NCBI GenBank assembly: GCA_963789955.1
Contig: CAWBMV010000012.1
Location: forward strand, 96,001 to 160,000
Direction: 5' to 3'
Origin: an uncultured Candidatus Rokubacteria bacterium
GTDB lineage: Bacteria > Methylomirabilota > Methylomirabilia > Rokubacteriales > CSP1-6
DNA: 64,000 bases
Shown: positions 1 through 64,000 of the stretch, in pieces
How positions within the stretch are numbered: the stretch's first letter is position 1
How the letters are laid out: every line of letters starts with the position of its first letter
Made by a program: the position numbers and the translations under genes
The notes under the pieces: model-generated
Databases searched by the model: none
Seen by the model: the letters and a program-made list of their open reading frames with translations, nothing else
What the model was told of the DNA's origin: nothing

Positions 1-59
1 CGCCATCGCGCTCCGGAACACCCGCGCCGCCGGAAACAGGGCGGCAGGAGACGAAGGCG

Positions 60-1550
60 ATGATCTCGCATCCCGACAAGCGCGCGCCGCTCGCCCTCGA
101 CCCCGCGCAGTTCCGCCGCCTCGCGCACGCGGCGGTCGATCTCGTCGCCGACTATCTCGCCGGGGTCGGCGCGGCGCCCGTCTTCCGGCCGATGACTCCC
201 AGCGAGCGGACGACCCTGATGCAGGAGCCGCTCGAAGCCGCCGGCGTCGCTCCGGAAGCCATGCTCGAGCGCTTTCGCACGGCCGTCTTGCCACACGCGA
301 TGGGCAACGGCCATCCGCGGTTCTTCGGCTGGGTGAACTCGCCGCCTGCACCGGTCGGCATCGTCGCCGACTTTCTCGCCGCCGCGATGAACCCGAGCTG
401 CGCGGGCGGCGACCACGCGGCGGTCTACGTCGAGCGGGCCGCCGTCCGCTGGCTCATGGAGCTGATCGGGTTTCCGACCGAGGACAGCATGGGGCTTCTG
501 GTGAGCGGCGGATCGGCGGCGACCCTGATCGCGCTCGCCGCGGCCCGCCACCGCGCCGCGCTCCAGGACGGCTGGAACGTGCGAACCGAAGGCCTGCAGC
601 ATGCTCGCCCGGCGCTCCGTCTCTACATCTCCCCGGACGGCCACAGCTGTATCCAGAAGGCGGCCGAGATCCTCGGCCTCGGGGTTCACGCGATCCACAA
701 GGTCGCCGCCGACGAGCGCGGCCGGATGGACGTCGCCTCGCTGCGCGCCGCGGTCGCCGCCGACCGCGCCCAGGGCCACCGCCCATTCTGCGTGGCGGCC
801 AGCGCGGGGACCGTGGGCACGGGCGCGATCGATCCGCTCGGAGAGATCGCCGACCTCTGCGCCGCGGAGCGCCTGTGGCTCCACGTCGACGGCGCCTACG
901 GCGCGGTCGCCGCCGTGCTCCCGAGTCACCGCGCGCGCTACGCCGGCCTCGAGCGCGCCGACTCGGTCGCGCTCGACCCGCACAAATGGTTGTCGGTGCC
1001 GGTCGAGTGTGGCGCTGTCCTCGTCCGCGACGGCCGGCTGTTGCGCGAGGCATTCAGCCTGGTTCCCGACTATCTCCGTACGGAAGCCGACCGCGGCTTC
1101 GGCGGCCTGCCGTGGTACTCGGAGTACGGCATCCAGCAAACCCGAGGCTTCCGAGCCCTCAAGCTCTGGATGACGCTCAAGCAGCTCGGCCGCGATGGCG
1201 TGCGTGATATGGTCGCGCGCCATCTGGCGCTCGCCCAGCATCTGGCTGGGCTCGTCGACGCCGCGCCGGATCTCGAGCGGCTCGGTCACGTCGAGCTTTC
1301 GATCGTCTGCTTCCGCTACGCGCCTCCGGGTCTCAAGGGAGACGATCGCGCCCTCGATGCGCTCAACAAGCGCGTGATGGAGGAGGTGCAGGCCTCCGGC
1401 GCGGCATTCCTGACGCAGACCACCTTGCGCGACCGCTTCGCCCTGCGCGCGTGCATCCTGCACTACGCGACGACGGAAGCGGATCTCGCGGCGCTCGTCG
1501 AGTGCGTGCGGACGACCGGCGCGCGACTCGCTGCGCGCGGATCCACCTGA
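60..1550 (+). CDS. PLP-dependent decarboxylase, group II (aromatic-L-amino-acid/DDC-GAD family)
   Basis: 496-aa ORF with HPRFFG, SGGS, AGTVGTGAIDP, WLHVDGAYG and DPHKW (PLP lysine) motifs. Confidence 0.92.
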   Translation: MISHPDKRAPLALDPAQFRRLAHAAVDLVADYLAGVGAAPVFRPMTPSERTTLMQEPLEAAGVAPEAMLERFRTAVLPHAMGNGHPRFFGWVNSPPAPVGIVADFLAAAMNPSCAGGDHAAVYVERAAVRWLMELIGFPTEDSMGLLVSGGSAATLIALAAARHRAALQDGWNVRTEGLQHARPALRLYISPDGHSCIQKAAEILGLGVHAIHKVAADERGRMDVASLRAAVAADRAQGHRPFCVAASAGTVGTGAIDPLGEIADLCAAERLWLHVDGAYGAVAAVLPSHRARYAGLERADSVALDPHKWLSVPVECGAVLVRDGRLLREAFSLVPDYLRTEADRGFGGLPWYSEYGIQQTRGFRALKLWMTLKQLGRDGVRDMVARHLALAQHLAGLVDAAPDLERLGHVELSIVCFRYAPPGLKGDDRALDALNKRVMEEVQASGAAFLTQTTLRDRFALRACILHYATTEADLAALVECVRTTGARLAARGST

Positions 1551-1556
1551 CCTGCC

Positions 1557-2414
1557 TCAGGTCTCCCACCAGCGGGCGATCTCGCCGTCGAGCACGCGAA
1601 GGTCCGCGTATCGGCGCTCGACCTCGTCGATGAACCGTTCGGCGTCGGTCGCCGACGGGATCAGGTCGAGCGGGGAGACCGCGAAGTCGTAGACCGACAG
1701 CCGCTCGGTCGGCAGGACCACATCGAGACCCAGCACGTCAGTGTTCCGGTGGCGGAGCACGCGCTCGTAGACTCCGGCGTAGACCGCGGGATCGTAGGGA
1801 CTCGTCGCGGAATCTCCGCCCGCGATCACCGCGAGGCTCCGCCAGAGATCCCGGAGCACGTGGGGCGGCGCGTCCTCTCGCTCGCGAGGGTGCAGGGGCT
1901 CGGCGGCCCGTCGCTCGCGCTGCGCTTCGAGAAAGCTCCGCACCTCGCGCGACGGCGTGGCGATCACGAACCGGCACGACGGCGACGCCAGGAGAGCTTC
2001 GGCCCGATCGTCGATCGGCCGGGCCAGCTCGACGAAACGATTGCCGACGAAGGGTGTTTCGCCGACCAGGAGATGCTCGGGCTCCCGATATCGCGCGCTC
2101 CACCCGGCCACGGCGTCGCGGACCCAGAGGCCGGCGGCTCGTCTGATCACCGCGTGCGTGACGCCGTCGAGCACCGGATATCGCCGGCCCGCCGGGCTGG
2201 CCTCGAACACCGGACGGGCGACGTCCCACTGCAGCAGGTGAACCTGGCGTCCGGCGCCGCTCGCGACGTGGACGAGCTGGTGGGCGAGAAGACTCTTGCC
2301 CGTGCCCGGCAGCCCCGCGAAGAAGACCATGCGCCGGGCGGCCAGTGCGCGGATCCGATCCGCGAGCCGGCGATCCGAGTCCACCACGATGCGAGAAGCC
2401 CGCGCGTCGCTCAT
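1557..2414 (-). CDS. Hypothetical P-loop NTPase-like protein
   Basis: 285-aa ORF with coding-like composition and a Walker A motif (GLPGTGKS) near the N-terminus; no family recognised. Confidence 0.7.
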   Translation of the reverse strand: MSDARASRIVVDSDRRLADRIRALAARRMVFFAGLPGTGKSLLAHQLVHVASGAGRQVHLLQWDVARPVFEASPAGRRYPVLDGVTHAVIRRAAGLWVRDAVAGWSARYREPEHLLVGETPFVGNRFVELARPIDDRAEALLASPSCRFVIATPSREVRSFLEAQRERRAAEPLHPREREDAPPHVLRDLWRSLAVIAGGDSATSPYDPAVYAGVYERVLRHRNTDVLGLDVVLPTERLSVYDFAVSPLDLIPSATDAERFIDEVERRYADLRVLDGEIARWWET

Positions 2415-2444
2415 GCGGAGAGGCTCAGCCTATCACGCGTCCGC

Positions 2445-2473
2445 TTGACAGCCCGCCGCGCGCCCTGTACATA
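2445..2473 (+). promoter_or_regulatory. Sigma-70-type promoter of the TetR-PaaA-like operon
   Basis: TTGACA (2445-2450), 17-nt spacer, TACATA (2468-2473), just upstream of ATG 2496. Confidence 0.65.
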
Positions 2474-2474
2474 A

Positions 2475-2488
2475 CGAACGTACGTTAG
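2475..2488 (+). promoter_or_regulatory. PaaR-type TetR operator
   Basis: CGAACGTACGTTAG matches the pseudopalindrome CNAACGNNCGTTNG recalled for Thermus thermophilus PaaR and overlaps the predicted transcription start. Confidence 0.65.
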
Positions 2489-2495
2489 GTCCGGC

Positions 2496-3092
2496 ATGGC
2501 CGCCACGATCGTCGCCACCCACGAGCGCGCCACCGCCGCCGAGCGCATCCTGCGCGCGGCGATGATCCTGTTCCGGGAGCGCGGGTATCACGGCAGCTCG
2601 ATGCGGACCCTGGCGCGGGCGCTCCGGATGGAAGCGGCGAGCCTCTACTATCACTTCCGGTCCAAGCAAGAGATCCTGTTCGCGATCCTCGACCGCACGC
2701 TCGACGATCTCCTGGCCGGCGTGGGCCGCGCGGTCGCGTCGGCGGACGGCCCCGAGGCCCGGCTGCGAGCGGCGGTGCGTTTCCACGTGCTCTTTCATAC
2801 CGACAGTCAGCACCAGGCGTTCCTGAGCCACAGCGAGCTGCGCTCGTTGACGCAGGCCAACCTCCGGATGGTCCTGACCCGCCGGGACGAATACGAGCGC
2901 GTCTTCCGCGGCCTTCTGGCCTCCGGTGCCCGCGCCGGCGTCTTTCAGGTGGCCGACGTGCGCCTGACGGCCATGGCCATCCTCACCATGTGCACCGGCG
3001 TGGCGACGTGGTTCTCGGACGGCGGACGACTGTCGCCCGAGGCGATCGCCGACCGCTACGTCGAGATGATCCTGCGTACCGTCAAACGTTGA
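2496..3092 (+). CDS. TetR/AcrR family regulator (PaaR/KstR2-like)
   Basis: N-terminal HTH (ILRAAMILFRERGYHGSSMR...SLYYHFRSKQEIL) and a KstR2/PaaR-like C-terminus (W..DGGRLS). Confidence 0.92.
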   Translation: MAATIVATHERATAAERILRAAMILFRERGYHGSSMRTLARALRMEAASLYYHFRSKQEILFAILDRTLDDLLAGVGRAVASADGPEARLRAAVRFHVLFHTDSQHQAFLSHSELRSLTQANLRMVLTRRDEYERVFRGLLASGARAGVFQVADVRLTAMAILTMCTGVATWFSDGGRLSPEAIADRYVEMILRTVKR

Positions 3093-3107
3093 GCGAAAGG
3101 GTCCCGC

Positions 3108-3836
3108 ATGTCCGACGACAGACCATTCAGCGACAAGGTCGAGGCGCACGAGGCCCCGAAGATGCCGGCGGAGTATCAGTCGCTGCTCAAGCGCGTGCTG
3201 CGGATTCAGGCGGATTGCGAGATCGGCGGCCCGCACCTCTACGTGAGCGAATGGCTCCTGACGGCGCCGTCGGCCGACGATCAGTGGATGCTCGCCAAGG
3301 TCGCCGGCGAGGAGATCGACCACTTCCGCAAGATCAACCGGCTGCTGAACGAGCTCGGTGACGACGCCTCGGAGCTGATGTACGTCGAGCGATCGCGGCG
3401 CGACCTCGAAGCCTTTCGGCAGGCGATGCCGACATGGGCCGACGTCGCGGCGTTCGGCTTCCTGATCGACCGCGTGGGCCAGTATCAGCTCGAGGAGTTC
3501 GTCGGCTGCTCCTACCTCCCGCTCGACCGGGCGCTGCCGCGGATCCTCCAGGAGGAAAAGACGCACGTGGGCTACGGGCACGTGAAGCTCCGTGACATGG
3601 TCCGCACCGAGGAGGGCCGGACCGCGGCGCAGGCGGCGATCGATCGCTGGTATCCGCGGGGGCTCGACATGTTCGGGCGCGCCAACTCGAGGCGCGCCGC
3701 TCGCTATCAGCACTGGGGCCTCAAGCGCCGATCGAACGAGACCGCGCGGACCGAGTACGTGACCGAAGTGGCGCCGCTGATCGAGGGACTCGGGCTCACC
3801 TTGCCCGACGTCGCGTTCGACCGCCACTTCCGCTGA
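3108..3836 (+). CDS. PaaA/PaaC-family ferritin-like diiron protein (phenylacetyl-CoA epoxidase-like)
   Basis: QADCEIGG, GEEIDH, FLIDRVG.YQL, SYLPL, QEEKTH and AQAAIDRWYP..LDMFG motifs. Confidence 0.85.
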   Translation: MSDDRPFSDKVEAHEAPKMPAEYQSLLKRVLRIQADCEIGGPHLYVSEWLLTAPSADDQWMLAKVAGEEIDHFRKINRLLNELGDDASELMYVERSRRDLEAFRQAMPTWADVAAFGFLIDRVGQYQLEEFVGCSYLPLDRALPRILQEEKTHVGYGHVKLRDMVRTEEGRTAAQAAIDRWYPRGLDMFGRANSRRAARYQHWGLKRRSNETARTEYVTEVAPLIEGLGLTLPDVAFDRHFR

Positions 3837-3861
3837 GGTATCCTTCGAGGGAGGTGAGACC

Positions 3862-4593
3862 GTGACCGAGCTCGAGCGCGCCGCCCGCGACGTGGTCATC
3901 GCCAACCGAATCCTCGCCAACGAGGGCGTGGTCGACGCGTACGGCCACGTCAGCGTGCGCCATCCCGGGGACCCGACGCGCTTCCTGCTGTCGCGCTCGC
4001 TGGCCCCGGCGCTCGTCGAGCGCGGCGACATCATCGAGTTCGACCTGGAGGGCAAGGTGGTCGGCGGCGACGCGCGCCCGCCGTACCTCGAGCGGTTCAT
4101 CCACGGCGCGATCTACGAGGCGAGGCCCGAGGTGCAGGCGGTGGTCCACGCCCACGCCGAGGCGGTCCTGCCGTTCACGATCTCGACCACGCCGCTCCGC
4201 CCGGTCGTCCACATGGCGAGCTTCATCGGCGCGCGGATTCCGGTATGGGACATCCGGGACAACTTCGGCGACACGAACCTGCTCGTCGTGAACATGGCGC
4301 AGGGCCGTGATCTGGCGCGCGGCCTCGGCGCCGAGCGGGTCGTGCTGATGCGCGGCCACGGGTTCTCGGCCGCCGGCCGCTCGCTCCCGGAGGCGATCCG
4401 GATCGCGGTGTACCTGCCGCTCAACGCCCGCGTGCTGTCCGAGGCCTTGCGTCTGGGCGAGGTCAAGGCGCTCTCGCGCGGCGAGATCGACGCCCACGCC
4501 TCGATGCGGCCCGACGAGCCGTCGATGTGGCGAGCGTGGGAGTACTGGGCGGTGCGCGCGGGCTGCCGCGACCTGCTTACCGCCCGGAGCTGA
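3862..4593 (+). CDS. Class II aldolase/adducin family protein
   Basis: DAYGHVSVR, ERFIH.AIY.ARP.V.AVVHAH and LMRGHG motifs. Confidence 0.92.
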   Translation: MTELERAARDVVIANRILANEGVVDAYGHVSVRHPGDPTRFLLSRSLAPALVERGDIIEFDLEGKVVGGDARPPYLERFIHGAIYEARPEVQAVVHAHAEAVLPFTISTTPLRPVVHMASFIGARIPVWDIRDNFGDTNLLVVNMAQGRDLARGLGAERVVLMRGHGFSAAGRSLPEAIRIAVYLPLNARVLSEALRLGEVKALSRGEIDAHASMRPDEPSMWRAWEYWAVRAGCRDLLTARS

Positions 4594-5635
4594 TCGACTC
4601 CACCGGCGCCAGCTCGTAGAGCCGCCGGGTGTTCTCGTAGAGAATCTTGCGCTTCGACTCGGCGCTCAGATCTTGACGCGTGGCGAGCTCGCGGATGTTC
4701 TCCGGGAAGTCGTGGTCCCAGTGGGGCACGTCGCTCGCGTAGAAGATGATGTCGTTCCCGAGCCGCCGGATCACCTCGGGCACCGACTTCTCGTCGCCCT
4801 CCGCCGCGAAGAAGAGCTGCCCGGATCGCAAGTAGTCGCTCGGCTTCTTCCGGCAGAGCGGCGCCTCGACCTTGCGCTTCGACCACTCCTCGTCCATGCG
4901 GTCCATCCAGAACGGGAGCCAGGAGCAGCCGGCTTCCATGAAGCCGATGCGCAGGCTGGGATACTTCTCGGGCACGCCCTCGAAGATCATGCCCGTGAGC
5001 TGGATCATCTGGGCCACCGGATGCGACAGCGTGTGCACCTCGATGAACTTGTCGAATCCGTCGGCGCCGAAGAAGTGCGGGCCGCGCACGGTCGCGTGGC
5101 AGGCCACCATCGATCCCAGGCGCTCGGCCTCGGCGTAGATCGGATGGAAATCCGCGTGGCCGAGCGGCAACCGCAGCCCGACCGCCGGCGCGAAGGCCCC
5201 GGACATGCCGAGCTCGGTGACCGCGCGCCGGAGCTCCTTCACCGCCTCGGGCACGTCCTGGAACGGAAGCAACGCGACGGCCTTCAGACGCGGGCTCGCC
5301 GTGAGGAACTCCTGGTGGACGAAGTTGTTGTACGCGCGACAGATCGCGACGGCGAAGTCGGGCTCGCGGACCCAGCCGATCGCGAGGCCGCCGGTCGGAT
5401 ACAGGATCGTCGTCTCCATGCCGCCGTCGTCCATGATGCGGAGCCAGCTCTTGGCGTCGTTCACGCTGCTGCCGAGCGTTCCGCCGAGCGAGCGGTCCCA
5501 GCCGTCCTCGGGGTAGTAGGAGCGACGACCGGCAAAGGCGCCGCGCTCACCCTGTCGGCCTTCGAAGTAGGGACGGAGCTGCTCGGTCGTCTCGGTGATG
5601 TGGCCGTCGGCGTCGTTCACGCGGAACTCGAGCAT
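4577..5635 (-). CDS. Amidohydrolase_2 family protein
   Basis: DADGH, AYNN, MEAGCSW and YASDVPHWD motifs. Confidence 0.9.
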   Translation of the reverse strand: MLEFRVNDADGHITETTEQLRPYFEGRQGERGAFAGRRSYYPEDGWDRSLGGTLGSSVNDAKSWLRIMDDGGMETTILYPTGGLAIGWVREPDFAVAICRAYNNFVHQEFLTASPRLKAVALLPFQDVPEAVKELRRAVTELGMSGAFAPAVGLRLPLGHADFHPIYAEAERLGSMVACHATVRGPHFFGADGFDKFIEVHTLSHPVAQMIQLTGMIFEGVPEKYPSLRIGFMEAGCSWLPFWMDRMDEEWSKRKVEAPLCRKKPSDYLRSGQLFFAAEGDEKSVPEVIRRLGNDIIFYASDVPHWDHDFPENIRELATRQDLSAESKRKILYENTRRLYELAPVESISSGR

Positions 5636-5780
5636 CGTTCCCTCCTGGAGGCTCGGCGCCGCTTGACAGCTCCGTGCCGCGCCCGGTACAAGCGGTCAAC
5701 CTGTACCGGCGCCGAGCCACCGGATTCTGGCCGAGGCGGATGGGTAAAGGCAAGCCGAGCCGAACGAGGAGGAACGTGCG

Positions 5781-6858
5781 ATGAGCTCCCCGAAGGTGTT
5801 CATCTTCGCGCCCGTCGCGGAGGCGCGCGACAGCCACACACGGCTCGAGGCCGAAGGCTGCGAGCTGCGCCTGGGCCAGGCCGCCTGGGACACGCCGCAG
5901 GCGAACAGCGAGCCCGAGCTGGTTCGCATGGCGCAGGGCGCGCACGCGCTCATGGGCACCTCCATCCGAAATGTCCCGATCAGCCGCCGGATCATGGAGA
6001 GCTCGCCCGAGCTGCGAGTGGTCGCGAAGTACACGATCGGCGTCGACGACATCGACGTCGAGGCGGCGACCGAGATGGGGATCCTCGTCTGCCACGGCCC
6101 GACCGAGTCGAACTGGGGCGGCGTCGCGGAGGGCACGATCACGGCGATGCTCGCCATGCTCAAGAAGGTCCGCGAGCGCGACCAGCACCTCAAGGACGGC
6201 GGCACCTGGCGGGATCCGAAGCTGCAAGGGGTCTACGTCGGCTCGCGCGCCGACGGCTACACGGGCATCACCCTCGGCCTGATCGGTCTGGGCCGGATCG
6301 GCAGCCGCATCGCGACCTTGCTGCGGCCGTGGAAGATGCGGATCCTCGCGGCCGATCCGCTACGTGCCGGAGAGCAAGTTCGCGGAGCACGGCGTGACGC
6401 GCGTGGATCTCTCCACCTTGCTCCGCGAGTCGGACGTGGTGAGCCTGCACGTCGTGCTGACGCGCGAGACCCGTCACCTGATCGGCGCCGCGCAGCTGGC
6501 GCTCATGAAACGCAACGCGATCCTGATCAACACCTCGCGCGGCCCGTGCATCCAGGAGCCGGCGCTCATCGAGGCGCTGCTGAAGGGGCAGATCGGCGGC
6601 GCCGCCCTCGACGTATTCGAGGAGGAGCCGCTGGCGCTCGACAGCCAGCTGCGCAACCTCGGCGACCGGGTGCTGCTCTCGCCGCACGTGGTCTCGAACA
6701 ACGTGGGCAGCGGTCTCGGTCCCGGCATCGCCTGGGCGACCGAGTCGGTCCTGAGCGCGCTGCGGGGCGAGGTGCCCGACAACGTCTACAACAAGGACGT
6801 CATCCCGCGCTGGCAGCGCCGCTTCGGCGGCAAGAGCGTGTGGAAAGGAGCCGTGTGA
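5781..6858 (+). CDS. D-isomer-specific 2-hydroxyacid dehydrogenase (one frameshift near 6360)
   Basis: The 5781 frame gives IGVDDIDV and GLGRIG. The 6364 frame gives SDVVSLH, INTSRG, AALDVFEEEP and SPH. One extra base at gatccgc|tac joins them. Confidence 0.85.
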
Positions 6859-7358
6859 TGTCGGTCGTGTCCGGTTGGGAAGGACGGTACTTCGAAGATT
6901 TCAACGTCGGCGACGTCTACCGCTGCCGACTCGGCCGGACCTTGACCGAGGCCGACAACACCTGGTTCACCCTGCTCACCAGCAACACCAACCAGATCCA
7001 CTTCAACAGCGACTTCGCCCGGCGTACCGAGTTCGGCAAGTGCCTGATCAACAGCACGCTCACGCTCGCGATCGTGACGGGGATGGGCGTGGCGGACGTC
7101 AGCGAGAACGGCGTCGCGCTCGGCTGGGACGAGGTCAAGCTGCCGAATCCGCTCTTCGCCGGCGACACGCTCTACTCCGAGTCGCACGTGCTCGAGAAGC
7201 GCGAGTCCCGCTCGAACCCGAAGCGCGGCGTCGTCAAGGTCCGCACGCGCGGGATCCAGCAGGAGGGCAAGGTCGTCATCGACTACGTGCGCAGCGTGCT
7301 GGTGTGGAAGAAGGCTCACGCGCCGACGCGTGACCTCTTTCCAACGATCAGGGAATAA
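6858..7358 (+). CDS. MaoC family dehydratase
   Basis: GRYFEDF.VGD, RTLTEADN, NQIHF and LGWDEVKLPNPLFAGDTL; start overlaps the upstream stop, with an AAGGAG RBS. Confidence 0.9.
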   Translation: MSVVSGWEGRYFEDFNVGDVYRCRLGRTLTEADNTWFTLLTSNTNQIHFNSDFARRTEFGKCLINSTLTLAIVTGMGVADVSENGVALGWDEVKLPNPLFAGDTLYSESHVLEKRESRSNPKRGVVKVRTRGIQQEGKVVIDYVRSVLVWKKAHAPTRDLFPTIRE

Positions 7359-7382
7359 CGCCGCCGGCGCCCGACAGCGACC

Positions 7383-8441
7383 TTACGTGGAAAACCGCGG
7401 CATGACGCGGCCGGCGAAGAGCTCGAGTGTCCGGAGCGCTTCTTCGTCGCCGCTCCCGCCGAAGTTGATCTGCATCGACGGCTCGATCTCGCCGAAGACC
7501 TCGATCTGGTAGGCGAGCTGCTCGACCACTTCCTCGGGCGTGCCGATCAGCGCCTGATGGCCCTCGAGCATCGACTCGAGGGTGGTTCGGGCGATCGACT
7601 CCACCATCTTGCCGTAGCTCGCGTACTGGGCCGCCTGGTGGCTCGCCCACGAGCTGACCGCCTCGCCGAAGACCTCGATGTAGCGCTCGACGCGCGGCCG
7701 AGCGCCCTCGATGGCCTTGGCATGCGTCTCGGCGACGTAGCAGTGGAGCGAGGTCTGGACCTGCTCCTTCCCGGGCGGGTGCCCGGCTTCGCGCCAGGCC
7801 TGGCGGTAGGCCTGAACCATGCCGCGGACCTTCTCGATGCCGCCGACGTACGGCACGATCATCACGTTGTAGCCGTGACGCCCGGCCCAGACGAACGACT
7901 CGATCGACGCCACCGTGGCGATCCAGATCGGCGGGTGGGGCTTCTGGACCGGACGGGGATTCAGGTGGACGTCACGGAAGCGGTGGAACTTGCCGTCGTA
8001 GGAGACGCGGTCCTCGGTCCAGAGCCGCTTGACGATGTCGATGCCCTCCTCGAACCGGGCACGGCTCTCGTCCATGCTCACGCCGAAGACCTCGAACTCC
8101 TTGGGGATGAAGGCGCGGCCGAAGCCCACGTCGAGACGGCCGTTGCTGAGGTTGTCCAGCACCGCCAGCTCCGCGGCGAGCTTGACCGGGTTGTTGAACG
8201 CCGGGATCACCGCGCCCGTGATCGGGCGAATCCGTTGCGTGCGGGCCGCGATGGCGGCCAGGAAGACGACCGGATTCGGCGAGTGGCCGCCGTAGTCGTA
8301 GAAGTAGTGCTCGACGGCCTTCACCGAGTGGAAGCCGAGCCGATCGGCCCGCTCCGCCAGCCGCAGACACTGGGCGAAGTACTCCGCGGTCGAATAGTCG
8401 CTCGGCCGGAACGACGGGAAGAAGTTGAGGCCGAACTTCAT
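7383..8441 (-). CDS. LLM class flavin-dependent oxidoreductase
   Basis: True start MKFGLNFFP; VEHYF, LDNLSNGRLDVGFGR and PRPVQKPHPPIW motifs. Confidence 0.92.
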   Translation of the reverse strand: MKFGLNFFPSFRPSDYSTAEYFAQCLRLAERADRLGFHSVKAVEHYFYDYGGHSPNPVVFLAAIAARTQRIRPITGAVIPAFNNPVKLAAELAVLDNLSNGRLDVGFGRAFIPKEFEVFGVSMDESRARFEEGIDIVKRLWTEDRVSYDGKFHRFRDVHLNPRPVQKPHPPIWIATVASIESFVWAGRHGYNVMIVPYVGGIEKVRGMVQAYRQAWREAGHPPGKEQVQTSLHCYVAETHAKAIEGARPRVERYIEVFGEAVSSWASHQAAQYASYGKMVESIARTTLESMLEGHQALIGTPEEVVEQLAYQIEVFGEIEPSMQINFGGSGDEEALRTLELFAGRVMPRFST

Positions 8442-9523
8442 CGGCCGGCGGGGATCGTCGTCGAGCGCTCGGCGAAGTGCGGCATGACCTCGCGCGCGAA
8501 CCGCTCCATCGATTTCAGGGTGTCCCGGTGGTTGAGCTCGCCGAAGTTGAAGTACAGGATCACCTCGGAGATGCCGCCCTCCTCGCACCGCTTGAGCACC
8601 TCGATGCAGTGCTCGACGTCTCCGGTGACGATGCTCCGATCGCTCACCTGATCGGCCTTCATCGCCTTGAGCCGCTCGACGATGTCCACGAAGTACGCGA
8701 TGTGGGGTGGGGCGGTGCGTCGGTCGCTCGGAAAGACCGGCAGGATGCTGTGGAGATAGTGCAGCAGCCGCACCCGGGCGCGATCGGTCTCCTCGGCGGT
8801 GTGCGAGACGGAGACGAAGTAGCTGCACATCACCTTGGGGTCCGGATGGCCGGCGTCGCGGGCCATGCGTTTGCTCTCGCGCGCCGCGTCCTGGACCGAG
8901 CCGAACAGCATCGCCGCGGCGAAGGGCGCGAAGATCGTGTTGACGCGCAGGCGGGCCGCCAGCTCGATCGACGGCTTCGAGAAGCACGCCACGTACACCT
9001 CGGGATGCGGATGCTGCACCGGTCGCGGCAGCACCGTGAGCGGCTCCGGCGTCGAGTAGTAGCGGCCGTGGAACTCGAAGGGCGACTGCCGCCAGGCGGC
9101 CATCATGTACTCCATCTGCTCGTCGAAGACCGCGCGGCTGTCGGCAAACGATGCGCCGAACGGCGTGTACTCGCCCTGATCGTAGCCGCGTCCGGCCGAG
9201 AACACCGCGCGCCCGCCGCTCAAGAGATCCAGCAGGTTGAACTCCTCGACCATCCGGAGCGGATGATTGATCGGAAGCACGACGGTCGCGGGACCGAGCT
9301 TGAGCCGCTTGGTGCGATTGGCGATGTGGGCCAGGAACATCGTCGGTGAGGGCAGGATGCCGAAGCGACCGAAGTGGTGCTCCGGCACCCAGGCGCTGTG
9401 GTAGCCCATCGCCTCCGCCTCGACGCACTCCTCGACGACCTCGAGCAGGAAGCGGTTCGGATCGCGCCGGTTCGGGCCGTAGGCCGGCGGATTGTCGGTG
9501 AGGGTGAAGTAGCCGAACTTCAT
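8438..9523 (-). CDS. LLM class flavin-dependent oxidoreductase
   Basis: True start MKFGYFTLTDNP; WVPEHHF, LDLLSGGR...AGRGY and PRPVQHPHP motifs. Confidence 0.92.
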   Translation of the reverse strand: MKFGYFTLTDNPPAYGPNRRDPNRFLLEVVEECVEAEAMGYHSAWVPEHHFGRFGILPSPTMFLAHIANRTKRLKLGPATVVLPINHPLRMVEEFNLLDLLSGGRAVFSAGRGYDQGEYTPFGASFADSRAVFDEQMEYMMAAWRQSPFEFHGRYYSTPEPLTVLPRPVQHPHPEVYVACFSKPSIELAARLRVNTIFAPFAAAMLFGSVQDAARESKRMARDAGHPDPKVMCSYFVSVSHTAEETDRARVRLLHYLHSILPVFPSDRRTAPPHIAYFVDIVERLKAMKADQVSDRSIVTGDVEHCIEVLKRCEEGGISEVILYFNFGELNHRDTLKSMERFAREVMPHFAERSTTIPAGR

Positions 9524-9531
9524 GACCGCAT

Positions 9532-10752
9532 CTAGCCGAGCGGCCCCTGGAAGACCTGATCGACATACGTGTCGGAGAGAGGCTCGAGCGTCTCCGGCCA
9601 CGCGCCGTTGACAGCCCGCCGCTGGGCGGCGGGGCGCACGGCGCCGTCCCAGCCGACCTGTTCCATGTAGTAGTAGAGCTGCACGCAGTGCCCGTCGGGG
9701 TCGAGCGCGAACGCCGAGTAGTCGATGCCCGGATAGAGCTCGGGCGGGATCGAGTCGACGAACTTCACGCCGCGGGACTTCAAGAACTCCACGCCCTGAC
9801 GGAGCTGGGTGTAGCTGCCGACCTCGACGCCGAACGACATGCACGTCGTGTGCTCGGAGAGCCCGAGCGTGCGCCGCAGCTCGCGCGGGAAGAGCCCGAC
9901 GCTGTGGTGCTCGGCCCCCGCGCGCAGGAACACGCAGCGCGCGCCGCGATAGGTGGTCTCCTCGCTCTTCACGAATCCGAGGTGCCCGGTGTAGAAGGCC
10001 TCGGCGCGCGCGACGTCGGCGACGAACAAGCCGACCGGGCCGATCTTGGTGATCTTGAACGGGCGCGGCAGCAGCACGCCCTCGACGTCGTACGTCTCGT
10101 CGAGTGTTTCGCGCGTGCGGTTGCCGGAGAAGATGTCGATGCCCTTGTCGAGCGCCTCGGCGACCTCGGTGATCTCGGAGACCTGGGGCAGCGACGGCTT
10201 CTCGCGGAAGCCGCGATAGTACATCTCGGTGGGTTTGCTGAGCTGATTCCAGCCGATCTGCTCGATGCCGTAGTAGAGCTCGATCGTGTGGCCGTCCGGG
10301 TCGTAGACGTAGACGTGCCAGTTGCTGCCCGGCATGTCTCGTCCCACGCGCTGGATGGTGACGCCCTGATCCTGGAAGTACGAGTGGGCGTCCATGATCT
10401 CCTTGAGGCTGCCGCACTGCCAGGTGATCTGATTGACCGTCACCTCCGGCGCGAACTTCCGATCGGGCCGGTGGTCCAGCACCTTCTTGTTGAAGAGCAC
10501 GAAGGCGTGATGGTCCGTGCCGTAGCGCATGAAGTAGCCGCGCGTGTCGCCGAGGTCGGCGCCCTTCGGGGCCCAGGGCATCTTGCCGAAGTCGAGGACG
10601 TCGGAGTGCTTGAAGCCGAGCAGGTCACGGTAGAAGTCTCGCGACTCGTCCATCCGGACCGCGTTGAAGCCGAAATGCCCGAGCCGCCGGATCTTGAAGG
10701 GGCGCGGCATGATGACGCCGCCCACGTTGAAGCGCTTGCCGTTCGATGCCAT
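9532..10752 (-). CDS. Two-module VOC family protein (extradiol dioxygenase-like)
   Basis: Two repeated modules (PRPFKIRRLGHFG and PRPFKITKIGPVG; DHH/EHH; DPDGH..ELYY). Confidence 0.88.
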   Translation of the reverse strand: MASNGKRFNVGGVIMPRPFKIRRLGHFGFNAVRMDESRDFYRDLLGFKHSDVLDFGKMPWAPKGADLGDTRGYFMRYGTDHHAFVLFNKKVLDHRPDRKFAPEVTVNQITWQCGSLKEIMDAHSYFQDQGVTIQRVGRDMPGSNWHVYVYDPDGHTIELYYGIEQIGWNQLSKPTEMYYRGFREKPSLPQVSEITEVAEALDKGIDIFSGNRTRETLDETYDVEGVLLPRPFKITKIGPVGLFVADVARAEAFYTGHLGFVKSEETTYRGARCVFLRAGAEHHSVGLFPRELRRTLGLSEHTTCMSFGVEVGSYTQLRQGVEFLKSRGVKFVDSIPPELYPGIDYSAFALDPDGHCVQLYYYMEQVGWDGAVRPAAQRRAVNGAWPETLEPLSDTYVDQVFQGPLG

Positions 10753-10764
10753 GGTTCGTTCCTC

Positions 10765-11205
10765 CTAGCCTGCTCCGCCCTTTTCAATGCCGGTCGCGCG
10801 GTCCACCGAGAGGGAACCCGGTCCGGTCAACAAGATCACCAGCGCCATCACGCCGAAGGCGAGCGGGAGCTCGAAGCCGTTCTTCGAAGCGAAGAAGCCG
10901 TTGGGCATGTGTACCTTGGCGATCGCGACCCCCATGTCGATGACGAGGCCGGCAGCCCAGAAGCGCGTCAGAAAGCCGAGGACGAGGCAGATGCCGCCGA
11001 CGAACTCGGTGATCGAGAGAACCCACGCCAGGATCTGGGCGGGCTCGAGACCGAGCTTCGTGAGCATGCCGGCGACTCCGGCGATTCCTGGGCCGCCGAA
11101 CGCACCCAGGAGCTTCTGCGATCCGTGCATCATGAAGGCGAACCCCAGGAACAGCCTCAGGATCAGGACGGCCAACCGCTCCAACCCCTCGAGCCGTTGT
11201 GGCAC
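10765..11205 (-). CDS. DoxX family membrane protein
   Basis: LRLFLG..F..HG.QKL.G.FGGPG, EFVGG..L.LG.LTR and GPGSLSVD; GTG start with GGGAGG RBS. Confidence 0.92.
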   Translation of the reverse strand: MPQRLEGLERLAVLILRLFLGFAFMMHGSQKLLGAFGGPGIAGVAGMLTKLGLEPAQILAWVLSITEFVGGICLVLGFLTRFWAAGLVIDMGVAIAKVHMPNGFFASKNGFELPLAFGVMALVILLTGPGSLSVDRATGIEKGGAG

Positions 11206-11307
11206 GGACGACCTCCCTTTCTCTCGGGCCCGTCAGGCCCGAACCTGAACCTCGGCGCAGCGCGTGGATCGCTCGCTTCACGAGCGAGGATGCCTGGAGC
11301 GGGGCCC

Positions 11308-11695
11308 CTATCGCAAGATTCTGTTTCGCTCCGGCTCAGTCGGACCGCCGAGCCCGTCGGCGCGAGCGGTGCCGTGACGCCGTCGCCGCCAGAGACGGTA
11401 GCCGACGATCGCCGAGGAGCCCGGCGGGCACGATCAGGAAGAAGGCCCGCTGGCGTCCGAGCCATTCGAGGATCTCCTCGACCTGGTCGCTGAAGACATG
11501 CCCGAGCACGACCCATAAGGCGGCATAGGCCAGCGAGCCCGCCAGGTCGTACAGCACGAAGCGGCGATAGGCGAAATGCCCGAGCGCTCAAGATGGCGGC
11601 GAACAGCCGATCGCGTCGATCGCGCTCACGACGAAGACGGTCAGATAGAGGTGGGGGACCAGGAACAGCACGAACCGATCGGTCGCGGCTTCCAT
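11308..11695 (-). pseudogene. Internally deleted DedA/VTT-family membrane protein remnant
   Basis: N-terminus MEAATDRFVLFLVPHLYLTVFVVSAIDA is joined directly to the C-terminal RLFAAILS..GHFAYRRFVLYDLAGSLAYAALW..LG..F....E..L segment. The central core is absent and further frameshifts are present. Confidence 0.65.
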
Positions 11696-11703
11696 CGACC
11701 GAC

Positions 11704-12585
11704 TCAGCGGGCCAGGAAGCTCCGGACGATACGCAGGAATTCCGCGAGCCGATCGTGATGGAGCCAATGGCCGGCGCCGTCGATGCCCATCACCTGCGCA
11801 TGGCGGAAGTGCGCGGCCCGTCCGTCCTCGACGGGATTGCCGGCGCGGCTCTCCTTACCGTAGAGGAGCAGGGTGGGGCACGTGATGCGCGACCACAGCA
11901 GCTGGATGTCCTGGCCGCGCATGTCATAGGGCGGCCACGCGCGAACGTAGTTGTCGAACTTCCAGCTGTGCGTCCCATCCTCGTTCTGGTTGGCGCCGTG
12001 CACCGTCAGATGACGGGCCTGCTCGGCGGTGAGACGCGGGTTCTCTTCCTGCATGCGGTGAAGGGCGTCCTCGATCGAGTTGTAGCGTCGCGGCAGCCGG
12101 CCGGCGAGACCGCGCTGCTCGCCGATCCACTCGTCCATGCGCTCGACGATCGTCTTCGTCTTGAACTTCTCGAGCTGGGCGGGCGAGGGCCCGAGGCCTT
12201 CGATGGCCACGAGCCGGGCGACGGTGTCGGGATAGAGGCCCGCGTAGCGCAAAGCGATCTGGCCGCCGAGCGAGTGGGCGATGATCGTCACCGGCGCCAG
12301 GTGCTGCTGGTGGACGAGCTGAGCCAGGTCGTAGATGTAGCCGGCGATGGTGTAGCTGCCGTCGCTCGACCACGCGCTGTCGCCGTGGCCCCGCAGGTCG
12401 GGCGCCAGGATGTGCCAGTCGTCGCGCAGTGCCTCGGCCGCCCAGTCCCAGTTGCGACAGTGGTCGCGGCCGCCGTGCAGCATCACCATCGGGGGCTTCG
12501 TCGAGTTGCCCCAGTCGACGTAGTGCAGGCGCAGGCGCTGCGAGAAGAATGTGTGGGACGTCGGTCCCGGCATGCGGCCGGTCAT
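11704..12585 (-). CDS. Alpha/beta fold hydrolase
   Basis: LHGGRDH, DLRGHGDS, AHSLGG nucleophile elbow and GHWLHHD. Confidence 0.92.
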   Translation of the reverse strand: MTGRMPGPTSHTFFSQRLRLHYVDWGNSTKPPMVMLHGGRDHCRNWDWAAEALRDDWHILAPDLRGHGDSAWSSDGSYTIAGYIYDLAQLVHQQHLAPVTIIAHSLGGQIALRYAGLYPDTVARLVAIEGLGPSPAQLEKFKTKTIVERMDEWIGEQRGLAGRLPRRYNSIEDALHRMQEENPRLTAEQARHLTVHGANQNEDGTHSWKFDNYVRAWPPYDMRGQDIQLLWSRITCPTLLLYGKESRAGNPVEDGRAAHFRHAQVMGIDGAGHWLHHDRLAEFLRIVRSFLAR

Positions 12586-12640
12586 GGGTCGCCTTCTATG
12601 CTAGCATCCCGACCGTTCGAGTCCTTACAGGGAGGAAGCG

Positions 12641-12976
12641 ATGGGGACATTTCGGATGTACGCGGGCGCCGATCAGCAGGCGCACATCGAGAAGATCGAG
12701 CTCAAGGCGAAGCCGGACTGGCTGAAGGGACTTGCCGCGAGCCAGATCACGTTCCGCGAGTGGCCGGCCGGCCAGTTTCTCGACTGGCACCCGGCGCCGC
12801 GGCGTCAGTTCGTGATCATCCTTTCTGGACAGCTCGAGATCGGCCTGGGTGACGGCTCGAAGCACGTGTTTGGACCGGGCGACGCACGACTCGTCGAAGA
12901 CACCACGGGCAAGGGGCATACCACGCGCGTGCTCGGTGACCAGATCTGTGTGACGGCGACCGTCCCGCTGGCGTAG
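12641..12976 (+). CDS. Small cupin-like protein
   Basis: DWHPAPRRQ...LSG.LEI..GDG....GPGD..L.EDTTGKGH motif; GGAGG RBS. Confidence 0.85.
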   Translation: MGTFRMYAGADQQAHIEKIELKAKPDWLKGLAASQITFREWPAGQFLDWHPAPRRQFVIILSGQLEIGLGDGSKHVFGPGDARLVEDTTGKGHTTRVLGDQICVTATVPLA

Positions 12977-13007
12977 CCGCCTCGTCAAACCTCAAAAGGA
13001 GCCGGAT

Positions 13008-13991
13008 ATGGCGACCAAGATCCTCTTCATTCCCAAGCAACCCGACGCGATCCTCGACATGGCGCGCAAGCTGACGCCTCCCGGCTTCGAGCTCGTGGTC
13101 GTCGACCAGGACACCCCGGAGTTTTACGAGGCGGTCAAGGACGCGGAGTACGTCATGGGGCTCGGCCGCCCGATCGCCGGCGAGTTCTTCCGCTCGGCGC
13201 CGAAGCTCAAGCTCGTCCAGCTCCTCAGCGCCGGGTACGACCGTGTCGACATCGAGTCGGCGCGGAAGGCCAAGGTGCCCGTCGCGAACAACGGCGGCGC
13301 CAACGCGATCGCCGTGTCCGAGCACGCGATCATGCTGATGCTCGCGGTCCTGAAGCGGCTGGTCGTGTTCCACAACGACGTCGTCGCCGGTAAGTGGCGC
13401 GTGGGCAACCACCTCGACTCGCGGGTGTTCGAGCTGCACGGCAAGACGCTCGGCATCGTCGGCCTCGGCAACATCGGCAAGAAGGTCGCCCGGCTGGCGC
13501 ACGCGTTCAACATGAACGTCCTGTACTACGACGTCGCGCGACTCACCGAGGACCAGGAAGACGCCCTCGGCGTCCGCTTCGTGCTCTTCACCGAGCTTCT
13601 GCAGGCGGCGGACATCGTCAGCCTGCACGTGCCGCTCGACGAGAGCACGCGCAATCTCATCGGCGCGCGCGAGCTGGCGATGATGAAGAAGACCGCGATC
13701 CTCATCAACACCTGCCGCGGGCCGGTCGTCGACGAGGCGGCGCTTCACAAGGCGCTGACGAGCGGACAGATCCTGGCCGCCGGGCTCGACGTGCTGGTCG
13801 AGGAGCCGGCGAAGGCCAATCATCCGCTCTATGCGCTGAAGAACGTGACCCTCACCCCGCACTCGGCCGGACCGACCTGGGAGAACTGGTCGGCGCGCTT
13901 CCGCAACGGCTTCGACAACATCCAGCGCGTTGCGACGGGTCGCGCGCCGAAGTGGGTGATCCCGGAGCTACTCACGCCGCCGGGAGCCTAG
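13008..13991 (+). CDS. 2-hydroxyacid dehydrogenase (lactate/glycerate dehydrogenase-like)
   Basis: SAGYD, GLGNIG, INTCRG, GLDV..EEP and TPHSAG motifs. Confidence 0.93.
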   Translation: MATKILFIPKQPDAILDMARKLTPPGFELVVVDQDTPEFYEAVKDAEYVMGLGRPIAGEFFRSAPKLKLVQLLSAGYDRVDIESARKAKVPVANNGGANAIAVSEHAIMLMLAVLKRLVVFHNDVVAGKWRVGNHLDSRVFELHGKTLGIVGLGNIGKKVARLAHAFNMNVLYYDVARLTEDQEDALGVRFVLFTELLQAADIVSLHVPLDESTRNLIGARELAMMKKTAILINTCRGPVVDEAALHKALTSGQILAAGLDVLVEEPAKANHPLYALKNVTLTPHSAGPTWENWSARFRNGFDNIQRVATGRAPKWVIPELLTPPGA

Positions 13992-13993
13992 CG

Positions 13994-14788
13994 GTGGTCG
14001 ATCTGGGCCAGTCGCTCGCGGATCGGGTCGCGATCGTCACCGGCGCCGCGCGCGGCATCGGCCGCGCCACGGCGCTGGCGCTGGGGCGGGCCGGCGCGCA
14101 CGTCGTCGCGGTCGACCTCGAAGAGGCGGCCGCGAAGGCGACCGCCGACGGAGTCAGCGCGCTCGGGCGCAAGGCGCTGGCCCTGGGCGCCGACGTCGGG
14201 GATCTCAAGAGTATCGACACGATGACCCGGCGGACGATGGACACGTTCGGTCAGATCGACGTGCTCGTGAACAACGCCGGTGTCACGCGGCGCGCCTACA
14301 TCATGGATCTCACCGAAGAGGACTGGGATCGCATCATGCGCGTCAACGGCAAGGGCGTCTTCTTCAGCTTGCAGCGAGTCGCGCGCGAGATGATCCCGCG
14401 GCGCCGGGGCGTCATCGTGAACATCGCGTCCATTGCCGGCAAAGGATTCGCCGGCGCCTCGAACGTGATCTATGCCGGCACCAAGGGCGCCGTCATCAGC
14501 ATGACCCGCATGGCGTCACTCCAGCTCGCCCCGCACAACATCAACGTGAACGCGATCTGTCCGGGCACGACCCTGAGCGCGCTCTCGGAGGCGAATTTGC
14601 GGGTGCGCGCGGCCTCGGAGGGGGTCACGGTCGAAGAGATGGAGAGGCGGCGGAACGCCGCCATCCCGCTCGGGCGGCCGAACGAGCCCGAGGATGTCGC
14701 CGCGCTGGCCGTGTTCCTCGCCTCTCCTGGGGCGCGCAACATCACCGGCCAGTCGTTCAACGTGGACGGCGGCATCATCTTCGACTGA
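13994..14788 (+). CDS. SDR family oxidoreductase
   Basis: TGAARGIG, NNAG, YAGTK and ITGQSFNVDGG; probable GTG start at 13994. Confidence 0.92.
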   Translation: MVDLGQSLADRVAIVTGAARGIGRATALALGRAGAHVVAVDLEEAAAKATADGVSALGRKALALGADVGDLKSIDTMTRRTMDTFGQIDVLVNNAGVTRRAYIMDLTEEDWDRIMRVNGKGVFFSLQRVAREMIPRRRGVIVNIASIAGKGFAGASNVIYAGTKGAVISMTRMASLQLAPHNINVNAICPGTTLSALSEANLRVRAASEGVTVEEMERRRNAAIPLGRPNEPEDVAALAVFLASPGARNITGQSFNVDGGIIFD

Positions 14789-14892
14789 GCGCCGGCGGAA
14801 CGGCAGGCACGGGGGTCTCCTGAATTGATAAGATAGATGTGTTCAAGGAGCTGAAAGCTCCGGCTTAACCTGCCTTCAGGCAGGAGGCCTTT

Positions 14893-15321
14893 GTGGAAAC
14901 CATTTTGCTGGTGGACGACGAGGCCGACATCCTTGCCACGGCCCGCGAAATGCTCGAAGGGCAAGGGTTCGAGATCCTCGACGCGCTCGATGCCGAAGAT
15001 GCGGTGCGCGTCGCCGCCGCGTATTCCGGCCCCATCCATCTCCTGCTCACCGACGTCGTGATGCCCGGCGCGAGCGGCCAGGATCTGGCGCAGATGCTGG
15101 GACTGCAACGCCCCGATCTGCGAGTCCTCTACATGTCGAGCTTCGCGATCATCAAGGGGCAGCGCCAGTTCGCGGAGACCGAGACGGGGCTGGAGCTCGG
15201 CGCCCCGATCCTTCTCAAGCCCTTCACCGAAGAGCGTCTCATCGAGAAGGTGCACGAGGTGCTCGACGCCAAACCGCCCTCGCCGTTCGACCAGCCGCCC
15301 GATCCGTGGCGAAACGTCTAG
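14893..15321 (+). CDS. Single-domain response regulator (CheY-like receiver)
   Basis: ILLVDDE, LLLTDVVMPG, LYMS and KPF motifs; AGGAGG RBS. Confidence 0.92.
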   Translation: METILLVDDEADILATAREMLEGQGFEILDALDAEDAVRVAAAYSGPIHLLLTDVVMPGASGQDLAQMLGLQRPDLRVLYMSSFAIIKGQRQFAETETGLELGAPILLKPFTEERLIEKVHEVLDAKPPSPFDQPPDPWRNV

Positions 15322-15331
15322 GACGCGTCGC

Positions 15332-17651
15332 CTAGAGTCCCGAACGCTCCTCGGTCGGCGGCGGATCGTAAGCGCGAACCGGCGGCAGCGGGCCCGTCCA
15401 ACGCTCGACCTCGACGAGCGCGTGCTGCCCCGAGCACCCCTGGGCCAGCTTCGAGGTGCCGCGATCGAAGGTGAGGACGTTCGGGTTACCGTGCACGCAC
15501 ATCGCGTCGGGATCGGCCGGATCCAGGGGATCGTACCAGGCGCCCGTCGAGAGCTGCACCACACGCGGGCGTACGGCCGGACTCACCACGGCGCCGGCCA
15601 GGCAGCTCCCGCGCTCGTTGAAGACGCGTACCACGTCTCCGCTCCGGATCCCGCGCGCGGCGGCATCGGCGGGATGCAGACGGATCGGCTCCCGGCCGCG
15701 CACCTTGCTCGACTGGCTGAAGGCGCCGACGTCGAGCTGGCTGTGGAGCCGCGTCGTGGGATTGTTCGCGATGAGCTGGAGCGGGAAGCGCCGGGCGAGC
15801 GGCGCGCCGAGCCACTCGACGGGCTCGAGCCAGGTCGGGTGGCCCGGGCAATCGTCGTAGCCGAATCCATCGATCGTCGCCGAGAAGATCTCGAGCCTGC
15901 CGCTCGGTGTGCCGAGCGGTGTTCCTTCGGGGTCGGCCCGGAATTGCTGGAGCAGGACGAGGTCGTCGTCGGCGCCGCCGGTCTCGAAGAAGCCGGTCTC
16001 CCAGAACTTGTCGAATGCCGGCGCCGAGCCGCCGTCGTCCGCCACCCGCGAGCGCCACTCTTCGTAGAGATGTCGTAGCCACGCCTGCTCGTCCCGACCT
16101 TCGGTGAATCGCTCGCCGATTCCGAGCGCGCCCGCGAGGTCGGCGAAGATCGCGAAGTCGCTCCGGGCCTGCGCCCAGGGCTCGACCGCCTGACGCATGG
16201 CGATGAGACAGCCGTCGTTCGGCGAGCCGCCGATGTCGTTCCGCTCGAGCGTCATCGTCGCCGGCAACACGACGTCCGCGTGGCGGGCCATCGGCGTCCA
16301 GAACGAGTCGTGGACGACGATCGTCTCCGGCCTGGCGAGCGCGCGGCGCAGGCGGGCCAGGTCTTGATGGTGATGGAAGGGATTGCCGCCGCACCAGTAG
16401 ACGAGGCGAATGTCCGGGTAGGTGAGCCGCCGCCCGTCGAAGTCGAACGGCTCGCCCGGGCCGAGCAGCATGTCCGCCACGCGCGCGAACGGAATGAAGT
16501 CGCTGACGGAGTTGCGGCCCTGCGGCAAGGTCGGCGGGCCCACACGCATCGGCGCGCGACCGATGTAGCCGAGCGAACCGTAGCCCTGGCCGAAGCCACC
16601 GCCGGGCAGCCCGATCTGGCCGAGCATGGCCGCCAGGGTCACCGCGAGCCACGGCGCCTGCTCGCCGTGCTCGATGCGCTGGAGCGAGTAGTTGACGTTG
16701 ATGAGGGTCCGCTTCGCGGCCATGCGCCGGGCGAGCGCGCGGATGCTCGCCGCCGGGATCTCGGACAGCCGTTCGGCCCACTCGGGCGTCTTCGGGCATC
16801 CGTCGCCGGCCCCGAGCACGTAGAGCTTCGAACCGCTCGTAGCCGACACAGTAGCGGGTGAGGAACGCGCGGTCGTGCAGGTCTTCGCTGACGAGCGTGT
16901 GCGCGAGTGCCAGCATCACGGCCACGTCCGTGCCCGGCGCGATCGCGAGCCACTCGGCGCTGACGAACCCGGGAAGGTCGTCGCGCACGGGGCTCACCAG
17001 CACGAACTCGGCGCCGCGCTCGCGCGCCCGGCGCAGATGATCGCGCGCCGGATGCCGGCTGGCGCCGCCGGGGCTGACCATCGTGTTCTTGATGGGGATG
17101 CCGCCGAAGCAGAGGAAGAGCTCCGTGTGGCGCTCGAGCACCGACCACGCCGTCGCCCGGTCGAGGAACTCGCGCATCGAGCCGACCACGTGCGGCATGA
17201 TGACCGACTGCGCCCCGTTGCTATAGGTGTGCTCGCCGCGCACGTACCCACCCAGGCAGTTCAGGAAGCGATGGAGCTGCGACTGCGCGTGGTGGAAGCG
17301 TCCGGCGCTGCTCCAGCCGTAGGATCCCCCGTAGACGCTCGAACCGCCGTGGCGCTCGTAGACGCGGCGGAGCTCGAGCCCCAGCCGATCGATGGCGGTC
17401 GCCCAGCTGACGGGCACGAAAGGCTCGGCGCCGCGGCGCGTGTCGGCGCCGGGGCCTCGATCGAGCCAGCCGGCGCGGATCATCGGCTGCGTGATCCTCG
17501 CGCGATGACGCAGACTGTCGACGATGTTGCCGAGCAGCGGGGAGGGATCGGGGTCGTGGCGATAGGGGTGAATCGCCACGACCGTGCCGTCCGCGACTTC
17601 AGCTTCGAATGCGCCCCAGTGAGACGAGTGCGAAACGAGCTCGCGCGCCAT
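15332..17651 (-). CDS. Mo-bisPGD oxidoreductase, biotin-sulfoxide/TMAO/DMSO reductase clade (frameshift near 16830)
   Basis: HSSHWGAF, YGGSYGWSSAGRFHHAQSQ, TYSNGA (Ser ligand), GGNPFHHHQD and RLHSQLD. No Tat signal. Two ORFs are joined by one indel. Confidence 0.9.
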
Positions 17652-17692
17652 GCCCGTCAGGATATCAAAGCGGGCTGCGCGGTCGCCCGAAG

Positions 17693-18310
17693 CTACAGGG
17701 AAGCGGTACGCCGATCGAGCTTCTTGAGGATGCGCTTCACGTAGGCGCGGGTCTCTCGGTACGGCGGGACCCCGCGGTGCTTGATCACGGCCACCTCACC
17801 GGCGTTGTACGCCGCGAGGACGAGCGGCAGATTGTTGCTGCCGAATCGATCCATCAGCGCGCGCAGGTGCCGCACGCCGGCGTCGATATTCGCCCGCGGA
17901 TCGAACGGATCGCGGACTCCGAGCGTTCTCGCGGTCTTGGGCATGAGCTGCATCAGGCCCCGCGCACCCCGTCGCGACACGGCGCGCGGGTTGTTGTCGG
18001 ACTCGGCCTCGATCACGGCGGCGACGAGATCCGCCGGCACTCCGTAGCGAGCCGACACTTCTTTGATGTACGCGTCCATATCGTCTTCGACGTCAGCTTC
18101 TGTATTTCCGGAGGCGGTCTCGACAGGAGCGGCCTCGACGCGGGCCTCCTGGGCGACCGGACGTACGTCACGCCCGCCCGACACGCCCGACACGCCGGAG
18201 AGGAAGTACCCGGCGCTCACCGTCACGAGCAGGACCCCCAGGCCGAGCAAGTGGCGCTCGATGACCCAGTCGGGACCCTGGACTTTTGCGGAACGTCCCA
18301 CGGTATCCAT
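17693..18310 (-). CDS. Lytic transglycosylase (SLT domain) with N-terminal membrane anchor
   Basis: VIEAES, AVSRRGARGLMQLMP, LAAYNAG and PPYRETRAYV motifs; start uncertain. Confidence 0.88.
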   Translation of the reverse strand: MDTVGRSAKVQGPDWVIERHLLGLGVLLVTVSAGYFLSGVSGVSGGRDVRPVAQEARVEAAPVETASGNTEADVEDDMDAYIKEVSARYGVPADLVAAVIEAESDNNPRAVSRRGARGLMQLMPKTARTLGVRDPFDPRANIDAGVRHLRALMDRFGSNNLPLVLAAYNAGEVAVIKHRGVPPYRETRAYVKRILKKLDRRTASL

Positions 18311-18478
18311 GCCACTCTGCAGGGGCAAATCCGATACCGAAATGGGACTCTGAAGCCAGATCAAGGGTTTAGCGCTCCGCTGGCCAGGTCTGGGCCGCTC
18401 AGTCCCTGCTCGAAACCGCCCGTCTTGGACCACCGTTTCCGGAAAGGTGACTCAAAATGTCACGCCGGCCGGGAGGCG

Positions 18479-19156
18479 TCAGGAGCCGCGGTATGGCTCG
18501 ACGAACTTGCGCGGGATGCGCCACTCCGACTTGAGCGACACGACGAACGCGACCTGCGCCGGCTCGCCGGCCGCGAGCGGCAGCGGCTTGCCCGTCTTGT
18601 CCGTGTCGCCGCGCAGGCGCGGATGCCAGACGCGCGCTTCGTAGGCGCCGGGCGCGAGACCCTCGAGCCGGGCCTTGCCGTCGGCCGCGGTCTTGACGAA
18701 GTAAGGTGTCGTCAGGACGTAGATGTAGGCCAGCATCCAGTCGTGGATGTTGCAGCCGAGCGCGACGACGCCGGGCTTGTCGAAGACGACCGGCGCCGCG
18801 GGTGTCCCGATGTAGAGCGGCAGCTCGAACTTCTTCGCGGAGGAAAACGAGTACACGTGATGCCGGATGTTGTCGCGGTTGGGAAAGGTCACGCGTGTGC
18901 CGACGTAGACCGGCAGCACGTATGGGACGAACTCCTTGTCGTGCTGGTCCATGAGAGAGGTCGAAGAAGGCGGTGCGGCTGGCGTCGTTCCGAGCGGCGT
19001 CAGGGAGACCACGGCGTCTTCGATCGGCTTGCCCTTTTCGTCCGCCACCATCGCCTCGACCGGGCCGCTCGGCGCCTGCGCCTTCACGCCGGCCCGCGTC
19101 GCGAAGACCACGGTCAGCAAGGCGAGGAGCACGGCGACCGTCAGCCGTCGCGTCAT
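18479..19156 (-). CDS. Secreted cupredoxin-like ('methylamine utilization protein'-type) protein
   Basis: Signal peptide; FPNRDNIRHHVYSFS, FELPLY and LGCNIHDWM motifs. Confidence 0.85.
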   Translation of the reverse strand: MTRRLTVAVLLALLTVVFATRAGVKAQAPSGPVEAMVADEKGKPIEDAVVSLTPLGTTPAAPPSSTSLMDQHDKEFVPYVLPVYVGTRVTFPNRDNIRHHVYSFSSAKKFELPLYIGTPAAPVVFDKPGVVALGCNIHDWMLAYIYVLTTPYFVKTAADGKARLEGLAPGAYEARVWHPRLRGDTDKTGKPLPLAAGEPAQVAFVVSLKSEWRIPRKFVEPYRGS

Positions 19157-20918
19157 CGGCCTTCGTCCTTGGTCAGCGGCTGGCGAGAGCGGGCGTCGAC
19201 CGGGGCGGCCTCCGGGCGCGCGGCGCGCAGCCGCAACACGCTGAACGCCAGGAGCGGCCGGGCGAAGCCTCGAAGCGCGAGCGTGCCGAGCGCCTCGGCT
19301 TCGACGAGATTCTCGACCTCGGCGTACACGCGCTGCGAGACGAGAATCTGACCGTCGCTCGCCTCCTGGCAGAGCCGGCGCTCAGATTGGTGACGGTGCC
19401 GATCGCCGCGTCAGTCGAATCGGCCTTCGTAGCCGATGCGCCCGACGGTGGCGTAGCCCATGTCGACGCCGGTGCCGAAGCCGAGCGCGAACCCGCGCCG
19501 GCGCCACTCGTCGAGCAGCCCCTGGACGCCGTCGCGCATGGCGACCGCCATCTGCACCGCGCGCGCCGCCGGGTCGGGACAGGGCACCGGATCGTTGAAG
19601 AACACCATGAGCCCGTCGCCGGTGAACCGCTCGAGCGTCCCCTCGTAGCGGGAGATGAGGGCGCCGACCGTCGTGTGATAGTCGCGCAGCAGGCGCATCA
19701 CGTCTTCAGGATCGGCCTTCTCGGCGAAGGCGGTGAAGCCGCGAAGATCGCAGAAGAGCACGGTGATCTCCCGCCGGTGCGAAGCCAGCATCGACTCGTC
19801 GCCGGCCGACAAGAGCTCGACGAGCTGCGGCGAGAAGAATCGTTTCAGGCGCTCGGCGCGTTCCAGCTCGGCGCGCACCCGCTCGCGATCGCGGAGCCCC
19901 GCGAGCATGGCGTCGAACGTCGTGCCCAGCTCGCCGAGCTCGTCACGCCGCCGGACGGATACCGTGGCGTTGAAGTCGCCCGCGGCGACCTGCTGGGCGG
20001 CGCCGACGAGCGCCTGCACCGGACGGCTCGTCCGGCGGGCAGGACGATCGCGCCGAGGAGGGCCAGGATCAATCCCGCGCCCCCCACGGCGAACAGTGTA
20101 CGGAAGAGGCCCTGGTTTGCCGCGAGCGCCTCGGCCAGCGGACGCTGAAGCACGACGGCGACGTCGTCGCTGATGCGCTCGACTCGCACCACGTGCGGCT
20201 GGCCGGCCAGCTGGACCACACCATCCCGGCGGATGCCGGCGAGTCCGCGCTGGAGCTCCTCGCGGTCGGCGCCGTCGAGCGTGGACGCCTGCACGACGAG
20301 GCCGGCCTCCTGACGGCGGAAGAACGACACGTGCAGGTTCGTGACCCTGCGCAGATCGACGGCGGTCGAATCGTCGATGGCGAACCCGGCGCACAGCCAG
20401 GCGATGGGATCGGGCGCCAGCAACGGGACGATCGCCAGCCGATAGAGCCCGCCGTCCATCGCGGCGATCTGGGATGCCTCACCGGTCTGCTCGGCTGTCT
20501 CGAGAAGCCGCGGTAGCGGGAAGGCCGCGCCCTGATGGCCGGGATCGCGAGTGTCGGCGTCGATCGTGCCGTCCACTGCGATGAGTATCAAGACGTCGGC
20601 CGCGATCCGCTGGCGGTGATTGCGCGAGGACGGAGCGTGTCGTGGCCTGATCCGCCGTGGCGGCGGCCGTTTTCAGCGCGAAGTCGCCGACAGCAGGCGA
20701 GTGGCGGTGAGGAGCTGTTGGCTGCGCGCCTCGAGCTGACGCACGAACAGGGTGCCGGCGAGGCGAAGCTCTTCGTTGATCGCGCTCCGCGCGTTCGCGC
20801 GCACGGCGGCCGCGACGACCAGGAAGCACGTCGCCAGGATCACGGCGAACAGCCCGACGAAGACGACGACGAGCTGGCCGCGAAAGCTGCGGAAGCTGCG
20901 CACCTTGGGGAAACGCAC
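19153..20918 (-). CDS. Membrane class III adenylate/guanylate cyclase with sensor and HAMP domains (multiple frameshifts)
   Basis: Pieces across frames: a TM segment after SFRGQL, a Cache-like region, HAMP (RRDELGELG..F..M) and the cyclase motifs FCDLRGFT, FTGDGLM and YAAIGTVTNL.ARLC..A..GQIL. The stop overlaps the start at 19156. Confidence 0.8.
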
Positions 20919-20972
20919 CGCTGCAACGCTACCGCCGCGGCGCCGCGGGATCAAGCTAGGGTACCTTCGGGC

Positions 20973-22049
20973 GTGCGAATCATCGCGCACGTGGACATGG
21001 ACGCCTTCTACGCGTCGGTCGAGGCCCACCACAACCCGGCGCTCCGCGACAAGCCCGTCGTCGTCGGCGCCGACCCCAAGGAAGGCCGCGGGCGCGGCGT
21101 CGTCGAAGCCGCGAGCTATGCCGCCCGACGCTACGGCATCCGCGCGGCCATGCCGATCTCGCGCGCCTGGAAGCTGTCCGAAGCCGCGCGGAGCCGGGGC
21201 GAGGAGCCGGTGGTGTTCGCGCACGGCAACCGCCGCCTCTACGTCGAGATGTCCCAGCGCATCATGGCGATCCTCGCCGGTGCCGGTGATGCCTTCGAGG
21301 AGGCGAGCATCGACGAGGCGTATCTGGACCTCTCCTCGCTCGGGAGCTTCGAGGCGGCGGTGGAGCGCGCGCGAACGGTCAAGCGTGAGATCGCCGACCG
21401 CGAGGGGCTCACGTGCTCGGTAGGGCTCGGCCCCAACAAGCTCGTGGCGAAGATCGCCTCGGACGTGAAGAAACCCGACGGGTTGACGGTCGTGACGGCC
21501 GACGAGGTTCAGGCGTTCCTCGATCCGATGAGCATCCGCGTCATCCCCGGCATCGGCCCCAAGACCGAGGCGGAGCTCAACGAACGAGGGATCCGGACGG
21601 TTCGCGACCTACGCGAGCTCGAGCTCACACGCCTGTCCGAGTTGTTCGGGCGCTGGGGCGAGGATCTCTACGCCAAGGCGCGCGGCCTGTCCGACAGCGT
21701 CGTCTCGAACGAATGGGAGCCGAAGTCGGTCGGCGAGCAGGAGACCTTCGAGGTGAACACGCTCGATCCCGACTTTATCCTGCAGCGCGTTCGCGCGCTG
21801 GCGGCCGAGGTCTTCACGCGGCTCCAGCGCCAGGGCTTTCGCGCCTGCCGCACGGCGACGATCACCGTGCGGTTTGCGCACTTTCGCACGGTGACCCGGT
21901 CACAGACGTCGCGGGACCAGATCGCGAGCGAGGAATCGCTCTATACTGCGGTGGCCGGACTCTTCGCGCCGTTTTTTGATGCCAGAGAAAACCCGCGCGC
22001 GACGAAAATCCGTCTCATCGGTGTCCGGGCCGAAAAGCTCGTGAGGTAG
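20973..22049 (+). CDS. dinB: DNA polymerase IV (Y family)
   Basis: IIAHVDMDAFYASVE, ASYAARRYGI, SIDEAYLD, NKLVAKIASD..KPDG, IPGIGPKT and IRLIGV; GTG start at 20973. Confidence 0.95.
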   Translation: MRIIAHVDMDAFYASVEAHHNPALRDKPVVVGADPKEGRGRGVVEAASYAARRYGIRAAMPISRAWKLSEAARSRGEEPVVFAHGNRRLYVEMSQRIMAILAGAGDAFEEASIDEAYLDLSSLGSFEAAVERARTVKREIADREGLTCSVGLGPNKLVAKIASDVKKPDGLTVVTADEVQAFLDPMSIRVIPGIGPKTEAELNERGIRTVRDLRELELTRLSELFGRWGEDLYAKARGLSDSVVSNEWEPKSVGEQETFEVNTLDPDFILQRVRALAAEVFTRLQRQGFRACRTATITVRFAHFRTVTRSQTSRDQIASEESLYTAVAGLFAPFFDARENPRATKIRLIGVRAEKLVR

Positions 22050-22180
22050 GACGCGAAAGGGAAAGCGGCCAGCGTCGTACGGAGACTGAGACTTTCGTCC
22101 CAAGTTTCCTGGCAACCGGTTACCCTTAGACTGCTCGCTGTGGTGACCGCCATGAATTCGGGCTTGCTCGAGGAGGACCC

Positions 22181-23587
22181 ATGATCGTCACGCGCGTTGT
22201 GCTCGCCCTGATCGGCGCGGTCTTCCTGACCGGCTGCGCCAGCTCCAGCTACTACACCGTGAAGCGGGTGGACGCGCCGGGAACGTGCATGACGACCATG
22301 CCCGAGCGCGATCTACTCGTGGGCGTCGCGCTCTCGGGCGGCGGAAGTCGCGCGGCGCTCTTCGCCGAGGCTGGGCTCGAGGCGCTGGCCGGGCTGCGCA
22401 CCGCCGACGGCGTCTCGGTGATCAACAAGATCAACCACCTGTCGAGCGTCTCCGGAGGCAGCCTCTCCGCGACCTATTACGTCCTCAAGAAGCCGGGTCG
22501 CGACGTGCCCGTTCTGAATCCCGATGGGAGCCTCTCGGAAGCCTACCGGGCGTTCTTCGATCAATATCGCACCGAGCTCAGCCAGGACTTCGAAACGTCG
22601 TTGATCTGGCGTCAGCTGCTGTCGTTTCGGTGGCTCAACTCTGCGCTCGCCGCGCGCACGCTCGCCGAGATCCTCGAGTCGAAGCTCTATGGCCGGGCGC
22701 GCATGGGAGATCTCGCCGAGCGAGAAAAGGCCGGCGATACGCCCGGTCTGATCGTCAACACCACGCTCTACAACAACGGCCGGCGGCTCGCGCTGACGGC
22801 ATTGCCGTCGGAGGAATTTCGGTACGATTTCTTCAGCGATCTGGAGCGGGATCTCAAGCGGGATGGGCGGCCGATGGATCTGAGCCCCTACATCCGCGAG
22901 CGCTGGAAGCTGCTGTGGCCGATGACGCCCATCGACCTCCATGCTGATCCCTGCATGTCGCTGGTGGCGACGGCCGCCACGATGTCGGCTTCGTTCGCGC
23001 CGCTGATCGGACCCACGACATTGAGAATCGGAGACGAGGAAGCCTACTGGCACGTTGGAGACGGCGGCCTCTACGAGAACTCGGGGATCGAGTCGCTCCT
23101 GCTCCTATACCTCAGGCAGGTCCAGATGAAGCGGGCCAAACGGGTCCTCGTCATCGCGCTCGACAGCTCGTTCCCCTTCTCGGTCGGCGAGAAGCAGCTT
23201 CGGCGGCGCTCGCTGCCCTTCAGTCTGCTCAATTTCGATTTCAGCCGCATTCCCAGCATCATGGAGGAGCGAGCCATCACGTACCAGGCGCTCTTCTTCC
23301 GCACGCTCCAGCTCGAGGGTGTCTTCCCGGATCGGCAGACCTTCACGGTGATCGGGCTCCGCCACACCGACGCCAAGTTCGCGGCGGACTTGAGCGACCT
23401 GCCCGCCGCATGCAAGGCCGAAGTTCAGCCTATGAAGACGCTCGATGAAGTCGAGGATCGCATTGCGGCGATTCCGACGCGACTCGGCCTGAACTCGGAA
23501 TGCGACCGCCAGCTCATCTACGCGGCGGCGGCCAAGCTCGTCTCAGAGCACCGTGACGAGATCCTGGAGTTCTTGAATCGTCCCTAG
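22181..23587 (+). CDS. Patatin-like phospholipase, predicted lipoprotein
   Basis: Lipobox LTGC; LSGGGSRA, SSVSGGS nucleophile and DGGLYEN motifs. Confidence 0.88.
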   Translation: MIVTRVVLALIGAVFLTGCASSSYYTVKRVDAPGTCMTTMPERDLLVGVALSGGGSRAALFAEAGLEALAGLRTADGVSVINKINHLSSVSGGSLSATYYVLKKPGRDVPVLNPDGSLSEAYRAFFDQYRTELSQDFETSLIWRQLLSFRWLNSALAARTLAEILESKLYGRARMGDLAEREKAGDTPGLIVNTTLYNNGRRLALTALPSEEFRYDFFSDLERDLKRDGRPMDLSPYIRERWKLLWPMTPIDLHADPCMSLVATAATMSASFAPLIGPTTLRIGDEEAYWHVGDGGLYENSGIESLLLLYLRQVQMKRAKRVLVIALDSSFPFSVGEKQLRRRSLPFSLLNFDFSRIPSIMEERAITYQALFFRTLQLEGVFPDRQTFTVIGLRHTDAKFAADLSDLPAACKAEVQPMKTLDEVEDRIAAIPTRLGLNSECDRQLIYAAAAKLVSEHRDEILEFLNRP

Positions 23588-23590
23588 CGA

Positions 23591-24331
23591 GTGGTTCTGA
23601 ACGTCCGAGCTCCGCGACTTCGCAGCGTCAAGTTGCTGGCGGCGATCGTCATCGTCGCCGCGCTGACGCCGGGCTGCGGCTCCGGACAAGCTCCTCCCGT
23701 CGAGTCGCTGGGCGGCCCGTCGTCTGTCGGCGATGGGATTGACGCGTCTGCCGCGACGTCACCGCCGCTTGCCGCTTACGCGTTCGAGTGCGACGACGAG
23801 CAAAAGTTCGTGCTGTCCAGGGTCCCTGGGCAACCGAACGCAATGGATCTGGTACTCGGCGATCGTCGCCAGCGCCTCGCGTACGTGCGCACCGGGTCTG
23901 GCGCGCAGTACGCGGCCGACGGGACTTCGGTGTGGACCAAGGGCGGCGAGGCCATGCTCGAGGTGCAGGGACGTGTTACCACATGCCGGGAGAACCGGCG
24001 GCGCTCGATTCTCGAGGACGCGCGGGCCCGCGGCGTGGAGTTCCGCGCATCCGGCAACGAACCCGGCTGGGTGTGGGAGCTTCTGGCCGATCGCATGATT
24101 TTTATCGGGGCCTATGGCGCGGAGCGTGTGACGACTCGGCGATCTGCCGCTTCGAGCAGCACGACACCCGACGGAACGGTCTACGTCGGCGTCGCCGAGG
24201 CCCACCGGTTGACTGCGCGCGTGCTGCCAAGGCCGTGCGTCGACACGATGAGCGGTGATCTGTCGATGTCGACCGTCGAGGTCGAGCTCGACGGCAGGAG
24301 ATATCGCGGCTGCGGCGAAGCATTGCGGTAG
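23591..24331 (+). CDS. Lipoprotein with MliC domain and C-terminal COG3650-like domain
   Basis: Signal ending TPGC; TGSGAQY.....WTKG.EA (MliC); FRASGNEPGW...C.DTMSG...YRGCG. Confidence 0.8.
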   Translation: MVLNVRAPRLRSVKLLAAIVIVAALTPGCGSGQAPPVESLGGPSSVGDGIDASAATSPPLAAYAFECDDEQKFVLSRVPGQPNAMDLVLGDRRQRLAYVRTGSGAQYAADGTSVWTKGGEAMLEVQGRVTTCRENRRRSILEDARARGVEFRASGNEPGWVWELLADRMIFIGAYGAERVTTRRSAASSSTTPDGTVYVGVAEAHRLTARVLPRPCVDTMSGDLSMSTVEVELDGRRYRGCGEALR

Positions 24332-24342
24332 ACTCTAGTCCG

Positions 24343-24654
24343 ATGCCGTCCGAGGGACCCAAGAGCGCGTACGAGCTGGCGATGGAGCGTCTGCGCCAGA
24401 AGGATCGTGAAGCCGGAGTCGAGGAGCGTCCGCTAACCGATCAGCAGAAAACCGCGATCGCCGAGGCGCGCCAGGTCTACCAGGCGCGGATGGCCGAGCG
24501 CGAGATCCTCCATCGGGATTCACTCCACAAGGCACAGAGCCGGGACGAGGTCGAGAAGCTCGAAGGGGAGCTGGCGCGCGACCGCGATCGCCTCGCCAGC
24601 GACCGCGATCGCAAGATCGCCGAGATCAAGCAGCAGCAGCCGAAGTCGAAGTAG
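24343..24654 (+). CDS. Small coiled-coil hypothetical protein
   Basis: 103 aa, highly charged and helical (KSAYELAMERL...LT..QK..IAE.R), with typical codon usage. Confidence 0.75.
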   Translation: MPSEGPKSAYELAMERLRQKDREAGVEERPLTDQQKTAIAEARQVYQARMAEREILHRDSLHKAQSRDEVEKLEGELARDRDRLASDRDRKIAEIKQQQPKSK

Positions 24655-24661
24655 CCTCGCG

Positions 24662-26224
24662 CTAGCGCGCGTCCACACCCATCGCGTCGGCGAAGCGCTG
24701 ATACGCCTCCAGCGGATCGCCGTACTTCCGGTGCCCGGCCGTGTGCTGAGCGCTCGCCAGCAGGAGCCGGTCGCGGTCGTGGGCCTGCGTCTTCAGATAG
24801 TCCTCGAGGGTGCACAGCCCGAGCTCTTGATTGTGCGGGTCGTTGCCCATGATGGCCGCCCCGGTGGCCAGGGTCTGAACGAGCGGAGCGCGGTCATAGC
24901 CGCCCTTCAAGTACGCGGCGGTCAGATCCACCGACTCCTCGGTCCGATTGGCGAGGAGCGCGCACTCCAGCTTTTCGAGGATCTGGTGCGCCGGCCACGC
25001 GTCCGAGCCCAGCGGCGGCGCGATCGTGCGCCGTCCGTTGCCCGGAGTATTGGCCTGATGCTCGGAGCCTCGATTGATGAACAGCGCGGCCAGGAAGAGC
25101 AGCTTCAGCCGGTGCGGGTGCTCGAAGGTGTCGTAGAACCAGCCGACCGTGTTGCAGTACTCGTAGCCGTGCTGCGCCATCGAGTAGTTGTTCGGCTCGC
25201 CCGTCTCGAGGATGACCTGCGCCGCGGCCACCTGGATGGCGTCGAGGATACGCCGCGGGTTTCGGCCGGCGCGCAGCAGCGCCACCAGGGCGTCGACCAC
25301 CGAGAATTCCCGCTGGCGCGTGATCACGTCGATCAGCATCGCCTCTTCGGCGGCCGTCAGGGGCGTGGTCTGGGCGAGCAGCTCCTGGTCGCGGCCGTCG
25401 AGCTGGTTCTGGATGACGTTGCAGCCGAGCTCGTAGCCCGAATACCAGCGCGGGCCGACCGCCATGTCGGGCACGCCGGCGTAGAGCACGTGGTGCGCCA
25501 GGTCCCAGCCGATGGCCTCGCCGAGCTCGATGGTGGCGCGAGCGCGGTAGCCCTTGTGGCCGGTGGTGTAGGAGCGGTTGTGCCACATGCGGTCTTGCAC
25601 GTCGATGAGGCCAGCGAATGCGAGATGCGCGAGGACGTGCCGCCGGTTCGGCACGTCCTGCATCAGTCCGAGGAAGACGCGGTACGACGGCAGCACGTCG
25701 CCGCGCTGCACGAGCGTCAGCCAGTGATTCAGGCGCTCGCGCAGGGTGCCTTCGACCTGCAACGGCTCCTGGTCCGGCCAGTGGCGCTCGGGCATGGGCG
25801 GCGTCGTGTTCACCTTGATGTCGTAGAGGCGGGTGTAGTGGCCCGGAGCCTTGCCGAGCAGCTGATTCCACGGATCGAGCCCCGTCGGCATGTACCAGAC
25901 GGTCTGGGCCATCGGCAGCCAGCGAAGCTCCGGGCGGATCATCGACGCGAGCGGCAAGCCGACCCGCTCGCTCAAGAGGCAATGGTCGTTGTTGACGAAC
26001 TTCACGATGCCGTCGTCGAGACGCTGGTGATACGGCACGTGCGTGTACGGCGCGTGGATCCGCACCGTCTCGCGCGTGATCTCGGTGAGGGGACGGCCTT
26101 GCTTCATGAGCCGGTAGAGCACGTCGCTGGCGCCCTTCTGGTCGCGCGCGAGGATGCGCTCCTCGAGACGCGCGTAGTCGGACGCCGGTGCCGATTCGTT
26201 CAGGACCGCTGCTGTCGTCGCCAT
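24662..26224 (-). CDS. Hypothetical protein (all-helical, spaced His motifs)
   Basis: 520-aa ORF with typical codon usage and a GAGG RBS, directly downstream of the MBL gene. Confidence 0.85.
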   Translation of the reverse strand: MATTAAVLNESAPASDYARLEERILARDQKGASDVLYRLMKQGRPLTEITRETVRIHAPYTHVPYHQRLDDGIVKFVNNDHCLLSERVGLPLASMIRPELRWLPMAQTVWYMPTGLDPWNQLLGKAPGHYTRLYDIKVNTTPPMPERHWPDQEPLQVEGTLRERLNHWLTLVQRGDVLPSYRVFLGLMQDVPNRRHVLAHLAFAGLIDVQDRMWHNRSYTTGHKGYRARATIELGEAIGWDLAHHVLYAGVPDMAVGPRWYSGYELGCNVIQNQLDGRDQELLAQTTPLTAAEEAMLIDVITRQREFSVVDALVALLRAGRNPRRILDAIQVAAAQVILETGEPNNYSMAQHGYEYCNTVGWFYDTFEHPHRLKLLFLAALFINRGSEHQANTPGNGRRTIAPPLGSDAWPAHQILEKLECALLANRTEESVDLTAAYLKGGYDRAPLVQTLATGAAIMGNDPHNQELGLCTLEDYLKTQAHDRDRLLLASAQHTAGHRKYGDPLEAYQRFADAMGVDAR

Positions 26225-26231
26225 GGAATCC

Positions 26232-27335
26232 TCAGGCCTTCTGGACCACCTTCTTGTAGATCATCTCGACATTCTGCCCGACGCGGTCACGATAGCGTCC
26301 GACCGCGTACTTGGACATCGCGGCCTCGTACTTCGAGGCCAGTTGATCACCGATCTTCGTCTGCATCTCGGCCAGGGTTGCCTTGTCGGCAGAGGCCTTC
26401 TTGACCGCCGCGATGAGATCGACGAAGTATCCTCGGAAGAACGCGACATGGTTCTTGGGCAGGACCTCGCCGTGGCCGGGGACGACCGATGTGAACTCGA
26501 GCTTCTCGAGCGCCGCCAACGTATTGATCCAGTCTTCCGGATAGCCGTCGTTCATGAAGGGCATCCAGTCGATCAGCGCGTCGCCGGTGGCGACGAGTTT
26601 CTCCTTCGGCAAATAGATGAACAGGTCGCCATTGGTGTGGGCGCGACCCAGCACGTGCAGCTGGATCTCACGGCCGTTCTCCTTCAGGGTCGTGGTGGTC
26701 GTCACCGTCCTCGTCGGCAGCGGCAGTTTCATCGACTTGAGCTCTTGCAGATAAGACTCTGCCTGCTGCAGGCTGGACTCGAAGTTCTTCTTCTTCGCCG
26801 GATCCGACTCTTTCTGAATGTCGGCTTTCAGTTTGTCGATCTCGGCCGGCATCGCCTTGATCTGCGTCTCGACGAAGGACACGCCACCCACGCCCGAGCC
26901 TGGTGTCGTCATGTTCACTTTCGTCTGCTCGGTCGCGATGATCTCGACTTTCGGATTCGTCGTCGCGTACGACTCGTTGCCCTGCGTGTGATCAAAGTGG
27001 AAGTGCGTGTTGATGACCTTGATCACGGGCTTCTTGGTGAGCTCCTGCATCTGCGTATAGAGGCCTCGCGAAGCCGACGGCTTCGAGTGCGTGTCGACGA
27101 CGATGACGCCGTCGTCGGTCATGATTAGGGCGGCGTTGCAGTTTGTCTTGTATCGGGGCGCCGCGATGGCGGCATAGACGCCGTCGCCGATCTTCTTCAG
27201 CTCGAAGAGATCCTTGTCGGCCGTCTGGGCGTGGGCGGCCATGGTGCAGCAGAGCTCGTGGGGATCGAGGGTGTGCACCGCCGCGGCTGCGAGACCCATC
27301 TGCGTGAGAACCTGCCGACGCGTCCATTGCGCCAT
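26232..27335 (-). CDS. MBL-fold metallo-hydrolase with Tat signal
   Basis: Start MAQWTRRQVL with AAGGAGG RBS; NTHFHFDH, GRAHTNGD, TGD and PGHG motifs. Confidence 0.9.
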   Translation of the reverse strand: MAQWTRRQVLTQMGLAAAAVHTLDPHELCCTMAAHAQTADKDLFELKKIGDGVYAAIAAPRYKTNCNAALIMTDDGVIVVDTHSKPSASRGLYTQMQELTKKPVIKVINTHFHFDHTQGNESYATTNPKVEIIATEQTKVNMTTPGSGVGGVSFVETQIKAMPAEIDKLKADIQKESDPAKKKNFESSLQQAESYLQELKSMKLPLPTRTVTTTTTLKENGREIQLHVLGRAHTNGDLFIYLPKEKLVATGDALIDWMPFMNDGYPEDWINTLAALEKLEFTSVVPGHGEVLPKNHVAFFRGYFVDLIAAVKKASADKATLAEMQTKIGDQLASKYEAAMSKYAVGRYRDRVGQNVEMIYKKVVQKA

Positions 27336-27350
27336 CACCGCCTCCTTGTA

Positions 27351-27422
27351 ATGGGGGGCCTCGAGGGCCCCCAAGCCCCCTGCGCTCGCAAGCGCCCCGG
27401 CAAAGCCGTGGCGCTGCTCGAT
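27351..27422. repeat. REP-like intergenic palindromic element
   Basis: Two stem-loops in a short intergenic gap: GGGGCC-TCGAG-GGCCCC and AGCGCC-C-CGGC-AAA-GCCG-T-GGCGCT. Only one copy is in this window. Confidence 0.5.
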
Positions 27423-27426
27423 AGCC

Positions 27427-28479
27427 TTAATCCGCCCTGAAGATCAGGTCGGGCTTGAGGTCGGAGATCTTGGTGCGACCGCAGAGACCCATCGCGACGT
27501 GCAGCTGATCACGCAGGATCTCGAAGACGCGCGCGACACCCTCCGCGCCGTCGGCGCCGAGACCCCAGAGCGCCGTCCGCCCGAGCATGACCACCTTGGC
27601 GCCCCGCGCCAGCCCCTTGATCACGTCGGTGCCCTTCGAGAATCCGCCGTCGATCACGATCTCGGCACGGCCGGCGACCGCGTCGACGATGGGCGGCAGC
27701 GCGTCGATCGACGACTGAGTGTGATCGAGCTGGCGTCCGCCGTGGTTCGAGACCCAGATGAGCTTGACGCCCATCTCGGCCGCGCGCTTGGCGTCGGCCA
27801 CGGTCAGAATGCCTTTGAGCCCGACCGGCAGCTTCGTCGTCTTCATGAGCCATTCGACGTCAACCCACGTCAGACGCATCTGGTAGTCCGGGATGGGCCC
27901 GCGCGGATTCGGTGCGATTTCCATGGCCTTGCGCGGGCTCCAGCGCGCGAGGGTGTCGCGCTCGCGACGGCTGTAGTGCTGGGTGTCGACCGTGAGCGCG
28001 ACGGCCTTGAAGCCGGACATCTCGACGCGCTTGAGGAGCTCGGCCGCCCAGCCGCGGTCGCCGTGCATGTAGAGCTGGAACATCTGCGGTGCTCCGCCGG
28101 CCCGCGCGACGTCCTCGACCGGCCAGCCGGTCGCGCCGGAGAGCCACTGGAGGATATCGGCCTTGCCGGCGCCGCGCGCCATCTCGACGTCGCCTTCCGG
28201 ATGGAAGAGCACCAGACCGCCCATCGGCGCGATCCCCACCGGAGCCGACAGCGGCACGCCCAAGAGGCTCGTGCTCAGATCGATGTCGCGCACGTCGACG
28301 AGCACGTTCTGCGCGATCGCGAGACGGTCCAGGTGGCGCTTGTTGCGACGCAGGGTCGCTTCCGACTCGCTGCCGCCGTCGCCGAAGTTCCACGCTTCGC
28401 GGGCGAGGCGCGCGCGGGCGGCTCGGCGAATCTCGGGCAGGGTTGCGAACGGGCGTGGGAATTCCTTGGCCTGGCTCAT
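27427..28479 (-). CDS. FMN-dependent alpha-hydroxy-acid oxidase/dehydrogenase
   Basis: IAPMG, FQLY, LTVD, GLKGI, SNHGGRQLD and DGG...G.DV.K.LA.GA motifs. Confidence 0.93.
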   Translation of the reverse strand: MSQAKEFPRPFATLPEIRRAARARLAREAWNFGDGGSESEATLRRNKRHLDRLAIAQNVLVDVRDIDLSTSLLGVPLSAPVGIAPMGGLVLFHPEGDVEMARGAGKADILQWLSGATGWPVEDVARAGGAPQMFQLYMHGDRGWAAELLKRVEMSGFKAVALTVDTQHYSRRERDTLARWSPRKAMEIAPNPRGPIPDYQMRLTWVDVEWLMKTTKLPVGLKGILTVADAKRAAEMGVKLIWVSNHGGRQLDHTQSSIDALPPIVDAVAGRAEIVIDGGFSKGTDVIKGLARGAKVVMLGRTALWGLGADGAEGVARVFEILRDQLHVAMGLCGRTKISDLKPDLIFRAD

Positions 28480-28554
28480 GGCGCAGTACTATACGCCAGT
28501 CGTCGTTCGGAGTCTTGGTACACTGCAGCGATTCCGAGGGGAAGGGGACACGAC

Positions 28555-29679
28555 ATGAGCGGTAACGGCACCAGCGCCAGAGGCGTGCGGCAGGTGGGCT
28601 ACTTCGACTGCGCCGGCGGCGGGCAAGTGGTGGTCGACGGACGCGTCGCGTTCGTCGCGCACATGAAGGCGCCGCACGGCACCACCATCGTCGACGTCAG
28701 CGACCCGTCCCGTCCGCGCCAGCTCGCGTCGATCGAGGTGCCGCCGGGCACGCACTCGCACAAGGTGCGCGCGGGCAACGGCCTCATGCTCGTGAACCGG
28801 GAGGCGCACGGCGGTCAGGGATCGTCGCCGAACGCGCCGCGTGGCCTCGGCATCTACGACGTGTCGAACCCGAGCCGACCGCGCGAGATCACGCTCTGGC
28901 GGAGCGGCGGGACGGGCGTGCACCGCTTCACCTTCGACGGCCGCTATGCGTACATCTCGCCCGAGATGGACGGTTACGTCGGCAACATCGTGATGATCCT
29001 CGACCTGGCCGACCCGAGCCGGCCGCAAGAGGTCGGTCGCTGGTGGATGCCCGGGCAGTGGACCGCCGGCGGCGAGACGCCGACCTGGTCGGGCCGTCAG
29101 CACCGCTGCCATCACCCGATCCGCGAGGGCAACCGGCTCTACGTCAGCTACTGGCACGGCGGGTTCGTCATCCTCGACATCGAGGACATGGCGAAGCCGC
29201 GCTTCGTCTCAGGGCTCGACTGGAGCCCGCCGTTCCTGACGCCGACGCACACGGCGCTGCCGGTGCCGTTTCCGCTCCACGGCCGCAAGGTCATGCTGGT
29301 CGCTGACGAAGACGTCGCCAAGCTCGCGCAGGGGCCGCCCTCGTTCCTGTGGCTCGTCGATATCTCCGACGAGAAAAAGCCGGTACCGTTCGCGAGCTTC
29401 CAGGTGGACACGGACGGGGAACCCCAGCCGGAGTTCACAGGCTGCCATCAGCCGTGCGAGAAGATCACGAGCACCGAGATCCCCGTGGCGTGGTTCGCGC
29501 ACGGTCTGCGCATCGTCGACATCGCGAATCCGCACGCGCCGCGCGAGGTGGGGCACTTCCTGCCGCCGGTACCGGAGGGCTCGTCGCGCGTCTGCAGTAA
29601 CGACGTGTGCGTCGACGACCGCGGTCTGATGTACCTCGTCGACCGCGGGCGTGGCGTGCACATTCTCGAGCGCGCCTGA
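28555..29679 (+). CDS. LVIVD-repeat beta-propeller protein
   Basis: Repeated IVDVSDP/IYDVSNP/ILDLADP/ILDIED/IVDIANP units; HSHKV, GVHRF and WWMPGQ motifs. Confidence 0.88.
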   Translation: MSGNGTSARGVRQVGYFDCAGGGQVVVDGRVAFVAHMKAPHGTTIVDVSDPSRPRQLASIEVPPGTHSHKVRAGNGLMLVNREAHGGQGSSPNAPRGLGIYDVSNPSRPREITLWRSGGTGVHRFTFDGRYAYISPEMDGYVGNIVMILDLADPSRPQEVGRWWMPGQWTAGGETPTWSGRQHRCHHPIREGNRLYVSYWHGGFVILDIEDMAKPRFVSGLDWSPPFLTPTHTALPVPFPLHGRKVMLVADEDVAKLAQGPPSFLWLVDISDEKKPVPFASFQVDTDGEPQPEFTGCHQPCEKITSTEIPVAWFAHGLRIVDIANPHAPREVGHFLPPVPEGSSRVCSNDVCVDDRGLMYLVDRGRGVHILERA

Positions 29680-31118
29680 TGGCCGATAGCCTGCCGACTC
29701 GGCAGCAAGACTTCAACGAGTGGTACAACCAGCTCGTGCTGCGCGCCGACATGGCGGACTACGCGCCGGTGCGCGGCTGCATGATCGTCAAGCCGTACGG
29801 CTGGGCGCTGTGGGAGAACATCCAGGGCGCGCTCGACCGCCGCTTCAAGGCCACCGGTCACGTGAATGCGGCGTTCCCGCTCTTCATTCCCAAGTCGTTC
29901 CTCGAGAAGGAGAAGCAGCACGTCGAGGGATTCTCACCGGAGCTGGCGGTGGTCACGATCGGCGGCGGCGAGGAATTGGCCGAGCCCCTGGTGGTGCGGC
30001 CGACCTCGGAAACGATCATCGGCCACGCGTACGCTCAGTGGATCAAGTCCTATCGCGACCTGCCGGTGCTGATCAACCAGTGGAACAGCGTCGTGCGCTG
30101 GGAGCTTCGCACCAAGCTCTTCCTGCGCACGCTCGAGTTCTGGTGGCAGGAGGGGCACACCGCGCACGCGACCTACGACGAGGCCGAGGCCGAGACGCGG
30201 CAGATGCTCGATGTCTACACGGACTTCGCCGTCAACGAGGCCGCCGTGCCGGTCATCCCGGGCGTGAAGTCGCAATCGGAGAAGTTCGCGGGCGCGCTGC
30301 ACTCCTACACGATCGAGGCGATGATGGGTGACAAGCGGGCGCTCCAGGCCGGCACGTCGCACAATCTCGGCCAGAATTTCGCCAAGGCGTTCAACATCCA
30401 GTACCTCGATCGCGACAATCAGCTCCAGCACTGCTGGACGACGTCGTGGGGCCTCTCGACGCGCTTCATCGGGGCCATCATCATGGTGCACGGCGACGAT
30501 CAGGGATTGATCCTGCCGCCTCGACTCGCGCCATATCAGGTCGTGATCGTCCCGATCTACCGGAGCGATGCCGAGCGCGTCACGGTGCTGGAAGCAGCGG
30601 GGCGCGTGAAGACCCAGCTGGCGACCGGCGGCGTGCGCGTGCGCCTCGACGAGCGCGACGGCGTGACGCCAGGCTTCAAGTTCAACGACTGGGAGATGCG
30701 CGGGGTGCCGCTGCGCGTCGAGATCGGCCCGCGAGACGTCGAGAAACGACAGGTCGTGCTGGCCCGTCGCGACATGCCGGGCAAGGCCGGGAAGTCGTTC
30801 GTGCCGGAGGAGGGACTGACCGGCGCGGTGACGGCCATGCTGGAGTCGATCCAGAAGTCGATGCTCGAGCGGGCGCGGGCCTTCATGCGTGAGAACACCG
30901 CCGAGCCCCGGACCTACGACGAGTTCAAGCAGGCGATCGAGGCCGGGCTGTTCTGCCGGGCGTGGTGGTCGGGCGACGCCGAGCGCGAGGCCGCGATCAA
31001 GAACGAGACGAAGGCGACCATCCGCTGCATCCCGCTGGAGCAGCCGGGCGGGGAAGGACCCTGCATCGGCACGGGCCGACCGGCCAAGCAGGTCGCGATT
31101 TTCGGACGCGCGTACTAG
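29679..31118 (+). CDS. proS: Proline--tRNA ligase, archaeal/eukaryal type (no INS editing domain)
   Basis: DFNEWY, KEKQHVEGF.PE, RPTSET, FLRT.EF.WQEGHT, QAGTSHNLGQNF, TSWGLSTR and C-terminal FGRAY. Confidence 0.96.
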   Translation: MADSLPTRQQDFNEWYNQLVLRADMADYAPVRGCMIVKPYGWALWENIQGALDRRFKATGHVNAAFPLFIPKSFLEKEKQHVEGFSPELAVVTIGGGEELAEPLVVRPTSETIIGHAYAQWIKSYRDLPVLINQWNSVVRWELRTKLFLRTLEFWWQEGHTAHATYDEAEAETRQMLDVYTDFAVNEAAVPVIPGVKSQSEKFAGALHSYTIEAMMGDKRALQAGTSHNLGQNFAKAFNIQYLDRDNQLQHCWTTSWGLSTRFIGAIIMVHGDDQGLILPPRLAPYQVVIVPIYRSDAERVTVLEAAGRVKTQLATGGVRVRLDERDGVTPGFKFNDWEMRGVPLRVEIGPRDVEKRQVVLARRDMPGKAGKSFVPEEGLTGAVTAMLESIQKSMLERARAFMRENTAEPRTYDEFKQAIEAGLFCRAWWSGDAEREAAIKNETKATIRCIPLEQPGGEGPCIGTGRPAKQVAIFGRAY

Positions 31119-31134
31119 CGGCGCGCCGTCGCGG

Positions 31135-31329
31135 CTATGTCGCGACCGAGACCCGCGTCAGCACCGCGTGCGGCAGCCGCACGGACTCCGTGCACGTCAG
31201 GCAGGAGAAGTGAAGCTCCTGCGGGTCTCGCTGGGTCAGCACCATCCGCTGTGCGCACTTCGCGTGGTGAATGCCGCCGTCGAGGGCCCAGTACACAGCG
31301 TCGCGTCCGACTGATACCGAGGGGTCCAT
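31135..31329 (-). CDS. Small hypothetical protein with HxxC...CxxC (possible zinc ribbon)
   Basis: 64 aa, strong GGAGG RBS and an upstream sigma-54 motif; HAKC and CLTC. Confidence 0.7.
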   Translation of the reverse strand: MDPSVSVGRDAVYWALDGGIHHAKCAQRMVLTQRDPQELHFSCLTCTESVRLPHAVLTRVSVAT

Positions 31330-31356
31330 ACTCTTCCTCCTGCCAAAGGTGCAGGA

Positions 31357-31372
31357 AGCGAAAGTCGTGCCG
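31357..31372 (-). promoter_or_regulatory. Sigma-54 (-24/-12) promoter
   Basis: Minus strand CGGCACGACTTTCGCT (GG-N10-GC), close to the E. coli glnAp2 sequence and 28 nt upstream of ATG 31329. Confidence 0.65.
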
Positions 31373-31520
31373 TCGCCTGCCGAGATCGAAATGCTTCTTT
31401 GATCGAGTAGTTGGCGCAGGACATTCCCCGAGGCCGTGTAAGGGAGATCACACCGAACGTGAAATCTTTACTCAGGTCGCTGCTGCAGCGACCCGTCGAG
31501 GATTCTTACGATCGCCGAGG

Positions 31521-31952
31521 CTATCGCTTGAGGCCGAGGATCAGAACGCCGGCTCCGACCATGAGGATGCCCAGCCACTCCCGGCTCGACGGCCGCTCGC
31601 CGAGGAACAGCACCGCGAAGACTGCCACCAGGACGAGGCTGAGCTTGTCGACCGGGGCGACCTTCGATGCGTCGCCGATCTTCAGGGCGCGGAAGTAGCA
31701 GACCCAGGAGGCGCCGGTGGCCAGCCCGGACAGCACCAGGAAGAGCCACGTCTTCGGCGCGAGGTCGAGCGGGTTACTCCACTTGCCGGTGGCGTAGACG
31801 AACCCGGCGAGGACGACGATGATGACCGCCGTGCGAACCAGGGTCGCCAGGTCCGAGTCGACGCCCTCGAGCCCGAGCTTGGCGAAGATGGCCGTGAGGG
31901 CCGCGAACACCGCGGACCAGAGCGCCCAGTAGAACCATTGTGTGCCGGCCAT
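31521..31952 (-). CDS. EamA family transporter (single domain)
   Basis: FAALTAIFAK.G, SGLATGASW.CYFRAL and V.PVDKLS motifs. Confidence 0.92.
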   Translation of the reverse strand: MAGTQWFYWALWSAVFAALTAIFAKLGLEGVDSDLATLVRTAVIIVVLAGFVYATGKWSNPLDLAPKTWLFLVLSGLATGASWVCYFRALKIGDASKVAPVDKLSLVLVAVFAVLFLGERPSSREWLGILMVGAGVLILGLKR

Positions 31953-31975
31953 ATGGCGAGCCTATCCGTTGCGTT

Positions 31976-32392
31976 TCAGCAGCCGCCCCCGCCGCCGCCC
32001 TTGCGCGGCTCGATCAGCTCGACCCGGACGTCGTCCGGTGCCCACATGAAGGCGATTCGCGGTCCATTGGGAACCTGGATCGGCCCTTCCAGCAGCCGGG
32101 CGCCGTGCCCCTCGAGCCGCTTGATGTCGGTTTCGAGGTGCGTCGAATCGAACCCGAAATGCTCGAGCCCGTGGTGCGCGCTCGCATCGCCCGGACCGAG
32201 GCGCTCGCCCGTGCGCGCGCCCGAGATGTTGACGCCCATCCCGCCGTCCTCGCTCTGGCAGCGGATGAAGCGGTCACCGAAGACCCTGGTCTCGTCGCTC
32301 AGGATCTTGAAGTTGAAGGCTTGCACGTACCATTCCGCCGTCTTCCGCGGGTCGGGCGACTTCAGATGGATGTGGTTGATGCGGAACGCCAT
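31976..32392 (-). CDS. VOC/glyoxalase family protein
   Basis: True start MAFRINHIHL; GLEHFGF and F..APD.VR.ELIE motifs. Confidence 0.88.
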   Translation of the reverse strand: MAFRINHIHLKSPDPRKTAEWYVQAFNFKILSDETRVFGDRFIRCQSEDGGMGVNISGARTGERLGPGDASAHHGLEHFGFDSTHLETDIKRLEGHGARLLEGPIQVPNGPRIAFMWAPDDVRVELIEPRKGGGGGGC

Positions 32393-32461
32393 GACGAGCC
32401 TCCTCGGTCCTGCTGGAATGTGCTCCAGGAACTCGTATATACACCCATTCGGGAGGTGCAG

Positions 32462-33253
32462 ATGATGGGGCAGCTCGACGGACGGACGGTCCTCATAACC
32501 GGTGCGGCGCGAGGCATCGGCGCGGCGTGCGCGCGTCGGCTTGTGGCCGATGGCGCCCGGCTGGTGCTCGCGGACCTCGATCCCGGCGTGGAGAAGGTGG
32601 CGTCCGAGCTCGGTCAGGTTGCGATCCGCGCGGACGTCAGACAACGTGCGGACATCGAGCGCATGGTCGAGGAGCCGTACCGGCGCTGGGGGCGTCTGGA
32701 CGTGCTCTTCAACAACGCGGGCGTCATCCGCGTGCAGCCGATGCTCGACGTGACCGAAGACGAGTGGGACCGCGTGATGACGGTGAACCTACGCGCCGTC
32801 TTCTTCGTCCTGCAGGCGGTATCGCGGCGGATGCTCAGTCAGGACCTCATCGCCGGCTCCGAGCTTCGCGGCAAGCTCATTCAGACCGCGTCGATCGCGT
32901 CGTATCGCGGCGGCAACCACCTGATGACGCCGTACTCGGCCTCGAAGGCCGGCGTGGTGAGCCTGACGCGCTCCGCCGCGCAGGCGCTGGCTCACGAGCG
33001 GATCACATCGAATTGCGTCTGCCCCGGCGCAGTCGAGACCGCGATGTGGGAGCAGATCGACAAGGAATGGGGCGCGCTCGAGGGGCTGGGCCAGGGCGAG
33101 GTGTGGAAGCGCAGGATTCGCAGCATCCCGCTTGGACGTCCAGAGCGGCCCGAGGACGTCGCGAAGGTGGTCGCGTTCCTCGCCGGCCCCGACTCCGACT
33201 ACATGACCGGCCAGGCGATCAACGTGGACGGCGGCATGGTGATGGGGAACTGA
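32462..33253 (+). CDS. SDR family oxidoreductase
   Basis: TGAARGIG, NNAG, YSASK and YMTGQAINVDGG motifs. Confidence 0.92.
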   Translation: MMGQLDGRTVLITGAARGIGAACARRLVADGARLVLADLDPGVEKVASELGQVAIRADVRQRADIERMVEEPYRRWGRLDVLFNNAGVIRVQPMLDVTEDEWDRVMTVNLRAVFFVLQAVSRRMLSQDLIAGSELRGKLIQTASIASYRGGNHLMTPYSASKAGVVSLTRSAAQALAHERITSNCVCPGAVETAMWEQIDKEWGALEGLGQGEVWKRRIRSIPLGRPERPEDVAKVVAFLAGPDSDYMTGQAINVDGGMVMGN

Positions 33254-33306
33254 TCGGCAAGCGCGCATTTGGCGCGCATGATGGCCTTCGGCTAGACTCC
33301 GGGAGC

Positions 33307-34290
33307 ATGCGGCTGATCGGGTTCACGGTCATTCTCGTTGTCGGTCTCACTCTTGTCCCATTCGCCGCCCACGCGCAGCGGGCCGGGAACGTCTATCGGG
33401 TCGGGCTTCTCGGTCCCGCTGCTGAACCCGTCTATACGGAGTCGCTCCGAAGCCTCAGAACCGGTCTGCGTGAGCTCGGCTACGTCGAAGGCAAGAACAT
33501 CGTCTTCGAATACAGATTCGCCGAGGACAAGTACGAGCGGCTTCCGGGCCTCGCGGCCGAGCTGGTTCGCGCCAACGTGGACATCATCGTCGTGCACTCG
33601 ACGCCGGGAACGCGCGCCGCCAAGCAGGCGACACCCGCGATTCCGATCGTCATGGTCAACGTCGCGGATCCGGTGGGGGCGGGACTCATCGCCAGCCTCG
33701 CCCGCCCTGGTCGCAACATTACCGGGGTGTCCAACATCGACGTCGGCCTGGCCGCGAAACGCCTGGAGCTCCTCAAGGAGGTCGTGCCGAAGCTTTCCCT
33801 GGTGGGCGTGCTCCGCAATCCGGACAACGCGAGCGGCGAGCTACAGTTCAGAGAGACCCAAGCCGCGGCTCGGTCGCTCGGCATCGAAATTCAGCTCTTC
33901 GACGCTCGAGACCGCAAGGAGCTGGAAAGCGCTTTCTCGGTGATGGCCAAGGCACGCGCCGATGCGTTCACCGTCATGGGGGACCCCCTGTTTCTGAGCC
34001 AACAGAAACAGATCGCGAATCTGGCGACGACGAAACGATTGCCGTCAGTCTTCGCGCGGAATGAAAATGTGGAAGCCGGGGGGCTGATGTCCTATGGCCC
34101 GACCTTCGCCGATCAGTTTCGTCAGGCCGCCACGTTTGTGGACAAAATCCTCAAAGGCGCGAAGCCTGGAGAGCTACCGGTCGAGGAGCCGACGAGGATG
34201 TATCTGGTGATCAATCTCAAGACGGCCAAGACTCTCGGCTTGACCATCCCGCACTCGGTCCTGGGGCGTGCAGATCAGGTGATCGAGTAG
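33307..34290 (+). CDS. ABC transporter substrate-binding protein (ABC_sub_bind type), orphan
   Basis: Signal peptide; LRELGYVEGKN, SLARPG.N.TG, KRLELLKE, GGLMSYG and INLKTAK.LGL motifs. Confidence 0.92.
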   Translation: MRLIGFTVILVVGLTLVPFAAHAQRAGNVYRVGLLGPAAEPVYTESLRSLRTGLRELGYVEGKNIVFEYRFAEDKYERLPGLAAELVRANVDIIVVHSTPGTRAAKQATPAIPIVMVNVADPVGAGLIASLARPGRNITGVSNIDVGLAAKRLELLKEVVPKLSLVGVLRNPDNASGELQFRETQAAARSLGIEIQLFDARDRKELESAFSVMAKARADAFTVMGDPLFLSQQKQIANLATTKRLPSVFARNENVEAGGLMSYGPTFADQFRQAATFVDKILKGAKPGELPVEEPTRMYLVINLKTAKTLGLTIPHSVLGRADQVIE

Positions 34291-34340
34291 CGGGTGCCGG
34301 GCCGCGCCACTGATCGAGCCTCGACGAGCTCCGATGAGAC

Positions 34341-35117
34341 TCAGTGCATGACGAGGCCGCCGTCGACGCTCAAGGCCTGTCCCGTCATGTAGCCCGATTT
34401 GCTCGAGACGAGAAAGCCGATGACGTTCGCGACGTCCTCCGCGCGCTCCATGCGGCCGAGCGGCACCGTGCCGGCGCGCTGGCGCGTGAACTCTTCGGCG
34501 CTGAGGCCCATCAGCTTGCTTTGCTCGCGCGCCACCGCGGTCCACATGTCGGTCTCGACGAATCCCGGGCAGACGCAGTTGACCCGGATTCCGTCGGCGG
34601 CGTGGGCGAGGGCGAGGCTCTTCGTCATGCTGACGACGGCGGCCTTGCTCGCGTTGTAGGGCAGGTTGTTGCGACTGCCGATCTTGCCGGCCATCGACGC
34701 GAGGCTGACGATCGCGCCGCGCTTCTGCGCGATCATCGTCGGCAGCACCGCCTGGGTGGCGAAGAAGACCGCCTTCGCGTTGACGTTCATGATCGCGTCC
34801 CAGTGCTCCTCGGTCACGTCCAGCGGCAGCGCCGCGCGGTAGATGCCGGCGTTGTTCACGAGAATGTCGATGCGCCCGAACTCGGCGATCGCGCGATTGA
34901 CCATCGCCGTGAGATCGGCGCGCGACGTGACGTCGGTCTTCACGGCGCTGACGCGGCGCCCGAGGCCCTTGACCTCGGCGGCGGTGCGCTCGGCGCCCGC
35001 CAGATCCATCTCGGCGACGACGATGTCGGCGCCCATCCCCGCCAGCTCGAGCGCGGTCGCGCGCCCGATACCGCGGCCCGCACCGGTGACGATCGCGACC
35101 TGTCCTGAAAGCTCCAT
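34341..35117 (-). CDS. SDR family oxidoreductase
   Basis: True start MELSGQ; TGAGRGIG, NNAG and YNASK motifs. Confidence 0.92.
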   Translation of the reverse strand: MELSGQVAIVTGAGRGIGRATALELAGMGADIVVAEMDLAGAERTAAEVKGLGRRVSAVKTDVTSRADLTAMVNRAIAEFGRIDILVNNAGIYRAALPLDVTEEHWDAIMNVNAKAVFFATQAVLPTMIAQKRGAIVSLASMAGKIGSRNNLPYNASKAAVVSMTKSLALAHAADGIRVNCVCPGFVETDMWTAVAREQSKLMGLSAEEFTRQRAGTVPLGRMERAEDVANVIGFLVSSKSGYMTGQALSVDGGLVMH

Positions 35118-35161
35118 GAGCGATCTCCCTATATATGTGGCGGTCGTGAGGCGCGCTGGCC

Positions 35162-36377
35162 TCAGGTCTTGACGGGCTCGATCACGCCGGCGGCGTGCAG
35201 CGCCGCCAGATCGTCCTTCCCGAGCCCCAGGATGTCCGCGAGCACACGATCGGTGTCCTGACCCAGAAGTGGCGCCGGGCGAGCGACCGCCGGATCGGCG
35301 CCGTGCAGACGGATCGGCGAGATCGGGACTTTCGTCTTCCCGCGCCGCGGGTGGTCGATCTCCTTCCAGACGCCTCGGGCGTTCAGGTGGGGATCGGCGA
35401 CGACCTCGGCGGCCGTGCGCACCGGCGCGCAGGGCACGTGAGCCTCGGTGAGGATCGCCATCACCTCGTTCTTCGAGCGGTCGCGCGTCCACGCCGTCAC
35501 CATCGCGTCGATCTCCTCGACCTTGGCGGCCCGCCCGGGTGTGGTGGCGTAGTCCGGGTGCATGAGCAGATCCTCCCGCCCGAGCACCTTGGTGATGCTC
35601 TCCCAGTGGCGATCGGACGCGGTGAAGATCGCGATGTGGCCGTCACGCGTCTCGTAGACGTTGTAGGGCGCCATCGCGAGCGCGGGATGGCGATTGCCGG
35701 TACGCGCCGGCACCGACGTGTCGCCGTCCATGAAGACGCCGAGCGCGCTGGCGAGCGCGATGATCGCGGCGTCGAGCATCGCGACCTCGACGAACTGGCC
35801 CTGGCCCGTGCGCTCGCGCTGCACGAGCGCGCCGAGGATACCGGCGAAGAGGTGAACGCCGCCGAGGAAGTCGCAGACCGCGGGGCCGGCCTTCACCGGC
35901 GGCCGATCGGGAAATCCGGTCGCGTTCATGATGCCGCTCATCGCCTGGATGGTCAGGTCCATCGCGGGCAGATCGCGGTACGGCCCGGACAGTCCGAAGC
36001 CGGTGCCGCTGCCGTACACGAGCCGCGGGTTCGTCCTTGCGCAGCACCTCCCAGCCGAGACCGAGACGGTTCATCACGCCGGCGGCGAAGTTCTCGACGA
36101 TGACGTCGGCCTTCTTGGCCAGGCTGAGGAAGATCGCCTTGCCGTCGGCGTGCTTCAGGTCGAGCACCACCGATTCCTTGTTGGTGTTGAGCATCACGAG
36201 CGGGTAGGGCTCGACCTGTCGCTTGCGGCGGCGGACGATGTCGCCCTCGGGGCTTTCGATCTTGAGCACGCGGGCCCCCATGAAGCCGAGCAGCAGGCCG
36301 CAGTAGGGCCCGTTGTAGATCTGGCCGAGGTCGAGCACGAGCATGCCCTCGAGCGGGCGGCGGATCGCGGTCGTCAT
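35162..36377 (-). CDS. CaiB/BaiF (family III) CoA-transferase (frameshift near 36035)
   Basis: PLEG..VLDL.Q...GP, KIE.P.GD, ADV.VENF, then GFG..GPYRD.PA.D..IQAM.G and APLLGQ.T. Confidence 0.9.
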
Positions 36378-37393
36378 GACTTCGGGGCTCCTTGGGCACT
36401 GGCCGGCATGATCATGGTCTTCACGCCATGGCCGGCGGCGGCGTGCGCGAACGCGTCGCCGATCCGCTCGAGCGGGAATCGCGCGGTGACCAGTCGCTTC
36501 AAGCCGAGCTTCGGCATCATGGCGAGCGCGCGCTTGTAGGCGGTGCCTCGCCCGAACGCGCCGCCGAACCTGATCTCACGGAAGTGCACGTCCCAGAGAT
36601 CGAGCGGCAGGACGCTGCCCTTGGGATTGACGCCGACGAGCTGGAAGAAGCCGTTGGGCCGCGTCAGGGTGATCGCTTCTCTGACCAGCTCGGGCTTGCC
36701 GACCGCCTCGCACACGACGTCGGCGCCACGCCCGCCGGTGAGCTCCATCACGCGCTCGCGCAGGTTTTCCCGAGTCGGATCGATGACGACGGCGGCGCCG
36801 AGGCTCTTCGCCATCTTGCGCCGCTCCTCGATCGGATCCGACATGATCAGGCGCTTCGCGCCGAGGCGGCCCGCCAGCACCATGGTCACGAGCCCCATGA
36901 TGCCGCCGCCGATGACGAGCACGGTCGCGCCGCGGGGCATCCGGAACCCCTCGAGACCCGCCAGGCAGCACGCGGTCGGCTCGGTCATCGCGGCGGTCAC
37001 GGCATCGAGCCCGCGCGGCAGCGCATGGACGTTGCGCGCGGGCAGCGCGACGCGCTCGGCGAAGCCGCCGACGCGCACGCACTGCGCGCACTGGCTCACG
37101 CGTCCGGCGGCGCACTCCGCGCACTTTCCACAGCCGTAGGAGGGTTCGCAGCCCACCGTGCGCCCGACGAGGCTCTTGCTGACGCCACGGCCGACCTCGC
37201 GCACGACGCCGGTGTACTCGTGGCCGAGCACCAGCGGCGGCTTCCACGGAAAGAGTCCCTGCGTCGCGTGGACGTCGGTGCCGCAGATACCCGCGGCGTG
37301 GACGTCGACGACGACCTGGCCGGGCCCGGCGGCGGGTTCCGGTGCCGTGTCGATGGTGAAGCGCCCCTCGCCCTGCCAGGTCGCGACCTTCAT
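36374..37393 (-). CDS. Zn-dependent alcohol dehydrogenase (MDR family)
   Basis: GICGTD, GHE, structural CxxCxxCx7C and GGGIMG motifs. Confidence 0.93.
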   Translation of the reverse strand: MKVATWQGEGRFTIDTAPEPAAGPGQVVVDVHAAGICGTDVHATQGLFPWKPPLVLGHEYTGVVREVGRGVSKSLVGRTVGCEPSYGCGKCAECAAGRVSQCAQCVRVGGFAERVALPARNVHALPRGLDAVTAAMTEPTACCLAGLEGFRMPRGATVLVIGGGIMGLVTMVLAGRLGAKRLIMSDPIEERRKMAKSLGAAVVIDPTRENLRERVMELTGGRGADVVCEAVGKPELVREAITLTRPNGFFQLVGVNPKGSVLPLDLWDVHFREIRFGGAFGRGTAYKRALAMMPKLGLKRLVTARFPLERIGDAFAHAAAGHGVKTMIMPASAQGAPKS

Positions 37394-37402
37394 ATCAGCA
37401 CC

Positions 37403-38515
37403 TCACCTCGCGGGTGTCGCGTCGGCGTGCCGGGAGAATCGCGGCATCACCTCGGTCGCCAGCAGCTCCATCGAGCGCCGCCAGAGCTTGGGCTGGTCCC
37501 AGTCCTGGCCCGACATCAGGAGCGTTCCGAAGTGGCCGACCTCGTCGCGTAGCGCGACGAGCTGATCGAGCACGCGTCGCGGGCTGCCGGCGATGACCAG
37601 CGCGCGCTTGACCGCGTCGAGCGTCACGGCCTCGTCGGGCACGTCGAGGTCGGGCTTCAACATGAAGAGCGCCTTGCGGCCTCGCGAGAAGCTGTGGATG
37701 AAGAAGTGGTAGTAGAACGAGAGGCCGTTCTCCGGATCGGCCAGATAGTCCTCGGCCTCGGCGTCGGTCTCGGTGACGAGCACGCTGCGCGACACGCGCC
37801 AGACGTCGGGATCGGGGCGCCGGCCGACCTTTTCGCAGCCTTCCACGTAGCGCTCCCAGTGACCGCGGAGGTATCGCCGGTGAAAGAACTGGCCGGAGAT
37901 GGGAATCCAGCCACGCTCGCCGGCGGTGCGGGCGCTCACCGAGTTCGGCGTCAGGATCGAGAGGGCGATCGGCGGATGCGGCTGCTGGAACGGCCGGGGA
38001 ATGTAGCCGACCTTGAACTCGGGCCAGATGGCCTGCTCGAGCGAGATCTTCCAGAAGCGGCCGTCGATCCGGTACGGCGGATCCTGCGACCAGAGCTTCA
38101 GCACCGTGTCGATGGACTCGAGCACCATCTGCGGGCGCAGCTCGGCCTGGCCCGAGTCGAAGAGCTCGAGGTCGCTCACGAGACCGCCCGGGCCGATGCC
38201 CATGATGAACCGTCCGCGCGCGAGCTGATCGAACATGGCCGCCTGCGCCGCCACCGTGGCCGGATGCACGTGGGGCATGTTGATCACGCCCGTGCCCAGC
38301 CGGATGTCGCGCGTGCGGCTGATCACGGTCGCCAGGAAGATCAGCGGCGAGGTGATGCGCTCGCTCCACGAGCTGAAGTGCTCGCCGACGAAGGCCTCGG
38401 AAAAGCCGAGCCGATCCGCGAGGATGATCGCTTCCTGGTCCTCTTCGAGCAGGTCGGCGTAGTCGCGCGCGGGGTGGTGGAAGGGCATCGTGAACATGCC
38501 GAGCCTGACGGTCAC
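37403..38515 (-). CDS. LLM class flavin-dependent oxidoreductase
   Basis: LG.F.MP.H.P, GEHF, GRF..GIGPGGL.SD and P.QQPHPPI motifs. Confidence 0.92.
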   Translation of the reverse strand: MTVRLGMFTMPFHHPARDYADLLEEDQEAIILADRLGFSEAFVGEHFSSWSERITSPLIFLATVISRTRDIRLGTGVINMPHVHPATVAAQAAMFDQLARGRFIMGIGPGGLVSDLELFDSGQAELRPQMVLESIDTVLKLWSQDPPYRIDGRFWKISLEQAIWPEFKVGYIPRPFQQPHPPIALSILTPNSVSARTAGERGWIPISGQFFHRRYLRGHWERYVEGCEKVGRRPDPDVWRVSRSVLVTETDAEAEDYLADPENGLSFYYHFFIHSFSRGRKALFMLKPDLDVPDEAVTLDAVKRALVIAGSPRRVLDQLVALRDEVGHFGTLLMSGQDWDQPKLWRRSMELLATEVMPRFSRHADATPAR

Positions 38516-38622
38516 GGGAAGCTCCTTTCGATCTCCGTGAGGCTATCACATCTACCGGCGCGCCTCGGCGCGGCGGCGGAATGACATACAATCCGGCCCA
38601 TCTCTCGAAAAGGAGCCCGACC

Positions 38623-39015
38623 ATGGCCGTGAGCGAAACCTACGAGAAGGGACGCGAGGTGCGCCGTCAGCTGCTGGGCGACGCGTACGTCGAGCGCGTC
38701 AACCAGACCGCGTACAACGATCCGATCATGAAGAAGTTCATCGACGTCGCGACCGAGACCGTCTTCGGCGCCTTGTGGACGCGCCCGGGATTGGATCTGA
38801 AGACCCGCACCTTGATTTGTGTCGTCTCCGACGCCGCGACCGCGCGGACGCCCGAGCTCGCCATCCACCTGCGGATGGCGCGCCGACAGGGCTGGAGCGA
38901 GGACGAGCTGATCGAGGTGCTGCTACACCTTTCCGGTTACGTCGGCGTGCCGCTGATCCGCGAGGCGATGCTGACGGCGAAGGACGTCTTCACCGAGATG
39001 AAGAAGGAGCGCTGA
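38623..39015 (+). CDS. Carboxymuconolactone decarboxylase family protein
   Basis: G...RR..LG, FG..W.RPGLD.KTR and EL.E.L.....Y.G.P; AAGGAG RBS before ATG 38623. Confidence 0.9.
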   Translation: MAVSETYEKGREVRRQLLGDAYVERVNQTAYNDPIMKKFIDVATETVFGALWTRPGLDLKTRTLICVVSDAATARTPELAIHLRMARRQGWSEDELIEVLLHLSGYVGVPLIREAMLTAKDVFTEMKKER

Positions 39016-39027
39016 TCGCGCGGGCGA

Positions 39028-39114
39028 TCAGGTGAGGAAGCGCCGATAGGCGAGCGCGACGATCAAGGCGAGGGCGAGCTGGAACAGGTCCAGGGGAGAG
39101 ATCAGCGGCATCAT
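39028..39114 (-). CDS. Unannotated 28-aa single-TM peptide (MMPLISPLDLFQLALALIVALAYRRFLT)
   Basis: GGGAGG RBS about 10 nt upstream, hydrophobic helix with a basic tail, and an upstream sigma-54-like motif. Confidence 0.55.
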   Translation of the reverse strand: MMPLISPLDLFQLALALIVALAYRRFLT

Positions 39115-39187
39115 GGTTCGCCACCCTCCCACAGGGTGTCTGGATCGTTGTCGGTTTAGCCCAGTACTCAGGCGCGCGCGATGAGGC

Positions 39188-39203
39188 TGCAAGCGATGTA
39201 CCC
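39188..39203 (-). promoter_or_regulatory. Sigma-54 (-24/-12) promoter candidate
   Basis: Minus strand GGGTACATCGCTTGCA (GG-N10-GC with TTGCA). Confidence 0.5.
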
Positions 39204-39397
39204 GCCGTACGCTCGACGGCCAGCGCAGCGACCAACCGCGCGAAAGTCCACAGCGATCGAGCCGCGACCGCGCGCGCTCCCGGAGCGCGCCGGCGCGTCG
39301 CGACGCTGAGATCGTAAAGTTTCCCGACGACGAGGCGGTTCGGGTTCCAGAATTTGGTACGTGCCGGGGCGTGCTATCGTCGCCCCGGGAGGTCCCC

Positions 39398-40262
39398 ATG
39401 TCCGTCGTCCTCGTTACGGGTAGCAGCACCGGCATCGGCCTCGCCACGGCGCTCCACTTCGGGCGCCTTGGCGACGGAGTGTACGCCGGAGTCCGCAACA
39501 TCGCCACCGCGACCGAGCTCACGAAGGCGATCGAGGCCGAGAAGCTTCCGATCCACCCGATCACGCTCGACGTGGACGACGCAGGGCTCGGTGACCCGCG
39601 CGGTCGGCGAGGTGATTGCCAAGGCCGGCCGCATCGACGTCCTCGTCAACAACGCGGGGATCGGCGGAGGCGGCCCGGTCGAGGACGTGCCGGTCGACTG
39701 GGTGAAGAGCCTCTTCGAGACGAACTACCTCGGCGCCATCCGGATGATCCAGGCCGTCCTGCCCGGGATGCGCGAGCGCCGGAGCGGAGCGATCGTCAAC
39801 GTCAGCTCGATCGCCGGGAGGCTCGCGATCGCCGGGCACGGCCACTATTCGGCCGTGAAGCACGCGCTCGAAGCCATCAGCGAGGCGCTCGCTCAGGAGG
39901 TGCAGGCGTTCGGGATCCGCGTGGCCATCGTCGAGCCCGGCGTGGTCGTGACGCCGATCTTCACGAAGGCCAAGCGTTTCGCCGATCCCGCTTCGCCGTA
40001 CGCGGTTCATGTCCACCGGCTCTTGCTCTTCTATCAGATGCAGATGAAGACGCCGAGCCAGCCGGCCGACGTCGCCCGCGTCATCCACGAGGCGGTGACG
40101 ACGAAAGAGCCCAAGCTCCGCTATCTCGTCGGTGACGACGCGGAGCGACTGGTCGCGGGCCGACGCAAGCTGACCGACGAGGAATACGTGGCGACCGGGC
40201 GCCTGATGCCCGACGCCGAGTATCTCGACCTGATGCGTCGACGCTACGGGTTTGACTGGTAG
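39398..40262 (+). CDS. SDR family oxidoreductase (frameshift near 39585)
   Basis: VLVTGSSTGIG in one frame; NNAG, YSAVK and VEPG in the next. Confidence 0.9.
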
Positions 40263-40334
40263 TGCGAGCCGCAGGTCGGCGCGGCGACCGAGAGCCTTAG
40301 GAAAGAGCAGTAAGAGAGCAGTAAGGAGGACGCG

Positions 40335-41976
40335 ATGAACAAAGTCACGGTCCTGAACCCGGTCGGTTTCCCGCCCAAAGTGGTCAAGAAGCCGCTGGCG
40401 CCGCGCCTCGCGACGCTCGAGGGCAAGACGGTCTACCTGGTCGATTGCCGCTTCGACGATTCCGACGTCTTCCTCAAGCAGATGCAGGCGTGGTTCGGCG
40501 AGCACATGCCGGGCGTGCGCACGGTGTTCAAGCCGATCTCGAGCGTCTATCTCAAGGACGACCCCACGACCTGGGAGGAGATCAAGGCGAGGGGGCACGC
40601 CGCGATCGTCGGCGTCGGCCACTGAAGCACCTGCGCGCCGGCGGTCGCCGCGCACGCGATGACGATCGAAGCGCAGTACGGAGTGCCCACCGTCGCCATG
40701 CACACCGACAAGTTCGACCGCGTGGCCCGCAACGTGGCCGCGGTCAACGGCATGTCGGAGCTCCGGCAGGTGTTCGTCCCTCAACCGGTCATGGGCAAGT
40801 CCCCGCGTGAGCTCCGCGCCTACGTCGACGGCAAAGATCCGCTGACCGGGCGCCCCGTGATGCAGGAAGTCATCGAAGGCCTGACCACGCCGTTCGATGG
40901 TCAGGGGGTCGGGACGATCGAGTACGACCGGTCCACGCCGCGGCTGGTCGACGCGGATACCGAGGAGAACCTGCAGCGCCTCTTCATGGAGAGCCGCTGG
41001 ACGGACTACCTGCCGATCGTGCTCCCGACGGAGGAGCGAGTCGCGGCCATGCTGGCGGCGACCCGCCGCAAGCCGGACGAGATCGTCGGGCGCATGCGTC
41101 CGACGCACTTCCGCGAAGCGTGGGAATACACGGTCGAGAAAGTCGCGGTGAACGCGGTGATGTCCGGCGCCCGTCCGGAATATTTCCCGGTGATCCTGGC
41201 GCTGGCGGCGACCGGCGTGAGCGCGCGCGGCAGCACGACCAGCTCGATGGCCGCGATGGCCGTCGTCAACGGCCCGATCCGCAACGAGATCAAGATGAAC
41301 GCGGGGACCGGCGCCCTCGCGCCCTACAACCACGCGAACGCGACGATCGGCCGCGCCTACGGCTTGCTCTCGCAGAATCTGCAGGGCAGCTCGGTGCCCG
41401 GGATCACCTACATGGGCTCCCAGGGCAACAACTACGCGTACAACAGCATCACGTTCCCGGAGAACGAGGAGCGGAGCCCGTGGGAGCCCTTCCACGTCCA
41501 GCACGGCTTCCGCGCGACCGACAGCACCGTGAGCGTGTTCAGCGGCTGTCGCGCGACCGCCTACACGCTCGGTGTTCGCGAGAAGCATTGGCAGGAGCAC
41601 GTCCGCAACATGCTGCGCGGCATGGATCCGCACATTCCCGCCGGTGTTCGTGCTCGATCCGATCACGGCACGCCAGTTCATCGACCGGGGCGGGTTCACC
41701 AAGAAGGACGCGCTGATCGACTGGGTGTACGAGAACGCGCGGATGCCGGCCGGCGAGTTCTGGGACTACCAGCTCGTGCAGAACTACCTCTACCCGCGCG
41801 CGACGTTCGGGGAGGAGCCGTGGGCCTCGAAGCTCAAGGCCGCGCCCGACGAGATGATCCAGATGTTCAAGCGTGAGGACATCCACGTCGTGGTGGTCGG
41901 CGGCGAGACGAATCCCTACTGGCGCATCATGGGCGCGACGTACGCGAAGACCGTCTCGATCGACGACTGGCGGTAG
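40335..41976 (+). CDS. Probable selenoprotein: UGSC-type (seleno)domain with UxxC fused to a large partner domain (in-frame UGA at 40623-40625; frameshift near 41640)
   Basis: ORFs 40335-40625 and 40659-41876 are in the same frame and separated only by TGA. Read-through gives GVGH-U-STCAP, and a SECIS-like hairpin follows. The C-terminus continues in the 41572-41976 frame. Confidence 0.85.
40632..40654 (+). promoter_or_regulatory. Bacterial SECIS-like hairpin
   Basis: TGCGC-(GCC)-GGC-[GGTC]-GCC-GCGCA, with 17 nt between the UGA and the apical GGUC loop. Confidence 0.7.
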
Positions 41977-42054
41977 GAACCGACCGGGCTGACGCTATCT
42001 ATCGCGTCGCGGCTGGTTCTTGATAGCGGCTCCACGACCATCTACGGTGGTGGT

Positions 42055-42816
42055 ATGGCTACATACCATCACCGCTGCGGGTCTCGCTGGAGTACTCTCG
42101 CGTCGGTCGCCCTGACCGCGAGCCTTCTCGTGGCCTTCACGCTCGCGGGCACTGGGTCGGCCCCGGTGTTGTTCCCGGCCGCCCCGCCGTCTGGCGGCAT
42201 CGTCGTCGACGAAGCGAGGCTGATCGCCCCTCTCGACCAGGTGGATCTCGAAGGACTTGCGATCGCGCTCAAACGCGACCGCGGCTATCCCATCACCGTG
42301 GTCACGATCCAGTCGCTCTCAGCGTACGGCGCCGCCGGCTACACGATCGAGCGCTACGCCTCCGAGATGCTGAAGGCGTGGCCCGCCGACCCGGAGCGGC
42401 AGGGCTACGGACTCACCTTGCTCGTCTCGGCCGATGATCGCCTGGCACGCATCGAGCTCGGATCCGCGTGGCGGGGCACGCACGACGGCCGGGTTCGAGA
42501 GATCGCGGACCGCCTGATCCTCCCGGCGCTCCGTCGCGGCGATCTCTCGAAGGGGATTCTGGCCGGCGTGCGAGGGCTCGACGCCATGGGCCGGGGATTC
42601 CGACTGCCCGGAGAGTGGTTCGGATGGATGCTCCCCGAGCCCCTGGCCCCCTTGGCTCAACCGTGGTGGCTCATCCCAGCGATCGTCGTCGGCGTCGTCC
42701 TTCTCATCGGCTCAGTCACCCCCTTTGGCCGCAGGAGGCGCAAGAGGCTGGCGCGGGCCGCCGCCGGGCTCATCGGCGAGATCGAGCAAGTCGTGAGAGC
42801 GGAGGGGCGCCGCTAG
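42055..42816 (+). CDS. TPM domain-containing membrane protein
   Basis: VVDEA.LI, I.VVTI.SL, IE.YA, LLVS..DR.ARIELG and a C-terminal TM segment. Confidence 0.85.
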   Translation: MATYHHRCGSRWSTLASVALTASLLVAFTLAGTGSAPVLFPAAPPSGGIVVDEARLIAPLDQVDLEGLAIALKRDRGYPITVVTIQSLSAYGAAGYTIERYASEMLKAWPADPERQGYGLTLLVSADDRLARIELGSAWRGTHDGRVREIADRLILPALRRGDLSKGILAGVRGLDAMGRGFRLPGEWFGWMLPEPLAPLAQPWWLIPAIVVGVVLLIGSVTPFGRRRRKRLARAAAGLIGEIEQVVRAEGRR

Positions 42817-42820
42817 TCTG

Positions 42821-43816
42821 TCAGATGCCCAGCAGCCGCTCCAGGTTGCGCCAGAGGATCGCTTCTTTCTCGGCCTGGGTGAGGCTCTCCATGGCGAGGA
42901 TCCACGAGACCGGCCAGTCGAGCGCCATGTCGTAGGGCCAGTCCGTGCCGAAGACCACGCGGTCGGCGCCCACCGTGTCGATCAGGAAGCGCAGGGCCGG
43001 CTCGGTGTAGACGATGCAGTCGTAGTAGAAGCGCCGCAGATACGCGCTCGGCGGCTGGCTGATGTTCACGCGCGCCTCGGACCGGACCTTCCAGCCGTGG
43101 TCCATCCGGCCGATCCCGTAGCAGGTGTAGCCCCCGCCGTGGCCGAGCACGATCTTGAGGTCGGGGCACGCGTCCATGACGCCGCCGGACACGAGCGTGG
43201 CGAACGTCACCGCGCGGTCGACCAGATTGCCGATGCTGTTCGGCAGGTGATAGCGCTTGGTCCGCTGGGTCACGAGCGTCTCGCCGGCCTGATGGAAGAA
43301 GATGAGCGCGCCGAGCTGCTCCGCCGCCTTCCAGAACGGGCGGAACTCCGGCTCCTCGAGCGTGCGCCCGTTGACGTGGTCGTTGATCTCCGCGCCCTTG
43401 AGGCCGAGCCGGATCACGCAGCGCTCGAGCTCGGCGATCGACGCCTTCACGTCTTGCATCGGAAGGGTGCCGAGCCCGGCGAACCGCGTCGGCCACGCGC
43501 GGGTCATCGAGGCGATCTCGTCGTTGGTCTCCTGCGCCGTGGCCGTCGCGAGCTTCGCGTCGAGCTGATAGTTGTAGAACCCGACGTAGGGCGAGACGAC
43601 GTGCACGTCGACCCCGAGCGAGTCCATGTCGGCCAGCCGCTCCTCGGGCGTCCACTTCGCGCGCGGTGGAAGCATCTGCCGTCCGCTCCCGACGAGGGCG
43701 ATCTCCTGGCCGTTCGCGTCCTTCTCGCGGCGCAGCGTGTGCCAGTTGCCGCCGTTCTCGGTGGCCCGCCAGAAGCACTGCGGCGTCAGGTGCGCGTGAA
43801 CGTCGATGCTCCGCAT
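42821..43816 (-). CDS. Amidohydrolase_2 family protein (ACMSD-like)
   Basis: IDVHAH, LPMQD, HGGGY and FGTDWPYDM motifs. Confidence 0.92.
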   Translation of the reverse strand: MRSIDVHAHLTPQCFWRATENGGNWHTLRREKDANGQEIALVGSGRQMLPPRAKWTPEERLADMDSLGVDVHVVSPYVGFYNYQLDAKLATATAQETNDEIASMTRAWPTRFAGLGTLPMQDVKASIAELERCVIRLGLKGAEINDHVNGRTLEEPEFRPFWKAAEQLGALIFFHQAGETLVTQRTKRYHLPNSIGNLVDRAVTFATLVSGGVMDACPDLKIVLGHGGGYTCYGIGRMDHGWKVRSEARVNISQPPSAYLRRFYYDCIVYTEPALRFLIDTVGADRVVFGTDWPYDMALDWPVSWILAMESLTQAEKEAILWRNLERLLGI

Positions 43817-43847
43817 CGTCTCCTCCTGTCCCTGCTATTCTTGCGCC

Positions 43848-44834
43848 GTGCCCACACGGGTCGCGGCGATCGGCGTCAGCCACTGGCACTCGCTCTACGA
43901 CTCGGCCTACCTGCGCCACCTGAGCGGCATGCCCGACATGCGGCTCGTCGCGCTTCAAGACTCGAGCGAGTCGATCGCCGCGCAGCGGGCGGCGGCGCTG
44001 GGCGATCCGACGGTCTACACGGACTACCGGCGGATGCTGACGGAGACCCGACCCGACTTCGTGATCGCGCTCGGCCGACACAGTAGCATGGCGGAGACCG
44101 CGCTTTACCTCGTCGATCAGGGCTATCCGTTCCTGATGGAAAAGCCGATGGGCATCGACGCCGACGAGGTCCGTCGCGTCGCCGACCGGGCCGTCGCGAA
44201 GAACGCGTTCGCGGCCGTGCCCCTCGGGCAGCGCTATCAGCCCTTCGTCACCCGGGCCCGCGCGCTCGCGGCCGCGGGGCAATTCGGGCCGCTGTCGCAC
44301 ATCTACTTTCGATTGAACCGCCCCACGTCGGCGCGCTACGTCGCGTGGGACGCGCCGTGGATGCTCGATCCCAAGGACGCGGGCGGCGGCTGCCTGCGTA
44401 ACCTCGGCCCGCACGGACTCGATCTGTTCCTGTTCCTGACCGGCGAGGATGCGCGCGTGATCGGAGCTCAGGTCAGCTCGCGCGCGCTCGGCCAGGCGGT
44501 CGAGGACTACGCGTCGGTCCTGCTGCGGTCGACCAGCGGCGTGCTCGGGACGATCGAGGTCGGCAACACGTTTCCTCGCATCGGAACCGACGGGGAATCG
44601 AAGATCGCCTGGCGTGACGCGATCCTGACCTTGAAGGACGATACGCTTCGGCTCACGACGGCGACGGGTGAAGAGACCGCACCGGGTGCGCCGGCCGAGC
44701 CGATCGCCCTGACCGCGTTACGCGATGCGCTCGACCATTGGCGTCGAGGGCAGCCGCCGCCGATCAGCGTCCACGATTGTCTGCGCGCGGTGCACCTGAT
44801 CGACCAGGCCTACGCGCTGGCGAAGGTGCCCTAA
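43848..44834 (+). CDS. Gfo/Idh/MocA family oxidoreductase
   Basis: IGVSHWH, MEKP, GGG.LRNLG.H..D and ED.A motifs; probable GTG start. Confidence 0.9.
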   Translation: MPTRVAAIGVSHWHSLYDSAYLRHLSGMPDMRLVALQDSSESIAAQRAAALGDPTVYTDYRRMLTETRPDFVIALGRHSSMAETALYLVDQGYPFLMEKPMGIDADEVRRVADRAVAKNAFAAVPLGQRYQPFVTRARALAAAGQFGPLSHIYFRLNRPTSARYVAWDAPWMLDPKDAGGGCLRNLGPHGLDLFLFLTGEDARVIGAQVSSRALGQAVEDYASVLLRSTSGVLGTIEVGNTFPRIGTDGESKIAWRDAILTLKDDTLRLTTATGEETAPGAPAEPIALTALRDALDHWRRGQPPPISVHDCLRAVHLIDQAYALAKVP

Positions 44835-44911
44835 AAGACAATCGCGGCGTGCCGCCGGCAAAACCACTTGCCGCGACACGCCGCGAAATCAGCGCCGCCC
44901 GTCGGGCGGGG

Positions 44912-45508
44912 TTACTTCTTGGCGAGTCCGAGCCGCTGCTCGAGGACGAGCCGCACTTCCTGCGCGGCGGCGCGCCAGAGCGGGCCACCCGGAACCGCGT
45001 ACAGCTCACCGACCTGCTTGCGCATCTCGTTCATGGCCTCGTCGGCCTTTTCCTTCGGCGCGATGTCGGTGGTCTTGGCGCGGATCTGCGCGGCCTTGCC
45101 CGTCGCGGCGTGAGAGCGCTCGATCCAGCGGCCGATCTCGTTCCAGTCCTTGTCGAAGAACGCGACGACCGGAATGGACTGATAGCCGTTGTTGAGGTAG
45201 GTGTCGCGCAGGTCCGGTTCCTTGTCGCGGAAGAAGACCCGGAGCTCGCAGCCCGGCATCGCTTCGCAGATGTGGGCGAGCAGCGGCGAGTTGCGATGCA
45301 CGTCACCACACCAGTTCTCCGCCAGCATCATGGCGTACTTGACCTGGGTGACGCCGCCGAAGAACTTCCGCTCGTCGTCGGTCAGGCCCGACTTCGAGTA
45401 GTACTCCTGGGTCCGCGCCATGGTGTCGCCCATCTGGGCCATGTAGTCCTTCCAGGACAGGCCTTTGGAAAAGCGCTGGGCGTCGATCGGAATCTGCAGC
45501 TGGGCCAT
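44912..45508 (-). CDS. Thioredoxin family protein (Thioredoxin_9-like), monothiol WCGDV
   Basis: AENWCGD, RD...DL...YL.NG..SIP and W.ER motifs. Confidence 0.88.
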   Translation of the reverse strand: MAQLQIPIDAQRFSKGLSWKDYMAQMGDTMARTQEYYSKSGLTDDERKFFGGVTQVKYAMMLAENWCGDVHRNSPLLAHICEAMPGCELRVFFRDKEPDLRDTYLNNGYQSIPVVAFFDKDWNEIGRWIERSHAATGKAAQIRAKTTDIAPKEKADEAMNEMRKQVGELYAVPGGPLWRAAAQEVRLVLEQRLGLAKK

Positions 45509-45711
45509 CGAGTCTCTCCTTTGTTGGTGTTCGAGCTACGGGCCCTTGTTATACACCAAAGCGGAAGGCCACGACAGCGATGCCCCGGTGGCCCGGGCTC
45601 GAATGACCGACCGACAGTCTGTGGCACCTCGTGAGACGGAAACGGCAAGCCAGACGCTGAAACCCGGAACCCTTTTCTTCGTAAGCCGTCAATTTTTCAG
45701 GCGCGAGGGTA

Positions 45712-45727
45712 TGGCATACCCGTTGCT
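45712..45727 (+). promoter_or_regulatory. Sigma-54 (-24/-12) promoter
   Basis: TGGCATACCCGTTGCT, near-consensus, about 70 nt upstream of ATG 45798. Confidence 0.7.
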
Positions 45728-45797
45728 CGATCCAGTGTTGGTGTATTGCGCGCAAGGTGTCTCGGCGCGCCGAACCCCGGGAAGGGGAGGGCCGGTC

Positions 45798-47035
45798 ATG
45801 AAGACCGCGGTTGGACTGATTACGACGACGATTATGACGGCGATGGTGGCCACCGGTGCCTCCGCCGAGTGGCGGCTGTATGTGAATCGAGACAACAAGG
45901 CCTGGTCGCTGGAACGCGCGTATGTATCCAATGATGATTGCGACCGCGCCGCGCGCACGCTGTATCGCTCGGGACAGGCGCTCGGCGTCGGCTGCGCGGA
46001 GTACCCGTCGCCCAGCGCGGCGCAGGCTCCGACTCCGCGTCCCGCGGACTACGCACGCCCCAACCCGACGACGCAGCGCTCGGTCGCCCGCGCCGATGAG
46101 CCGGCGCGCGTGAGCACGTCGCGATCGTCGGGGCCTCGGGTCGCCGAGTATTCGACTCGAGCGACGACCTCGCGTCAGGTGGCGGTCGCGGAGCGCGCCC
46201 CTGATCCGGCGGCCGCGACCGCGTCTCATCCCGCGGCGGTCATCTTTCCGCCGAGCGGCGGCATGGAGATCCGATCGGACGAAGCGCCAGCCCCGACCGT
46301 CGTCGCCAGTCGGCCGGCACCGCGGAACCGCGGCGTCAGGCCGCGCCCGCGACCGTTCAGCGTCCTCCGGACGATGCGGCGGCGATTGCGCTCGCCAAGG
46401 CGGCGACCGAGGCCTCCGCGGCCGCCGAGCGCGAGGTGGCCGCCGAGGCCGCCAAGCGTGAAGAGGCGGTGACGGCGGACAAGGCGGAGCGCCGGACTCA
46501 GCTCGCGATCTTCGGGGGAATCGCGCTCGTCGTCACGACGGGAGTTGCGTACAGCGTGTATCGAGCGGCGCGGACGAGTCCGCTCCGCGGGCTGGCCCTC
46601 TGCTTGATCGAGCTCGGCGTGCTCACGTCGGCGCTCGCGTACCCTGCCGTCGAGCTGTGGAACCGCCTCAAGATTTCCAACCTGGTTCTCTCGTCGTGGC
46701 TGCCAGGGCTGTTCGCCGGCATCGTGGTCGCGGGTATCGGCGTCATCGTGCTGGCGCTGGATCTCACGCGGAAGTCCACGCGTCCGAAGGCCGCGCCGGC
46801 TCGCGATGCCAAGCCGTCGGCGCCGGTCGAGCTGATCAAGCCCGGCGACCATGTGAAAACCGGCGAGCCCGGCAAGCCCGGCGAGCCCGTGAGGCCGCTG
46901 ACACCGGTCAGGCCGCTCGAGCCGGTCCGGCCTCTCGATGGGCCCGCGCCGGCCGCGCCGGTCGAGCCCGCGAAGCCTGCCAGTACGCCCGCGCCGGTGG
47001 GCGGAGGCTCTCTGGCCGACCGACTCGTCCCTTAG
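45798..47035 (+). CDS. Hypothetical membrane protein: signal peptide, small Cys-pair domain, Pro/Ala linker, 3 TM segments, Pro-rich tail (frameshift near 46320)
   Basis: GGGGAGG RBS before MKTAVG; continues into the 46436 frame; PVRPL repeats at the C-terminus. Confidence 0.7.
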
Positions 47036-47075
47036 CCCGGCGCGACGCTCGCCGCTCCCGGTACAATCCGTGATC

Positions 47076-47753
47076 ATGCTGGAGTTTGCCCACTTCGACC
47101 GGAGGCGCTATCCGACCGTCTCCGCGCGCGAGGGTTACGGCGAGTGGGTGCCGTCGTACGAGACGACGGTGGAGGACGAGATGGACCTCGTCCTGCTCGA
47201 CGCGCTCGAGTCGGTTCCATGGAGGGCGGTCGAGCACGCCGCCGATCTCGGCTGTGGAACCGGCCGGACCGGCGCCTGGCTGCGGGCCCGCGGCGTGCCC
47301 CGGCTCGACGGCGTCGATCTGACGCCCGAGATGCTGGCGATCGCCCGCACCCGCAAGATCTACGATCACCTGGCTCAGGCCGACGTCGGCGCGACCGGGC
47401 TGGCGAGCGGCGAGTACGATCTCGTCACGACCTGCCTGGTGGAAGAGCATTTGCGAGACTTGCGCCCGCTCTACCGCGAGGCGTCGCGCTTGCTCCGGCC
47501 GAGCGGCCGGTACGTGCTCGTCGGCTACCATCCCCACTTCATCATGACGACCGGGATGCCGACGCACTTCGATCGTGCGTCCGGGGAGTCCGTGGCGGTC
47601 GAGACGTACGTGCACCTCATGAGCGATCACGTGACCGCGGCGCGCGCGGTCGATCTGTCGCTCGTCGAGATGCGTGAGCGCCTCGTGGACGACCGCTGGA
47701 TCGCGCTCAAGCCTCGCTGGGAGCCGTATCGGCATCATCCTGAGCTTTCGTGA
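47076..47753 (+). CDS. Class I SAM-dependent methyltransferase (3' end probably frameshifted)
   Basis: DLGCGTGRTG, GVDLTPEML, L..EHL.DL and LRP.G motifs. Confidence 0.88.
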   Translation: MLEFAHFDRRRYPTVSAREGYGEWVPSYETTVEDEMDLVLLDALESVPWRAVEHAADLGCGTGRTGAWLRARGVPRLDGVDLTPEMLAIARTRKIYDHLAQADVGATGLASGEYDLVTTCLVEEHLRDLRPLYREASRLLRPSGRYVLVGYHPHFIMTTGMPTHFDRASGESVAVETYVHLMSDHVTAARAVDLSLVEMRERLVDDRWIALKPRWEPYRHHPELS

Positions 47754-47759
47754 TGGCGT

Positions 47760-47858
47760 GGCAAAGGAGCGCCCTGGGCTGTGCGCCAGCGGATTGCCAG
47801 CTCGACGTAGGACCGCCGGTTCGATCAGCCATCCGCGGTGTTCGGTCTCGATCGTCAT
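47760..47858 (-). pseudogene. 5' remnant of a small hypothetical gene (MTIETEHRGWLIEP...)
   Basis: GAGGAG RBS, ATG at 47858 and an upstream sigma-54 motif. The frame degenerates and runs into the convergent methyltransferase. Confidence 0.35.
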
Positions 47859-47936
47859 CGTCGCCACTCCTCAATCTCGCCTTCTGGTCGCTCGTGTCGT
47901 CTGCGGACATTCTGCTGTCATCGCGCGGCGGCTGGA

Positions 47937-47953
47937 CGCAGCGTGGATGCCAA
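47937..47953 (-). promoter_or_regulatory. Sigma-54 (-24/-12) promoter candidate
   Basis: Minus strand TTGGCATCCACGCTGCG (GG-N10-GC). Confidence 0.5.
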
Positions 47954-48131
47954 GCCGCGGGGATCAATCTCGCCAGAATTTGCTGACGATCGAGTCGGCG
48001 CAGCGGAGGCGTGTGGCCGTTCCGCACACTTGATCCGCGGAAGTCGTGACGTGTTGGACCATGCCTGACACTCGGGCTTCTTGATTTTGACGGCGCGTCG
48101 TCGGGTTCGACCCGGGGAACTTGTAATAGGT

Positions 48132-48267
48132 GCTCGCCGACCTCACGCCCGCGAGCTCCGATCCAAGTGCGGCGCAGTCAGTGCGGGAGCGCACCACTGC
48201 CCCGCTGCGTACCCGCTGCAGACGAGTCGAGCATTCTTTCGCGGCGCCCCCGGGTCGGCGAGCTTTT
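48132..48267 (+). ncRNA. Candidate structured RNA (rod with central bubble)
   Basis: 11-bp terminal stem (48132-48142/48253-48263), nested stems, a 14-bp apical hairpin (48169-48205), then TTTT. Confidence 0.35.
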
Positions 48268-48321
48268 CGGTTGGCAATCACGCAGGTGCTGGCGGATGTC
48301 GGCTGGGATCAAGCGGAGGGA

Positions 48322-48360
48322 ATGACATTTTCCTGTCATCGGTGTCCGGCTCGTGACAGG
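48322..48360. promoter_or_regulatory. Palindromic upstream activator (bEBP) site candidates
   Basis: ATGACA-N6-TGTCAT (48322-48339) and CCTGTCA-N15-TGACAGG (48332-48360), 70-110 bp upstream of the sigma-54 promoter. Confidence 0.45.
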
Positions 48361-48431
48361 ATCTGCAAAGTTCACCCGTCCGGGGTGTCGGCCAAGTCCC
48401 TGATTGACCAAATGTCGCATCGGATGATTTC

Positions 48432-48447
48432 TGGCACTCCCATTGCA
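48432..48447 (+). promoter_or_regulatory. Sigma-54 (-24/-12) promoter
   Basis: TGGCACTCCCATTGCA, a full match to TGGCAC-N5-TTGCA. Confidence 0.75.
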
Positions 48448-48592
48448 GCCGGTCGCACGGCGCATGCATTACAGGCCATACGCTTCTAGAAATCCTCCTG
48501 CATTTCGTCTCGCGGGCAGCCTCAGTTCCCGTCGTACGCTTCCGGGCGATCGTATCTGCATCATCGTCGCTCCGTAGGGGAGGAGTCAGGGC

Positions 48593-49609
48593 ATGAGCGG
48601 GACCCGAAGTCTTGTCGTTCTGGTGGTGGTGTTCTTGCTGGTTTTCTGGTGGCTCGGGGGCGGCGTGAGCGCCGGAGTCCTGGATGTCACCTGGACGGCG
48701 CCTACAACCAATACGGATGGTTCTCCCTTGACGACTTTGGATGCGCATCGCGTTTACTATGCGTCTGGGACATCGCGCCCGTGTCCAGGGTCTGCGTTCG
48801 TCACGGTGGGCCGCTCTGGATTCAGCGACGCCATCGTGACGTATACCCTCACAGGGTTGACTGACAATACGGTCTATTACGTGTCGATCACTGCCGTGGA
48901 CACGAACGGGAATGAGAGCAGTTGCTCGACGGTAGCGTTCGCGGCCGCGCGGCCAAGTGCGCCGGGTGCGACGACGCGTGCGAACGCTGTCTCCAATGCC
49001 GCGAATGCGAATGCGGCGAATGCGCAGGCGGTGCTTGATACGGACTGGTTTAAGGGCAGGAACCGGTGGGCGCTCGACGCATATAGCGGAAACTGGAAGG
49101 GCTTTGCGAACTGGAACCAACTGGCCATCCAAGGCACGCCGGGCTTTGGGCCTGGAGTCGGTGGCGGACAGGCCAACCGTCGTGATGGGCACCCCTGGAC
49201 GGACAACCAGTGGGCGGAGATCGTCGTCGGCACTGGCTTCATCGGGACCTATGACGAACTCTTTGTCGGTCTCCGTGCTACGGACGCCGAACCTGCGGGG
49301 CGAGCTTACGGGGGAGGGTTCACCACGGAGGGGTATCAGATCCGTCGATGGGATCCAGACGGGACCTACACCGTTTTGGTCGTAGATCCTGCCGCGCATG
49401 ACGGACGCTCCGACGATGTCATCAACCTCCAGATCGTCGGTTCGACGATCACGCTGGCTGTCAGCCGGGGCGGTGCGCCCCTGGTAACGCTCTCGGCCAC
49501 GGACTCGCGGTACCGCGCCGGCGGCACACCGATGCTCTGGATCTGCTGTGGCTACCCATCGACTAAGCGGTACGGAGGATCCTGGCGGGCCGGACAAGTC
49601 ACGCCCTAA
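48593..49609 (+). CDS. Secreted protein with fibronectin type III domain and beta-sandwich (lectin-like) domain
   Basis: Signal peptide; W.AP..N.DG, LTGL..NT.YY...TAVD..GNES (FN3); Trp/Gly-rich beta C-domain; GGAGGAG RBS; atypical codon usage. Confidence 0.75.
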   Translation: MSGTRSLVVLVVVFLLVFWWLGGGVSAGVLDVTWTAPTTNTDGSPLTTLDAHRVYYASGTSRPCPGSAFVTVGRSGFSDAIVTYTLTGLTDNTVYYVSITAVDTNGNESSCSTVAFAAARPSAPGATTRANAVSNAANANAANAQAVLDTDWFKGRNRWALDAYSGNWKGFANWNQLAIQGTPGFGPGVGGGQANRRDGHPWTDNQWAEIVVGTGFIGTYDELFVGLRATDAEPAGRAYGGGFTTEGYQIRRWDPDGTYTVLVVDPAAHDGRSDDVINLQIVGSTITLAVSRGGAPLVTLSATDSRYRAGGTPMLWICCGYPSTKRYGGSWRAGQVTP

Positions 49610-49850
49610 CGGCCTTCCCGAATACGCCTCCTCGATGGCGCTGACCGACGGCGGTCGGCCATCGAGCTCGTCGGCGCTGAACTCGGCGTGGCGTCGGGTG
49701 CTCGCTAAAGCGGCAATCTGCTGCTCGGCGGCATCGATCCGTTCGGTGCGGCGCCCTTCGCGGTACTGGCGAGCTGGGGGTTGTTCGCGCTAGGCTCATC
49801 GCGCCGGCATACCTGATCCCGGCCTCAACGTGCGACTAAGGAGAGCTCCG

Positions 49851-50846
49851 ATGGATTGCTGCGCTCACGAAGGACCCGGTGGCGGAGACGCGCGGTTCGA
49901 CATCAAGAAGGTCGCCGACGGCGTCTATGCGGCGGTCGCGTCTCCCGCGTACAAGGTGAACTGCAACACCGCGATCATCGAGAACGCCGACGGGGTCATG
50001 GTCGTCGACACGCACTCGAAGCCGTCGGCGGCACAGGTGATCATCGAGCGGCTTCGCGAGATGACGAAGAAGCCGGTGCGCTACGTCGTCAACACGCACT
50101 TCCACTGGGACCACTGGCACGGCAACGAAGCCTACCCGGCGGCCTATCCCGACGCCGAGATCGTCACCAATCAGATCACGCGCGAGGCCATGGTGAAGAA
50201 GGGGCTCAAGCGAATCCAGGACCACGTGCGCCAGGTCCCGGCCGAGATCGCCAAGCTCAAGGCCGACATCCAGGCCGCGAGCCCCGCCCAGCGCGGCAAG
50301 CTCGAGGCCGATCTCAAGCTCGCCGAGTCCTACCTGGCCGAGGTGCGCGCGCTCAAGCCGGCGCTGCCCACGATCGCGTTCGAGCAGACGATGAAGCTCT
50401 ACCGTCGCGACCGCGAGATTCACCTGCTGCATCTCGGGCGCGCCCACACCGAGGGCGACGTGTTCGTCTATCTGCCGAAGGAGAAGGTCGTGATCACCGG
50501 CGACGCGATGATCGGCTGGACGCCCTACATGGGCGACGGCTATCCCGAAGACTGGGCGGGGACGCTCGATCGGCTCGCCCAGCTCGATTTCACCCACATC
50601 ATCATGGGGCACGGCGACGTGACCGGCCGGGAGTGGCTCAATGCGTTCCGAGCGTACGTCTACGACATGGTCGAGGCCGTCCGTCAGGAGGTGGCCACCG
50701 GCGCGACCCTCGACGAGGTCAAGCAGCGGGTCATCGCCAAGCTCGCGCCGCGGCATGAAAAGACATTCTCGGCGTACAACGACTATCGCCCGTGGCGCAC
50801 CGGCGCCGCCGCCAATATCGAGCGGACGTTCGCGATGGTGAGCTAG
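49851..50846 (+). CDS. MBL-fold metallo-hydrolase (paralog of 26232-27335, no signal peptide)
   Basis: AAGGAG RBS before MDCCAH; NTHFHWDH, GRAHTEGD and MGHG motifs. Confidence 0.9.
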   Translation: MDCCAHEGPGGGDARFDIKKVADGVYAAVASPAYKVNCNTAIIENADGVMVVDTHSKPSAAQVIIERLREMTKKPVRYVVNTHFHWDHWHGNEAYPAAYPDAEIVTNQITREAMVKKGLKRIQDHVRQVPAEIAKLKADIQAASPAQRGKLEADLKLAESYLAEVRALKPALPTIAFEQTMKLYRRDREIHLLHLGRAHTEGDVFVYLPKEKVVITGDAMIGWTPYMGDGYPEDWAGTLDRLAQLDFTHIIMGHGDVTGREWLNAFRAYVYDMVEAVRQEVATGATLDEVKQRVIAKLAPRHEKTFSAYNDYRPWRTGAAANIERTFAMVS

Positions 50847-51269
50847 GCGAGACGCTTGCGGAGGAAGATCCGGACGTCGTCGCCGGGCCAGCCCGGGAGG
50901 GTGCCGATCACTTCGTAGCCGAGTTTCTCGGTAGAACGTCGGCGCCTGATAGCCGTGCGTGTCGAGGTGCATCTGGTGGCAGCCGCGGCGCCGCGCCTCC
51001 GCCTCGGCCGCGGTGAGCAGGCGCGAGCCGAGGCCGTGACCGCGACGCGTCTCGTGAACCCAGATGGCCTGCACGAACCCGGTCCCGCCCCAGGTCCAGC
51101 CGTGCATGCCCGCGACGATCGTGCCGTCGCCGTCGCGCACGAAGATCGCGAGCGAGCGGCCGTCGTCGACACCGCTCGCGGCCGCGTTGAACTCGTAGAG
51201 CCGTTCGTCCAGGAGCGCGACGTCCTCGCGGCGCGGATCGTCCTCGATCCTCAGGTCGTCATCGGCCAT
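50843..51269 (-). CDS. GNAT family acetyltransferase (frameshift near 50930)
   Basis: G.TWGG, WV....RG.G.GSRLL...E.EA, LDT..YQAP.FY, then EKLGYE. Confidence 0.88.
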
Positions 51270-51288
51270 CGGCGGCGTTGCCCTGTGG

Positions 51289-53106
51289 TTACCCCGCGTG
51301 GACCGCGTCGGCCTCGAGCTCGAGCGCGCGGATCGTCTCGGTCGTCGGGACGCCGGTGGCCGGATCCCAGCCCTGCTCGACGTAGTAGTCGGTGACGACC
51401 TTGTCCTGCTGCTCGCGGGTGAGGCCGGCGTGCTTGGGCAGGGGATCGCTGAAGCGCGCGGGCAGGCGGTCGTCGGCGCGCGTCATCCCTTCGCGCAGAT
51501 TGAAAAGGCGCGCGAGCGTGAGCCCGCGATGGGCCATCGTCACCATCTCCTCGGGCGTGATGTCCCAGCCGGTGACCGTCTTGAGGATCTGAAGCGACTG
51601 ATCGTCCTCGTAGGCGAGGAAGTGGCACAGCCCGATCTGATTGCGCAGGCCGTTGCGATTGCTGGTCTGACGCATGTGGTCGCCGCCGGTCGGCGCCAGG
51701 AGATACGACGCGCGCATGACCGGCATGTGACGCGGGTCGTGCATCGCCATCTCCATGCCCTTCACCGTCGTCAGGAGTGCTTCGGAGCCGCGGCCGAGCC
51801 GCTGCGCGGCGCGCTGTGAGCCTTCGGCCAGCAGATCGCCGATGCCTTGCCGATACGCGATCATCTCGACCAGCTTGATGACGCCGTCCGCGTCGTGGAA
51901 GCGGAGTGGTATGCCTCCGGTGTCGTCGAGTGTGAGAATGCCTTTCTCGAAGCATTCCATCGCCCACGCCAGCGTGGCGCCGAGCGACACGGTGTCCATG
52001 GCGAGGTAGTTACACATCTCGTTCGATTTGCAGATAGCGATCAGGTCTTCGAGGCCCAGATTGACGCCCAGGGCGGCCAGCGACTCGTACTCCGGCCCGC
52101 CGTATCGCGGATCGACGCTGTAGCGCCCGAGGGGATCGAACGCCACGCGCGCTCGACCTTTGTAGACATTTTCGGCCGCCGCGCGAGCCGCCTCTTCCTT
52201 CTCCTCGATGTGGACGACCTTCTTGCATCGCACGGAGCACGCGTAACACGCGCCCATCTTGACGCGCACCTGATCGCGCACGGCGATCGCGTCCACCTTG
52301 GCGATGGTGTCGGCGGCCCCCAGGCGATAGTTGAGGACGGGCATCCCGCCCTCGAGGCTCTTGCCCTGCATCGCGGCGCCGGTCCCGAACTCGTGAAAGG
52401 CCCGGTGCTTCTCGTCCATGGTGCCGGACACCCACTTGGCGATCGCCAGAAGCCCGGGCTGATCCGCGATCTTCACCGGGATCTTGCCGCGGACGGCGAT
52501 GGCCTTGAGCCGCTTCGACCCCATCACGGCGCCCATGCCGGTGCGGCCCGCGACCTCGTTCAGTTCGTTGGCGATGCAGGCGAAGCGCACGAGGTTCTCA
52601 CCGGCCGGACCGATCTGCGCGATGCGGATGCGCGGATCGCCGAGCTCGGCGAGAATCGCGTCCTCGACCTCGCCGGTGATCTTGCCCCAGAGATGTGCGG
52701 CGTCGCGGAACTCGACCGCGCCGTCGCTGATCCAGAGATAGACCGGAGTAGGGGAGACGCCGTGGAAGACGATCGCGTCCCAGCCGGCGCGCTTCAGCTC
52801 GGCACCCCAGTACCCGCCCGATTCCGATTCGCCGAAGCCGCCGGTCAGGGGCGACTTGGCGCCGACGCTGTGGCGTCCGGCGCCGGGCACGGGCGCGCCG
52901 GTGAGGACTCCGGGGGCGATCACCAGAATGTTGTCGGGCCCGAGCGGGTCCGCTCCCTTCGGCACGTACTTCAGGAGATAGTGCGCGATGAGCCCGCGTC
53001 CGCCGGCGTATCGGCGGAAGAATGGGTCGCCCGGCTCTTCGATCCAGGTGGTGCGATCGGAGAGATTCACGTGCAGGATCTTGTTCCAGTAGCCGTAGCG
53101 TTCCAT
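51289..53106 (-). CDS. Aldehyde:ferredoxin oxidoreductase family (tungstopterin) protein
   Basis: KSPLTGG, IGPAGE, GRTGMGAVMGSK.LKAI, CYACSVRC, GPEYES, GLC.F and DD.LP.RF motifs. Confidence 0.92.
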   Translation of the reverse strand: MERYGYWNKILHVNLSDRTTWIEEPGDPFFRRYAGGRGLIAHYLLKYVPKGADPLGPDNILVIAPGVLTGAPVPGAGRHSVGAKSPLTGGFGESESGGYWGAELKRAGWDAIVFHGVSPTPVYLWISDGAVEFRDAAHLWGKITGEVEDAILAELGDPRIRIAQIGPAGENLVRFACIANELNEVAGRTGMGAVMGSKRLKAIAVRGKIPVKIADQPGLLAIAKWVSGTMDEKHRAFHEFGTGAAMQGKSLEGGMPVLNYRLGAADTIAKVDAIAVRDQVRVKMGACYACSVRCKKVVHIEEKEEAARAAAENVYKGRARVAFDPLGRYSVDPRYGGPEYESLAALGVNLGLEDLIAICKSNEMCNYLAMDTVSLGATLAWAMECFEKGILTLDDTGGIPLRFHDADGVIKLVEMIAYRQGIGDLLAEGSQRAAQRLGRGSEALLTTVKGMEMAMHDPRHMPVMRASYLLAPTGGDHMRQTSNRNGLRNQIGLCHFLAYEDDQSLQILKTVTGWDITPEEMVTMAHRGLTLARLFNLREGMTRADDRLPARFSDPLPKHAGLTREQQDKVVTDYYVEQGWDPATGVPTTETIRALELEADAVHAG

Positions 53107-53479
53107 CAAGCGGCTCCCCCTTTATCTTCGTGGTCGCCTCGCCGGGCGCGGCTGCGGCTCCCCCTTCCATCGGCGTGGTCGCCTCGCCGGCGGCGGCTGC
53201 GGCTCCCCCTTCCATCGGACTCAAGAGCATGATCTCGGCGCCTTCGTGTAACGAAGTGTCCCGGGCCGCCTGCTCACCGTTGACCGCGATCGTCAGATCG
53301 GCAGCGGGCGGGACGCCGATCACTGCGAGCAGGTCGTCGACGGTGGCGTGCTCGCGCACGGTGTAGCGCAGCGGCCCGTCGGAGCCGCGCGGTAAGAACC
53401 GGCGGAGGTCGGCGAAGAACGTGACCATCACGGTGATGGTCTGCGTCCCCGCACTCGTCGAGTCTCGAGGCCCGGTCAT
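53106..53479 (-). CDS. MoaD/ThiS ubiquitin-like protein with repeated C-terminal extension
   Basis: V.FFADLRR, ATV.DLL, VNG....D..L..G..I.LL.PMEGG. There is no stop after GG; the probable stop is TGA 53108-53106 after a 1-nt indel. Confidence 0.8.
53109..53218 (-). repeat. 45-bp tandem repeat (about 2.4 copies)
   Basis: Unit CCGATGGAAGGGGGAGCCGCAGCCGC(C/G)(G/C)CCGGCGAGGCGACCACG; copies start at 53218, 53173 and 53128. Confidence 0.9.
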
Positions 53480-53548
53480 GACAATTCAGCTGGAGTATAC
53501 TGCGCGTCGTCGGTTGCTACGGACCGAAGTTCGAGAGGAGATTGCGCG

Positions 53549-54325
53549 ATGGGACTTGGTTTCGCGGTATTCGCCGGAACGTCCCCCGAGGTCATCCGCG
53601 CCTCGGCGAAGGAAGCCGAACGGCTCGGGTACACCTCGTTCTGGGTCAATCATCCCGGCCCGACCGACGGGCTCGCGGCGCTCGCGCATGCGGCGCGTGA
53701 GACGCAGCGTATCGAGCTCGGCATCGGCGTGATCCCGCTCCACACGCGCGGACCGGAGAGCATCGTCCAGGGCGTGAAGACGACGGGGCTTCCGCTCGAT
53801 CGGCTGCTCCTCGGAGTCGGCAGCCCGAATCCCGAGGCGCTCAAGCGCGTGCGCGCCGGCATCGGCGAGCTGCGGCGCCAGCTCTCGACGCGGCTCATCG
53901 TCGCGGCGCTCGGTCCCCAGATGTGCCGGCTCGCCGGCGAGGTTGCCGACGGCGTGCTCTTCAACTGGCTCACGCCCGAGTACGCGCGTCGGTCCGCCGA
54001 GCTGGTGCGTGAGGGCGCGACCGCCGCGAAACGGAAAACGCCGAGACTCTGCGCCTACCTGCGCGTCGCGCTGGGCCCCGGAGCCAGCGAGCGGCTCCAG
54101 GAAGAAGGCAAGCGCTACGCGTCGGTACCCGCCTATGGCGCCAACTTCGATCGCATGGGCCTGAAGCCCGTGGAGACCGCGATCGCCGCCGAGAGCCCGG
54201 AGGCGATCAAGCGCGGTCTCGCGGCGTGGCAGGGCGCGGTGGACGAGGTCGTCATCCGCGCGATCACCGCGAAGGACACGGTCGAGGACCACCTCGCCCT
54301 CGTACGCGCCGCCGCGCCCGCGTAA
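53549..54325 (+). CDS. LLM class oxidoreductase (short form)
   Basis: AE.LGY.SFWVN, ELGIGVIP and AALGP.M..LAGE.ADGV..NW motifs. Confidence 0.9.
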   Translation: MGLGFAVFAGTSPEVIRASAKEAERLGYTSFWVNHPGPTDGLAALAHAARETQRIELGIGVIPLHTRGPESIVQGVKTTGLPLDRLLLGVGSPNPEALKRVRAGIGELRRQLSTRLIVAALGPQMCRLAGEVADGVLFNWLTPEYARRSAELVREGATAAKRKTPRLCAYLRVALGPGASERLQEEGKRYASVPAYGANFDRMGLKPVETAIAAESPEAIKRGLAAWQGAVDEVVIRAITAKDTVEDHLALVRAAAPA

Positions 54326-54343
54326 CGTCTCGAGCGCGCTCGA

Positions 54344-55453
54344 CTAGTCGACGCGGTAGCGCCGGATCAGGCCCTCGTCCAGGACGATCCCGAAGCCGGG
54401 ACCCTGGGCGACGTCCATCATCCCGTCCTTGATCGACGGCCGATTCGCCCACATGGTCTGCCATACCGGATCGCGTTCGGGATCGGCGAAGCACTCGGCA
54501 TAGGTGCCATGCGGCACCGCCGCCAGCAGGTGCTGCGAGATCTGCGACTCCTCGTGATGCGCCATCTGGAGCCCCGCCACGCCGCAGAGCGCGGCGGCGC
54601 GGCGCCACTCGGTGACGCCGCCGCACTCGGAGGCGTCGACGTTGACCAGATCGACCGCGCCGGCGTCGACCAACCGGCGCACGCCGTGGCTCGTGATCTC
54701 CGACTGGCCGGCGGTCACGGGGATTCGAGTCGCCTGCCGGACGCGCGCCATCAGCGCCGCGTCGTCGTACCAGTGGCACGGCTCCTCGAACCACCGGATA
54801 TCGAGCGGCTCGATGAGGCGCGAGAAGCGGATCGCATCGTCGGCCGACCAGCCGCGATTGGCGTCCACGGCCAGGACGAAGTCGGGACCCGCGGCCTTGC
54901 GCGCGGCGTCGACACGCTTCGCGTCGTCCTCGGGCGTGAGGCCGCCGACCTTGAACTTGCATCCGGCCATGCCGGCGCGCCGGTAGGCTTCCATCTCGCG
55001 CCCGATGTCGGCGAGCGTCTTGCCTTCCATGTAGTAGCCGCCGATCGAGATGATCGGCAGCCGGGAGCGGTAGCCGCCGAGCAGGGCGCACACGCTCTTG
55101 CCCAACGCCTTGCCGACGAGATCCCAGAGCGCGCAATCGACGCAGGCGATCGCCTCGAGCAGCACTTTGCGGTCACGGCTCAGATGGCTGGTCGCGAACA
55201 GCCGCTCCCAGACGCGCTCACCTTCGAAGATGCTCATGCCGCGGGCGAGGGGGGCGAGCGTGTCGCGGATCAGCCGCACGATCTCGCGCCCGTGCTCGCG
55301 GTTGTCACCGTTGTAGACCTCGCTGACCAGGCCGGTATCGGTCCGCATGCGCGTCACCACCGTGCAGCGAGTGAGCACGGTGTAGGTGCTGCCGCCGAAG
55401 TTCTTCTTGAGCGGGATCTCGATCGGAATCGCTTCGATGCTCTCGATGCGCAT
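54344..55453 (-). CDS. Mandelate racemase/muconate lactonizing enzyme family protein
   Basis: True start MRIESIEAI; D.ALWDL.GK, KFKVG, VDAN, WFEEP and GQSE motifs. Confidence 0.92.
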   Translation of the reverse strand: MRIESIEAIPIEIPLKKNFGGSTYTVLTRCTVVTRMRTDTGLVSEVYNGDNREHGREIVRLIRDTLAPLARGMSIFEGERVWERLFATSHLSRDRKVLLEAIACVDCALWDLVGKALGKSVCALLGGYRSRLPIISIGGYYMEGKTLADIGREMEAYRRAGMAGCKFKVGGLTPEDDAKRVDAARKAAGPDFVLAVDANRGWSADDAIRFSRLIEPLDIRWFEEPCHWYDDAALMARVRQATRIPVTAGQSEITSHGVRRLVDAGAVDLVNVDASECGGVTEWRRAAALCGVAGLQMAHHEESQISQHLLAAVPHGTYAECFADPERDPVWQTMWANRPSIKDGMMDVAQGPGFGIVLDEGLIRRYRVD

Positions 55454-55470
55454 GGTCGATCGCCCGCCGG

Positions 55471-56352
55471 CTAGACGGCCGGGCGTACCTCCTTGGTCAA
55501 ACGCTCCATCGCGCGCGTCATGCCGGCGATGTCGCCGCGCGGCAGATCGAACGTCATCCACTCGCAGCCGAGCGAGCGAACCCGGCGAATGTCGCCGGCC
55601 ACCTCGTCGACGGAGCCCTCGAACGCGCCGCGGCCGCTGCCTTTCGCTCGATCGGCGAGCGCCAGCATGTTTCTCGGCGCGACGCCGACCGTACGGCCGG
55701 CCTTGGCGGCCAGATCTCGGACCGTCGCGATCCCCTTTTCGATATCGGCGAGGCTCAGGGCCAGGGGATGCCAGGCATCGCCGAGCAACGCGACGCGGCG
55801 GAGCGCCGGTGACGAGATCGCGCCGGGCAGCCCGCCGACCCAGATCGGCGGGTGCGGAGTCTGGGCCGGCCGCGGCGCGAAGGTCGCGCCCGAAAAGTTC
55901 AGGTACTTGCCGGCGAAGGACGGCTGGTCGGCGCTCCACGCGGCCTTGATCACGCGGAGGTATTCGTCGGTCTGCGCACCCCGCTGGTGGAAGGGGAGCC
56001 CGAGGTTACGGAACTCTTCTTCGTCCCAGCCGACTCCGACGCCGAAGATGAACCGGCCGCCCGAAGCCTGGTCGACCGTCGCGGCGGCCTTGGCCGTGAC
56101 GAGCGGGTTCCGGTACGGCAGCACGATGACGCTCGCCCCGACGTGGATCCGCTGGGTGCGGCCGGCGATGAAGGCCAGGAGCGAGAACGGATCGGGCCAG
56201 TTCGGGCCGTAGTGCTGCGTGGTCGCCGGCGGAGCCAGGATGTGGTCGGGCACGAACACGCCGTCGAGCCCGAGATCTTCGGCCCTCAGCGCGAGGGTCT
56301 CAGCGTCACGCACCGACAGTTGCCAGATCGGAAGGATCACGCCGTATTTCAT
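55471..56352 (-). CDS. LLM class (putative F420-dependent) oxidoreductase
   Basis: VPDH, DQ.SGGR...GVGVGW..EEF and [13 protein letters not shown] motifs. Confidence 0.9.
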
Positions 56353-56455
56353 GGCCGCCTCCTTGGGCCGCTACTCTCCCACGCGAGCCGAGGGGATGGC
56401 AACCGCGCGGTCAGGCGGGCGTGCTAGGCTCTGCAATCGTCACGCGGGAGGATCT

Positions 56456-56548
56456 GTGGCGAAGGGTCTCGACGCGCTGTTGGCCGAGCTCGAGCAGTTC
56501 GGCAAAACCAACGACGGCTCCAGCACCGAGCGGCCGCGCCGGATGCTG
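56456..56548 (+). pseudogene. 5' fragment of a probable O-methyltransferase
   Basis: GGAGG RBS plus GTG; the 31-codon [28 protein letters not shown] segment resembles an O-methyltransferase N-terminus and then ends abruptly. Confidence 0.55.
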
Positions 56549-57437
56549 GAACGATCACACCAAGGACGTCGACACGCTCGCCGGCCGGCTCAAGGACACC
56601 GAGGCCCTGGTGCTGATCCGCGAGCGCACGCCGATCCGGGCGCCGCTGCTCGAGCGCCTCGACCAGCTCAAGCTGATCAGCCAGGCGGGCGTGTTTCCTC
56701 ATATCGACGTCGAGGCGTGCACGCGGCGCGGCGTGCTCGTGTGCTCGCACACCGGCCCCGGCCGGCCGTCGTACGCGACGGCCGAGCTCACGTGGGGGCT
56801 CGTCATCGCGGCGTTCCGGCGCATCCCGCAAGAGATGATCGCGCTGAGAGCCGGCAAGTGGCAGGCCTATCCGATCGGCATCGGCCTGCGCGGCAAGACG
56901 CTCGGGATCTACGGCTACGGCAAGATCGGCGCGGTGGTCGCCGGCTACGGCAAGGCGTTCGGCATGAACGTGCTCGCATGGGGTCGCGAGAACTCGGTGA
57001 CCCAGGCGCGCGCCGACGGGTTCACGGTCGCCGCGAGCAAGGAGGCCCTGTTCGCCGAGTCGGACGTGCTGTCGCTGCACCTGCGGCTGATCCCCGCCAC
57101 GCGCGGCATCGTCACCGCCGCCGACCTGGCGCGGATGAAGCCGACCGCGCTGATCGTCAACACGAGCCGCGCCGGGCTGGTCGCGCCGGGCGCGCTCGAG
57201 GCGGCGCTTCGCGCCGGGCGTCCGGGCATGGCCGCCGTCGACGTCTACGAGGAGGAGCCGGTGCTCGGCGGCAAGCATCCGCTCCTGTCGATGGACAACG
57301 TGATCTGCGCGCCACACCTCGGCTACGTCGAGCGCGACGGGCTCGAGCACATGTTCGCCGGCATCTTCGATCAGATCCTCGGGTTCGCGAGCGGCAAGCC
57401 GATCAACGTCCAGAATCCCGAGGCGCTGAAGCGCTGA
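56547..57437 (+). pseudogene. D-2-hydroxyacid dehydrogenase lacking its N-terminus
   Basis: Begins mid-domain at WNDHTKD; LIRERT, GYGKIG, VNTSRA and PHLGYVE motifs; no own start or RBS. Confidence 0.8.
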
Positions 57438-57441
57438 TCGG

Positions 57442-57807
57442 CTACTTGTCCAGCCACACCTCCTGCATCCGGGCGTAGTTGTAGATGACGTGATGCGGGA
57501 CGAGGTTTTTCACGTAGGGCCACTGCACGAAGTAGCCGAAGCGCCAGCCCAGGATCGGCTTGGCCACGTCCGCCTCGAGACGCTGCTGGATCTGGATCAC
57601 CAGCGCGAGCCGCTTCTTGGGATCGATCTCGCGTGACTGCCGATCGATGAGGTCGTCGACCTCGGGGTTGCAGTACTCGCTATAGTTGCGCGTCGACCCG
57701 CACTTGTAGTTCTCGTAGAAGAACGCGTCGGGATCGTCGAGGCCGACGGCGGTGAGGTTGGCGGCGATCGTGTAGTCGCGACGGGTCAGCGCCGGATACC
57801 AGACGGG
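57442..57807 (-). pseudogene. C-terminal fragment of a family 5 ABC substrate-binding protein (absent from the ORF track)
   Basis: PVWYPALTRRDYTIAANLTAVGLDDPDAFFYENYKCGSTRNYSEYCNPEVD...MQEVWLDK*; no start codon. Confidence 0.8.
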
Positions 57808-59357
57808 TCAGCTCTTCTTCAGGCGCACGTCTTCGAGCGGCGCCGACCACGGATAGGGATTGATCAGCATGAGCGCCGGGTTCTCGACGCGCGGCCCGAT
57901 TCCGCTGGGCCAGATGTACTCGAAGATCGGCGCGATGCGCGTGCGCTCGTTCATGATCTGCTGGATCTGGTGCAGGAGCGCCTCGCGCTTCTTGCGGTCG
58001 GTCTCGCGCCCCTGCTGCTTGTAGAGCGCGTCGGTGTCGGGATAGCCGCCGTAGGCGTAGGCGCCCTCGCTGGGATAGATCTCGGACATCCGCGAGGCGG
58101 CGTTGCCGTAGAGCGCGCTCGAGCAGACGCAGAGCCCCTTGGCCTTCTTGGACTGCACCGCCGCGAAGTACGCGGCGCGTTCCATCGGCCGCATCTTGAG
58201 CTTGATGCCGACCGCCTGGAGGTTGCCGATGATCGCCTCGCCGAGCGAGAAGTACGGCGGCAGCTGGTAGAGCTCGCCGGCGTCGAAGCCGTTCGGATAG
58301 CCGGCTTCGGCCAGGAGCTGCTTGGCCCGCGCGGGATTGTGCGGTAGCGGCTCGATCGGCAGCGCGAAGTCGAAGGCGCGCGGGATGAAGTTGCCGGCGG
58401 GCTTCGAGGCGCCGAGCGTCTCGGCGTCGGACAGGGCCTGGCGATCGAGGGCGTAGCTGGCGGCCAACCGCACGCGCTTGTCGGCCCACGGCGACTTCGG
58501 ATCCCACTGGTCGAGGAAGTCGAGGAAGAAGATCGCGATCCCGCCGGAGAACGCGAGCTTGAGGTTGGGATCGCGCTTCAGCTCCTGCGCCTGCGGCACC
58601 TCGAGGAGATACGCGATGTCCACTTCGCCGCGCTTGAGCATCGCCGCGCGCGTCGTGGATTCCGGGACGCACCTTGTAGACCAGGCGCTTCACGGACGGC
58701 ACCTTGCGCCAGTAGTTCTCGTTGGCTTCCATGACCAGCTCGATCCCGGGATTGTGGCTGACGAACTTGTAAGGACCGAGCCCGATCGGGTTCTTCTTGA
58801 ATCCGTCGTCGCCGACCTTCTCGATGTAGCTTCTTCGGGACGATCCAGCCGGCGCCGGTCGCCATGGTCCCGTAGAAGGCCATGAAATCCGGGAACGGCT
58901 CGTGGAGCTGGAAGCGCACGCGGTACGGGCTGACGATCACGACTTCCTTGACGCGGTCGTGCAGGACCTTCGAGCCCTTGGCGCGGAGAAAGCTGAACTT
59001 CACGTCCTCGGCGGTGAACGGATCGCCGTTGTGGAATTTCAGCCCTTCGCGCAGCTTGAATTCGTACGCGCGCTGATCGGGGCTGACGGTCCAGGATTCG
59101 GCGAGGCTCGGCGTCATCTGGTTGCCGGGCATCGGCTTCACGAGGGCATCGTGCATCGCATACAGGACCCAGAACGGCGTGATCTGGCCGACGACCTCAC
59201 CGGGATCGAACCACACCGGCGAGAGCGTCACGTAGAGGGCCCACCGCATTTCACCTTCGGGTTTGTTCTGAGCAGCGGACCGGTCGAGGAGACCGCCCGC
59301 GAGGAGTGCGAACACCAGGGCGAGACTGCCGAGCGCGAGACGTCGCTTGTCGTTCAT
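57808..59357 (-). CDS. ABC transporter substrate-binding protein family 5 (frameshifts near 58830 and 58670)
   Basis: Signal peptide; PSLAESW, LREG.KFHNG.PFTAEDV, GLGPYKF, D.RVR.A and A.QLLAEAGYPNGF motifs. Confidence 0.88.
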
Positions 59358-59401
59358 GGGCTTTTTGTATCACATCGCCTCGCGTATACTGCCGCACCAT
59401 C

Positions 59402-61765
59402 ATGAGCAATCCCGTCACCGTCGAGAAATTCGCGATCGGGCAGTCGGTACGCCGCGTCGAGGACCCGCGTCTTCTGCAGGGATTCGGCCGCTACTCGGAC
59501 GATGTGAACCTGCCGCATCAAGCCTATGCCGTCGTCGTGCGCTCTGCCGCATGCGCATGCCGGCATCCGGTCGATCGACACGACGGCGGCCCGCAACGCC
59601 GCCGGCGTCCTCGCCGTGCTCACCGGCGCCGATCTCGCGGCCGACGGGCTCGGCGACCTGCCGACCGACAAGTCTCGCAAGCGGCGCGACGGGTCGCCGG
59701 CGTTCACGACGCCGCGGCCGGCGCTGATCCGCGACCGCGTCCGCCACGTCGGTGACCCGGTCGCGCTCGTCGTCGCCGACACGATGGAGCGGGCCGTCGA
59801 CGCCGCCGAGCTCGTCGCCGTCGACTACGAGGCGCTGCCGGCGGTCGCCGCGACGGCCGATGCGGTGCGCCCGGGCGCGCCGGCGGTGTGGGCCCAGGCG
59901 CCGGACAACGTCGCCTTCGTCTGGGAGGCCGGCAACAAGGACGGCGCCGCGCGCGGCCTCGCCGCCGCGGCCCACGTCGTCCGTCTCGACTTCGTGGTGT
60001 CGCGCGTGGCCGCCGCGCCGATGGAGCCGCGCGGTGCCGTCGGCGAGTGGGACCGGCGCACCGGTCGCTACACGCTGCACACGGGCATCCAGGCGCCGCA
60101 TGGTCTGCGCACGCTTGCTCGCCGATCAGGTGCTCAAGGTGCCGCACAGCCACCTGCGCGTGATCACGGGCGAGGTCGGCGGAAGCTTCGGGATGAAGAG
60201 CGGTGTCTATCCCGAGGTCGTCCTGGTGCTGTGGGCCGCGAAACGACTGGGACGGCCGGTCAAGTGGACGTCCGATCGGCGCGAGGGCTTCGTCACCGAC
60301 GAGCACGGACGCGACAACGTCTCCACGGCCGAGCTCGGGCTCGACGCCAACGGCAAGTTCCTGGCGCTGCGCGTGGCGATCAGCCTGAACATCGGCGCCT
60401 ACCTCACGCCGCGCAGCGCGGGGCCCGGCACGAACAACGTCGGCGGTCTGGCGGGTGTCTACACGACGCCGGCGATCCACGTGCAGACCACCGGCGTGTT
60501 CTCGAACACGACGCCGACGGGGCCCTACCGCGGCGCCGGCCGGCCGGAGGCGACGTACGCGATCGAGCGCGTCATCGACGTCGCGGCGCGCGAGCTCAAG
60601 ATCGATCCGATCGAGCTGCGACGCCGCAACCTGATTCCGTCTTCGGCGATGCCGTTCAAGACGGGGCTCGTCTTCACCTACGACTGCGGTGAGTTCGGCC
60701 GCGGCATGGACCTGGCGCTCGGTCTCGCCGATCGGGCCGGGTTCGAGAAGCGGCGCGCCGAGGCCCAGCGGCACGGCAAGCTGCGGGGTCTGGGCATCGC
60801 CAACCCGATCGAGGTGGCCGGCGGGCCGTATACGGCGATGAACCCGGATACGGCCGAGCTGCGCGTCAATGCCGACGGCTCGGTCTCGCTGTTCGCGGGC
60901 TCGACGTCGATGGGCCAGGGCAACGAGACGGCGTTCGCGCAGATCGTGAGCGACAAGCTCGGTGTGCCGCCCGAGCGCATCCAGGTGTTCTGGGGCGACA
61001 GCGATTTGCTCGGCAACGGGCGCGGCAACGGCGGCTCGGGCGCCCTCACCGTGGGCGGCTCGGCGGTGACGCGCGCGACCGAGAAGGTCATCGAGCGCGG
61101 GCGCCGCATCGCCGCGCGGCTGCTCGAGGCCGCGCCGGACGATGTGATCCACCAGGATGGCAAGTTCACGGTGAAAGGCACGGACAAGGGCGTGACGTTC
61201 GCGAACGTCGCGCGCGCGGCCTACGTGCCGCGCCAGCTGCCGCAGGGAATGGAGCCGGGCTTCAGCGAAGAGGCGTCGTTCACGCCGTCGGCCGTCACGT
61301 TCCCGAACGGCTCGCAGATCTGCGAGGTCGAGATCGACGCAGGAGACCGGCGCGGTGCGCGTGGTGCGTCACACCGTGGTCGACGACGTCGGGCGCATGG
61401 TGAACCCCATGCTCGTGAAGGGACAGATCCACGGCGGCGTGGTCCAGGGGCTCGGGCAGGGACTCTACGAGGAGCTGACCTACGACCCGACGACGGGCCA
61501 GCTGCTCGCCGGATCGTTCATGGACTACGCGATGCCGCGCGCCGACGACATGCCCAACTTCGACGTCGACTCGCACGAGGTGCCGACCGCGGTGAATCCG
61601 CTCGGCGCCAAAGGGGTGGGCGAGGCGGGCACCGTCGGCGCGCTGCCCGCGCTTCTCAACGCGGTCAACGACGCGCTGGCCCCGCTCGGCGTGCGCCATC
61701 TCGACATGCCGGTGACGCCGGAGCGCGTCTGGCGCGCGATCCAGGACGCCAAAGCTCGCCGCTGA
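59402..61765 (+). CDS. Xanthine dehydrogenase family molybdopterin-binding (CoxL/CutL-like) subunit (frameshifts near 59545, 60118 and 61340)
   Basis: IGQSV.R.ED.RL..G.G.Y.DD, MEPRG, VGGSFG.K, YRGAGRPE, GQG.ET, GQIHGG..QG.GQ and GAKGVGEAG motifs. Confidence 0.9.
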
Positions 61766-61781
61766 GCGGTCGGGAGGGTCT

Positions 61782-63272
61782 ATGGCGACGATCATCCGGG
61801 GTGGCCGTGTCCTCGACGTTCGCGCCCATCGGGCCGATGCCGCCGACGTCCTCGTCACCGGCGACACCATCACCGAGATCGGTGCGCCGGGCATGCCGGC
61901 GCCGGCCGATGCGACGGTGCTCGACGCGCGCGGCACACTCCTTCATCCCGGGCTGATCAATGCCCACACGCACGCCCACGGCAACCTCGCCAAGGGCATG
62001 GGCGACCGGTGGACGCTCGAGCTCTTGCTCACCGCCGGGCCGTGGATCAGCGGCGGGCGGACGCTCGAGGACAAGCATCTCAGCGCGAAGATCGGCGCGG
62101 TCGAGATGGTGCTGAAGGGCTGCACGGCCAGCTACGATCTCCCGCTCGAGTTTCCGGCGCCGACTCCCGAGGGACTCCACGCGGTCGGCAGCGCCTACGC
62201 GGCGGTCGGCATGCGCGCGGTCGTCGCGCCGATGGTCGCCGATCGGACGTTCTACGAAGCGATTCCGGGCCTGATGGACGTGCTCCCGCCGGCCTTGCAG
62301 CAGGACGTCGAGAAGCTACGCCCGGCGCCCTGGAAGACCAGCGTCGACAACATGCGGAGAGCGCTCTCCGAGTGGAAGCTCGACCGCGACCAGATCCGCC
62401 TGGCCGTCGCGCCGACGATCCCGCATCACTGCTCGGACGAGTTCATCCGCGCCTGCGTGGCGCTGGCCGCCGAGCACGGCGTCGGACTGCACACTCACGT
62501 CGCCGAGTCGAAGGTGCAGGCGATCGTCGGCCTGCAGCGCTACGGCAAGACGCTCACCGCGCACCTCGACGACCTCGGCGTGGTCAGCGACCGGTTCACG
62601 GTGGCCCACGGCGTGTGGCTCGACGAGGACGACATGCGGCGGCTCGGCGATCGCGGCGCCTCGGTCGCCCACAACCCGGGCAGCAACATGCGCCTGGGCA
62701 ACGGCCTGGCGGACATGCGCGCGATGCTCGAGCGCCGTGTGAACGTCGGCATCGGCACGGACGGCGCCAACTGCTCGGACAACCTGAACATGTACGAGTC
62801 GATGCGCCTGGCCTCGTTCGTGTCCAAGGCGCAGCGCCCGGATATCGAGCGCTGGGTGACCACGGACGAGGTGGCGCTGGCGGCGACGGAGGGCAGCGCG
62901 CGTGCGCTCGGCTTCCAGGGCCTGATCGGCCGGCTGGCCGCGGGCTACAAGGCCGACATCGTGTTTCTCGACCTGGGCCACGTCAACTGGATCCCGTTCA
63001 ACGATCCGACCAACCAGCTCGTTCATACCGAAGATGGCGGCGCGGTGACCCACGTGATGATCGGCGGCCGGATGGTCGTGCGAGATCGGCGGCTGACGAC
63101 GATCGACGTGGCCGCGCTCGGCCGCGAGGCCGAGGCGGCGCGCGAGCGGCTCGCGCGGCTCAACGCGCCCGGCCAGGCGCTCTACGAGCGACTCGCGGCG
63201 GTCGTCGGCCGGTTCTGTCCTGGTCTGGCCCACACGCCGTACCACGTCACCCGCTACGTCGGCCGGGCTTGA
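61782..63272 (+). CDS. Amidohydrolase (MTA/SAH deaminase/AtzA-like)
   Basis: PGLINAHTH, HTHVAES, AHGVW, HNP.SN..LG.G, GTDG and ADIV motifs. Confidence 0.92.
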   Translation: MATIIRGGRVLDVRAHRADAADVLVTGDTITEIGAPGMPAPADATVLDARGTLLHPGLINAHTHAHGNLAKGMGDRWTLELLLTAGPWISGGRTLEDKHLSAKIGAVEMVLKGCTASYDLPLEFPAPTPEGLHAVGSAYAAVGMRAVVAPMVADRTFYEAIPGLMDVLPPALQQDVEKLRPAPWKTSVDNMRRALSEWKLDRDQIRLAVAPTIPHHCSDEFIRACVALAAEHGVGLHTHVAESKVQAIVGLQRYGKTLTAHLDDLGVVSDRFTVAHGVWLDEDDMRRLGDRGASVAHNPGSNMRLGNGLADMRAMLERRVNVGIGTDGANCSDNLNMYESMRLASFVSKAQRPDIERWVTTDEVALAATEGSARALGFQGLIGRLAAGYKADIVFLDLGHVNWIPFNDPTNQLVHTEDGGAVTHVMIGGRMVVRDRRLTTIDVAALGREAEAARERLARLNAPGQALYERLAAVVGRFCPGLAHTPYHVTRYVGRA

Positions 63273-63395
63273 TCGGGCGCCCACAGTGCCGCTCGCGGCT
63301 TCGGACCTCGTGGTGACACAGCACCGAGTGAGCTCCGAGGCGGCGAAGGATACGCCGACTTCTCGCAGGCGTCACCGCGGACCTCGACTCATCCG

Positions 63396-64000
63396 TCACG
63401 CACGATCTGGTCTGACCCGCGAGCGAATCGCGGCGCCGGCGAACAGCTCGAGCGAGCGGCACACCTGCGCGTGTGAGAGGCCGCCGAAGCTGCACACGAG
63501 CAGGAGCGTGTCGACGCCGATCGCCTCGAGCCCGGCGACCTTTGCCGCGACCTCGTCGGGTGAGCCGATCAGCATGCCGCCGACGGCGGCGAGCTCGTCA
63601 TAGGTCTTTCCGCCCCAGACCCGGCCCGTCAGCTCCTTGAGGCGCGTGTCCGAGTATTCGCTCGGCAGGGGCGGTGCCGCGAGGGACGAGAGATACCAGA
63701 AGCCCTGGAGCGCCAGGGCGCCTTCGGCCCGCGCCGTCGCCGCCGTCTCGGCCACGTAGGTCTCGCGACAGAGCAGGAGCCGCGGTCGATACGGGCCTTC
63801 GCCGGCGGCGTCCGTGCGCGCGGCGACGGCCCCGCGATACTCCTCCACACAGCGCGCCACCACGTCGGTCGGCGTGAAGTGCATGGCGACCGGCCAGCCC
63901 CGCGCGCCGACGCGCGCGGCCGAGGCGGGACGGCTCGCCACCATGTGTAGCGGCGGGTGCGGCCGCTGGAAGGCACGAGGGCGCAGACTCAGCTCCGGAA
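63396..64000 (-). CDS. LLM class flavin-dependent oxidoreductase (5' part outside the window)
   Basis: RPRAFQRPHPP, YVAET...A, IGSPDEV and GGL.H..V..SL.LF motifs. Confidence 0.85.
   Translation of the reverse strand, partial: PELSLRPRAFQRPHPPLHMVASRPASAARVGARGWPVAMHFTPTDVVARCVEEYRGAVAARTDAAGEGPYRPRLLLCRETYVAETAATARAEGALALQGFWYLSSLAAPPLPSEYSDTRLKELTGRVWGGKTYDELAAVGGMLIGSPDEVAAKVAGLEAIGVDTLLLVCSFGGLSHAQVCRSLELFAGAAIRSRVRPDRA

Follow-up and report, generated by a model that had tools for sequence, protein, structure and literature searches.

The interval from 40335 to 41976 is very probably a single gene for a selenoprotein of about 546 residues, in which a UGSC-type domain is fused to a partner domain named Unknown_1. 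It lies in a window of 64,000 nucleotides (the whole stretch of DNA analysed here) from an uncultured Candidatus Rokubacteria bacterium, whose assembly comprises 6.77 Mb in 38 contigs with a completeness of 87.2% and a contamination of 5.14%. Gene callers split the gene at its selenocysteine (Sec) codon, and a one-base frameshift in the assembly splits it again. For annotation this means one gene instead of three ORFs, and the hundreds of public entries of 438 aa represent a truncated form. The locus contains the following features.

40323 to 40329, plus strand: Shine-Dalgarno sequence AAGGAGG, 5 nt upstream of ATG 40335, read from the sequence.
40335 to 41976, plus strand: whole selenoprotein gene (very probable), from ATG 40335 to the TAG at 41974-41976, 546 aa once the extra base is skipped.
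40350 to 40826, plus strand: UGSC domain (Pfam PF24696, residues 6-164) with a predicted flavodoxin/CheY-like fold, from a profile match across the TGA.
40623 to 40625, plus strand: probable Sec codon UGA in GVGH-U-STC, from ortholog conservation, Cys homologs and the Sec machinery.
40635 to 40653, plus strand: predicted SECIS hairpin, in-frame, with seven pairs, a bulged C40639 and a GGUC loop at 40643-40646, from RNAalifold and synonymous constraint.
40947 to 41973, plus strand: partner domain 'Unknown_1', residues about 205-546, with the motifs WTDYLPIVLPTEERV and AVNAVMSGARPEYFPV, from the motif block in Figure S1A of PMC2398784.
41637 to 41639, plus strand: CCC run with one surplus base, a +1 shift that splits the partner domain, from alignments to relatives.

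Direct reading of the sequence agreed with the preliminary description in that the ORF at 40335-40625 is closed by the TGA at 40623-40625, and that the same frame goes on through AGC ACC TGC to the ATG at 40659. This internal ATG was not preceded by a Shine-Dalgarno site, as had been remarked; the AAGGAGG sequence precedes ATG 40335 instead. From ATG 40659 the frame stays open until 41876, and the remainder of the protein is found in a second frame (41572-41976). With the TGA decoded as Sec, the protein reads GVGH-U-STC, which is the variant USTC motif that had been proposed. The UxxC spacing is retained, and the literal U/C-G-S-C is absent here and in all 74 subfamily loci with the motif. Without the extra base the gene has 546 codons, matching the length given earlier on the assumption of an indel near 41640. 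The earlier observation that the gene falls into three ORFs also holds, but part of this split comes from the assembly-specific one-base insertion and not from biology.

The Pfam model PF24696 matched the read-through protein with 85.9 bits (E 4.6e-24; gathering cut-off, 25 bits), and the match covered residues 6-164 and profile positions 2-159 of 172. The segment upstream of the TGA scored 29 bits and the downstream one 35.5 bits when they were searched separately, and the whole domain was obtained only with the TGA read through. NCBIfam NF041046 gave 63.3 bits (E 2.5e-17), below its equivalog cut-off of 125 bits. By this model the sequence belongs to a divergent subfamily, although the orthologs bear its name in the sources, where both NCBI and UniRef label them 'UGSC family (seleno)protein'.

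Neither the family nor the fusion architecture is new. The 'UGSC-containing protein' ranked with the most abundant selenoprotein families of the Global Ocean Sampling (GOS) survey of marine metagenomes, where it was represented by 255 Sec and 21 Cys sequences, and the UGSC/Unknown_1 fusion was published in the same study (Zhang and Gladyshev, PLoS Genet 2008, PMC2398784). The alignment in Figure S1A of that paper shows AVNGVMAGCRPEYMP... (the AVNxVMAGxxPEYxP block), which reads AVNAVMSGARPEYFP in our gene. Together with the Pfam match across the TGA, this block bears out the proposed fusion of a UGSC-type domain to a partner with TD(G/Y)LP...PT. The protein shares with the published family a Sec in UxxC after a beta strand, the alternation of Sec and Cys, and the same partner domain. 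However, it has U-S-T-C where the published family has U-G-S-C, and the Cys of the partner-domain MAGC highlighted in PMC2398784 is Ala here (MSGA). The gene had been called a hidden selenoprotein, which is true for gene callers but not for the field, since the family and the fusion are found in PMC2398784, Pfam and NCBIfam. A 2026 review (PMC13188914) places the UGSC family under NF041046 and describes the functions of such selenoproteins as largely uncharacterised; although few selenoprotein families of bacteria are as abundant as UGSC, it is still without a function there.

Orthologs were searched in 61 genomes (this one and 60 relatives), of which 59 matched at E ≤ 1e-20, a tally that includes the unpublished genome G025. 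The close set comprised 20 loci, namely this one and 19 others with 76-97% identity. The pattern G-x-G-H-TGA-x-x-C was present in 20/20 of them; the search pattern itself demanded TGA, and no locus failed it. Sixteen of the 19 foreign loci have intact frames of 546-548 aa ending in ...D-x-W-R. Of the other three, one runs off the end of its contig, and L050 and L051 are broken. Seven of the 16 intact orthologs terminate at an ordinary TGA stop. No ortholog carries TAA or TAG at the Sec position, the kind of sequence that had been named beforehand as speaking against a Sec codon.

A search of 5.8 billion proteins returned two kinds of hits. The first were 438-aa proteins with 82-94% identity that start at the Met after the TGA, and one such NCBI entry is named 'MAG TPA: UGSC family (seleno)protein [Methylomirabilota bacterium]'. 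The second were full-length proteins of 546-558 aa with 67-73% identity that read GVGH-C-STC, for example in Aquamicrobium sp. LC103 and a Bradyrhizobiaceae MAG. A wider set of 80 loci was collected from one-genome-per-species contigs. Six of these did not fit the motif pattern, and the other 74 had either TGA (51 loci) or TGC (23 loci) at the Sec column with similarity on both sides, as the preliminary description had expected of true homologs. Sec forms occurred in records labelled Rokubacteria, Binatia, Chloroflexota, deltaproteobacteria and Verrucomicrobiia, and Cys forms mostly in Alphaproteobacteria but also in Thiobacillus, Ramlibacter and Lustribacter. An exhaustive search of representatives gave 4,707 clusters at E ≤ 0.001, of which 545 were at E ≤ 1e-30. 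The Cys/Sec pair is missing from fused homologs at greater distance, so the redox chemistry cannot be a general property of the wider family.

The genome encodes a complete Sec machinery, and selA, selB, selC and selD, all of which had been listed as genes to look for, were present. The tRNA-Sec scored 69.8 bits (gathering score, 47), with the anticodon TCA assigned by ARAGORN, and selA (592 bits), selB (359 bits) and selD (304 bits) were all over their cut-offs. The genes for tRNA-Sec, SelA and SelB are clustered on contig C1 (731972-736707), and selD is on contig C6.

A predicted SECIS hairpin lies directly downstream of the UGA. As originally described, a hairpin with a GGUC loop starts 17 nt past the UGA; the RNAalifold consensus and conservation agree with it, though folding energy does not. 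In the consensus, which was built from 36 distinct sequences, 40635-40638 pair with 40650-40653 and 40640-40642 with 40647-40649, leaving C40639 bulged. With so little variation in the stem there is next to no covariation: there was one compensatory change (G-C to C-G), and two other, hand-drawn registers fitted about as well as the consensus; they paired 92.6% and 97.6% of cells and could not be told apart by covariation with variation near zero. Minimum free energy (MFE) folding of 40617-40680 chose a different pairing (z 0.40 against shuffled sequences), a result that is uninformative for such GC-rich DNA. The fold was no more stable than those of shuffled sequences, so the significance of the hairpin comes from its conservation and not from its energy. 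An Rfam scan of 40000-42500 at E ≤ 10 returned three sRNA rows at chance level and no SECIS family. The six canonical UGSC paralogs of the genome have a different and clearer hairpin, with compensatory changes among the copies.

The hairpin is supported by a constraint on synonymous sites. We analysed 17 close orthologs, with one partial and two broken loci excluded. Only 23 of 244 conserved four- or six-fold codons were invariant, and six of them stand in a row at positions +4 to +9 past Sec, the runner-up run being 2. The longest invariant nucleotide run among these orthologs, 23 nt, also falls at the codons past Sec (runner-up, 11), and when diversity was compared across 315 windows of 11 codons, the five lowest values were all found there. 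In the 51 Sec genes, codons +4 to +8 (A-P-A-V-A) were GCG in 51, CCG in 49, GCG in 50, GTC in 50 and GCC in 49. For these residues the 23 Cys genes draw on various codons, and the Sec-type codons were found in 19/23, 11/23, 9/22, 16/21 and 7/16 of them. The 19 hairpin-forming bases after the UGA are thus nearly fixed at synonymous sites in Sec genes and variable in Cys genes. Codons +1 to +3 and +10 to +12, on the other hand, do differ among the Sec genes. It should be noted that this codon contrast is not a clean test, since Sec and Cys genes belong to separate parts of the phylogeny and lineage could explain some of the difference.

The predicted element resembles the SECIS element of fdhF from E. 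coli and Salmonella. Both are in-frame and immediately 3' of the UGA, both have a GGUC apical loop, and both have a single bulged pyrimidine on the 5' strand under the loop. The bulged U and the GGUC loop are described in PMC4489274 as important for the function of the Salmonella fdhF SECIS. Counted from the U of the UGA, the loop starts at base 21 here and at base 22 in the fdhF sequence printed in that paper. However, the stem sequence differs, the bulge is C here and U in fdhF, and there are three pairs between bulge and loop here as opposed to four in fdhF.

Could the TGA be an ordinary stop, separating a gene for a 96-aa protein from one for a 405-438 aa protein that starts at ATG 40659? 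The public calls of 438-aa proteins from this ATG fit such an arrangement, as does the fact that MFE folding does not single out the hairpin. However, the Pfam UGSC domain would then be halved and the second gene would start at an ATG without a ribosome-binding site. Two separate genes also do not account for the Cys at this column in 23 homologs with an uninterrupted frame of 546-558 aa, for the retention of the frame and the TGA in 51 loci of several phyla, or for synonymous sites that are fixed only downstream of the TGA in a genome with complete Sec machinery. We consider an ordinary stop highly improbable. No more weight can be given to read-through of the UGA without Sec, by a reassigned code or near-cognate suppression inserting Trp, Gly or Cys. 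It would open the frame equally well and has nothing specific in its favour, whereas TGA is the normal stop of this same gene in 7/16 intact orthologs, which shows that the code is not reassigned. Moreover, the residue in TGA-free homologs is Cys in 23/23, a dedicated tRNA-Sec, selA, selB and selD are present, and the RNA constraint downstream is what SelB-dependent recoding requires. Sec insertion at this UGA remains the preferred reading.

The frameshift near 41640 bears on whether this copy of the selenoprotein gene is functional. Compared with the 97%-identical ortholog CACATTCCGCC, the window (CACATTCCCGCC) has one extra C at 41637-41639, and the surplus base was absent from 10/10 congeneric loci and, in another alignment, from 5/5 relatives. 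Contigs of close relatives, from soil metagenomes and one metatranscriptome and matching at most 0.53 of the sampled words, lacked one base at 41635 or 41640, and there was no change at 40623-40625 among the matches listed for them. Programmed +1 frameshifting was rejected because all relatives simply lack the base. The family assignment could be right and this copy still a true pseudogene, in which the extra C truncates the partner domain while the eight other UGSC loci serve. The base is indeed present in the assembly and missing from all ten congeneric loci, two other orthologs in related assemblies (L050 and L051) are also broken, and the eight further UGSC loci exist. However, a second base found only in the window, at about 39581, breaks the neighbouring upstream short-chain dehydrogenase (SDR) gene and is absent in 10/10 relatives. 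Other UGSC loci of the assembly, on contigs C22 and C4, likewise change frame, a pattern consistent with indel errors in short homopolymers. The gene is otherwise undamaged and has 97% identity to an intact ortholog, and the contigs of close relatives carry the intact form. A real pseudogene is therefore unlikely, and since the neighbouring gene has a similar extra base, an assembly error is the most likely cause of the shift.

The structure of an intact ortholog was predicted with AlphaFold2 from an alignment with 58 homologs (pLDDT 94.9, pTM 0.93). In the model, residues 30-192 form five alternating strand-helix units, with Sec at the end of strand 3 and ahead of helix 3. In a VIA search with this region, the top 50 matches were three-layer folds of the CheY, flavodoxin and Rossmann type. 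The highest Z was 10.5, no single match stood out, and none of the 50 was a thioredoxin. A thioredoxin-like fold for the Sec domain had been guessed in PMC2398784, whereas the model points to a flavodoxin/CheY-like one. The term thioredoxin-like in the preliminary description is accordingly apt for the UxxC motif but not for the predicted fold.

The partner domain was also modelled alone, with a pLDDT of 95.3. Residues that never change in this domain are T225, D226, P233, G280, G315, R342 and E378 (L033 numbering). It matched no Pfam family at E ≤ 10, and a sequence search of the PDB with the family profile gave two chance rows (E 0.25). Foldseek, run on the PDB once with the full model and once with the partner domain, found nothing at E ≤ 0.001; the best rows, class I fumarate hydratase and Toblerone-fold hydrolases, were rejected as relatives, their TM of 0.2-0.3 being noise. 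In a wide VIA-align search no chain reached Z ≥ 8 for the partner domain (an OmpA-like subdomain came closest, with Z 5.7 across 76 residues), and the ESM Atlas gave unnamed clusters only. The flavodoxin-like model of the UGSC domain and a partner domain without a solved relative are new, as is the thioredoxin-reductase-like neighbour found in 22/70 loci.

For this neighbourhood analysis, ORFs were clustered around 70 of the 80 loci, those having at least 6 kb of sequence. The commonest neighbour, a protein of ~310 aa in 22/70 loci, matched the thioredoxin-disulfide reductase model TIGR01292 end to end with 300-316 bits, below the cut-off of 343. It is no more than about 1.5 kb away; in 19/22 loci the two genes share a strand, usually with the neighbour <200 nt downstream. 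The gene accompanies Sec forms as well as Cys forms, and its loci, from Chloroflexota, Binatia, deltaproteobacteria, Verrucomicrobiia and Rhizobiales, span at least five phyla by their labels. No thioredoxin-reductase-like gene was adjacent in the Rokubacteria loci, including this window. TctC-type binding proteins were encoded near the gene in 13 loci. The TctC family is greatly expanded in some lineages, and for that reason we did not accept these neighbours as a clue to the substrate.

Sequence comparison hints at a possible relation to GrdB and PrdB of the glycine, sarcosine, betaine and D-proline reductases. The PF07355 (GrdB/PrdB-like) selenoprotein of the same genome reads VLVPS-U-PVC, and hhalign aligned it with the UGSC-fusion family over 71 columns with Sec on Sec, a weak match (probability 31%, E 5.2e-4). 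PF07355 itself gave no hmmscan match in our protein at E ≤ 10. In GrdB/PrdB as in the UGSC domain, a beta strand leads directly into the U-x-x-C with its Sec, and a helix and then a G(V/I)(P/S)TV strand come next. However, the partner domain here showed no detected relation to GrdE or PrdA. Grd and Prd enzymes work with a second, substrate-handling polypeptide, and the partner domain may be likened to it.

We regard the protein as a probable reductase that works through a Sec-Cys redox pair. Translation would start at ATG 40335, and Sec would be inserted at UGA 40623 by SelB and tRNA-Sec, directed by the in-frame SECIS hairpin at 40635-40653, before translation continues through the second domain to TAG 41974. 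In the predicted product, Sec would sit at the end of strand 3, where the helix starts, with Cys three residues on (U-S-T-C). We infer that the pair may cycle between selenol/thiol and selenenylsulfide and pass reducing power to a substrate bound in the partner domain, and that it could be re-reduced from NAD(P)H by the thioredoxin-reductase-like flavoprotein. This scheme would resemble the Sec-UxxC proteins B of glycine and proline reductases. We tentatively suggest that the U/C-S-T-C fusions might be the core of an undescribed NAD(P)H-dependent reductase, in which a dedicated thioredoxin-reductase-like flavoprotein feeds the Sec-Cys pair of a flavodoxin-fold domain with a distant relation to GrdB/PrdB, and this pair acts on a small molecule carried by the partner domain; we place this somewhat below an even chance. 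Cultured carriers of the Cys form include Chelativorans sp. J32, Methylocella sp. and Terripilifer ovatus. The family is made easier to test by the full-length Cys forms in cultured alphaproteobacteria, by the recurrent thioredoxin-reductase-like neighbour, and by a confident model that separates the flavodoxin-like Sec domain from a partner lacking a solved relative.

If the suggested reductase is real, the nine Sec-containing loci in one Methylomirabilota-type genome would be a set of substrate-specific enzymes. Each of the nine UGSC matches in the genome (eight besides this gene) has one in-frame TGA, and all nine domains are fused or adjacent to a copy of the partner domain. Two additional copies of the partner domain stand alone. 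A Methylomirabilota MAG with 63 predicted selenoprotein genes is mentioned in PMC13188914.

Besides the UGSC-fusion gene of the window, the genome assembly (G000) carries eight further UGSC loci, at contig positions C19:53987, C6:147642, C34:764112, C22:153213, C4:1625, C3:53486, C13:30951 and C8:38461. Exactly one in-frame TGA was found in each of the eight. Six of these loci have in common a CGUCGAGCA-GUG-UGCUCGACG-type hairpin, with compensatory changes among the copies; in the remaining two (C13 and C8), the hairpin carries a GGGC loop. The architecture also differs, the partner domain (Unknown_1) being a separate upstream frame in three loci and a downstream fusion in five.

The sequence 3' of the UGA differs in two Sec-encoding orthologs. 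By eye, the first (L113:7292-7333) keeps the GGUC loop with one pair swapped, and the second (L124:1049-1090) can fold into a related hairpin whose loop is CGUGA. The window bin 40601-40661, which holds the UGA and the hairpin, is a depth peak in metagenome contigs from relatives (e.g., 994.9 in X2 vs 0-445 elsewhere), as would be expected if this stretch were nearly identical across many related organisms.

Other selenium genes were found in G000. A GrdB/PrdB-like (PF07355) selenoprotein lies at about 1552-2328 of L142 (G000:C22:50588-54019), with Sec in VLVPS-U-PVC, and a further, weak PF07355 match is at G000:C1:590970-591194. The selD match (1345-1560 of L027, G000:C6:163005-166826) begins only at profile position 42. 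Since the in-frame sequence upstream of it contains a TGA and is unlike a SelD N-terminus, this gene may represent another indel or a Sec-containing SelD.

The genes around the UGSC-fusion gene in the window were as follows.

39398-40262, plus strand: short-chain dehydrogenase gene in two frames, break near 39581-39586
37403-39015 and 42821-44834: neighbouring genes, namely
LLM-class flavin/F420 oxidoreductase, minus strand
carboxymuconolactone-decarboxylase-family protein
Gfo/Idh/MocA oxidoreductase
331-aa ORF, no NCBIfam match

The single base that splits the upstream short-chain dehydrogenase gene is absent in all ten congeneric loci compared, which suggests that the assembly contains indel errors.

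In several Chloroflexota loci, the ortholog is directly followed by a Gfo/Idh/MocA gene. Of 70 loci, 13 (among L079-L121), mostly from Binatia and deltaproteobacteria, have genes for TctC-family (tripartite tricarboxylate transporter) binding proteins no more than 6 kb away from the ortholog.
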